Source of the DNA: Trichoplax adhaerens
Lineage: Eukaryota; Animalia; Placozoa
Assembly (NCBI RefSeq): GCF_000150275.1
Contig: NW_002060948.1
Span: 3,980,759-4,044,758 of the forward strand
Length of the DNA: 64,000 nucleotides
Direction of reading: 5' to 3'
Position numbers and translations under genes: made by a program. The notes under the pieces are model-generated. The model was not told the DNA's origin. It made no database searches and was given only the letters and a program-made list of their open reading frames with translations. Below are positions 1 to 64,000 of this stretch, piece after piece. The stretch's first letter is position 1, and each line of letters begins with the position of its first letter.

Positions 1-84
1 GAATATAGTAATGCATCTGTGGATAACGAAATACTGTATATCAAAAAGCATTTTATGTTGATCTCGGTATTTGTAGCTAGACGA

Positions 85-440
85 GAATATTTTTATGCGT
101 CTTTGGATAATATACCCGTATATCGAGAAAGAATTTCTTCATTTAGCTCCATATTGATAGTTTTATAAGACCATGTTTATGCGTCTATGGAGAATATACA
201 TCAAGGAGCAATTTCTTTTTACCTCCACATTTGTAGCTGTCTGAGAATCTATTTATGCGTCTATGGATAATTAATAAATATACTGTATGAAGAAACATTC
301 TCCTTTTATCTGCGTATTTACAGTAATAGTTGATGCGTCTATAAATAATTATAATATGAGCGTATATCAAAAAAGTCTTTTCCTTTCTATTTTCGTATTT
401 GCAGTAATGGGAAAATGTTTATCGTCTATGGAATACCCGT
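85..440. repeat. Degenerate ~80-bp tandem repeat (core TTATGCGTCTATGGATAA)
   Basis: Core variants recur near 94, 177, 254, 333 and 419. Confidence 0.6.
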
Positions 441-529
441 AGTTGTAGTTAGACGAGACTATATTCATGCCGTCCAACAACAAATCGACGCTAAAATGCA
501 AATTGATGACTAATAAAATAAGGGGACTG

Positions 530-1350
530 TCGCTGCGGAAAAGGCATCGCTAGACGACATTGTAGGAAAATGATCATTATCTATGAATGTGAGTTTACTC
601 GATATTCCTAATTAATTGTGGTTTCTTTCATGTTGGCCCTACTCTACCTATGTAAGTGCTTCTCTTCTGCAGCATAGCTTGGTCTACTCGATGCTATTAA
701 TAAGTATCAAATCGTCTATCACCAAGCTTACCGAGACTGCGGGCTGATGACTAGAAAAGGGTAGCAAGACTGTAGCTCACGAGAAGGCATCGCTAGACGA
801 TATGGCGAGGAAATACCCCTATATCATCATGGTAAATTGTAGTTTCAAGTCATTTTCTTCATGTTTTCCCTATTCTACCCATGTAAGAGGTTTTCTTCTG
901 CAGCATAGCTTGATCTACTCGATGCTATTGACAAGTATCGAATCGTCTATCATCAAGCTTACCGTAGACTGCGAGCTGATGACTAGAAAAGGGTAGCAAG
1001 ACTGTAGCTCACGAGAAGGCATCGCTAGACGACATGGCGAGGAAATACCCTTATATCATCATGGTAAATTGTAGTTTCAAATCTTTTCCTTCATGTTGTC
1101 CCTATGCTACCCATGTAAGAGGATTTCTTCCGCAGCATAGCTTGGTCTACTCGATATGATGCTATTGGCAAGTAAGGAAGCGTCCATCACCAAGCTACAC
1201 AGCAGAGTTGATGAGTAAAAAAATGGAGTGTGACTGTAGCTCAAGAGAAAGTAGAACTAGACGACATGGCGGGCGAATTCGATCATCCTTATGAATTGAT
1301 TGGACTGTAGTTTCAAGTTATTTCCTTCATGTTGGCCCTATTCTATCCCG
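530..1350. repeat. ~232-243-bp tandem repeat, 3-4 copies, upstream of UBE2J2
   Basis: GGCATCGCTAGACGA at 543, 786 and 1018, with a degenerate copy near 1253; GCAGCATAGCTTGGTCTACTCGAT-like blocks also repeat. Confidence 0.85.
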
Positions 1351-1962
1351 TTTATGGCTATTTTGATGCAATGAGCGACGTACTACTGAGTAGGTCTGTT
1401 CTATTTGTAGAATCATTTTGGTCCTTGTCTAGAGTACAAGCACCAATAAAGCGGCAGTTGGTAGTGGGGCAAATTTAGAAATGGCACCATGTCGCGCTAA
1501 GTCGGCCGCCATAGCCTGGATGGCCTAAAAAAGTCATGCGATTGCATGGATCAAAGGCAAGGACGAGGCAATAATCCACATCTGTAGGCATTTCGAAGAC
1601 AGTAAAAGCTATTCAAGTTCTTGTTGACAAGATCAAGTTGTTGTCGATAAAGGAAGAAGCTCAAGACAAATAAAATCCATTGTCGATTCTAGAAGATCGA
1701 TATAAATAATAGTGTTAAGAGAAATAACCCAGTCAGCAGATAGAATAGGGACCTGGTGACCATCTCGTCATCAGTTTAGCAACGCCGAGAATACTCGACG
1801 GACTGACAAATCTGTCAATCAGCGTGGATTTATTGAAATAAAACTGTATTAGCTTTTCAAAAGAGGCTGGAGAAGAAAAGAGAAATACTTTCTAGTCGAT
1901 AGAAATTATTACTCCGCTGCTTTTGCTCGTTGATCGCTTGCCACGGCCATAACCGTCTTAAC

Positions 1963-4900
1963 ATGAGTCCTCGTAGCCGATTACCTACGACTGCGACGCA
2001 TAGGCTACGCCAAGATTATCTTCGATTGAAGAAAGATCCTGTGCCCTATATCGAAGCCACGCCGTTGTCGTCGAATATTTTAGAATGGTAAGTCGTTTAT
2101 TTCTGGTTTTTTTTTTAAAACAGGAGGGAAATAGGGTAGTAAAAGGAGGCCGATCAGAGAGAAAGAGTCTCTTGTCGTAGCGGACAAGAGCAAGGTTGAC
2201 TGAGACTCCTCCTTTCCTGCTGGAGATGTCGATGTGATGTTAGGTCGGCAGACATTGATTTCCCTTTAGATCGTTTTTTTCTCCAACATGATTAAAAAAA
2301 AAATAGAAAATAAAATTACTCTAGCCTTGTGTTGGACTACAGTCATCATCCCTATCCCATATGCTATAACTTTGACACAGTCCTTGGTGCTAGTTAGAGC
2401 ATGTTGAAAGCATTTTCTTGTTGTTCAACGCTCATTTTCAACACATTGAGACAGTTGTTAACGCTTTAAAATGGGACTAATGGATCGCCTCTCGTTTGCG
2501 CCACTCCATATTGCTTTGCTGTGGCTGTTGGCCATCATTTCCTTCCTACAGGCACCACGCAATTTAGACTGAATTATTTCAAGGATGGTGTTGAAAATCA
2601 AGTGCCATTTTCAACACTTTACACAGCCATTGGAAAACACGGAAATTCAGTTGATCGACTGTTGAAAATAAGAAATGGATTCCATCAATTTTCTTCTAAT
2701 CCATATTGCACGTCTACCGTCCCTGACACCAGACTGTGCAAAGGATTTTCCCATTGGATTCATGCTGGTAGAAATGAAAAATTTGTGTCAATGATGGTGT
2801 TAAAAGAAATTGCCCTTTTGCATCTCATTTCGACAGTAATTGAAAAATAGGGAAATGGTCAATAGGATCGGGGTGTTTAAAGTAGGGAATAGATCCAATC
2901 AACTTTGTAATTTAGGCTGTACCATTCCTAATGACTGTCAATCTAGAGACATTGGATAAGGTCGGCAGGAATGAAATTGATTTCGATCATGGTTTTGAAA
3001 AATTACTGACGTAAGTGGACGTTTTCAACGTGTTAGACAGTTGTTTAAATAGGCCAATAATTCTAGAATTCTGATGGAGTGTTTAGAATAGGGAATACTG
3101 TAGATCCAATCGACTTTGTAATTGATGTTGCACCATCGCTGCTGACAGTGCAAAGGATAATCTCCATTGGATTCATGAAAGCAGAAATGAAATTTTCATC
3201 TCCATCATGGCGTTGAAAATTTCTCCTGTACTGCACATGGACGTTATTAACTCATGAGACAGTGTCGTGCAAAATAGAGAAATAATTGATCTGATTGAGT
3301 ATTTCAAGAAGGGAATAGATTGAATCCACTTTCTAATTGATGTTGTACCATCCCTACTGACTGTAGAAAGGATCTCCATTGGATTCCTGTCGGCAGGAAT
3401 AAAATGGAAACTTTTTACTTTCATCATAGCATTGAAAATTTTTGCTATGGATGGACGTTTTCAACGCCTTCAACAGTTATTTCAACCGAGAAATCATTCT
3501 ATAATGCTGATAGAGTGTTTTCAATATATGGAATACTGTAGATGCAATGGACTTTTTAATTGATGTTGTATCATCGCTGCTAACTGCGGAAAGGATCTCC
3601 ATTGGATTCATGGAAGCAGAAGTGAAATTTTCACTTTATCTCCATCATGGCGTTGAAAATTTTTCCTCTACTGTGCACTATACATAAACGTTATTAACTC
3701 ATGAGATAGTGTAATTTAAATTAGGGAAAGAATCGATGTGATTGAGTATTTGAATTTAGAGTAAGGAATCGATTTTCTAATTTATGTTGTGCCATCCCTG
3801 CTGACTGGGGAAAAAGATCTCTATTGGATTCATGGAAGCAGGAACGAAATTTTCACTTTATTTCCATCATGGCGTTGAAAATTTTCTGCTGGACATGGAC
3901 GTTATCAACCCATTGGACAATAATGATATAATTTAGCATATAGTATAGGGAAATAATCGATCTGATCCAGTGTTTAAAGTAGGGAATAGATTCAATCGAC
4001 TTTCTTCTCATTGATGCTATATACCATCCCTGCTGACTACGGAAAAGATCTCCATTGGATTCATGGAAGCAGCAATGCAATTTGCACTTTATTTCCCTCG
4101 TAACATTGCAAAATTTCTACTGTGGATAAACGTTTTCAACGCATTCGAGTGTTGTTTAATGAAGTTCAATGAGAGAAGTAATGGATGTGATCGACTGTTG
4201 AAAATAGGGAATAGATCCAATCGTTGTTGGACGTCCCTAACAACTATGGAATGGATTGACGTTTGATTCATGTAGGCAGGAATGAAATTTGGACCCTATT
4301 TCGATTATAGCGTTGTAAAATATTGGTTGTAGATGGACATTTTCAACGCATTGGACAGTTGTTGAATAAATATTCAGTGGAGAAATAGTGAAATTTTTGA
4401 TCAAGTATTGAAAATAGGGAATAGATCGAATCGACTTTCTAATCCAAGTTGTCGCTGATGACTATGGAAGGTTAGCCTAAAACGATCGTGAAGAAGATGA
4501 AGAAACATTTCATTTTTCTCCAATTTGAATCATTTTACCAGCCGGGAAAAGAAATTATTCGGTGACTAAAGCGATCATGAGGATCACAAAGAAACATTTT
4601 ATTTTTATCCAATTGGAATCGTTTACCGGTTGGGAGAAAAAATGGTTAGAAACGGTCCTATTCCACTTGAACGAAGCCTGAAAGGGTCATGAAGAAGCAT
4701 ATCATTTTTCTTCAATTTGAATCTTTTAACTTGGCTAGAAATGATGGTCCATTTCCACTTGAACTAAGCCTAAAAGGGTCATGAAGAAACATATCATTTT
4801 TCTTTAATTTGAATCTTTTAACTTGGCTAGAAATGGTCCATCTTAGCCTAAAGGGTCATCAAGAACATGAAGAAATATTTCAGTTTTCTCTAATTTGAAT

Positions 4901-7900
4901 CTTTTTTACTTGGTTAGAAGTGGTCTATTTCCACTTGAATGTAGCCTAAAACGATCGTGAAGAACATGGAGAAACATTTGATTTTTCTCCAATTTGAATC
5001 TTTTTACCAGCCTGGAGAAGAAATTACTCGGTGACTAAAGCGATGATGAGGATCATAAAGAAACATTTGATTTTTATCCAATAGGAATCTTTTTACCAGC
5101 TGGGAGTAGATATTACTTGGTAACTAAACGATCATGAAGAACATGAAGAAACATTTTATTTTGAGGGGAATTTGAATCTTTTTTACTAGCCGGGAGAGAA
5201 AAGTGCTCAGTGACTAGAAATGACCTATTTCTACTCGGACTAAGCCTAAAACGATCATAAAGAAACATTTTATTTTTATAGGAGATACGAGTTTGAATCT
5301 TTTTTACCAGCCGGGAAAAGAAAAGATTTTAGTGCGGTCAAATATTAGCACCTGCATTCTCTTCATCGACTTGGACGACAATATCAATCCATGGCCATGT
5401 TGAAACTCAATCCTAACCTCGTTCTCTACCTTTTCCATTCACTAGGAATGGAGAAAAAAATGGCCCTTGCAATAGCATGATAATGTAAGCGTAAAATTAG
5501 TCAATATGTCATCATCACTAGCTAACCCCCTCCCCTCTTCTATCCATGTCATGTTGGCTAGAGATTGATGACGATGGAAGGGACGTCGATCATCTCTTAT
5601 TTATTTTAAGCGGTTAGTCCATAAGGAGATGGGATTTTTCCCCGTCATTTCTCTGTCAATATCGTGCCTTGTATCGGCCCTGTCCAACTTAGTTTAGGAT
5701 AGTGGTCGAGATGGAAATGATGTATAAGAAAGAAATCAATTGGACGACATGGATCGAAATTGCTACCAGGAAAACTTGATTTTTATTTCGGTAACGATTG
5801 TTGCTATTGAAGGAAAGATAATTTCTAAGAGAAACATGGATAGACTTGTTACAGACTGGATGACAACTAGTAAGACAATAATCTCAAGTCAGAAAGAGTC
5901 GACAAGAACTGTATAGTATTTTAAGAGAATCATTTGAAGTAGGCAAGAGGAGAACAGGAAGTGTATAGCAAGAGAATCAAGTAGGGAAGAGTAGAACAGA
6001 AGCTGCAGCAAGAGAACCATATCAAGTAGGCAAGAGTAGAACAAGAACTGCATAGCAAGAGAATCATTCAAAGTAGGCAAGAGTAGATCAGGAACTACAT
6101 ACTAAGAGAATCATTTAAAGTAGGCAAGTGGAGAACAAGAACTGTATAGCAAGAGAACCATGTCAAGTAGGCAAGAGTAGAACAAGAACTGTAATGCAAG
6201 AGAATCATGTCAAGTAGGGAAGAGTAGAACAGGAACTGCATAGCAAGAGAAGCATGTCTAGTAGGGAAGAGTAGAACAGGAACTGCATAGCAAGAGAACC
6301 ATGTCTAGTAGGGAAGAGTAGAACAAGAACTTTAAAATTAAGGAATCATTTGAAGTAGGGAAGAATAGAACAGAAACTGCGTAGCACGATAATAATTTTC
6401 AAGCTAGGAAAGAGTCGATGAAAAATGCATTGCAAAACAAGAATCTCTAGTTAAGAAGAGTAGGTGAAAAATGCTTAGTAAGACAATCATCTCAAAGGGT
6501 GCAATTGGTTTTGGATGTACCTGATTGATTGTACAGAAATGATAACTATACATGCTCGACTTGATCCTTTCTTGGCTGTGTAGATAGAGGAGAAAAATGA
6601 ATGTTTTTTTCCTAATCCTCATCCCTCTTGATGTCCTAGTGTAACATTTATCTTTTTGATGGGTGCAATCTATTCCTTCATCACTATTATCATTGTCTGC
6701 TAGAGAAAGTCCCCATTTCCTTCAAGAAACTAATTTCCACGCAATCTATTCCTTCATCATCGTCGATGATGGTGATGGAGAAAGTCCTGTTTCCTTCCAG
6801 AGTTTGGCTTGCATGCGATCTATTCCTTCCATCCTAACATTTTTGCAGATGAAGATTTAGAGAAAGTCCTATTTCCTTCAAGAGTTTAGTTTCAGTGCGA
6901 TCTATTCTATCCATCAATTTATCATTATAGATGATAATGGAGAAAGTCGCTTTTCCATTCCTTCATCATCGTAGCTGGTGATGGACAAAGTTATGTTGCC
7001 TTCAAGAGTTTCCATGCGATCTATTCCTTCCATTGACTCATCATTATCGATAATTGATGGAGAAAGTCATATTGCCTTCAAGAGTTTCCAGTCGATCTAT
7101 TCTTTCTGTCGATTCACCATTTCGGATGATTCCTTTCCTCGATTCATCATTATAGAGAATGATAGGGAAAATCATATTTCCTTCAACAGTTTTTATACCA
7201 TCGATTCCATCATTATAGATGGCGATGGAGAATATCATATGTTTCCTTTCAAGAGTTTCAATGCGATCTACTCCTTCATCCCTTCATTATCGTCTACGGC
7301 GATTGAGTTGAACATCTATGTCTATTTCTACCATCGACTCGTTATTTTAGATAGTAGAGAAAGTCATTTTTCCTTTAAGAGTTTCATGCGATCTATTTCT
7401 TCCCTTCATAATCGTAGATGATGGTGAAAGTTTTATTCCCTTAAAGAGTTTAATTTTGATTACAATCTTGTTGAAATAGATAACTTGTGTAGCATAGTAA
7501 ACTGAAGTAAGTGGCGAAGACCACTCAATTCTACAGCGGATTATCATCGCTCGAGCTAGAGAGATGTAGAACGAGACGGATCATGTCTCATTTTCTTTAG
7601 CAGTATAGACTGCAATTATATCAACTCTTTGCATTTCTCCACTTTCTCCTACTGCATTGCTAGTGCCTAGGGAAGGATAATTTGAAACCCATTCCAGTTG
7701 TTACCATGAAATTAATACAACAACTACAACACTATATCCTAACGGGTAGCTACTGTCCCAATCAATACAAGAGAAATTCGATGTACTTCATTTTCAAATT
7801 GAAAGTGGATTGCATCATTTTGACATAGTTTTATTTTAATTCAATTGGGTGCCTGCGTTACTATTGAAAAATTGTTTTATTCACATCATGATAATGTTCT

Positions 7901-10836
7901 GTAAAAGAGTTTAAAAAAACAATTAGATGCTGTTGATGATTGATTGAATCGAAACTAGTAATCATACTTGTACAATTAATTCTAACGTTTTATTTTCTAT
8001 CTTCAGGCATTATGTCGTGATCGGCCCTGAAGGATCTCCGTATGAAGGTAGAATAAATTAATGATATGATTTCAAGTTTCTTCTTGGTGTTGTGACTAAT
8101 GTCGATACAACATACTATACCCCCTTGAAAGGCTATATCAATATGGTTTGTATTGAAAATTGACTTTGAGATCGACTGAGCAAGTTGATAATATTGCTAT
8201 TGAGCCAAATCTTTTCCTAAAAATGGCCATGTTGATATCTAATTTAATTTATATCAATTGTTGATAAAAATTAAATTGGATATCAACATCACCATTTTTG
8301 GGGAAAGATTTATCTCGATGGCAATAATTATTGATAAAAGTTAAATTAGATATCAACATGACCTTTTAGGGAAAGATTTGGTTCAATAGCAATATTGTAT
8401 ATAATTCATTAACAATTAAGATCCAGTAAGCTACTGCAGTACATGATATTGCTATTGAATCAAATTATTCTTCGAAATAACCATGTTGATAGTAAGTAAG
8501 TCTGCTATAGCTTGTATAAATTACTGTATTACTGACATCAACATCTAGTTAGCTAGTAGATGATGTTGCTATTGGACCGATCCTTTCTTCCGAGGGACTA
8601 CGTAATATCTCCATCTACTGTAGATCCAGTTTGCTAGTGGATGATATGACCAGCCAATCTTCTTCTTCAAAATGACCAATTTCATGTAGCCAGAGATGGA
8701 ACGTGGTACTCTTAAAAAGGAGACAGACTTTCAACATAAACAACAAGTCATAACATTGTCATTATTAGGCACGGCATGATAAATAAGTTTTTACATCCTT
8801 TCATATACGGTAGATCACGTAGTAGGAACTTAGTTTACTAAAGAAAATCTGTAATTACTTTCTACTGTACTCGTACATGATAAACTTGCATATGGCTGCC
8901 TACTGTTATCTATTTGACAAAGTGGCGACAATTAATGAATTAATTATTAAAACAGGCATAGTTAATTGTTCTTGTAGAGAATGAATGCAAAAGCAAATAC
9001 TATATATACTAAGCATATATTATTCAACTTCAAATAAGCTAATTAGTTTCCATCGTAGTATTTAAATGAAATTGCTCACTGAAATGCTATCTAGCAATCA
9101 ACCTTACAACTTTGATAGTTTGAAAAGGCTGCTATGCATACATACATTTACGATATGTTGTGAAAATCACTGGATAAAGTAACCATAGTTAATACTTTCT
9201 TCAGCAGCTTCGAGTAAATTAAAAAACTTTCGTAATAATTGGTATAAATTTAAATTCTGCTAGTACTATCATTTTAATGTATTAATACTGTATAATATAT
9301 ACATTTCTAAAGATAAATGAATGCTAAATACATTAAAATTGAAAGTTGATGAATAGTGCCAGGTAGTAGGTAACTACGTACTGTATGTAAGATACTCGTG
9401 CATATACGGTATACGCGTATAGGTGAAAATTGGATATTCTTACTTCTCATTGAAAATGTAAAAATATACTTATCTTTTCGTATTGTATACAATACGAGTA
9501 TAATTTGTTGTCCTGCATGCGCTTTTGCTTATGCTACCCTTTATGTGAGTAATGGCAAATTAAAGTTATTAGTGATACGCTCACTTACATATTTGTGAAA
9601 ATTGGATATCGAAAAAGTGTTGAATTTTTCCTGAAATTGTTGTTCTTATTTCTATGTTCTTCGGAAATATAAAAATTATTCAGTCTGTTCGTTTTATATT
9701 ACGTACGAATCTAATTGTACTGTCTTAAGAGAATTTATGATCGTACTACACTTCATGCTAGTAATAATGGTAAGTCGTAGCTATTTATTTCAAACTTTGA
9801 TAGCACCATTTTATACTTTTATCGATGTACAGCAATTCAAAAGCAGCGAAAGAATACTTTTTTCACTATAAAGATTTATAAAACTTTCCTTACATCTTTT
9901 ATAGACGGTTATTACCATGGGAAATTGGTATTTTCTCGTGATTATCCATTTAAACCACCTAGTATCTATATGATAACGCCAAATGGTCGATTTAAATGTA
10001 ATACGAGGTTAGTTGAATATACTGGCCTGTATTAACTTTTATTTAGGGGTATTATCAATTAACAGTGCTCATAAATGACTGCTCTAAACTATGAAATCAA
10101 TACCTTGACTGTATAATAATTTTATCTTGGTGCAACTGCCCGTTAATTCTGTCATTTCCCATTCTACGTATAATTATCAATCCATAGATTATGCCTTTCA
10201 ATAAGCGACTTTCATCCTGACACTTGGAATCCTGCGTGGTCAGTGTCAACCATTCTAACTGGTTTACTTAGTTTTATGGTAAGTCTCGAGTGCTTTGCTA
10301 TAACTTTGTTAAACTCGCAATAGTTAACAATTTATCTTGTCATCGTGATTTACAGTTAGAAAAGACGTCAACACTTGGTAGCATAGAAACGGCTGATTTT
10401 ACAGTAAGGCATTGTGTGACGACATAGGTGATTGGGTTTAAGCTGTTCATAAAGTAAAAAATCTTAAAATACCCATTATTGCAGAAACGTCGATTAGCCT
10501 GGGAGAGTTTGCAATACAATTTGAATGATGCAATATTTCGGGAATGCTTCCCAGATATCGTCGAGGTAATTTCACTACCAAGAAAAAAGATTCTTTACAT
10601 AAGAGTGTTATATAAGTTGACAATTGAAAAATTTTCCCTTTCTCATTTTATTGACGTAGAGAATACAAAAAGTTTTGGATAAAAGAAAACGCTTAGGTCT
10701 AAAATGTGAATATGATGTCGATTTCGCTCGATCATCCAATGATAGTAACTCATCAGTCATAGCAAATGCTGCTTTCGTCTGCGGTGTCGTCATGTTTGCC
10801 TACGTCGTCAAGCAAGTTGTTGAGGCCGTTGCTTAA
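1963..10836 (+). CDS. UBE2J2: Ubiquitin-conjugating enzyme E2 J2 (Ubc6 family, tail-anchored ERAD E2), 7 coding exons
   Basis: Exons 1963-2087, 8007-8047, 9905-10007, 10188-10278, 10356-10403, 10485-10565, 10660-10836, all GT-AG and phase-compatible. Translation: [120 protein letters not shown], ending in the TM tail [26 protein letters not shown]. Confidence 0.97.
2400..4460. repeat. ~200-230-bp degenerate tandem repeat in UBE2J2 intron 1 (~9 copies)
   Basis: CCATTGGATTCATG and GGGAATAGATCCAATC motifs recur near 2751, 2950, 3164, 3375, 3599, 3821 and 4052. Confidence 0.85.
4470..5330. repeat. Short-period degenerate tandem repeat (GCCTAAAACGATC...GAAACATTT...AATTTGAATCTTTT) in UBE2J2 intron 1
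   Basis: About ten recurrences of AATTTGAATCTTTT and GAAGAAACATTT motifs. Confidence 0.85.
5895..6420. repeat. 47-bp purine-rich minisatellite (~10-11 copies)
   Basis: AGTAGG at 6025, 6072, 6119, 6166, 6213, 6260, 6307 and 6354 (47-bp period); unit AAGTAGGCAAGAGTAGAACAAGAACTGCATAGCAAGAGAATCATTCA. Confidence 0.92.
6660..7450. repeat. ~65-80-bp degenerate tandem repeat (GCGATCTATTCCTTC...GGAGAAAGTC...TTCCTTCAAGAGTTT)
   Basis: Motifs recur about ten times; this explains the repetitive spurious ORFs at 6663 and 6978. Confidence 0.85.
8190..8490. repeat. Foldback/inverted repeat cluster (MITE-like) in UBE2J2 intron 2
   Basis: Arm ~8190-8257 is the imperfect reverse complement of ~8261-8325 and of ~8331-8396; a further forward copy lies near 8445. 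Confidence 0.75.
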
Positions 10837-11363
10837 TTTCATCTTTGTATTATATGTCCTGAACTCACTTCTTTAGATTATGATAATAATGATTGTGTCA
10901 AAAAGTTTATTGAGTTGATGCATGAAATTCCATCAAGCACTGTTAATTTCGGCACTAATTTGCAATCAAAACGCACTCTTGTTTTACACCTGTTTGATGA
11001 AATTTTATCAATTGGGTTATTAAACAATCTTTAGATAGTGCTACGATATCGCAAAGGATATGAAGCTTTCGTCTAGTATAATACAACACATTTGTAAAAT
11101 ATGAGCATATACGAAGAGCATTAGCTCACTCTATAATATACTCACAATTTCTTTCTATGATTGCATGTTATTACAACAAATTGCTATTTTTTATCTTATA
11201 CCTCTTTAACTGTTCCAATAATTAATTAATCAACATCATTGAAAATCGCGTCAATTAAAACGGCATCATAATTAAAAAATATATATACGTACTCAAAGTG
11301 TTTAATGAGTTTAAAAGGTAGAAACGTAATTTTACATAGCAATTAATTACGCTATTAATGGTA

Positions 11364-14300
11364 TTAAATAGGATTATAGTGGTGTAAGTGAATTAATCTT
11401 GAAGCTTCAGTGCTTTCGCGGCATAGTGGACATTCAGGCTTAGAGATATGAAAAAAATTAGGGATTTATATTGTAAATACACGCTAGAGCAAGAAATAAT
11501 ATTACTGCTGGCTAAGGGATTTATTTACCTTGGTTCTACACCATCCTGCTATGCAATGCCAGCAAAAGATATGGCCACAAGGTGTACAAGTAGGATGTTG
11601 GCACGATTCTAAACACAGGCAACATTTAATGTTCACCGTCGTTGAGACCTGATGGTGCATTTGCGAGGTTTCTTGATGTCCTTCAATAAACATATGAAAT
11701 ATTCGTCAATTATTTGATGCGTACGTATCTCACTCATTTTTACGAATCTATCGCTACATTTATTTACTCCTGCTTTTAGTAATGACTACAAATTAGGTTA
11801 CTATAATGTAAAGATAGAGAAAGCGGTATTTCAATTTAAATTATCTCTCCATTCATTGCACTGATAGTTGTATTGGTTTGTTTATTCAATCTAATTTTGT
11901 AATACTCAATTATGTGTCTTAGAAATATACATGATTTTAATGCAATTAATAAACAATTAACCTGGTATTAATGGATGATTACTTTGTGATGTGGATGGAC
12001 GAATATAAAGGGGCAACCACTGAATGATGGAAATAATCAACTGAATAAATGACAACCAACCCAATATTCGATATGTAATAGACGCCAATTGATCTTTCTC
12101 TGTTTCTCGTACTAGTATCTATAGATTGTTGATATATCAAGATAGGTTGGTTACAATGGTGATATTTTATAATACCGAAATTAATATTGCAAGTTTATTA
12201 CTACTGTAGTCCTTGCAATGCTAATTTATTTATTTTAGCTTTGCATCAGTAGTATGTCTGGATAAATTAATGTACACGGTTATATAGTAATTACAGTAAT
12301 AATAGTTTATACATTCAAATAGCTTGATTAGATACTTACATGTTTGATTCTAGTAAACCTTTTGGCGATATGATAAAAGACTCCATTGAAATAGAAAGAA
12401 ATGGTATGAATTTGTTGAAATACTATAAAAAGTCGATAGAGAAAAAATACAATTTCATTCTTGCTGCACGGATTGAAAGTAAATAGAATCCTAAAGTTGC
12501 GACAGAAAGTTAGATGGAATATACACGCATGTACTAGAGGTATAGAACAAATCTCTTTTACTATTACTATTTTCCTTACAGCTAATTAAATTTTTTAAGA
12601 CAGGAATCAATAATTTCAATCGTCTCCGATCTTCTTCGCTAAGGGTTCCTAAGTTATATAAGATAATAGCATTCATTGTAGTTTTTGAAGAAAGTATATT
12701 ACAATACATTTCCAAATACACGAGTCTGCTTACATCTAGTATAAAAATTATCGTCTCAATGCAAAATTATGATACTTACTTAATAATTCTGGAGATCTTA
12801 TCTCCTTTTCTAATTTACTTAATAGCTTTTCAAGCAAGTATGGAGTCAGTGTACTTAATAAAACCATCAATAAACGCCTCTATAGTAGAAGAAGTAGATA
12901 GAAATTTGTAAAAATCATCATTAGGTCGACTGAATATGACGACAACATTACGAGTATGCTTATGAATATTATTAGACCTACTGAAAATGATGGTATCGAT
13001 TTTCGTGTATCTTCCACCTGGATAAGATAGCAATACTCTTCACCAAGGGTTTGGTAGCCTATTTCGATATTATTAAATAGGAGCATAGTGCACTTGATAA
13101 GTTGATGTTTGATAAAGTAACTCCTTTATCAGCTCGTCTTTCCATCAATTCATTACTAAATCATGGACTCTTGAAAATTATGGGTAATTTCAAGAGTCCA
13201 TGACTAAGCAATATGACAATAAATCAGGTCAAAGTTGATAATTTACTATTGAATGCAGTAGATTCACTACAAGCATCTACTGTCAAGCTGTCAATAAATA
13301 CGCATAACAGATAATACAGTAGTTATTAATAGTGAGGAGCTAGAAATTCAAGTATTATTTTTTTAATCACTGCTGGCGTATTGTAATAGAATAAAGGTCT
13401 CTATTCAGTAAGAATATCATCATGATTCTTACCAATTGTACAATGTCATTATGAAAAATAATAATTAATTATTGTCATTTTAATCTTACGAATATAGACT
13501 AGCTAAATAACCATGGAAGCTTATTTTCAATATATAACAAACTAATTCATAAGAAATTACTCATAGATTGCATTGAGTTTGATTACAGTAGTGCTTGTGT
13601 GAGGATAAGATAGTACAACTTCAGTATAGATATATTAACAAGTAGCTTCATATGATTGCCTCAAGAGGACATCTAAATTGCGATATTTAGAGATTATTAT
13701 CCACATCGCTAGACCATACCAGATAGTGTGGATAATCCGAAATAAGCTAGTTCGGTAAGGATTTGCAATTCCCTTTGCCATTTAATCCACAGCCTGGAAC
13801 CTATCAAAGTATTGGTAAATTTTGATTGAAATCAAGCAGATAGTATACCTATGATATTTATCTTTGAAGTAAATTATTATCAATAGTGGCGTCATTTTTA
13901 TCCGTCAATTCAGTAATAAACTCTCGACTAATATTGTAGTCTCATTTATCTTTGTTCAGGTATTGCTAAGATATTAAAATAAGCGTATTCATCATTGTCT
14001 ATCACCGATGAATGCTTTATTTTTGTTGCTGATCTAAAACAGTTCGATTAGTGCATATTGTTTTCCTTGTAATTATCAGCAGCTGATTGAAAAGGTAAGG
14101 TTGAAAGTTTGCACTTGGCCGGCCGAGCTAAATGAGCTTGTGTAGGCAAAATGAATTATTATGGCATGATTGATAGGCGTAGAAACCTAGGGATAGATTA
14201 CCTACATCATGATCTTAAAACTGTATCTGACGTTGATAACATGAAAGCGATGAATTTAGCAATAAACAAGAGATTACAGTAATAGCCATTGATATGCTAT

Positions 14301-15424
14301 AGTACTGCAAATAAATACAGTGGGTTTCAAGGATACATGTGCCCCCATTGAACTGGATAAGTAATACTGTAAAAGTATGGACACAGTGGGATATTATCAA
14401 CCTTATATCGACTATCAATAACGCTGCTGCCGAATGGTGGTCAAACTTATTGTAATCCATTTAATCAAGAGCTATAAATTAGTACGATAGCTCGTCATCG
14501 CCATTGCAAATTATGGCATTCAACATCGACAATTGCACCGTTGCTGCTGATTCTCTACGGAGTACGGCGAGAAAAGAGGATTTGCGTCGGTGAATTTTGG
14601 TATCCATGATACTACAGTATATACGAACTACAATTACTGTACGTATATTGCTACTAGACGACTCTATTTCTGGACTGTGTACGTCGACAATGTATAATAT
14701 CATTGCTAGGACTTTTGTGTGGATGCACATACTCCTAGGTCGACTCAGCAAGAAATGCAGACCAATCCTTTACATTGACAAGTTGGATTACGCTGGATAG
14801 TACGTTGGATATAAAGTATCGGTGAGTCGAAGCACATGACTGGTGCTATTTGCCAACGAAATATGTCGACAACTTGTGAGCAGGTAGAGAGAGACATTGG
14901 CCAGCATGAACTATTGACCTGGATTTGCATTTACATATGATTCTATTGGGTACGTCTACTTGGATTAGGGTATAAGACTAAGTCGGCCTTCTATTGCTCT
15001 CTTTATCTACAGAATAAGTTGATAACATTGGCGTCTTGATGACCCAACATGACCGATTGATAGTTGTAGAGTTGATGTCGTTCTTTCAGCTCATTACAGT
15101 AGTCCTACGCGTAGAAAGTGGAGAGTGATTTTGAAAGTCATTGACAAGTGGAATTTGCAGTTGATGGATTGCAAAGCGAACGGCTCCACTCGTATCGTCA
15201 ACCCATCAACTCGCCTTTTGATCAACCAGTACAGTAGTAGGTGAGCAATCACACTATCAAGAGAGCAATGTCCATGATATCGTAGTCCTGAGGACTTTTA
15301 CTACTAGTATCTTACCAAGGATACCCCTGCTAACATCAGATGCAATATCTTTCAGCCAATTTAAGTAATAAACATCTTTTTGACTTGATCGAACTAATTC
15401 ATCAGCTCCAGGTTGCGAGTCCAT
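11364..15424 (-). CDS. PEX10: Peroxisome biogenesis factor 10 (Pex2/Pex12 N-terminal domain plus C3HC4 RING), 9 coding exons
   Basis: Exons (minus) 15424-15316, 13800-13720, 13058-12982, 12889-12780, 12648-12580, 12422-12340, 12118-11962, 11680-11529, 11438-11364. Motifs [45 protein letters not shown] and [43 protein letters not shown]. Confidence 0.96.
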
Positions 15425-15683
15425 TTTCAACGGGTGACAATCATAACATGCAATGGATGACAGTGTCCAAAATAATCAATCTTAATCCAGTAATACTATT
15501 GGACTTTGCAACGTCTTGTAATAGCCAATAGACCCACAAAAGAAGAGGATAAACGTTCAATTTCCACTTGAGATGGCTGCAATCGCCATACAATTCATCA
15601 TTTCCAGCCAAGCTGTTGCTCGATTGGGCGTTGGACCCCCCCAAAGGTCAGAAAATCGATCTAGACCGACTCAGTAGGACAAT

Positions 15684-17575
15684 CCCATACAGCAACCAGG
15701 GTTGTGTTCTAGATCATCGTTAGTGCTCTAGACGTTGAGTGGAACTAATGCATTTGCTGTAACTACTGTGTACTGGTTAGAACTCGAGCTAGCTGTATAA
15801 TGGCCACTATGCAGACAGGAGATGTACTGCGATTCAGTATAAAAATTCCATACAGTAGGTAGGGTTGGGCTCTAAACTATCGCCAGTGCTTTAGACGTTG
15901 ACTGGAACTAATGCATTTGCTGTAACTACTGTGTACTGGTTAGAACTCGAGCTAGCTGTATAGTGGCCACTATGCAGACAGGAGATGTACTGCGATTCAG
16001 TATAAGAATTCCATACAGTAGGTAGGGTTGGGCTCTAAACTATCGTCAGTGCTCTAGTTATTGAATGGAACTAATGCATTTGCTGTAACTACTGTGTACT
16101 GGTTAGAACTCGAGCTAGCTGTATAGTAGCCACTATGCAGAAAGGAGATGTTTTACGATTCAGTATAAGAATTCGATACAGTAGGTAGGGTTGGGCTCTA
16201 AACTATCGCCAGTGCTCTAGACGTTGACTGGAACCGATGCATTTGCTGCAACTACTGTCTACTGGATAGAACTCGAGCTAGCTGTATAGTGGCCACTATG
16301 CAGACAGGAGATGTGCTGCGATTCAGTATAAGAATTCCATACAGTAGGTAGGGTTGGGCTCTAAACTATCGTCAGTGCTCTAGTTGTTGACTGGAACTAA
16401 TGCATTTGCTGTAACTACTGTGTACTGGTTAGAACTCGAGCTAGCTGTATAGTAGCCACTATCCAGAAAGGAGATGTTTTACGATTCAGTATAAGAATTC
16501 GATACAGTAGGTAGGGTTGGGCTCTAAACTATCGTCAGTGCTCTAGACGTTGACTGGAACTAATGCATTTGCTACAACTACTGTATACTGGATAGAACAG
16601 TAGGTAGTTGTATAGTGGCCACTATCCAGACAGGAGATATACTACGATTCAGTATAAGAACTCCATGCAGTGGGTAGGGTTGGGCTCTAAACTATCGCCA
16701 GTGCTCTAGACGTTGACTGGAACCGATGCATTTGCTGCAACTGCTGTCTACTGGATAGAACTCGAGCTAGCTGTATAGTGGCCACTATGCAGACAGGAGA
16801 TGTACTACGATTCAGTAGAAGAATTCGATACAGTAGGTAGGGTTACGCTCTAAACTATCGCCAGCGCTCTAGACGTTGACTGGAACCGATGCAGTTGCTG
16901 CAACTACTGTATACAGGATAGTACAGTAGGTAGTTGTATAGTGGCCACTATGCAGACAGGAGATGTACTACGATTCAGTAGAAGAATTCGATACAGTAGG
17001 TAGGGTTGCGCTCTAAACTATCGCCAGCGCTCTAGACGTTGACTGGAACCGATGCATTTGCTGCAACTACTATATACTGGTTAGAACTCGAGCTAGCTGT
17101 ATAGTAGCCACTATGCAGAAAGGAGATGTTTTACGATTCAGTCTAAGAATTCCATACAGTAGGTAGGGCTACGCTCTAAACTATCATGAGTTGTCTATAA
17201 CTTGACTGGAACAAATGGATCTGATAGAACTAGACTGGATAGAACAGTAGGGAGCTCTGTCATAGCCACTAGGCAGAAAAAATGATCTTCTACTGTACCA
17301 TTTAGACATTCAGTAGAACAATCTTCCAGGATTTATAGCCACAAGGCAGAAAGGAAAGGATCCAAGATTCAGTCTCAAAATCGCATACAGTGGCTAGAAT
17401 AGAGTTGGAAACCATAGCGCGTTATCTATAGTAAATGTATACGATGTTACGTTACTGTATGGAACAGAAGGTAGCTGTATCATAGCCACTAAGTGGAAAG
17501 GGAATTTTCTAGGATTCACTATAGGAATTCCATACAGTAGATAGGATTACGCTCTAAACTAGAGTTAGCTGTCTA
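15684..17575. repeat. 163-bp satellite array (~9 well-conserved copies plus degenerate ones)
   Basis: GGAAC(T/C)(A/G)ATGCA motif at exact 163-bp spacing (15743, 15906, 16069, 16232 ... 17047); degenerates after ~17200. Confidence 0.95.
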
Positions 17576-18479
17576 TAATAAATCGAGAAGTTCTTGATGT
17601 CTTATATTGACTGTTCCGTACAGTAGATCAATTCCTATACTGAATCGTATAAAGCCTCATACAGGATCGATTGTGGCTGAAGGACCCTGTCTTAGCCATC
17701 GCTGCCTCATTCTACTGTATGGAATAGCCGCTAGCAATATAGGAATTGTATAAGCTATCCAACAAAAGTTTACTTTTGTAAGAAGCAGTCTGGTCTAAGC
17801 CGTGGGACTGACGGTGCACTTTGTTCTACATTGACGCAAACAGCAGTATGGAAAAGAGGTTTTGACTACGTCCAATCCACCCCATGCCAAGTTTATCCTT
17901 CTCGTCAGGTCTTGGACACCATTTTTGATTTGTTCTCTCTATTCATGGCTGCTGCTCCTCCAAACTTCTACCAATCATTCATCGATGTCAAGCTGTAAAC
18001 AAGTTTATTAATCGACTAGCAATCATTCATCCCGGAGTAAGTTGATCCTATCTTATAGGCTTGATGGATGCTTTAACATTGAGTTGGCATCATTTGTCTT
18101 GACGTAATCTATATTGACTGTATCGTTTGAAAGCTGATCTAGGTAGCTTGAGGCATGTCGTCTTGGAGCAATGGTTGAGTAAATTGCATCTGATTTATCA
18201 ATCGCTCTTTTAAAATCGACCTGCCACCATGGATATTAGCATACAGTACTATACTACAGTGACTGCATGACTTTAGAGTTGATCAACGATTGGTGAGTTG
18301 ATGTTCTCTGAAACTCTCTCGTCATTTCTCCAGCGATCATCAATCCTCCTTCATCAAGTGAATGAATGCACGTTACCATGTACTTGGACTATCTACTCGT
18401 ATACGAATCAATGTTCTATACAGTGGCTGTGTCATTTTACAGTAGATCCATGATTCTCCATTAATGGAAGATCTTAGTA

Positions 18480-19880
18480 AGCCTGTAGTGATTTTCAAGT
18501 CAGTTCATCGCATTCCGGTGAATACAAACTGAGCTTACAGCTTAGACCATTTGTATTATTATCGTACTGTACAATGATGGATGATTTTATAGCGGATTGA
18601 TGCCATGTGAAAACATCGCATCAATTGTCTAGCGATCTTCACCTAACTTAATCGCATTCCAGTCCATACAAACTGAGCTTACAGCTTAGACCATTTGTAT
18701 TATTATCGTACTGTACAATGATGGATGATTTTATAGCGGATTGATGCCATGTAAAAAGATCGCAATAATTGTCTAGCAATCTTCAGTAAGTTCATCGCAT
18801 TCCAGTCAATACAAACTGAGGTTATAGCTTAGACCATTTGTATTATTATCGTACTATACAACAATATATACTGTACTGTGATGGATGATTTTATAGCGGA
18901 TTGATGCCATGTGAAAACATCGCATCAATTGTCTAGCGATCTTCATCTAACTTAATCGCATTCCAGTCAATACAAACTGAGCTTATAGCTTTGACCATTT
19001 GTATTATTATCGTACTATACAACAATATATACTGTACTGTGATGGATGATTTTATAGCGGATTGATGCCATGTGAAAACATCGCATCAATTGTCTAGCGA
19101 TCTTCATCTAACTTAATCGCATTCCAGTCAATACAAACTGAGCTTACAGCTTAGACCATTGGTTTTATGATCGTACTATACAACACTATATACTGTGATG
19201 GATGATTTTATAGCGGATTGATGCCATGTGAAATCATCGCATTAATTGTCTACATCATTCATTAATCCTTCACTGGGTTAATCGTATCAGAGTGAATGGA
19301 TGTTCCAAAATGCTTTCATTTCATAGCTTAGACCACCTCTATTCACGTACAGTAACTATGCAGTGATAGCATGCTTTATAGTTGGTCAACGATTTCGCTT
19401 GATGAATGTAAAAATAGATCTTGTAAATCCTTTAGCGATCCTTCAGTAAGGTAATTACATTACAGTTCATGAATATTCCAAAATACTTTCACTTGATAAC
19501 TTAGACTACCTATATTCACGTACAGTACCATGCAGTAACACCATGATTTAAAGATGATCAATGATTCGCTCGATGAATGTTATGTGAAAATATATCTCAT
19601 GAATCTTTAGCCATTCTTCAATAAGTTCATCATATCAGTCTTAATGAATATTCTAAAATACTTTCATTTGATAACTTAAACTACCTATATTCACCTACAA
19701 TACTATGCAATAACAGCATGATTTAGAGTTAATCATCTCTCTAATAATTAATTATTAATAGCATGTGAAAATATCTTATAAATCCTCTGGCCATCCTTCA
19801 GCCAGTTCATCGCATCAAACTTAATAAATGTTTCAAAATTGAGCTTAGACTGTCTACTGTGTATTAACCATTTAACCTAC
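18480..19880. repeat. 143/161-bp tandem repeat array upstream of COPS7
   Basis: TACAAACTGAG at 18523, 18666, 18810, 18971 and 19132 (143, 144, 161, 161 bp); degenerate copies continue to ~19860. Confidence 0.92.
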
Positions 19881-20147
19881 AGTACTATACTGTGACTCTT
19901 GATAATAATCCAATAGCGTGCCAACAACTTACCTCACATCATATTTTAAGTTAACCAGATAACAAAGATAAAAGGCCCATTTCTAGCAACATATACCTCC
20001 TATACCTCTCGAGGATAGTTTCAATTGCTTATAATCTACTAAACCTGATCTTTGTTATCAATATTACATAGGCACCATTTCTGACAGGATACGCTAAGCA
20101 ATCAAGGCTGACTCTTTCAACATACTAAACCAAAATTCGGCAAGTTA

Positions 20148-21896
20148 ATGGCTAGCGAGCAATCTTCCGCAGTGTTATTACCTGCTAATCCTATAGAGCA
20201 ATACGTTATTTTAGCTAAAAATTTCCATGGTAGTGCTATTGTTTCACTTATAAATCAAGCCTTGGATGCTAATGGAGTATATATCTTTGGTGAATTATTG
20301 GAACAACCATCCGTTCAGGAAATAGCTGAAGGCCCTGATGCAAAGTATTACAAGTTGTTAAAGTTATTTGCTTATGGTATTTGCAGTGATTACGAAGGTA
20401 AAATTACAGTAATGATTACATATTATATGAGACAATGCAATATTCATAGTAATAGATATTAATAACGAAAGGGATACAGTTTTGCCGATCATTGTACAAC
20501 AAATATTATTTAGCCAAGGAATTCAACCATAGCATTTACCATTTTGACTATATTAAAATCTTGTAGAGAATAAGGACGAATTACCTGAGCTGACCCTTAT
20601 TCAAAGGCGAAAACTTCAACAATTAACTATAGTCTCCCTAGCATCCAAGAACAAAGTAAGTTCAATAATTCAAGAGAATAGTGTAGCGTATACAATAGTG
20701 TAAGTCAATATCAACAAGTATTTGGCATCAAACACGATCCGATATCGTATGAGTACATTTCATGAAAAAGGGATTATTTGACTAAACAATTGGTATATAC
20801 ATGTAAATAAATTGCTTTGCTAAGTGATCCTACTGTCTCTTCCAGCGTATTCCGTATCATGAATTACAATCACAGCTAGGCATTAACGACTTAAGAGAAC
20901 TAGAGGTAAGTGAATTGTACATTAAGTCACCTATGATGGTTTTAGTGTCAAAGTTTTTGGTAGAGATGGTATTCAATTCTATTATCTATTGCCTTCTTTT
21001 AAGTAATAATTTTACGTACGCTACATTTACTCAGATCAGTAAGCGTTGTTTGTATCATACATAAAAGGATCTAATTATTGAAACCATCTACACTGGCATT
21101 ATTGAAGGCAAATTAGACCAACAAGAACAAATGGTAACTAGTTGCTGCACTCAATTGTGTTAATATTGACATTTAGGCTTTGCATATTTTAACATTGATC
21201 AGATGTCATGTTAAAGTTGTAACCAGTCTTTAATTCTTTATTAGTTTGAGGTAGATTTTGCAATAAGTCGAGATGTCCGATCAGATTCTGTCGATGAAAT
21301 CATTAATACACTAGAAACTTGGTATGTTGATGACATAACTGCTGATATTCTTACTCAATTTATATGGAATCCCAAGAACTTTTGCACTTTGATTTCTAGC
21401 GATATTAATTACTGGTTAATTTATAATGAGATAGGTGCAATAGGTGTGATAGTACATTGAAAGATTTAGAAGATGAAATTCGGAAAGCCAATAGTGTCAA
21501 AGCAGAAAAGGAGGCTGCAAAAAATGAAATTAAAAACAAGGTAATGAAACAATTTTATTGTACTTTGGTATTCCTTAGTGGTAGTTATACTTCATCATAA
21601 AACACCAGTCGGAGTTCGGAGTGACACTTGGCTCTGATGCCCTAGTTGGCATAGTGGTTTATGGATGTTGATGAATGAACTATTGATGAACCGGCTAAAA
21701 AAAATGCATGATTCAAATATATATTGATGTCAAACTTTAGATTGAGAAAATTAAAGCCATGATCAAAGAGGAAGCAGCTGCAAGTGGTAGTGCAACGTCT
21801 CCAGGAAAAAAAGAAACTCCTTCTTATTTGAAATTACCCAAAAAAGTTCCTCGAGAAGGAGGAGGACTACGTGGAAGTAAAGTGGGACGAGATTAA
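20148..21896 (+). CDS. COPS7: COP9 signalosome subunit 7 (PCI domain), 7 coding exons
   Basis: Exons 20148-20397, 20567-20655, 20846-20905, 21068-21133, 21245-21321, 21435-21540, 21741-21896. Motifs NPIEQYVILAK, GVYIFGELLE, LLKLFAYG, KLQQLTIVSLA, LRELEDLII, GKLDQ and C-terminal GLRGS; AATAAA near 22023. Confidence 0.95.
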
Positions 21897-23586
21897 TGTG
21901 TTAAGACTCTGATTTACAGCTAATATTATTGAGTTCGTTTGGTCGAATATTTATAGTGATAAATACATGTACTATCTCAACTAATATGATAGGGGATTAG
22001 GATAACTGTATGTACAATATACAATAAAAGTAACCTTAAGTGGTAGAGTCGTGTAACGTATTTGTATTATTACTGTACGATAAAACAAAAATTTACTAAA
22101 GCATTTCGATACTACTTTGACGATCATGATGCGATTTGCGGTGTCATACGGATATTGGTTATCCTATATTTTATCCATATCATCGCAGGCAATAGGGCTA
22201 GTTGCATATAACATCGTGTTTGATCGTCTCATTCGTAATATAACTGAGCTTTTGTTACTACTTATGAAAGTAGTTTTGTTTATTTGATATATATATAATG
22301 CTTAGTAACTGTCTGAAGATTACTTCAGTATTGCACTTCGTTATTAAGAACACTTGATTCCAGTCTAGGTTATAACCATATTTGTATTGAGCTGAGAGTG
22401 TCTCATACACTCGTATAAAGCCTAGATGGAATACTGGCTTTTTTTTGTATACAAGTTGTTGAATATACGAGCGGTGATTTTAAAGCCTGCTTTTATTACT
22501 ACGCTATTACAAATTAAAGGTGAGAATTCCAGTTAGAGTATGCGAAGTCATTTTGAATTTTTACAATCTTGATAGTAAAATTGGATGGTTCTTTGCTAGA
22601 GCGCGCTATTGCTATCATGATTATTACTTGTAGCACTTGTAATTTTATAACTTTTATTTCTACCTACTATATAAATTACGTAGCAATCTATATGTCTCTT
22701 TGGTCAGTATGCTAGTGACTATCTTTCTCTCGCCATAAATTGATTGGTGGTGTACTACAGTATTTAGGGTTGATCAGAGTTATTTTGGCCCTCATCACTA
22801 TACTCAGTAGATGATTGCATGGACTCTTTGTATATTATAATGGAAATTGTTTAGCTATCTCAATTACTGTTGGCAGATTATTCTATCAGGTGACTAGTTG
22901 ATCGTGAAAGATCTTTCTCTCTACCTTTCGCCAAATTACTACAATAAGATCGAACGAAGGAATCTGGAGGATCGATAAGATATCATGCACTACGAGTCAC
23001 TGATTACTTACTCAGACTACTCCTAGCCATTATTGTAATATGCATTATGCAAGACTTCCAACCACTTGGTCGATATAAAGGAAAAATGCACACATCAAAT
23101 ACTGTTGATATTATTAACCATCAATGTTTATTTTGCAATGCGGTAGCCAGAGCCATTTTCCCCAAACGTTTATCACCATTGAGAACGGTGCAGTGCTCTA
23201 CAGTATCTCCAATCAAGCAGACTCATTTGTAGTTATTGTAGTATGCATTATGCAAGATTTGCCACCGCATATTGAATTAGCGATTCTAAAGTATTTATTT
23301 TCAATACAGTAATAACAGCCGCTTCTGCAAAATAGGTGTCACAAGGATAGACATAGTCATAAACTAGGAATTGCACAGTAAACTACAGTCTCTCCAATCA
23401 GACAGGCTGTGAACGAGATGTTTAATGTGCATTTCTAAAACAATTTCTTATTAATAACGTAAAGTCTACGCTTATGAGATAGATTCTATCCACTTTATGA
23501 CATCGCTCATTCCATTTCTGCAGCCGTTCTTGCTGCGAATTTCCTTCAGTCCCTCCATCCGTTTGTCCATCCGACACCTCTGTAAG

Positions 23587-23668
23587 TCGTGATCACGACG
23601 TGAACACTACGTGATCACCAGACGTGTCGAGGGTGTCCCAGTAGAGTGTACGTAGTGTAGAGCGTGCG
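23587..23668 (+). promoter_or_regulatory. Cluster of RCGTG (HRE/bHLH-PAS-type) motifs in the putative GAPDH promoter
   Basis: ACGTG at 23598, 23609 and 23622, GCGTG at 23662, and palindrome TCGTGATCACGA at 23587; about 400 bp upstream of the predicted first exon. Confidence 0.5.
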
Positions 23669-24004
23669 TCACCCTCATCGAACGAGAGCCAAGGAGATGC
23701 TTCCAGAATGATCACATGACCCTATTAAGCAATGGTGAGTGGCTTGACTTCATGAATGAGTATTGAGTAGGTGGGCGACGGTGACTCTTTTTGCAGACCT
23801 TTCAATACTTTGATCAACATGCTCATCCATCTGTGCTACCGACTAGGATTACACTGCACCAACAGCGTATTATGCTATCTTGTTACACGGAGCACAGATG
23901 GACGCGTCAACACATCGAGTGTGACGCTACTGTACGAGGGTTGAACACAAAATCGTACGTACTACACTAGTACAAAAGGCTTGACGCAAATTGACTGGTT
24001 ACAG

Positions 24005-24030
24005 TCCGGATTTCCTCCTTCTGCAAGCTG
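24005..24030 (+). promoter_or_regulatory. Probable non-coding first exon of GAPDH with a pyrimidine-rich (TCT/TOP-like) start
   Basis: TTTCCTCCTTCT followed by the strong donor G|GTAAGT at 24031; a suitable acceptor TTCTTATGCTGCAG ends at 25473, 52 nt before the GAPDH ATG. Confidence 0.55.
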
Positions 24031-25525
24031 GTAAGTCAAAGGGAAAAAAAAAATTTTTTTCTAGTCGAAACTATTTCAATTCGTCGTCATTTGCAGTCAA
24101 TTTAGAGCTCATTTCCAGTCGTTGAGATCTTTCCTGTTGTAATGGATGGAAGCTACGTGTGTTGTGGTAGTGTAGATTTTATTAGGCTAAAACATTGAGA
24201 TGGAAAATTAGGACATTTCGCTTACTTGTGTAGATTAGCACTGTGAGAAGAGCGTTTCTACTCTATTGTTGTGCAAATAGGACTTGTACGTGAGCCAGTA
24301 TTCACCAACAGCTGAGCATAATCTTTCCACAGCTCCTACACCGATCCCACGCCATTTTTAGTACATCATTTGCTAATGATTAGCGTAATGGACGATGTAG
24401 TCGCTTACTTTTCTTACAAATGGCCAGTAATGGACGCCATGGACTGTAAATAAATCAATTTTCCTTCATGTTGTCTTTTTTCACTGCACTGCGCTACCGA
24501 AACGGATTCCATGGACTACGTCACGTAGGCATATTGTGTTTCAATGTTTGAATTATCTACTTACTCTATATGGCGAGTATACGTAATACAGTGAGGATTC
24601 TTCAAATGATCTTAGAATAGGACTAAACTGAATTAGTAGCACTAAGTAGTAAAATAGCTTGCATGAACGGTAAGCTGAACCAAGTACAGTAGTCTCTACT
24701 GGAAACGAACTTGTAGTACCATACAATTATCCAATGAAATCTTGGCTAATTCAAAGTACACTTCTACGTCGAATTGGCAGTATAGACTAATAGACGTAAT
24801 TATTATTATTATGCTGTAATAAGTATCATTAATATGATCACTTAACGTACCAATGCAGCAATCCTTATTCATCATGAGTCATACGAGACTTAGAGCAAAC
24901 CGTGAACAGGTGGAACTATAGGTACAAAGCTATTGATGCATTTTGTTGCAGGGTGTAAAACGTCAATTGATAAATCTACACTAAATTACGATGCACGCAA
25001 CTCCCAATGCGATGTCATGGTAATTTTTCATGCGTAATAAATTGGTCCAAACTCATGAGAGCTACTTTCAATCAACTTAAAGTTTTTTGAATAAATTATT
25101 TATTTATAAAATCATCGGTCAATATAGTACATGATTAATAATTTTTACCGTAGAAATAACATAAAATTTGAACTCGACATGACCCGAAAATTTTTGTTGT
25201 AATCGCAAGGACGATCATGTTCTGTAGCGCTAGACAACACTCGATAGGTAGTTTACCTATTAAAATCAAGTGACAGTAATTTACTTTTAATACAGGTCGA
25301 TTCTTAAATTGAACTTTAATATTATTATTTCAGCGACTGACTGTGAATCAAACGTCTTAATGTTTGTTATCGCATAAGTGTATATGTCATATAGGACATA
25401 TATAGAGATAGATAAGAACATGGGAATCTGCAACTTTTTAGACAATTAAAGTAGTATTTTTCTTATGCTGCAGATCTTTGTCCTTTACTGCTGACGTGTC
25501 GATCTTACTCTCTGAATAAACAATC

Positions 25526-28159
<2,634 letters not shown>

Positions 28160-31138
28160 AGTGACTATTTACATTGCGAGCTATTATGTGACGTAAATGG
28201 ACTGAGTTTAGGCTAATCGTTGAGCATTGCTATGCTGTAGACCGAGTAATATGATGTAATAACTATAGGTATAGTTATTCGTTTTTTTAATTACTTTCGT
28301 TATTGTAACCTGTATATGCTCAATGCATGTGGACAGTAACATAGAAATTTACAACTAAATGTTAAATTTGGCTTTTATGATGCTCTATGAATGTTGTTAT
28401 TGAGTGAGAATGGGAATGGTTACAATATCGTTATAGTTGTGATTGGAATACCTCGTTATGTATTCAATATAACTTTATGTATCCCCTAAGAAGATTACAT
28501 CTTTGTAAAACGTTGATCATGCAGTGAAATCATCGCTGTGATCTACTGGTGTGATTTTAACTCAATAAAATTATTGTATGGTATTTGTGTGTACCGTAAG
28601 CCGCTGGTTTGTCACTGTTCTTACTATTGTAAATACAGTCGTTTTATTCGTCTTAATTGATAATCACGATTAGAGTTCACGATCTTAAATTGTGTTGCAC
28701 TGTGCCTCAGATGACTTATACGTTACGATTTGTCTGTTATAAGGATGGGACTCGAAAGTTGCAGTGGCGATTTCCTTGTAATGTTACTTAAAATTGCGAT
28801 ATTACATTAGAAATGGATGTTTTGTAGAAAGGATATCGTAGCAAAATACTTTTCAACATGACCGTCACTGGTCATCACTTTAGACTCTATTATATATGTT
28901 GATCTCGTCGATGAAATAACATGACAGCAATATCAGTAAGCCTCCAATCCAGCGTGCATGCAAGCTGGACCATTTCTTGTTAGCTCTAATATTTAAACAG
29001 GCATACTATATATTGTTCATGCTCTAGAAGATTAATGTTAGATAGTAGAAAGTGCAGTAAATAAACTCTACCGTATATACGAAGTATTCTAAGTACTAAA
29101 GCGGTACATGGTTGCATACGCGAGATTCATTTTGGTAGTCAATTTTCAAGTTACGACGCTGACAATACAAACGCAGATTTGAAAAGGAGTTTTGAGTTCG
29201 TATTACATATAAGAATATCCTTTTATTTCTACTTCAGTAAGTACAGTACATACATTACTGTAGCATTTGATGCGATACACTATATTCTTAGATCCTGATG
29301 ATGCTGTTGAAGTATATCGTAGAAGAGCAACAGTTGGATGCATATGGATCGCCAAGTTTTCATAGTACTGTACAAGGCATGATTGCAAAAGTATAGATAA
29401 ATTGCCATATTTCAAAATATGATGAAAGTTCTGTTTTATGCATCAAAAATGTAATAGTCTACGATCATACTTTATAATGTATTTCGTCTTCAATACAAAA
29501 CGACTTAGTTTGGATATAGAAAACCAACATCAATCTGGCTGGAAATAATGACAGTTCTCATCCAACAATACGCATGCACGCTAGCAATCTTCTCGAATTC
29601 ATAATTAATTCATAAAGCAGCGGCAGCGGCTAAATTGCATCAGCCATCAATGAAAGTAAGTGCAGAGTTGATAGTAGGTTAAACTATGCGATAGTGTCTG
29701 ATTTAATATTCTTACAACATAAGGATAAATCTATTCGGTAAGCTATTAAATAGGCAAGCATATTGCAGGCTTGAAATTAGATTCTATCGTTGATAGAGAG
29801 AGTAAAGACTTGAACCAAGTTTGCATGATTTGACATTTTGCTTCCATGACTTTCTTATCAATTTCATGAGCTTTACAAATTAGAGCATCAATTACAATCA
29901 AGGTTTAGTCTATCCTTATGGTATATCTGATATCCTTCAACGTAGTGCTAGTTTTATTTTATCAGTGTTAAAACTGTTAACGCAAAATAGAGTACGAGTA
30001 GACATGGATAGAAAGTCTTGGTAGATCATCAGCCGGTCGATAAGCTACTTTCCATAATCATCAAGTTTATCGATCATCTATCAGCATAGCTAGAAAATAG
30101 AGTAGGATCGAGTGATCGTAGCGCAAAGAAAGCTGGAATGGCTTGAACTGTTAGTGTTGGTAAATAACAATTTAGGACGATATTCTCGATTTCTTGTCTA
30201 TCGTTGATAGATTTGTACTCTACCGCATTAGTATGAAATACTCTACCAGCTTTGGATATAAGGTACAGATTAAGTATGTAAAAGTTCTTGATGGACATAT
30301 TTAAGTATGGCTGGAAAGTAAATCGAAAAGTAATCGGCGGAGATGGATAGAGAGATTGCTCTAAGCTCATCATTTTATACTGTACCTTGGCTAAAATTCA
30401 ATAATTGTAATTGATAGATAGCCTAAAGTCATTATTGATATGCTTTAAAGCCTAACTTTCTCTGAAGTTGTGATATTTGTACATTTGATCGCCGCTTGGC
30501 ACGATATTCTTGTCTACGCAACAGTTATAAATCTCTTTTAGGTAAGAAAGGTTATTCGTTCTCAAGATGTCTAGCTCCATCTCAGATTTTCGGTTCTACC
30601 AGTAGCAATGTTATAACTATAGTAATTCTACAAGAACTAACTACCACTTTTGGGTATACTAGTCAGAACTTTTATTACTCACATAACAATATCCTCCTGT
30701 GTAAATCACACATATACCTAGTTTCATATTCATTAAAAGTTATATTAAGAAAATAGGTTAGAACTACAGTAGTTGTCCAATGAGTGTAAAGGGTGGCTAC
30801 TCATGCAAAATATTGCAGTAGGACTTGTCTTAACTCTACTCTATTTCTCTATATTACTTTTACATTGCGTTATGAAATCGATAGTCAAGTTTGCGGTCAC
30901 TGTCGATTTCGTACTCAGTGATATTTAAAGTCGACAAGCGTTAGTATTTTCGTTGTTTCTACCTATACGAAACCTTAAAATCCGTAGATATAATCCTTGA
31001 TTGATCAGGCTGTACATAATTATTGCTTCATGTTATAGCAATCGTCAGCTAACGATGAATTAATCGCTCAATTGTAATTTTCGTTGTTATATTGATGCGT
31101 TCCGTCTACTCTGCAGTTTAGGTTCTACTGGCTACTAA

Positions 31139-33524
<2,386 letters not shown>

Positions 33525-35279
33525 TCAACTTTACTCTATCCAATAGAGTGCAATACTAGTAGCTAATATAGCCATTCATATTGTATGTTTTGGGTATAGT
33601 TTAAATTTCGAAAACATTTCATTTATTAATTTTAACGATATATTCAGTTATTAAAGTTAGATAACTTTAAGATATATCTCATATATCCATGTAACGAGAA
33701 ATGAGATTGTAATACAGTGACCATATCTTAATTGCTTAATTAAAGCCTTCTCAACTAGGCACTTGATATGTATACCATATCGGTATTATCAATATTCTAA
33801 TTTTTTAGTTATAATGAAGTTGGTTAAAATTGGGAGATAAGTATGGGCTAAATCATGGTATACTGTAAGCATGAAAATCTGCTAATGTTGTTATTCCACG
33901 GCTAAAAATGTCTTCTACATAATCTAGTAAAAAAATGCTGCTTAATATTGTTTTGATAAAACTACGAAGGCTAGGTCGATATTATATTTCTCATGAATAC
34001 TCTATAGCTGCTGTAGAGGAGTGTGAGTGTGTTTCTAGATGGAAGATATGAATTATACAGTATATATATAAATTGTAAGTCTCTTACGCAGTTCACCAAA
34101 GAACTTGGACTTCTAATTTATACAATAAAAATCAAATGAAATAACTCTAAAGAACTAACGGTAAAGAAATTTTTATCTACTTTGAATTGCATGTTAAAAT
34201 ATATCGGTCGGATATCATGAGGAGTTGCGATTGGTAGAATTTTACTCATCGTATATACCTTTAGAGCTTTTCTATTTCCTATATGCATAGTAGGATGATA
34301 TCTAAAAGTACTACTAGATAGAAACGCCCGAAATGTCAATATCTTAATTCAAATTTGATCCGAAAAATTTTCTTCTAATGAGGATTCGATCCCAAGGGAA
34401 GGTATAGGTGTGATGAAAGATTGGTGCTAGCAAACGTGGTTTCATTCAAGTTTTCGCTATTAATAATGTTAGATGCTGCTATAAGATACAAATATTAATC
34501 TGTAGTTTATCCCGTCTGTGCAGACTGCTGAGTTACCTCAAATTGTAGGCAAATTAGATGCTGAATCAGATATTCAACTTACAAACTCTTTTAAGCAAAG
34601 ACTTAGGATTCATAACGTTTATATCTCATCCCTAATGTTTATGAATCATATAAATTATAGCTATTTTTACGAATTTCTAACTGTTTAACCTAGTATTTCA
34701 ATCGTTTTACATACCTTACCTAAGCAGCAAAGACATGATGTAATGAAAGGAATGAACTGAATCGTCGATCTATCATTTCTTAAATTAAAATTGCTTGGTT
34801 ACTTCCAACATACTCGTATCTGTATATCAATAAATGTCGTAATCGGATATTGAATATATAGACTATGTACTAAAGTAGTCAGGCATACGGAATAGACTAC
34901 TGAATTGCCATAACTTGTAGACAAGTTACTAATCTCACCAAAGATAAATGAATAGATTCTTATCCGTGAAACTTCAAACATGGGCATAACATAGATATTG
35001 TCATGGTACAATTGCTTCTATTCATTCGCATCCCTAGCTATTTAATGAAGTATTTTAACCTATACTACATATTCTGACAGATAGGACAGGTTCACCAAAT
35101 GAATGAATACAGTGTACAGCATATAATTATAATATTTACATCTCTATAATTGAAGCATGCTATATTTTCATAATCGAATTGTCTTTTCTCAAACTACAAT
35201 TTTTGCAGAGTTAACTATCTAACGCCCTGAATATTGAAAGGCATCGCAACATTTTTGCATGTATATCACTAATTTCTTA

Positions 35280-36030
35280 TATATTGTGCGTGCATATTAC
35301 ATATATGCATAGACAGGACGATATAGAGGAATAAACTGCTGAATTGCCTCAAATTACTAGTAAATTAGAATTTGCATCAGATGTTTCAATATACGTATGC
35401 AGATATTTTAACATGAGGAGAATAAACGGTTATATCCTATACATATTACCTTAAATGGATAAAATTATATTTATTTATACTAAATTTCTTATATAATATT
35501 ATATAAATGCATAAACAAGGTCGTCTAGCTCAATAGACTACTAAATTGCCTCCAATTACTAGCAAATTAGAATTTGTATCAGATATTTCAATTTACAGAT
35601 ATTTAACATGAGATGAATAAACGGTTATATCCTATACCGGTACATGTTACCCTAATAGACAAAATTATATTTATATCAAAATTCTTATATAACATATATA
35701 ACATAGATGGGGTTGTATAGGTCAATAGACTACTAAATTGCCTCAAATTACTAGTAAATTTAGAATTTGCATCAGATATTTCCATATGCAGATGCTTTAA
35801 CATGAGTATATTACCCTAAATGGACAAAATTAAATTTATACTTAATTTTCTTATATAAAATATACGCGTATATGCATCAACAGGGTTGTTTAGGTCAATA
35901 GACTATTGAATTGCCTCAAATTACTTGTAAATTATAATCTGCAGATGTTTCAATATACAGATATTTTAATATGAGGAAAACAAATGTTCGTCTTCCGTGC
36001 ATACTACCCTCACTGGAAAAATTATATTTA
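35280..36030. repeat. Degenerate ~175-200-bp tandem repeat, 4 copies
   Basis: AATTGCCTC(A/C)AATTACT...AAATTA near 35345, 35547, 35738 and 35911; related fragment near 34535. Confidence 0.8.
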
Positions 36031-37334
36031 TCATCCGTTCTAGTCCTATCTAGGCTGTAAACATACATTAATCAATAGAATGCAGTCCCAGTCTAGGGAT
36101 TATTTTTAACATCGAATAGTCATTTCCTAGACCAGAATTGCGTCATACAATAAAAGTATTACGTATTAAGCGCATATTGAAAAAACTAGTCTGCTACTGT
36201 AAAAATCATCGGACCCCATGTGATCTTGAATACTAATCCAGCTATTATTTTTCAAGGCGACAGAAACCATAGGATGCAGGAATGTCATGAACAACCTCAT
36301 CATCTAGCTATTCTAATACGCTATTAGGTAATTGATATCAATAACCAATCAAGTTCTTGGCCTAGCTGTAAATTATCATAATAATAGTAAATAGAATGGA
36401 AGATAAACTATTGACATGCTATTCTCTATCTAGCAAATCATGCACATCTACGTTAATAGCCCAATTAGATGGCATTAAGGAGGAGAATGAATAGTTTAGC
36501 AAAATTTCATATTGAATTTATTCAACGCAAACTTGACATGAGAAATTTTCCTCTATTCATCATCGGCTTAGTTCATGGCGGTGTAGCCATAGCAACAGTG
36601 ATGTCAGTTGTTGTTGCTGTGGTATTTTTTGTCTTGGTTGGAACTAATAGACACGAGAAGAATATTGTTGACATATTCCATTCTTATCTATATTCAATAT
36701 TATGGAAAAAGGCCATGGTAGCAAGTATATTGGGCTATTTTTATACACATTAGATCGGAATAACAAAGAATAGGCCTTGCCTAGTTGACATCACAGCATC
36801 TTTTCAACAAGTCATCACTCGGTAAGACGAAAAAAGTAAGACAGAATATCGATCCAGACTGCTAGCCACTCAATTTAATAGCTGATTTAATTTTGATATT
36901 GGACAGGATATACTGTTATAATTTGGCTAACTAATTATTTTGAACTTCAATTCTGTGCTATTTGGACATCTATAAACTATTCCTAACTTGAAAAGATTGA
37001 TTTTAATATCGCATTATTATAAAAATTCCATCAACGTCGACAACGCAACATTTTATTGTACACTTCGCGGGATTATAATAACTCTATAACGCCAAGATAA
37101 AAAGAAAATCAGATAGGGTGATAGTGTGAAAAAATAGACGATTTTATCCCTCAAAACACTTTTCCTTCTATCAAAAATATCCAATTACTTGTTTTTTATT
37201 GGTTATTATCAATACATCAAGAACATGAAACAGCTAGTACATGAATAAGTAGATCTAAGTTACATAGTTGATCTAATATCTTCGCTAAAGATATAGACAG
37301 AAAAAACAAGACTTCTACTCAGTATTAACTGATC

Positions 37335-40300
37335 ATGGGTAGAATGGCTGATGCAGAGTAAGATATACATAGCTTATAAACATCGATCAATAATTTAGTC
37401 ATTATAAGCTAGTTGAATTAAATTAATCACTAGCATTAGGATATTAAAAAGGAGTCATAGCCTCGAATATTTCTCAGAATCTGTATTCGGCGTCTATTTT
37501 ATTCTTTTTAGATCTATTATAAGTGTAACTAGTTCCGGCTCTTATGGCATGGGCGGCTCTAGTAAGTCCGACACCAGCACTGGTAAAACTTTAATGGTTG
37601 CCACTGCTGAAGATAATTTAAATTCTCCAGATAAAGCTAAAAATGCCAACACGAGTGGCTATCTACCGGAGGTAAGATTTAAAGTCAGGTGTAGCTCGAA
37701 TAGTTTTTGTTCCTTCGTCTTGGAGCACTTTGGCTCTATTTTGATTTGATTCCAATCCATCATAGCTAGATACCTAGGCAATGAATCATTTTTATGTTGA
37801 TTAAAAGTGGTCATCAATTGCCTAGATATAATTTTCTGTAGCCTTTTCCATCGCCTCCATCAATTCTGATAGGATCATTGTTTTGCCAACGCTAATTCTC
37901 TGGTCAATTTCGACTTATTTCATCATCTCGATTTTTTCTCCTTCCCCTCATAATTTTCTCATCGACGCCTTTTGATACACTTAGCGTTAATCTTTCGAAT
38001 ATCATTCAATACAAGTGATCCATTTTTAATTAATTTCATGTACTTCTATTACTTCTATTCACAGAAGGTTAAAAGAAAGAAGTGTGCAAACACTGTAGAT
38101 AGTAAATGCCGAATTTTGATCTTAACTTGGCCAATTAGATTAATTTCAGATGCACAGGACTAAACTAATCCTATCCCGTAATATATAAGGCACTTAAACT
38201 AGTCTATACATTAAGATTATCCTCTGATTATGCGATAAGAAATTGACTGAAGATTAAAATAGCAATTAGAACATTATACCATCTATATCTTTATTTTATC
38301 CTCTCGACCTTTCCACCATTTTATACGTATAAAGTGGCTTGAAATTATAAAATAAACAATCTCATCTCGAGATTAAAAAATGCGCTAATACCGCACTAGT
38401 TTTGTTCCCATTACTATTCATCGAGATCATCTAAGCCTAGAAAAAAATGTTTCAGAATAGCTTAAATTCTTTATCTTGGGATTTAATTAACGCGTAAAAA
38501 TCCGCAATTACTTTTTTAGTCAATTTATACCTTTACTTCGATTGTTGAGAAGCACTAGAGTAAATTGTGACCTAGACAGTGTTGAAGTGGAATATTGTGA
38601 TTATAAATAATGATCAGGGTAATTTAAATTTACCATCATTAACCATAAGTAAACTATTAAAACACTAAATACTTGTTATACTGTAGATACATCTTGAAGT
38701 AGAAAGTTTTTTAACAAAGATCTTCATATTAAGTCAGTAGTTTAAGTTTTTAGCCCTAAATTTTATCGGAAATCATAGATTGAGTCTTGTAGTTTATACC
38801 TGTAAATCGTATTAATAGATTATAGCATTCTCCTGTAATATCCATATCTACTTTAATTAGCTTATTGATTATCAATTCTAACGTGGCTGATGCTTCAATT
38901 TTCAACTTAGATTACCCTTTAAAATTCGCGATAATTAATTTCGTTTAGCTATTATATAAGACTGCTATTAAGAATATTATTCCATAAATGACTACTATCC
39001 ACGGGTAGCACCATTAGGATCAATTGCGATGATAACAACTTATTACACTCCCTATTTAAAAGTCTACTTATGCGGCCGTGATTGCTTAAAAGAGCAAATT
39101 GATCAATGATGAAGGACTCTAAATTAGCATTAGTCTTCAGAAAGATCGACTACGGTTAACAGAAATAGAATATTTTAAGATAGGAGGCAGATGAAATTGG
39201 ATAGCTTTCATTGATCTTGATTATTTCTATACCACTTTAGCTACCTTCAGATCGTTTTTCACAAACAAATTGGAATGATTTAAGACGAGCAGTTGTAACA
39301 GGAGATAGACTTCGAGCACCACGTGTTAGAAGAGGTAAGAGATTGACGGATTAATATATGGAATGAACCAAATGCTAATTATCCTATCCATGATATTTTT
39401 AATTAATGATTTTATTCTAATCAACAGCTCCAGATCCTCGTGATCGTCAGCGTAAACCAACACCAATGGAAGCATTAGAACCTATTACCACTATTAAAAC
39501 TCCATCTAGGAAAAATCCTAAAATAAAACGTTACGATTATCGAAATAGTTTAGAAAATTGGGAAAATGTCACAGTAAGTTATTTTCGTAAATAGAATAGC
39601 ATAAATTTACTTTTGATAGAATCTTGCAGTTATTTATTCCCATTAGAAAGTATACTAAATCCATTTTCTCTTGTTCTTTCCTAGCATGTCAACTTATCAT
39701 TTCAAGATTTAGGCCATGGCTATCAACGCGAAAATTTCACGCGGATATTACATCGATTATTAAGAACTCAACACTTACAACTTATGGATAACTCATTAGA
39801 TGATTTAAGCAAAGTATCATTACCAGGGTAAGTAACTCTATTTCATCTTATTTGATTTTCCACTTGGTTTATTAGCTATATAAGAAGGATGTCTACGCTA
39901 CAACAATGAGAATCGAATTTTTGAATATTCAGTTATACTATTATTAACTTCAAGTATCATCGCATAGTTTTATTCAAGAGGCTTGTAGTAGAAGATTGAT
40001 TGTCTTCAACATTAGTTTACATTTCCCTAGAGTAACCATGTAACTGATTCATTATTTCATCTAGTATACTGTATCAAAATAGCAATCCTATTAAGAGCTT
40101 GATTTGAGGAGTGTATTCTAATGAATTACGACATTCAAGGTTGATGGATATATTCTACAAATGAATCAATGAAACTCATTTATAGAAACTTTTGCTTTAA
40201 ATTAATATCCATTCTGTATCATAACTGAAAATTGAAAATGCACATATAAGAAATTGAGATTTATTTGGCTTTATCCAATATTAAAACTAATAGTTACTTA

Positions 40301-41027
40301 TTAAATGTCTATGTAGAATAATATAAGAAAGATTAATCTATTTCATCAAGATAATTAATTAACCGTTTTTCATTGCAGGTGTACTCATTTATGGGTTCAA
40401 AGGAATTTCTTAGATAGCTTTAAAGTAAGTCTTTCGATTCGATATATCCAATACAGCATAAAAAACAAGCTGCTATCATTTTCAATAGTTATGATCGCAA
40501 TTACAGTGTTCATGATTGAGAATTAACGTGAATTATTATTTTATTCTATATTAGAAATTACCCAAAATTCCCAATATTAAATTTCTTCAATTATCAGAAA
40601 ATGGTATTGAATCGTTAAGTGGATTACGTAAAGTAATAGGTAAATCATCAATAGAATATTTGGTATTAAAAGGAAATCCGGTGGAATTACAAGAAAATTA
40701 TCGAATTGAGTAAGTCAGGATAGGATTGAAATAGTTACAGATAGAGTCTATACAGGGTTCGATTTTTTAATATACCAGAGTCATCAAAACAATTTATTAG
40801 ATCATATACTACAGTTCTATGACGACACTAATAGTTTAATCGATTGATAGTGAGCTAGGGAGTAAATAATTTCACTTCTAATCCAATCTACTTCATTTAA
40901 TTACAGGGTATTTCAAGCTATACCAAGCCTAAAAATCTTAGATGGTATACCTAAATTACCTAGCGATGAACCTCTTGATCCAAATGCAACCAATAATGGT
41001 CAATCAACTGCTTGTATTATATCATAG
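37335..41027 (+). CDS. Uncharacterised leucine-rich-repeat protein with LRRcap and C-terminal CaaX (CIIS)
   Basis: Exons 37335-37357, 37512-37671, 39241-39334, 39428-39573, 39685-39827, 40379-40424, 40555-40709, 40907-41027 join in frame. LRRs [27 protein letters not shown] and YLVLKGNPV; cap [18 protein letters not shown]; ends TACIIS*. The 5' exons are less certain. Confidence 0.82.
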
Positions 41028-43527
41028 CATCCGGGTTAATACTTAATTATTAGCTAATCTATTAAGAGTTATTACAATTTTTGTCTAATTGGTACAACAA
41101 CGACAATCAGTTATGGTATTCACTATAGCTGAGATACAACTTGAAATCCATGATTTCTCTAAATTTCAACATAACAGACAACTATGGTTAATATACATAG
41201 GAATATCATACTAAATAAAACGACGATATGCTCATGACTATTCATGAAGCGGTAATAATATCCTATCTTGACTATAATAATGATCAGTATCATTATTTAT
41301 TAGTATAGATTATGAAGTAGACTGGGTAGTTTGTCATTACTTCTGATATGATCATGTCAAGTGGAATACTTTCGTATTCTATATTTTCCTTTTAATTTGA
41401 AATACTATAATGATCAACGCTCTTATGCTACCCTCTGTCATTTTCCATCATCGTTTTTTAACTGTTTTTATAATTATTATGGCTATCGACGCACAGAATA
41501 CCTATGCCATGTATCGGACGTCGAGCAATATATAGGATTCAAATGTATTTATACTATGATAGTAGTATAATTTAATTTTGTATTAATATTGCTTGAAAGT
41601 AAAGAAAATATTCTAGACAATTAGTTCTGTCAACTTTATCTCGCTGTCATGATTGTTTGCAACTGCAATCTTGTATGGAATATTGAGAGACGGAATATGA
41701 TTTATTGATTAAAATTTGATGGTATCAATTGATGCAATATGATTAATGTAAGATGAATCATATCATTTGTGGATCGAAGATAAAGGATAGCCATAACGTT
41801 AACATTTGCTCGTACTGCTCACCATTAATCATATGCAATTGATCATTAACCACAAGAATAGATAGTTTAACTTGTATTTTGGACTATCATGTATTACAGT
41901 GACGATGATATGGATATAAAATATAATCCATGTATGATCAGAAAAAATTTTTGACTTGATGGTGACCAATTTTAAAATGTCACCTTGTATGTGATTTTTT
42001 TAACTTTTGCCTCTTGCTGGTTATTGTTGATATCATCATGTATCAATTGATTTTGTTTTGTACTATTTCTATTTATGTAGTCAAATTGGATTTAGCTTTT
42101 ATCTTAAATACCGTAAAGATGAGTTATTAATTTCCACTATTTATAGACTAATGGTGAACAATTATTAGTTATCAAATCTATCATAGAAGGATCCTCTGAG
42201 GTTTAGATATATAATGACAATACAGAGATTTTTTTTGGTGTGTAGAAATGAAATTGGAATTTTATTTGGACAAATCTCTTCAACATAATGTAGAGAGATG
42301 AACTGACTTTCGATATCATTTTGTTATGATCATTTTTATTACATGATATTAAAACCTGCAAGTATTCTCAGCCTCAAGCAAATAATAAAGGTTCTATTAA
42401 AATATGAGATGTAGAGTATTTATAAGATATTGGTATTCAATTTTGAGCTAAAAAACTTAAAAATAAGCATAAAGTAAATCACTGTTATAAATCCCTAAAA
42501 TAGAATAAGATGTAATTATTTTAAACAGCTAATTGGTTTAACCTGCCGTCAAAGTAATTCTCAAAAATTGGAATATAGTCGTCCTATTTCCAAATTGAAA
42601 GTATGGCTAACGGTAAATCATGGTTATCTAGTAAATAGTGAAAGATGAAAATCATGATACCGAAGCGAAATTTAGGAGTTAAAATGATCATGCATTGTCT
42701 CGATCTTTCTGGCAGAATAGATATTCCATATGGTCATTTCAAATCGTTTCAGAAAAGATATTGGAATCGTTTTTCGTTTTCGAAAGGACCTTTCCCTTCG
42801 GTTATTTCTATAGCACACGATTCTGCCTTACATTATAGACTGCAGTCTAAAATGATACATTAACATACTTCACTTTTCTTCCACAATGATACTAGTAATA
42901 GTAACTATAATTATATCAGAAACTTGAAGCCTAATTTGTTACTTACCAACTCAGAACATGTTAGAATTTAAAGGGAAATTACACAGTTGAAACCAAAATA
43001 TTTCATAGACAACATTTTAATAACTTGCAGATTATTATGCGTATTAGACCATTAAATGATTAGCTTCATATATAAATAGTATCGGAGACTTCTTAGAAGT
43101 CCTCGATAGTACTATGTACCACATACAAAATACTCATCAGAAAACGTCGTTAATTATATCGATATTAGACTTAAGAGACAGAAACGCATCACTAATATCA
43201 GTTGCTACACTAATGCAATATTTTAGTCTAGCACAATATTCTTCGTTAATAAGGTCTCAATAACATTGAACAATATTCATTTACTGTTATAGTAGCAGTC
43301 GATATATTCATTGTTCATTTACTGTTATATAAATAGCCCATTATGCAAAATAATTATATCATTACTTAATGTACTAGCAAAGGATAAATATAGCATGTTG
43401 CCATCGGATCGGGCAGACGCATTATTTTAAAAACTCCCAAAAAAGTTATCATGAAAGGAGGCAGCGATGTAATTAGGTTCAATTTATTGCCCACAAATTG
43501 AAGATTGAAAAGTATGAAGAGTAGTAT

Positions 43528-45273
43528 CTATACTCCAGTAAATTGATGAGGCTTTATAAGTATTTGACTTGTAGTTGTATTCTTGATCAAAATGTCGTTA
43601 TAATTAATACAGTTAGCTTTATTTAGGCCCCATCTACGTGTTATATCTGGAATTGTTTTCGATTTACGAGTAACCCATTTATCATTATATAGATTAGTGC
43701 ACAGTTTACACATGCCACTTTGCATATTACACGAAGATGAATGATCCTTATAGGTAGCTTTCCACTTAAAGAAGCTGTTATATAGTGCGTCATTAGCTGC
43801 AATCAATTTAATATAATCTGCTAGTTGTAGCAACGTTTTAAAATCTTGGACGTTAATATAGGATCCCGGTGGGGCAATTGTTTCATCTTGAAAGTTAGCT
43901 CCATTCACGACAATCGGTACCAATGCTCTACCCAATGAATGGATAAAAAACTTTTCCGTCACATAATCTCGGCAAATAAAATTTTCGAAACTTAAATAAA
44001 ATTTATATTGACTACTTATCTTGCGCCTACAAGTACCATCTCTAGGGCATGATAAATTTCCACATTTGCCATATATATCAATAGGTAGAAATTTAGCCAA
44101 TTCCTTAACAAATGCTTGACGACCCGGATAACAAGTACTTGCTACCCAAGCAATTAATTTATTTTTACCTTTGGCATAATTATAATTCTCCTTACATTGC
44201 TTACGAAAATCGCCTTTAATAAAATTGCCATAACATACTCGAATATCAGCATCTCGTGCATATGTCATCATAACATTGAATATGTTATTATGGAAAGGGA
44301 AGATACCAGATCGTACAGCAAAACCATGAGTTACGGCAGGATTTTCGTATGAATGGTAAACCCATAATTGTCGAGGCGATACCGAATCTCTATAACGAAA
44401 GGTTTCCGTTTTGTTCATGATAGAATCAGCACCATGAAATAGTAATGCATCGCTGATATTAAGTAGGTCTTTATCTTCAGTTAGATCACATGAAAACTGA
44501 CCACAATTCAAAACTCCAAATTGAAATGGCCAACGAGTATGAAACCAAGTTGTCCATATTAAAATGGTTTTCCGTTGCATCTTTTCCTGATCCTTTGGAA
44601 TTAGACGTTGCTTCCATGCACTCTCTTTGGTAATAGGCTTTTGATGAAACACCTTTTTAGTTGTATCATCTTCACGTTTACGATTACGGTTGTTCGATGA
44701 GGGAATAATGGTCGCTATTTTAGATTTTGAGGAATAAGGTTTGCTTGTTGTAGATTTAGTTAGTTTCTTCGATTGCTTTACTGGAGTACTAGGACTATTT
44801 TGATTTGGCTTTAATAACAATAGTTTGCTCTTGGTTGATTTAAGTTTTACTACCGGACTTGTTGCTAATATCATTTTGGGCGAAGGATTTGTATGTGGAA
44901 TATTTTTTTGTTGAGGCGGAGTCGATGTGATTGGTGGATGTGTCCTTGAAGAAGTCTGTGCAGCCATTTGTTTTGGAGGTAATGTAAGTGTTGTTGGTTT
45001 GCCTGTCCATGGGCCCACGTTAGACGGAGTCGAGATGGTTGGTTTGTGTATCTGTGCAACTATTTGATTATTGGTGTGTTGAAGAATGAATGGCTTATCA
45101 GATGAATCTCTCGGTTGTTTAATCGTTGGAGCTTTGGTATCGCTCGTAGAGTATTTTTTAATATATTCATCGGTCTTTGTTGAATTTGGGATTAAAAATG
45201 TCCATGCCATAGCTATGAAAGTAAGGCCGATTACAATCCTTGTAAGATATCTTAAAAATCTTGCTTGAATCAT
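43528..45273 (-). CDS. Alpha-1,3-fucosyltransferase, GT10 family (type II membrane protein, long S/T/P/K stem), intronless
   Basis: 581-aa ORF with N-terminal TM, SDALLFHG, IDIYGKCG, motif YKFYLSFENFICRDYVTEK, PPGSYINVQDF and YNSFFKWK. Confidence 0.95.
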   Translation of the reverse strand: MIQARFLRYLTRIVIGLTFIAMAWTFLIPNSTKTDEYIKKYSTSDTKAPTIKQPRDSSDKPFILQHTNNQIVAQIHKPTISTPSNVGPWTGKPTTLTLPPKQMAAQTSSRTHPPITSTPPQQKNIPHTNPSPKMILATSPVVKLKSTKSKLLLLKPNQNSPSTPVKQSKKLTKSTTSKPYSSKSKIATIIPSSNNRNRKREDDTTKKVFHQKPITKESAWKQRLIPKDQEKMQRKTILIWTTWFHTRWPFQFGVLNCGQFSCDLTEDKDLLNISDALLFHGADSIMNKTETFRYRDSVSPRQLWVYHSYENPAVTHGFAVRSGIFPFHNNIFNVMMTYARDADIRVCYGNFIKGDFRKQCKENYNYAKGKNKLIAWVASTCYPGRQAFVKELAKFLPIDIYGKCGNLSCPRDGTCRRKISSQYKFYLSFENFICRDYVTEKFFIHSLGRALVPIVVNGANFQDETIAPPGSYINVQDFKTLLQLADYIKLIAANDALYNSFFKWKATYKDHSSSCNMQSGMCKLCTNLYNDKWVTRKSKTIPDITRRWGLNKANCINYNDILIKNTTTSQILIKPHQFTGV

Positions 45274-46809
45274 TTTAATAGCTAGTTCATTTTTTGTTAC
45301 TAGTAATGTGGAGATAAAGTCAAGCTATGCCAAGGCGCAGAAAATTGTATGTAGCTGACGATATGGCCATTTTGTGTAAACATTGCTTACAACATCATAT
45401 CACGATTGATGATGATGATGTTAATGTACGCTCAATTCTCTTGCAATAAATAATTATAATGCATTAGAACGGTCCATCATCATGAAAGGATATTGCTATG
45501 GCGATTCTGTCACGATAAAAATTAGTCCATTGACTACTCCTTGAAAAGAGTCTAGAATGAATAGAAGTGATAGGCAACGGTAGATCAATTTGATACTGTG
45601 GTATAGACCAGGTGGTAATTTGCTTTCTTTTACTTTCACTTGGAGCTGTTGCGCTTTACTAATGGATTAAGATCATAAGGATAAAATGACCAGCGATGAT
45701 GGAATCTGTAGTTTTGGAGGAAGTGAAAGTTTACTAATATAGAATTCAATTGCGTGGAAGGGAAAGCTGCCAGCACGCTGTAACCCACGGACACTCTGTA
45801 TAGTAAGCTATAGTCGATAATGCAATACTTGAGTACCGGTATAGTACATTAGTATGCCAGCCTACTCGTAAGTTCTCAAGTCGATTTTCTACCATCGTCA
45901 GTGCGCAGTCCTGCTTGTATCACGTGATCAGAGGTGCCACATTAAGATGTTGTGGTACGGAATTGTCTAAAATGGATTTACTTAGGTTGTACTCTATACG
46001 TTAGCTCATGGATGCGTATCGTGATAGCAAGTGAGTGAATACTACATTAGACAATTTTCCTGGTATTTTAGCCATTTGCAACCTAAATACTACATTCGTT
46101 TTTCATGAAATGCATTTCAAATTACTTCATTAACGAACCTATTTATTATTATTTTAAAGATTGAATGCGTCAATAGTTGTGAAATTTCTGAAGAATAGTG
46201 TAGCAAACCATGAAAATATGATTATATAAAGCGTAGATATAATTGTATTTGAAATAAAAGCGTAAGGGATGACAGAAGCCACTTTTGCTGATGTTCTACA
46301 GTACTATCGTACCTGAGTACTTTGTACTGTAGTACACAGACTACTTGAAGACGAATGCATGACTTTACAGTATATGATTTTCTATTGTGTCAAGAGTTTT
46401 CGTTCATAGAAAATAAACACAATTTTCAACTACAATATCAAGTACTGTACTGTAGACTGAACACTTCTACAGCCAATAAGGGAACGGCCAAGTTGAACTG
46501 AAGGTGGGTCTAATCGACTAACCAAATGACTGTACTGAGCGCTTGTACTTACTTTACTATGGCAATAACTGCTCCGCTCCTGCCTACACTAGATGTAAAC
46601 AATCCAAATTTAAATCATCTCACGATCGCCTCCACCCCCTTCTACTTTTTACTCTACTGTATATAGGAGAAGATTTCTCAAACGATTACATCATCAATTC
46701 AAATATCGTTATTAGATCGTAGACGAAGACCAACTTAGCCGATGGTAGGCTCAAGATCGCTGTAGCTATTGGACGACGATGATTGGAGAAAGCAATTAGA
46801 GGAATCAAG

Positions 46810-49800
46810 ATGGAAACGAAGGAGGAAATGAACATGGATCAAATGAAGAGTAAAGCTGTTGATCGTGCTGACAATTTACTTTGTCGTGCAAAGGAATTTC
46901 GACATGTTCAAGGAGCTAATAAATTAATTAAGAAAATACTAGCCGAATTGAATTTTTTACAATCGGTAAGTATCAGTTATGAATGATCCGATTGAGAAAT
47001 CGCCGCAATAGAATAGCATCCTATTCAGAATTCAACTTGCATCAGTAGTAATAGCAAACTGCGTATGCATAGTTGAAATGTCCATACTGTAATTATAATG
47101 GATCACACAATAAGCTCCCAATCATCACTTTATTGATATAAAAACTGGAATGTTTTTCAACTTTCAAAAGTAGCAATATCATAACTCTATGTAGATTTGT
47201 GTTAAAGTCACAGTCGATGACGTTATTTTAATTTTCTGCAGTTTGTTCTACGTGTAGTCCATTTTGTTGCATAGGCTACTTATATCTGTATTTTATTTGC
47301 AATATACGTATATTTGAACTTTATTGCTCGTAAATTAATAGCTACGAGTATGTTTAAATTAGTTCTTGACGATGTATTAGCTATCGTCAATCATCAGTAG
47401 ACTATGGTAGGTGTCATTTGCTGAACTTCGCATTGCAATTCTGACTCAAACTCGAGCTTAGAATCTGTATATGCGGGTATGATTGAGCTTTATTAGTATG
47501 CAGATAAATTAGCTATATTCAAACTAGTTGTTTAGGATGTATTTGCTATCGTTAATCATCAGTAGACTATGGTAGGTATCATTTGCTGAACTTTGCATCG
47601 CAATTCTGACTCAAACTCGAGCTTAGAATCTGTATATGCGGGTATTGTTGAGCTTTATTAGCATACAGATAAATTGGCTATATTCAAACCAGTTGTTTAG
47701 AATGTATTTGCTATTGTTAATCATCAGGAGACTATGGTAGGCATCATTTGCTGAACTTTGCATAGCAATTCTGACGCAAATTCAAGCTTAGAATAAAACA
47801 TTAACAGAATATTTTGTCTGTTGTAGACTCAGATAGAAGATTTACAGAAGAAAACCAATAACCTCAAAAGTAATAATTTGAATTATTTTAGTGCTATGGT
47901 CAACACTATCTCTTCATGCCATAATTTGGTTGGCATATTTAAATCCTTTTCCTACTTATCAAGCCAACCCAATCAAAGTAGAAAGATACTCATGGTTGAT
48001 GTTGTTTGCGATGACGGTTTAACTTGGATAAAAGTTATTTCTAGAAATCCATTGGCGTTACATCGATTGTTTCAAGGTTTGAATGTTCAATTGATTGGTT
48101 AAATCCACATCAAAATAAATATACTCCAGTGACCATCATGACAGTTCTTCTTCATGCCGTAAAAATCGCATTGATGAACTGTCATGAATAGTAATGATGT
48201 ACGAAAATACTTTACTCAACTTGACATCATATTTAATACTAGTCAATGTTGTCGCAATATTGAATAATATATGCGTTCATGTATATTGAATATAGGCGAA
48301 GGACGATATGGCGAAAAACATATTATGCACCAAGCTAATGTATGAATATAAGCACTCAACATGAAGAAATGAAATATTACCATATATATGATACAATGCA
48401 GTCGTCTTTACCTAACGTTATAAATTTATCTATATTACTGTCATATAGGAATACCTAATGGCTCATGAACAACATCCATGCAACTTTAGTAAACCTTCTT
48501 TAGTATTTTCTTTTAGTAATGGATTGTCTGAAGCAATTGCAGGTTAGCATTGCCGATAGTTACAATTTTGAATGTTCTCATGTATTATAACCTCATTTGT
48601 AGCTTTCCTTGTTTCTTCTTTTTTAAAGTGGATTATGCATAGAATCATTTCATAATATTCTAATCTTTTGCTGACGAGTATTTTATAATCTCATAGTCAG
48701 ATTACTACACTTACGTTTTTGATAGAATAACGACACACTTTCTTTAAATTTAACTTTTAAAAGATGAACTAAAAGCTGCCGAAATTAAAGTTATTGGACA
48801 AATAATTCCAAACGATTACTTTGATCATGACGGCCTTTCTGATTACAAAGAATTGCCCTTGCTCAATGATATTAAATGCGATATCCCTGCTCCTAATATG
48901 CCAGCATGCACTAAGGCATTTTTCGATATTACTACTCTCTTCGCTTATGTAGCTGAAGTTACTAATGGCGATTGCCATCGCGAGTTTAAGGTAGGAAATT
49001 GATAAAGTAAGTGCTGTACATGTTATGATTATAAAGTCAGTAGAAAACATTTTGCGATATCAAATTAATGTAGTCAATGTCGGAGGTGAGTAACTTATCC
49101 CTTAATATGGAATTTGCAACAATTTTTGCAGCGGAGGATTAGGTTGTTACGTACATATGCGTAAAGTAACGATGCTACCGATGTAGCTATATCTCCAGCT
49201 AGGTAAAATTGATCGATTTGTATCATCAATAGGATCCGATATTGCAAGCACAAGCCATTGATGAGAAGGAATGTCCAGTTTTACCACAAATCAACGAATA
49301 TATTGAAGGTGGGATACTACTTCGTAGAGTTTTTCTATTACATATCAATCTTTCATGGCAAATGGGCAGCAGACGTGTATACCGTGCATGGACTACTAGA
49401 AAAATACGTATGACATTTTTCTAGTCTTCCATGATGCCAGAGATCTATTTCAGAGTATTTTAGTATTAGTAAAGTGAATTTATTTATTGTTTGGCATTTA
49501 GATACAGTATAAATAATAAGCTTTATAATATAATTATCAATTATATAGCCTAATATTGCATCAACAATTATTTAAAATTATATAATATATTGTATGTGAT
49601 GAAATAATTGACGTTTCAGTATAATTGAACTAATTCCTTAAAGGTAAAGAACTTTATACTTGCAAAGCAGCAGTAGAAGATTTTCGTTCCATACTTATGA
49701 CTGTCGGTAGTATTAGAGAGCGTGAAAGGAGCAAGTACGGCATTTATTTTTCTTCTAACAATCAAGATATTCTCTCCATTAAATATAATCGTTTCATTTT

Positions 49801-50245
49801 CACCTAATTTTAGAGATTTATTAGAAAAGCTTACTGTAGTAGATGATGACCCTAGTGCAAGGGTTTTACAGCTAAAGACTAGCTCAAAAGTTAAATTACG
49901 ATCAATTGTGAGTATAATTTTGTATTGCACATTTTAAAACTGTAAATGTTGCTTATAAAATGAGTTGTTTGCGATTAATATGTAGATTGTATTCGGAACT
50001 AGCGATAAACTCAAAGCAACAATAATTACGGCAAATGTGGCTTTTCTTCGATCAGCTGCAAATCAGGTAATAATGGATAAATAAGAAATCCTTGATATAC
50101 CGTAGGGAAAGCACTTTCGTCACTTTGCTATCCAATTAAACAGGGCGTAGAATTTTCCGCATTTGTTCATCAATCACGATTTTTAACTGGTATTCGGCAA
50201 TCGCTGCCAGATGAAGAATACGCTAACTTGATTCATTCCAAGTAG
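46810..50245 (+). CDS. C7orf25: UPF0415 / C7orf25 homolog (DUF1308, PIN-like C-terminus), 10 coding exons
   Basis: Exons 46810-46965, 47827-48076, 48296-48339, 48449-48542, 48764-48990, 49233-49308, 49644-49734, 49814-49907, 49986-50066, 50144-50245. Motifs GANKLIKKILAELNFL, VDVVCDDGLTWIKVI, DITTLFAYV, IVFGTSD, ITANVAFLRSAANQGV and FVHQSRFLT. Confidence 0.9.
47370..47795. repeat. 165-166-bp tandem repeat (2.5 copies) in C7orf25 intron 1
   Basis: CTAT(C/T)GT(C/T)AATCATCAG(T/G)AGACTATGGTAGG at 47381, 47547 and 47712. Confidence 0.92.
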
Positions 50246-52601
50246 AAGCAGTTATTGATATCGAATGATTAGAATTTTGTTGGCTATCAAATTTTCCAGT
50301 AGTGCTTGGATAACTTTTAATTCATACATAATAAATGGGATGTCTGGTAGTGGACATGCAATGTTTCTAAAAGTAAGTTCTCTGATAACTTTTAAATTTA
50401 TCAGTTTATTGATTTAGAATGGATTACACGCATGTAACGGCACTACGTTGCCTAAATTATAGAGTTTAAGAAAGTATTGTTGCTGACAGTGTTTCAGTAT
50501 TATAGTATAAAGCTGTTTTGTAGATTATAGTACAGCGTGTCTACTGGTTGTGAGCCTTTTAGAAGGGTAGTTCTTAGGCATTATAGTAGCAGTACTATCT
50601 TCTTACTCGATCTTTCGACAGATTAGGGTAGTAATCTGTAGAAGTAGCTCAAAGTAAGCGCTTTACGTTTGACTAGTAAACTTGTCAGGAAGTAGTCCAT
50701 GACAATTCATATCAACTAAATGTGTATTATATTATCGATTAAAAAATTTTAGAGCCTGGTATGAACGTTGCTGTTAATGTTCTGTATTAATCTATACGGT
50801 CGTTAATTGAAAGTTTACACATCAATGTGCGATAGTATGTAACTTTAATAAGCCTTAACTCCATACACTATGGTAATCTCTTATTCATAGCTGATACTGT
50901 ATGATATCATTCAATAAATCGAAATCATTTTCTGTACTACAAGATTGTTTGAAAACTTAATTCAGCTATAGTCATTATGGAGCGATATACTTGATGCTAT
51001 GAAGTTATTTTCGAAGTAAGTTCTTTTCAAGTTAAATACCTAACTTGTAACCACACCAATTCCTGTCATTTTCTGCTATGAAAAACGGGTGAAGTTTGTC
51101 TTAGCATGGTTCTTGTCCCGCACTAATTATATTGGACTATCAGTATATATAAGATGATCATGATATTTGTATCTATCACAAAAAATCTATAATGTAATTA
51201 TAATCTAGTAGAATGTCATTTAAGAATTAATAACAACTTTTACTATGCATTATTATCATATCCATATCTGCATCATACGGTGCATTTAATACGTGAGTAC
51301 ATAGAGCATATGGAGTCAAAGGAATTAATTGATAGTAACTTTTATTTAACTTGGGCTATTTTAAAGACCCGTTTAGAGTTACCGTTGTTATCACTATTGA
51401 AGTACAGATAGATAAATGTGTTCTATCCAAATGGTAAAGATTTTCTGCTGGCCTGTATAGTTGTAATTATTGAGTAGTTTTGCATATTACGACATCATTT
51501 AGCATTCCATACTGAGCTAAATTTACTGTTAGTTATCTTTACAAATATACTCGTAACTAGCGCATTTTTAATTCCTACCGTTGATATCACGTTTATGCAT
51601 GATATATAAAAATAATCAATTTTTCAATTATTATATATCTTTTATACTGTGTATATATTTAAGTACAGAATTCCAGACGAAAAATGTGTCTTGTATAATT
51701 TAATTCATACTTATACTGTATCTATGCTCTTACTTACAGTATACATAAAAAAATTATCACATGTCTATGTGGATACTTTCCATTTAAGTGTGGCATTTTC
51801 ATTGCATAAGAGAAAGTACTCTTTTGCTTCACGGTGTTGATGTAATTTATACTGCAGTATTAAAGAGATCAGATCATTTATAATGTCTACTTTACTGACT
51901 GATTTGCTTGCTTAACTATTCATAGGAATTTATTTAAAGATTAGTTTACGCGATAACGGACACGTTTACAATGTGAACAAGTGTATTCATTGGTTATTTA
52001 ACATCTACTTAAATATAAATTGATGATTAACTCATGATAAAGGTTACCGGTCATGAAGCTAAGAAAGACTTACAATAAGAATATCGTTTTGGATAATATC
52101 CCAACATTGTATTACTCGTATACCATAATCAGGTCGTCATTGTTGAATTATGAAAAACATTAACAATCGTATAATTAGCACATCCCAAATTTATCTAGTT
52201 ATGAACTAAATCTTATTTTCTGTTTCAAAATTTATATAAAACTATAACGTGTAAACATCTTGGAAAAAATTACGGGAAGTTTTTATATGAAATTAATGTA
52301 AGTTGGTCGATTATTTAAACTAGCACCATCATTATAGCGATCGTTATTAATCGCTCATTAGGCATGTTCGTATCTCTATGATTAATCTTATTACGCAACA
52401 TACGAACCTTACTGCTATTGCTTACAGTCTAAAAACATACTGTAAGTATAAGTACAGTAATCTGGGTTAAGCAGTTTATAGTTATTACCGATATGACAGA
52501 CATTAAGTCAATGGATGTTGCATTATGCAAATTTGATCTGCAGTCACATTCTAGATATCGCAGCCATACCTTGCCATAATAATAATCGATACATAAAAGC
52601 A

Positions 52602-54098
52602 TCAATAATACGGATGTGGCATTATGTTAACTTGACCTGTAGTCACATTCTTGATAAAGACATCGCCGTAATCGATACAGTTATCCTTATTTAGACCCCA
52701 TCTATGCATGAAATCTGGAATGGTTCTTGATTTTTGAGTAACCCATGTATCATTATGAAGATTAGCGCACAGAGTACACATACCACTACCCATATCACAC
52801 GATCTTCCTTGGTCCTTATAGCTAGCTTTCCAGTGGAAATAACTATTATATAATGTATCGTTCGACCCAACCAATTGGATATAATCTGCCAAATCTTCTA
52901 CAGTTTTAAAGTCGAAAACGTTAATATAGGAATTCGGCGGAGCAACAGTTTCATCTTGTAAATTGGCTCCACTCACTACAATGGGTACTAATCTTCTACC
53001 TAAGGAATTCTTATAATATTTTTCGGTGATATAATCTCGACAAACAAAATTTTCAAAACTTAAGTAAAATTTATATTGGCTACTTAATTTTTCCCAACAA
53101 CTGTCATTTCTAGGACAGGATAAATTTCCGCATTTACCATAAATATCGATCGGTAAATACTGAGCTAACTGTTGGACAAATGTTAGACGACCAGTATAGC
53201 AACCACTTGATACCCAGGCGATCAATTTATTCTTACCCTTGGCATAATTATGTGTTTTTATAAATGGATTACGGTTTTGACTTTTACCGTAGCCACCATA
53301 GCATGTTGGAATGTCGGAATCTTTTGTATATGTCATTATAATATTGAAGATATTGTTGTGAAAGGGGTAGATACCAGATTGGATATTAACACCATGAGTG
53401 ACTACAGGATTTTCGTATGAATGGTAAACCCATAGTTGTCTTGGTGATACTGCATCTCGCTTAGGAAACATGTTTTTATTTTTCATACTGGCTTCAGCAC
53501 CGTGAAATAGTAATGCATCGCTGGATTTTAGGCGATTTTTATCTAAAGTTACCTCACATGTAAATGAACCACAATGGAAGATTCCATTATTATACGGCCA
53601 CTTCAAACCAAACCAAGTAGTCCATGCTAGCATTACTTTACGATTGAGCGGTTTGGTAGCTGCTGGCGACGTTGGACGCTGACTTACAGTGATACTCTCG
53701 GTTTTAAGCATTGGATTGGGATTTATTTTAGTTTCATCATATCGTTGTTTAGAATGGTTGTCTTTATCGTTGCCGTTCTTAACTCTGGATTTGTGATCCT
53801 GACTTGCTGTCGATTTGGATTGTACTGATCGACTGTTGGATGTATTTTGATATTTCAGTGTGATAGGCGGCGTTGCACTGGATAGCATCGTTGATGTTCC
53901 ATATGGCAACGTAAATAAACTATTGCGATGAGTTGGATTTTGTTGTGATCCAATTGCTAATCTTGATTTTGGTAACGCTAGATAATATTCATTCCTGATA
54001 TGTCTGCAGATGATAAAGTAAGAGCTGAAAAATATCAAGCAGATTAAAAATAGGATTTTTCGTCTATATGGTACGGTTAAAAATAATGATCTGGCCAT
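52602..54098 (-). CDS. Alpha-1,3-fucosyltransferase, GT10 family, paralog of 43528-45273, intronless
   Basis: 498-aa ORF with N-terminal TM, YKFYLSFENFVCRDYITEK and PPNSYINVFDF; catalytic domain closely similar to the first copy. Confidence 0.95.
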   Translation of the reverse strand: MARSLFLTVPYRRKILFLICLIFFSSYFIICRHIRNEYYLALPKSRLAIGSQQNPTHRNSLFTLPYGTSTMLSSATPPITLKYQNTSNSRSVQSKSTASQDHKSRVKNGNDKDNHSKQRYDETKINPNPMLKTESITVSQRPTSPAATKPLNRKVMLAWTTWFGLKWPYNNGIFHCGSFTCEVTLDKNRLKSSDALLFHGAEASMKNKNMFPKRDAVSPRQLWVYHSYENPVVTHGVNIQSGIYPFHNNIFNIIMTYTKDSDIPTCYGGYGKSQNRNPFIKTHNYAKGKNKLIAWVSSGCYTGRLTFVQQLAQYLPIDIYGKCGNLSCPRNDSCWEKLSSQYKFYLSFENFVCRDYITEKYYKNSLGRRLVPIVVSGANLQDETVAPPNSYINVFDFKTVEDLADYIQLVGSNDTLYNSYFHWKASYKDQGRSCDMGSGMCTLCANLHNDTWVTQKSRTIPDFMHRWGLNKDNCIDYGDVFIKNVTTGQVNIMPHPYY

Positions 54099-54829
54099 GA
54101 TGGACAGTTGAGTTTCTTGCTCGTCCTACTGGGTAAAGGATGGACTCGTAACGATAATTGGCGTCACGATTGCATGGTGATTACTTTGAAAATTACAGTA
54201 CTGTATGCCTTTGTCAGCGATAACTAAGTACTTCTTATTACTCAAGGTTGTAATTATCTGTCTGTCTGAAATTGGAGTTAAATTAAAATCCATTTCTTTA
54301 CAATTGAAAGACAAAGACCCAAAAGACATGCAGTAATTGAAGGCAAGACTATGGCTGAACTTCTTTCAATCATTGCACACGGCCGGACAGGCCCCTGGAA
54401 TAGTACGTCCAGTAATCAGTAGTATGGAATTGTATAGTACTGTACTGGCTTTGGAGATATCCTGGGATACTCTTGAAGGAAGCATCTCTTGGCCATGCTG
54501 GGGCTCTTATGTTCTGCCATAATCACGAGTGTGAATCAAAATGTAATAAGATGTAAAGGATTTGGACAGCCAGGCCCGATTTTGGCCCGCTTGTCACAGT
54601 CAATGTAAGGATTCGGACATTCTATACAGTACTGTAGAATGCAATCTATAGAATGTACTGTACAGTACAAGAAGACTTGAGGAATGCGTGCATGAAAGAC
54701 GGGCACCACTATTTATAGTTTGCTTTACTATATTAATAAACTATGGACTCCATGAGACATATTGTAGATACCATTTCAAATGAAGGACAGTACATACATA
54801 ATACTACAACAGCGACGGTATAGTTTCAA

Positions 54830-55664
54830 TCTACAATACTCGTGTATGTCAAAGGGGTGCGATTAGCACCATTTAGAATCGTTTGGCGCCATTTTGCAAG
54901 GAAATTTTGCCAATCATACCCCTACGATGTCGATTTAAACTGCATTGGCGATATCAAATCTGGATTCTTTTTTCGCTTAACAATCAATTAATGATGCCTT
55001 AAAAACTGCACAACTTGGATTTCAATCAAAAATAACGCACGATTCAATTTTTTGCCCAATGTATGTAAAATGTCAACTTTTCAGCTGTTTGTAAGGTTAG
55101 AAACTCCCTTAAACAATCGCACATCCCCCTCCTCTGTACGTCAGTTTCCTACTGTACTATATACTAAATTACTTCTTCTTTCATCAAAGTCGCTTGCAAT
55201 CTTATGCCAACTGGAAACGGATGACCGGACACCCATCTGAAAATGATGGACAATCATGCGACTACTAAATCTGTTGAGGGTGTTTTAGTAATCCATAGTA
55301 CAGTATACTGTATAGATAATGTTTTTAGAATGAATTCATTTTTAGAACACAGAATTATAGATCTGTTATTAGGCGTATCGTATTGCCAATAACGATAGTG
55401 ATCATCCGATATGTACGTATAAATAATAAATAATATAGCACGTAATATTGTATATAATGAAGTATTGTATTGTGAATGAAATTAAATGTTGGTGTCTACA
55501 AACACTCAATTATTATATATTCAATATTATGTCATAAAATGATCAATTTTCCACAGTGTAGTCTGAGAATTTACAAGATGTACGACTAGGTACAGAACTG
55601 ATACAATAGTTCAATACGAGATTTATACAGACACCGCCAGCAAAGCGGCGGGTAAAAACCCTAG
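54830..55664 (+). mobile_element. Putative non-autonomous Helitron (3' end supported, 5' end tentative)
   Basis: GC hairpin CCGCC-A-GC-AAA-GC-GGCGG (55634-55651) ends 9 nt before CTAG|T (55661-55664); candidate A|TC 5' end at 54830. Confidence 0.45.
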
Positions 55665-57912
55665 TAATACGTGTACAATTGACAAGCACATAAACTTAAA
55701 ATTAGAAAATTGAAACTAATTTCGCATGCCAAAAATGATCAATTGGTCATAACATTGAGCTTGGTGCAATAGCAAGTTGTGCTATACTCGTACACTATTT
55801 ATCTGATAAGCGTGAGTTGATGATAATACAGTATTTGTCATGACCGATTGAAATATTTGCGCTATTATAAACTGATCAAACGACGCGTATCAAGTAATTA
55901 TTGCAAGGTAGCAATTTAGGAGGTATTATTATGCCATAGAGAATTATGAATGAACAACAATTTCTGTTCAGTGCCGTTTCTTTTTATTTCCTTATTGGCT
56001 TGACAATATTATTTTTTTTCTACCACACAGCCGTAGACTTAAGTAGGATACAATACGAATCTACTGCATACACGCTAGTATAAATCATTAACAGAACCTA
56101 ATAAAGATTCAGAAGAGAATTCAGTTATTACATAGGAAATACTGTCAAGCCATCACGATTAAAATAGATCACCACGCATGACGATAAACTAAGTTCATAA
56201 ATCTTAAATCTAATATTTTTATCATCATTATTATAATTACCATTAGGTAGGTACAAACATAGACAGATTATATTAATATATTCAATTATTTCAGGAAAAA
56301 TTTATGCTGGCCTGATATTTTAGAATTCGTAATCGTTGCCTAGGTTTACGTATTACAGTATTAATATTATTAAACTTGCGCAGAACTGTGTTGCAGTTTG
56401 ATTTTTGCAATGTAGGTACCTAGTGCATCTTTATTTTTTTAAATCATAGACGATGCAGGATTCCAAACAAAAATAATATCTTTATAACATATTTACAGTT
56501 AATTATTAGTTATTACAGAGCTGGATTAATGCCAAAGTACGCCCATTGAGTAAGTTGATGTCTCCTTATGTATGTAATTCTACCTTTTCAATGTTGCATT
56601 TTTATTACGTGAGTATAGAAAAAAATCTTTTTCTACTCCTGATGCAACTTTGGTAGGTATATAGTTTAAAGTATAATCATTGTATGCATTTCCTGATAAT
56701 AGAAATATTGTGTAACTAAATATCAATCTACTGTATATGATGTACGTACGTACGCCTATCCAAGGTTAGGTTTGAAGCCCTTATCTGTACGTGCTTAAGC
56801 AGTGCTTTTTTTTAAACTTATGTGATAACCACAAATGAAGTGAAATTAATCTAACAAAAAAGGTACGATACAGCCACGATTGAAAAAAAGAAGCAAATGC
56901 TTTCTGTCGCTAATTCTAATATAGTTTCACGACACCTACACATTCATGAATCATGATACTGTACCTAATCATGACAGCCCTATTACTGTAGGCGTCTATA
57001 ACATCAATGCAAGATTCATCGTCGATATTTTAGAAGTTGCACCTCCTGTATTATTTCTGACAATGAAATACGATAAAGCTTAACACAACAATGAAAAGCA
57101 AATTGAGCTACAGTATTACGGATTTTGCATCTTTTTCAATATTGGTATTATAAAGTAGCATGTTGGATCACTACAGATAACACGAATGAGCAAACTGTTC
57201 CACACGGAAATATCATTGTCTTTGACACCATCCGCAATAGTACATTGTAAGATGCAACCCCACCCTTGATGATTAATAAAATGTTTTATACAGTGTTTGT
57301 CCTTTGGATGATTCCAAGCGGTACTAAGTATTTGCCTACCCCTAAAACGTCACAAAAATGTTTGATGACATTTTTTGGTTCCTAAGTAATATACCGATAC
57401 TGTTGCTCTTTTTAACCATCACTAACAGCACACTTTTAAGTTTATCCTTTATCGTCTTCATTGACACAAAGTATTCATAAAATTGATTTGAATCCGTTCA
57501 CTAATTATACATACATGCCAAGACTACTACAATAACTGAAGCTGTAGTACTGTACATGAATTAAATGATAACTAAAATAGTCTCATACGTCAACGTAACA
57601 ACTATTACTTATAGTAAAAGAAAAAATGAAATTACAGTAAAAGTCATAAAAAGCTGTAGTTATTAAAAGGCACGTTAAGACTATCGATATGCTGATATCA
57701 ATAGCAATAGTTAAGACTTTGAATACAATTGCGGTAATGGACGAATTATAATGACGCATCAATGGGTACATCACTATTAGTATATGGTATACGCACATAT
57801 ACCTTAAAATGAAGGTAATAAAATGCGCATACGTAATCAAAGTAATGGACATTACATATATTTATATATTTATATATATATATATTACTATATACAATAC
57901 AAGATCTTGAGT

Positions 57913-60900
57913 TTACAACGTTATGGTTTGTCGTAAGGTAAACCTTGTAATATCTAATTCTTGCGAAGCCGTACTATTCATGGACATTTGCGACGCACGG
58001 AAACTGTTACCAATTTGGCTACAAGGGATATCCTCTTCGTTTCCACTAGAAAAGTTAGACTCCAGCAGATACGCGGAAATTTTTTTACAGTCCTCCATAT
58101 TTTTAATGATCTTCTTCATATCCTAGGAAAAAGGAATCGTATCAACATCATGTTACTAATTCAACAATTTGAATTTGGAAACTCAAAACTTTAACCAATT
58201 ATATACATTCAAATCGTGATTTCTCAAAACTATCATTGGCCAGTAAAATGCCGATAACTCGTACATATTTACCGAGTAGCTAACATTCGCAAGATGACCA
58301 CAAACTTTGAAACCATGCTTGATGAATTCTTGTGTATATTTTTCCATGTTAATATTACTTAGCCATCTTTTTAACACGTAATCCTAATTTTAGCATAATG
58401 CAGTACTGTTGTCATGACAAACAATAAATCACCGTAGACACTAACCTACTGATGGAAAGATTTAGGTCAGCTCCGTCAGAATTCTCTTTTGTCGTTACAG
58501 CCTAATATAAGATTATGAACGCAATTTGTATGATACAATCAGTGTATTCCTTGCAAATAATGCGCGTTCTAAGAACATAAATTCTATTCCAAATAATAAC
58601 TTATAAACTTAAAAACTACAACTACCGATTATACTGTATGTGCGCATATGAACAGATTGTACATGCAACAATACTAATTTATGTACAGTAGTATGAATCT
58701 TACATTTTGCAGCGTGTCTAAGTTGCGGCTCTGACGGCGGACAAGTTCTTCAGTGTTTGTTCGTTCAAGAGGTGCAGTTAAAGTACCATGACTATAATAA
58801 GGAAGATTTAAAATCACTTTACTAGTTGTATAGCCGGATACTAACAAGGATGGGTAATGTTTTTTTACCTTTTAATTTCATTGATTTGGGCATCAGATAG
58901 CTTGTCTAAAACTTCCAATGATTCGCTCATTTTAGCTAAGATCTCATAATTTTTCCTTCCACGGACCTGTAAGAAAAGCAATCGTAAAATGTCTCATCAA
59001 ATGGGAAGTATATCACAGCTTTTACACCGTACGCATAAGTACCGTGATTGTGAAGACGTCATCGTTGCTAGTACTCTCCACGCTGCGCTTCATGATACGT
59101 TTACTTTCATTGGAGATTACACCAGTTACCTCCCTTGAGACTAGATTTACCATTAACATGTTAGGTATAGTGATACCAAATCACAATCAGAGTAAAATAC
59201 CGTATGATAGAAATGTTAATACGAGATAAGTACAGTACCAGTTTTGGAAGTTTTTAGCTTCTTATTAGGGGGTTGCTTATGCTCTTTTTCCGACTTCATC
59301 GCAGCGCGTTCTTCATTACTTCTATCTCTGCCGGGGCAAGCACAAACTCGAACTTCAACCTTCTTGCGACCTAAAACGTTCGTTCTGTAGCATATAACAC
59401 ATATAGAATATTGCGGTAAGCTACACTGAAACAAGCTATTACTTCCGATAGTTTAGCAGAGGTCAATAATTTTTAATGAGAACTAAATGTCATACCCATT
59501 TTCTAGAGTAATTACTAATTCGATAGGACGTCGATTTATACTTCCAGAGCAAGATGAAAAGCACATGAACTGGTACAAGAGAGTACTGCGCAATTCTCCA
59601 ACTAATATTGAATAAATCATACAAGAGATCAAGATTTCAATATCTAGCCACACCGACAGTCGATATTTTAAATAATTATAAAAACAAGTATTCACTTGAA
59701 ATACAATAATAATCTGATATTCATAAAGGATTTGTCACACCTATTACAATTACCGAACATGCAGGTAATAACAAATGAATTATAGATTTCATATATGTTT
59801 TAAGCTAGTTTACTCATTCGATTCAGTTCTTTTACCTGCTGGTGCAGTATACGGAACCCTTACAGAATGTCGTCCAGAAGTATCTTCGTAATATTCCGCT
59901 CTTTGACTTTCACAGCGAAGAATATGGTCAGAAGATTCGTATTCTAATATAAAAAGATATAATTAACTTAAAATACTTTTATAGGTAGTTCAAAAGCAAG
60001 TCTTCGATCTTACTTCCTTGATCTCGCAAAGCATGATTAGGACATCTTCTGACAGGCTCATAAACATCCTGGGGTTTTGTATACATTACATAGGCCCTTA
60101 TGTAAGAATTAGCTGGCGGCTCACCTGGGATTATTAATTGGTTACAATTACGTCGCGTCGCTAAACTACCGTATGCTATTTTAAATGTATAATCCATACG
60201 TTCTATGGTGATGTGGATAGGAAACAAACACTCCATCTTGATGAATAACTTCTTCAACATGGTAGAATACTGCAAAGAAAAATTTCGATGTCTAAATTAA
60301 TTATCACTACTAACCTTCCTCGATACCATAAGATCGTTAATTGTAGTTTTACAATTTACATATTCTAACCGTATTATTTGTGGCCTTTGTTGGATTATCG
60401 TTCTGTTTGGTTAAGAAAATGATTTACAGATCATTATGTTTGTATAGCCTTATTAAAATTTGATACGATAGTTTAGAGGGCGCTTACTATACGTGCTTAC
60501 GTTACCTGATCAATAGCGATGTCGAAGCCAAAATTGCCAATATATTCAGCACTGGGGTGTAAAATAATAATAATTTAGTATTAGCATACTCTAGCGTAAT
60601 TGATATACTGTATTGTAGTTTGTCTCATTAACACAGATCAGTTTTAACTGTGATTACAGTACAGTACTATTTCTTGCTTACTTTGAAGGCAGAGACGGAT
60701 CCCTCTTTAGCGGTGGTGACGTTTCAGCACTGACACCGTTAACGGCTTGGCCGTAATACGCTTCGCGAGCTTTATCAGCAGAACTGGAAACGTTCTATAT
60801 TAAGATATAGGATAATAAAAATTACGCATCACATTATTTATTGCTTGTACAATACTAACACGATCCAAAGTTATGCTACTCTTACGTCACTAAATGTTCT

Positions 60901-61443
60901 TGGGGACGGAATTTGATTAACGGCAAATTCGCGAGGAAGTTGCCCTACCTGCCCATCTGGATAACCAGCGCTAATGTATTGAGGCTCGTTTGGCCTCATT
61001 AAATAGCGATCTACATTAAGGGACAATTGAGCTCCTACTTAAAATAGCAAAGCACACAAACAGTATCAATTTTTTCGGTTCTCAAATAGCTATCGAATGT
61101 AAATATGTACAATATACCATCAGGATTTTGCTCGGAGTACGAATAAATAGCTGTACCCCTAGATGTAACAAATTCAAAGAAATCTACGTTTAGTTGATAT
61201 CATCGGTGCAGAAGATACATAGATTGGAAATCAGCTTAATCTTAACGATAATTATCTAATTGAAGCAACCTTTTTACTACATTTTAAACATTATGCATAT
61301 TGTTGCAGTTTAACGACAATTTATACTAACTCGTCTTCGTTAGTGTTGAACTTTCCTTGAGTAATTTCATCGATCATCAATTGCCATGAAGACGACAGTT
61401 CTTGCGAGAACGATAACTGAGATAGAGTCGGTTCATCAGACAT
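57913..61443 (-). CDS. TP53: p53/p63/p73-family transcription factor with TA, DBD, oligomerisation, SAM and TID domains (17 coding exons)
   Basis: Exons (minus) 61443-61331, 61158-61118, 61010-60886, 60794-60682, 60551-60506, 60402-60370, 60269-60200, 60124-60014, 59943-59836, 59601-59496, 59384-59239, 59140-59043, 58966-58869, 58791-58704, 58501-58446, 58366-58273, 58122-57913. Motifs VRRCPNH, FMCFSSCSGSINRRPI, EVRVCACPGRDR, FTITVRGRKNYEIL, SAM SISRWLSNINMEKY and TID RFTLRQTITL*. Confidence 0.96.
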
Positions 61444-64000
61444 TTTGTTTGATTTTCAAGATCAGATACCTAAATAGAAGTTATCATTAAAAATGTAACT
61501 TCGCTCTTTGCAATTTATGACGTGGATTATTCACAACTGTAAGTGCGTACAACAGAATAAATTTTGTCGAATGCAACAGCTAATGAAAGTAAACGTCTGC
61601 TATACAGTAAGTTCTCTCATCAAGTCGAAAATTTACAATTACGCGATAAGACTGTATAATGTGCATACAGTATGAAGCCTTCAGTGGCTGTGCTATGCGT
61701 GGCACCGTAGCGTACCTAATAATAGTGCTGTACACGCCTTAATCCTATTATACTGTGCTTTCAATGTTTTCCATGCAATTTTCTCGTTAGATGGTTACTG
61801 TATAATCATCTGATAAAATCAATAATGTCACAGAGATAGGATTCTCGACAACTGCTGTAACCAAATAATAACTATCTCATCAAAAATTATCGCTCTTTAA
61901 GCTTTTATGTTTTGATCACATTCAAGGCCGCATCATACATAATTAATAATCTATTTGCAAACAATATGGAATTCCATCAATAAATACATTATTCTGTACG
62001 GTACACATCTATAGTTTAGTTGGCCTGTGAAGAATTGCCTATTCATTGGGGCGCAGTGCCAGTACAAATAAAATAATAATGATGCGCTCACATAAAGTGG
62101 ATAACAAAACATTATACCGTCCGTTTCCTACACGATCTACGATCAGCGTTACTGTACCGTGAAATTGTAGAACTTGAAAAATTTACCAGTCAGCGTCAAA
62201 GTTTATATATCGTCGTATCTTCAAGGATGACTGTCAAAATAAAGGGAGCCTCTGATATACAATATATAGTACGCAGAACTTCATGAATTTCTGCTTATTT
62301 ATGGAAACGCCAAATGTTTTACTTATGTCCACATGAACAGCACTGTCATCCCATTTAATCGAGATAATCTCATCGCAGTTAACAAACTTTGCTATTTCAC
62401 TGGAGTTCACAGCTACCCAGTGCGCTCGAATCTATAACGTAATTTAATCTCTCATTTATGTTGAGCAGAATAGACATGGGCGCTCTAGCCAGTTGGAACT
62501 TTGCCCGCAAGTGTACAGTACTGCACGGATTGTGCTGGATATTATTATTATTAATTAATGAATTAATTAATAATAATTAATTATTCAGCATCATCAATTA
62601 AGTTCAAGGGCCCATGCCTGATGCCGTACAGTAGAAAACATCCTCCGTACACACCTGTGGAATGTACTGTACCGCACAGTACAAGTATGACTTCTGCGAC
62701 AGTATAAAGTACTGTAGAGTTGCACTGTGCACTGCATTTTTTGTAAATAATTCTTGGCGGCGAGTCATGACTGTCAAAACGTTCGTATGACGATTTTCAA
62801 CGATGCCGTAAGGCAACAGAAAAAAAGAGAGTTGTGAAACAGAGGGATTTTCAGCTAAGTTAACCTTTAAGCTGCTCTCTCTTCGGGTGTGATTAAGACT
62901 AATAGAGCACTTTGTGTAGTGATTACGGTACTGTCAACTGTAATCCACACTTTTCTAATGATTTGATTGACTGTTATCTGCTTATTGCCAACTCAGACAC
63001 TGATCGACAGTACGCCAAAGCAATTGGTATCATTCAATCGTCAGTCCTGTGTCAATAACAGTGGTTGACTCACAGTGAGCAAGTACAGTAGAAAGTAAGT
63101 TTACACTAAAACATACTACGGACTGGAGAGCGAAAAGCATTTCATCCATTTTACTACCAACAAATTTACCCATCCCAACTCTCAATCACTCCATTCATGC
63201 TATCATTGATCCCAATCATGCATTAAGCCAACATTAAAAACTTTCATGACCAAAGTCTAACTGACCCTAGTTTGTAGGCCGATGTTCAACTCTAATAATA
63301 GACTGTACGCGTAATAAGAGGACTACAAGAGTACTTTTTCTTGATCCGCATATTGTACTAAAATTGCTCGCTCATGACGACACTATTTAGGCGACTTGAA
63401 TGATAAAAGTTGGAAAAGTCCCAATTTGATACCGATAGAGTCGATATATATATATAAACAAGTGGCGCAATTAAATTAACAACAACATCCTTTAGAAAGT
63501 TAGCAGTTAACAGAATAAAAGAGTCTACAAGAGACGGATAAAAATCTGATACGTATTTTAGGACTTGTTATTGACACACAGTTGTGTTGACGAACACAAC
63601 TTGCTGAAGGGATAGACATTGAGCTGATATGAAAGAGGTCATATCAAAACTATCAAGTTACATCTGTACTGCTCACAGGGTGGCACATACAGCATGTAAG
63701 AACTGGGATAGAACTTATTCAATCATTGTAGTTTGTAGGCATGTCAAAGTTAATCAATTACATTACAATATAGAATCAAAGGAAAAAAAGAAAGAATAAC
63801 ACAAGCGTACAAGATCGGATATGCAAATGCAAGAAAAATTTTGGGGCCACGATCGTACCCTGTTGAGCTTGTATTAGCGCCAACGTCAATACAATATCAC
63901 ATTGCATAAGAAGTATCCACTATTGATAAACTAATGCGTACCTACTGGAAATGGTTGGCGCTTTTACTGGGTGTGAGAAATAATCTCTAGGTTCCTTTCC

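What the first reader, a model, noticed from the sequence alone, without database searches (positions are those of the whole stretch)
59522..59569. p53 L3 loop natively carries the G245S hotspot residue plus an aromatic residue at the N239 suppressor position
Seen: the exon reads F-M-C-F-S-S-C-S-G-S-I-N-R-R-P-I, which aligns without gaps to human Y236-M-C-N239-S-S-C-M-G-G245-M-N-R248-R-P-I. Position 245 is therefore Ser and position 239 is Phe. Established: G245S is a destabilising cancer hotspot in human p53, and aromatic substitution at 239 (N239Y is the classic case) is a second-site suppressor that rescues G245S. The K120, R175, R248, R273 and R282 equivalents and the zinc ligands are intact. 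Inference: this may be a natural compensated pathogenic deviation, mutation and suppressor together, in an early-branching animal.
Basis: partly seen in the sequence, partly recalled or inferred. Interest (0 to 1): 0.8.

Follow-up and report, generated by a model that had tools for sequence, protein, structure and literature searches.

The report
Placozoan p53 with natural Ser245/Phe239
The single p53-family gene of the placozoan Trichoplax normally carries the serine that is the human cancer hotspot G245S, next to a phenylalanine already shown to rescue that mutation in human p53. That phenylalanine is the ancestral state of the family, so it is a permissive background and not a Trichoplax-specific repair.

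Summary
Window 59569-59522 encodes FMCFSSCSGSINRRPI in the exon-7-equivalent of the known Trichoplax adhaerens p53/p63/p73 homolog (TRIADDRAFT_64021, UniProt B3RZS6, "Tap53"). Alignment to a full-length human p53 chain puts Phe at 239 and Ser at 245. K120, R175, R248, R273, R280, R282 and the four zinc ligands are intact.

- For: N239F and N239Y are both published single-site suppressors of human G245S (PMC2978351). Every natural Ser/Thr245 I found sits on Phe/Tyr239: Trichoplax H1 and H2, two nematodes, four unnamed sequences, and in published supplementary sequences three ichthyosporeans and one Monosiga paralog. No fixed Ser245 with Asn239 was seen.
- Against: aromatic 239 is ancestral and common with Gly245 (53 of 90 Gly245 clusters, also noted in PMC8901663). 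It predates Ser245, so it was not acquired as a compensator. Outside the Asn239 sequences (vertebrate-type plus one ascidian) the 239/245 association is not significant (p=0.32). Four origins on aromatic backgrounds have a chance probability of about 0.16. Positions 246 (Ile/Val) and 243 (Ser/Thr) co-vary with 245 much more strongly.

Best reading: Ser245 is a conditionally tolerated substitution on a pre-stabilised ancestral background. It is a neat but modest example of a known phenomenon in a known gene.

The parts
59522..59569 (-). L3-loop peptide FMCFSSCSGSINRRPI, human p53 residues 236-251
   Evidence: Translation; ungapped alignment to human p53 chain 6xre_M and to PDB DBDs
59558..59560 (-). 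TTT codon, Phe at human position 239 (residue 293 of the annotated protein)
   Evidence: The same residue as the published G245S suppressor N239F (PMC2978351)
59540..59542 (-). AGT codon, Ser at human position 245 (residue 299). It is one transition away from a Gly codon (GGT)
   Evidence: Identical in Trichoplax sp. H2
59537..59548 (-). Ser243-Gly244-Ser245-Ile246. Positions 243 and 246 co-vary with Ser/Thr245 across homologs
   Evidence: Ile/Val246 in 7/7 Ser/Thr245 clusters against 10/90 Gly245 clusters. Ser/Thr243 in 5/7 Ser/Thr245 clusters against 5/63 Gly245 clusters among clusters without Asn239
59496..59601 (-). Exon equivalent to human TP53 exon 7 (strand S8, L3, strand S9), with an AG acceptor and a GT donor
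   Evidence: Sequence; 100% match to residues 280-313 of P0001; Pfam P53 E=7.9e-12
57913..61443 (-). Whole gene TRIADDRAFT_64021 (Tap53): transactivation domain, DNA-binding domain, tetramerisation domain and SAM domain
   Evidence: Open frames; tblastn of P0001 on the window; Pfam P53, P53_tetramer and SAM_2 on separate exons; identity of P0001; only p53-domain locus in the 105.6-Mb genome
60015..60269 (-). DBD exon carrying R175, C176 and H179. It includes the 75-nt in-frame segment 60125-60199 that the public annotation reads through
59836..59943 (-). DBD exon equivalent to human exon 6
59239..59384 (-). DBD exon carrying R273, C275, C277, R280 and R282

Best explanation
This is the L3-loop exon of the single, known p53/p63/p73-family gene of Trichoplax adhaerens. 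The protein is a zinc-dependent, tetrameric, sequence-specific DNA-binding factor. L3 supplies two zinc ligands (C238, C242) and the minor-groove contact R248.

Ser at 245 is the normal, fixed placozoan residue. It is most likely a conditionally neutral substitution that could fix because it arose on the ancestral background. That background was already more stable than human p53. It has aromatic Phe239 packing beside the zinc site (inferred by homology). N239Y adds about 1-1.5 kcal/mol in human p53, and N239F and N239Y both rescue G245S. Other stabilising residues are native too (Leu133, Ala203, Phe236). The loop has also co-adapted locally (Ser243, Ile246).

So it is a compensated pathogenic deviation of the 'permissive residue first, deviation second' type, not a mutation followed by an acquired suppressor.

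Shown: the sequence, the numbering, the intact functional residues, the phylogenetic distribution, and the published suppressor data. Inferred: that Phe239 contributes materially to tolerance of Ser245 in the native protein.
For: - Sequence and numbering.
- Gene identity.
- Tap53 binds consensus and Trichoplax p53 response elements in vitro, so the protein is active (PMC5039725).
- N239F and N239Y are single-site rescues of human G245S (PMC2978351 Table 3).
- N239Y adds 0.9-1.5 kcal/mol and stabilises the L2/L3 interface, with less flexibility in L2 (bioRxiv 10.1101/2021.02.26.433080).
- G245S lowers the Tm only from 42-44 to about 39 C (PMC6152093).
- Phe/Tyr239 with Gly245 occurs in 53 clusters. 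These include annelids, Priapulus, spiders, sea stars and Branchiostoma. [quoted passage not shown]
- All 7 Ser/Thr245 clusters have Phe239. All 4 Ser245 sequences among published non-metazoan homologs have Phe/Tyr239.
- Leu133, Ala203 and Phe236 are native.
- The AlphaFold model of the DBD has pLDDT above 90 and superposes on 7PC6 (TM 0.93, rmsd 1.5 A) and on human T-p53C-G245S, PDB 2J1Y (TM 0.92, rmsd 1.9 A).
Against: - Because aromatic 239 is the majority non-vertebrate state, its presence beside Ser245 is expected by chance: Fisher p=0.32 without Asn239 clusters; four origins all on aromatic background p about 0.16; zero aromatic losses in the Ser/Thr clade p about 0.27.
- The stronger co-variation is with 246 and 243, not 239.
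- Trichoplax lives well below 37 C (my own knowledge), so a 1 kcal/mol cost may need no compensation at all.
- Tap53 did not transactivate in human cells, so full activity is not demonstrated.
- The tested construct probably carried a 25-residue intron-encoded insertion.
- No stability or mutational data exist for the native protein.
Confidence: 0.55

Rival explanations
1. Phe239 is incidental. Ser245 is tolerated because of local loop co-adaptation (Ser/Thr243, Ile/Val246), the many other background differences (about 60% of DBD residues differ from human), and the low body temperature of the animal. Reverting Phe239 would only cause a generic loss of stability that is not specific to Ser245.
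For: Ile/Val246 accompanies Ser/Thr245 in 7/7 clusters against 10/90 Gly245 clusters (p about 1e-6). Ser/Thr243 does so in 5/7 against 5/63 (p=4e-4). Aromatic 239 gives p=0.32 outside Asn239 clusters. All four non-metazoan Ser245 sequences, which were collected independently of my query, also have Ile246. G245S lowers the Tm of the human domain only to about 39 C.
Against: N239F and N239Y are experimentally sufficient to rescue G245S in human p53. No Ser/Thr245 was found without an aromatic 239. The Fisher tests ignore shared ancestry. My query itself had Ser243 and Ile246, which favours such hits.
Confidence: 0.3
2. One reading: Ser245 arose as a damaging change, and Phe239 was then acquired or specifically retained in placozoans as its second-site suppressor.
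For: The two residues co-occur, and the pair is a proven mutation-suppressor combination in human p53.
Against: Phe/Tyr239 is present in annelids, Priapulus, spiders, echinoderms, Branchiostoma, corals, choanoflagellates and ichthyosporeans, mostly with Gly245. It therefore predates placozoan Ser245. Asn239 is the derived state, seen only in vertebrates and an ascidian.
Confidence: 0.05
3. Ser/Thr245 together with Ile/Val246 marks a functionally distinct L3 loop. It might alter DNA-binding cooperativity or specificity, or provide a regulatory hydroxyl. It would be adaptive or inherited from an ancient paralog, and not merely tolerated.
For: The same motif type recurs in placozoans, nematodes, ichthyosporeans and one of two Monosiga paralogs. 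With L3 columns removed, Trichoplax still groups with the nematode sequences (SH-aLRT 90). In human p53, G245S perturbs residues of the DBD-DBD interface on DNA (PMC6152093).
Against: All grouped branches are long (1.0-1.6 changes per site). An AU test does not reject nematodes grouping with other ecdysozoans away from Trichoplax (p=0.31). Tap53 binds the human consensus element. There is no functional evidence for a different specificity.
Confidence: 0.1

Closest known systems
Human p53 G245S with the second-site suppressors N239Y or N239F (yeast rescue screens; crystal structure of T-p53C-G245S, PDB 2J1Y)
   Same: The same two positions and the same kind of residues: Ser at 245 and an aromatic at 239 beside the zinc site. 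2J1Y also shares Leu133 and Ala203 with the Trichoplax protein. It is among the better structural matches of the model (TM 0.92, rmsd 1.9 A, 39% identity).
   Different: In human p53 both changes are engineered or selected on an Asn239/Gly245 wild type. In Trichoplax both are wild type and Phe239 is ancestral. Trichoplax also has Ser243 and Ile246 where human has Met243 and Met246.
Alvinella pompejana p53-family DBD (PDB 7PC6; PMC8901663)
   Same: Best sequence and structure match (E=8.7e-50; TM 0.93, rmsd 1.5 A). It has FMCFSSC with Phe at 239. The authors showed that this Phe packs like Tyr in N239Y, and they noted aromatic 239 in basal lineages.
   Different: Alvinella has Val243-Gly244-Gly245-Leu246, which shows Phe239 without Ser245.
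Nematode p53-like proteins of Romanomermis culicivorax (UniRef A0A915HIL8) and Plectus sambesii (A0A914W5F3)
   Same: CFSSCSGSINRRP and CFSSCTGTINRRP: Phe239, Ser/Thr243, Ser/Thr245 and Ile246, with a SAM domain.
   Different: They belong to a distant phylum, so by the species tree the origin is probably independent. They are only 26-30% identical overall and have no functional data.
Compensated pathogenic deviations: a human disease residue that is wild type in another species
   Same: It meets the definition. The human hotspot residue is the fixed wild type of another species, and a known suppressor residue is present.
   Different: The candidate compensator predates the deviation, and its role in the native protein is untested.

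Membership tests
p53/p63/p73 transcription factor family | p53 DNA-binding domain (Pfam PF00870) above the curated cut-off | tested here: met
   The L3 exon scores 45.9 bits. Two other DBD exons score 43.8 and 34.5 bits against a cut-off of 27, and a fourth scores 22.9 bits, below it. It is the only such locus in the genome.
p53/p63/p73 transcription factor family | Zinc ligands C176, H179, C238, C242 and DNA contacts K120, R248, R273, R280 | tested here: met
   All are aligned and identical to full-length human p53 chain 6xre_M.
p53/p63/p73 transcription factor family | Tetramerisation domain. For the ancestral p63/p73-like type, also a C-terminal SAM domain | tested here: met
   P53_tetramer E=3.7e-12 and SAM_2 E=4.8e-5 on downstream exons.
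p53/p63/p73 transcription factor family | Sequence-specific binding to p53 response elements | not testable with these tools
   Published: Tap53 binds ConA and Trichoplax elements in vitro but gives no transactivation in H1299 cells (PMC5039725).
Compensated pathogenic deviation with identified compensator | A residue identical to a human pathogenic variant is the fixed wild type in another species | tested here: met
   Ser at 245 in T. adhaerens and Trichoplax sp. H2. G245S is a structural hotspot (PMC6152093).
Compensated pathogenic deviation with identified compensator | The proposed compensating residue suppresses the variant in the human protein | tested here: met
   By literature: N239F and N239Y each rescue G245S (PMC2978351 Table 3).
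Compensated pathogenic deviation with identified compensator | Deviation and compensator co-vary across the phylogeny beyond background | tested here: inconclusive
   7/7 Ser/Thr245 clusters and 4/4 published non-metazoan Ser245 sequences have aromatic 239. So do 53/90 Gly245 clusters. p=0.03 with the Asn239 sequences (vertebrate-type plus one ascidian), 0.32 without them, and 0.16 when weighted by tree length.
Compensated pathogenic deviation with identified compensator | Removing the compensator in the native protein is harmful specifically in the presence of the deviation | not testable with these tools
   It needs a double-mutant cycle at the bench.

The most novel reading that the evidence does not exclude
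The [Ser/Thr]243-Gly244-[Ser/Thr]245-[Ile/Val]246 loop is a recurrent alternative L3 architecture of the p53 family. It has evolved, or survived, only on aromatic-239 backgrounds in at least four holozoan lineages: placozoans, nematodes, ichthyosporeans and a choanoflagellate paralog. That would be a natural case of historical contingency. The vertebrate change to Asn239 would have closed this path and turned Ser245 into a cancer hotspot. These proteins would then be natural templates for rescuing G245S.
Probability: 0.3. Interest if true: 0.6.

Novelty: new member of a known kind. Interest (0 to 1): 0.4.

Why it matters
G245S is one of the commonest p53 cancer mutations, and its rescue by stabilisation is an active drug-design idea. 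A wild-type p53 that lives with Ser245, beside a residue already proven to rescue G245S in human p53, is a ready-made natural test system. It could show how much of the rescue comes from position 239 and how much from the loop neighbours 243 and 246. It would also illustrate why a residue that is harmless in the ancestral protein became pathogenic after the vertebrate lineage lost the aromatic at 239.

The limits are plain. The gene, its protein and the aromatic 239 in basal lineages are already published, and the comparative data cannot prove dependence.

Tried and rejected
- **Spliced model.** I built no joined spliced model. Exons were searched one by one by reference. For whole-protein work I used the database's own protein P0001, which reads through a 75-nt in-frame segment.
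- **Human sequence.** No contig in this work was taken for human. Human p53 appears only as PDB chains in tool output and was used for numbering.
- **Word search with a 4-sequence alignment.** It was swamped by 8000 candidates and returned only two of the query sequences, so that search was wasted.
- **Word search with Plectus P0035.** It gave six hits, so nematode sampling could not be widened.
- **Word search with P0001 DBD.** It was dominated by fish p53.
- **Taxa of four Ser/Thr245 sequences.** P0004, P0013, P0046 and P0078 could not be named; only accession numbers came back. P0004's contig matches the window's L3 exon at 77% DNA identity, but it lacks the upstream intron, so I did not take it for a close placozoan.
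- **Other placozoan genera.** None were found in the protein collections.
- **Gene tree.** It put Trichoplax with the nematodes. I rejected this as evidence of a single origin because all the branches are long and the AU test does not reject the species-tree arrangement.
- **Literature.** I found no paper that mentions Ser245 in Trichoplax. Lane et al. 2010 is not in the library.

Full report
**Observation**

The coordinates 59522-59569 translate to FMCFSSCSGSINRRPI on the minus strand. The plus strand gives nonsense with a stop. Reading the minus strand gives:
- Phe239 = TTT at 59560-59558
- Ser243 = TCT at 59548-59546
- Ser245 = AGT at 59542-59540, one transition from a Gly codon
- Ile246 = ATA at 59539-59537

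The peptide lies in an exon (59601-59496) with an AG acceptor and a GT donor. I searched exon by exon by reference and built no joined spliced model. For whole-protein work I used the public database protein instead.

**What the gene is**

The window's genome has 105.6 Mb in 1414 contigs, and this is its only locus matching Pfam P53. Separate exons match as follows:
- P53 DBD on four exons: 45.9, 43.8 and 34.5 bits, above the cut-off of 27, and 22.9 bits, below it
- P53_tetramer, E=3.7e-12
- SAM_2, E=4.8e-5

A full HMMER scan with the 34-residue L3 exon found a 576-residue protein that is 100% identical over the exon (P0001). An exact look-up names it TRIADDRAFT_64021 / UniProt B3RZS6, 'Cellular tumor antigen p53', Trichoplax adhaerens. 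So this is the known placozoan p53/p63/p73 homolog, Tap53. Nothing here is a human contig.

phmmer aligns P0001 to full-length human p53 (chain 6xre_M, where index equals residue number) without gaps across L3.
- F293 corresponds to N239 and S299 to G245.
- K120, R175, C176, H179, C238, C242, R248, R249, R273, C275, C277, R280 and R282 are all identical.
- The same alignment shows Leu at 133, Ala at 203, Phe at 236, Ile at 113 and Lys at 268.

Two further substitutions of the 'superstable' human quadruple mutant M133L/V203A/N239Y/N268D are therefore native here. That mutant is named in PMC8901663 and PMC6152093.

Trichoplax sp. H2 has the identical L3, so the residues are fixed and not an error.

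**What is established about the two positions**

- G245S is a structural hotspot. It lowers the Tm of the human core domain from 42-44 C to about 39 C and perturbs L2/L3 and the DBD-DBD interface (PMC6152093).
- N239Y adds 0.9-1.5 kcal/mol and stabilises the L2/L3 interface, with less flexibility in L2. It rescues G245S (bioRxiv 10.1101/2021.02.26.433080).
- A saturation screen of the whole core domain recovered exactly five single-site rescues of G245S: N239F, N239Y, F113L, S240Y and T123P (PMC2978351, Table 3).

That makes the mechanistic idea credible.

**Distribution among homologs**

The exon scan returned 99 clusters (50% identity representatives). I extracted 98 L3 motifs from them and from one coral sequence.

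Ser or Thr at 245 occurs in seven clusters:
- Trichoplax
- Romanomermis culicivorax (nematode, SGSI)
- Plectus sambesii (nematode, TGTI)
- four sequences known only by accession

All seven have Phe239.

Gly245 occurs in 90 motifs, with Phe (48), Tyr (5), Asn (27), Leu (9) or Arg (1) at 239.

Named Phe/Tyr239+Gly245 species are Alvinella and Paralvinella, Owenia, Helobdella, Priapulus, two spiders, three sea stars and Branchiostoma. The coral Orbicella also has Phe239 and Gly245 but carries Ser244. Asn239 is confined to vertebrate-type sequences and an ascidian. Leu239 occurs in a tick and in Limulus.

The only non-Gly245 on Asn239 is a 74-residue fragment with Asp245, and its cluster mate has Gly.

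An independently collected published set of non-metazoan homologs (PMC6981761 supplements, machine-read text) shows:
- Ser245 in Sphaeroforma, Creolimax, Ichthyophonus and one Monosiga brevicollis paralog, all with Phe/Tyr239 and Ile246.
- Gly245 in Salpingoeca (two proteins), Chromosphaera, Capsaspora, Corallochytrium and the other Monosiga paralog. The last two have Leu239.

**What this means**

Aromatic 239 is ancestral and Asn239 is derived. Phe239 was therefore not acquired to compensate Ser245. At most it was a pre-existing permissive residue.

But the positive signal is weak:
- Fisher p=0.03 over all clusters, and p=0.32 once Asn239 clusters are removed.
- On a tree built without the L3 columns, 64% of branch length is on an aromatic background. 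Four independent origins all on that background therefore have p about 0.16. Zero aromatic losses inside the Ser/Thr clade has p about 0.27.

Ile/Val246 (7/7 against 10/90, p about 1e-6) and Ser/Thr243 (5/7 against 5/63, p=4e-4) track Ser/Thr245 much more closely. Two caveats apply. These tests ignore shared ancestry. My query itself carried Ser243 and Ile246, which favours such hits. The non-metazoan set does not depend on that query, and it agrees for 246.

**How many origins**

The gene tree groups Trichoplax with the nematodes and P0013 (SH-aLRT 90), but all of these are long branches. An AU test does not reject nematodes sitting with other ecdysozoans apart from Trichoplax (p=0.31). By the species tree I count at least four lineages: Placozoa, Nematoda, ichthyophonid Ichthyosporea and a Monosiga paralog. 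This is inference, not proof.

**Function and structure**

Tap53 made in vitro binds a consensus p53 element and Trichoplax elements, up to about 30-fold over control. It did not transactivate in human H1299 cells (PMC5039725).

An AlphaFold model of P0001 with 38 homologs gives a DBD with pLDDT above 90. The L3 block averages 80, and residues 181-200 average about 50. The model superposes on Alvinella 7PC6 (TM 0.93, rmsd 1.5 A) and on human T-p53C-G245S, 2J1Y (TM 0.92, rmsd 1.9 A).

**Verdict**

The gene and the aromatic 239 are already known. In the searchable literature I found no mention of Ser245 in Trichoplax or of its pairing with a proven suppressor residue.

The most likely reading (0.55) is a conditionally tolerated Ser245 on an ancestral, pre-stabilised background in which Phe239 contributes. 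The main rival (0.30) is that Phe239 is incidental, and that local co-adaptation at 243 and 246, the wider background and low temperature explain the tolerance.

It is a neat, testable example of a compensated pathogenic deviation, but of modest surprise. Interest 0.4.

Noticed in passing
window 60125-60199 (minus strand); residues 181-205 of P0001: The public protein model reads through a 75-nt in-frame, stop-free segment with GT and AG ends. This gives a 25-residue insertion in the DBD that no homolog has, and AlphaFold scores it at pLDDT about 50. It is probably an unspliced intron. The published Tap53 constructs (pUC57-ZS6, 66.2 kDa with tag) appear to derive from this 576-residue model. 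That could bear on the reported lack of transactivation. It is also noted by the scan as s1-767963.
   Followed up: partly
window 60015-60269 and 59836-59943 (minus strand); P0001 residues 144, 165, 257, 290: Trichoplax p53 natively has Leu at human 133 and Ala at 203, two more substitutions of the superstable human quadruple mutant. It also has Phe at 236, and Ile at 113, close to the G245S suppressor F113L. The background as a whole looks pre-stabilised, not just position 239.
   Followed up: partly
P0241/P0242 (Orbicella faveolata) and P0098 (Phallusia mammillata): Gly244 is not invariant either. The coral has Ala-Ser-Gly-Pro-Ser at 243-247 (Ser244, with Phe239). The ascidian has Pro-Thr-Gly-Ile at 243-246 (Thr244, with Asn239).
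   Followed up: no
P0002 and cluster mates P0217-P0221 (transcript-like contigs, organism unknown): An 855-residue protein carries two tandem p53 DNA-binding domains. Each has its own L3 loop (FMCLGSC..GGLNRRAL, Leu239).
   Followed up: no
window 59496-59601 and flanking introns: The L3 exon starts at the codon for Val225 and ends within a codon or two of the human exon 7/8 junction. The intron positions around human TP53 exon 7 therefore seem conserved to Placozoa. The human exon limits are from my own knowledge and were not tested here.
   Followed up: no
window 61330-61443 (minus strand): The N-terminal exon encodes the MDM2-binding motif with Leu, Trp and Met where human p53 has F19, W23 and L26, exactly as described for Tap53 in PMC5039725. 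This independently confirms the identity of the gene.
   Followed up: yes
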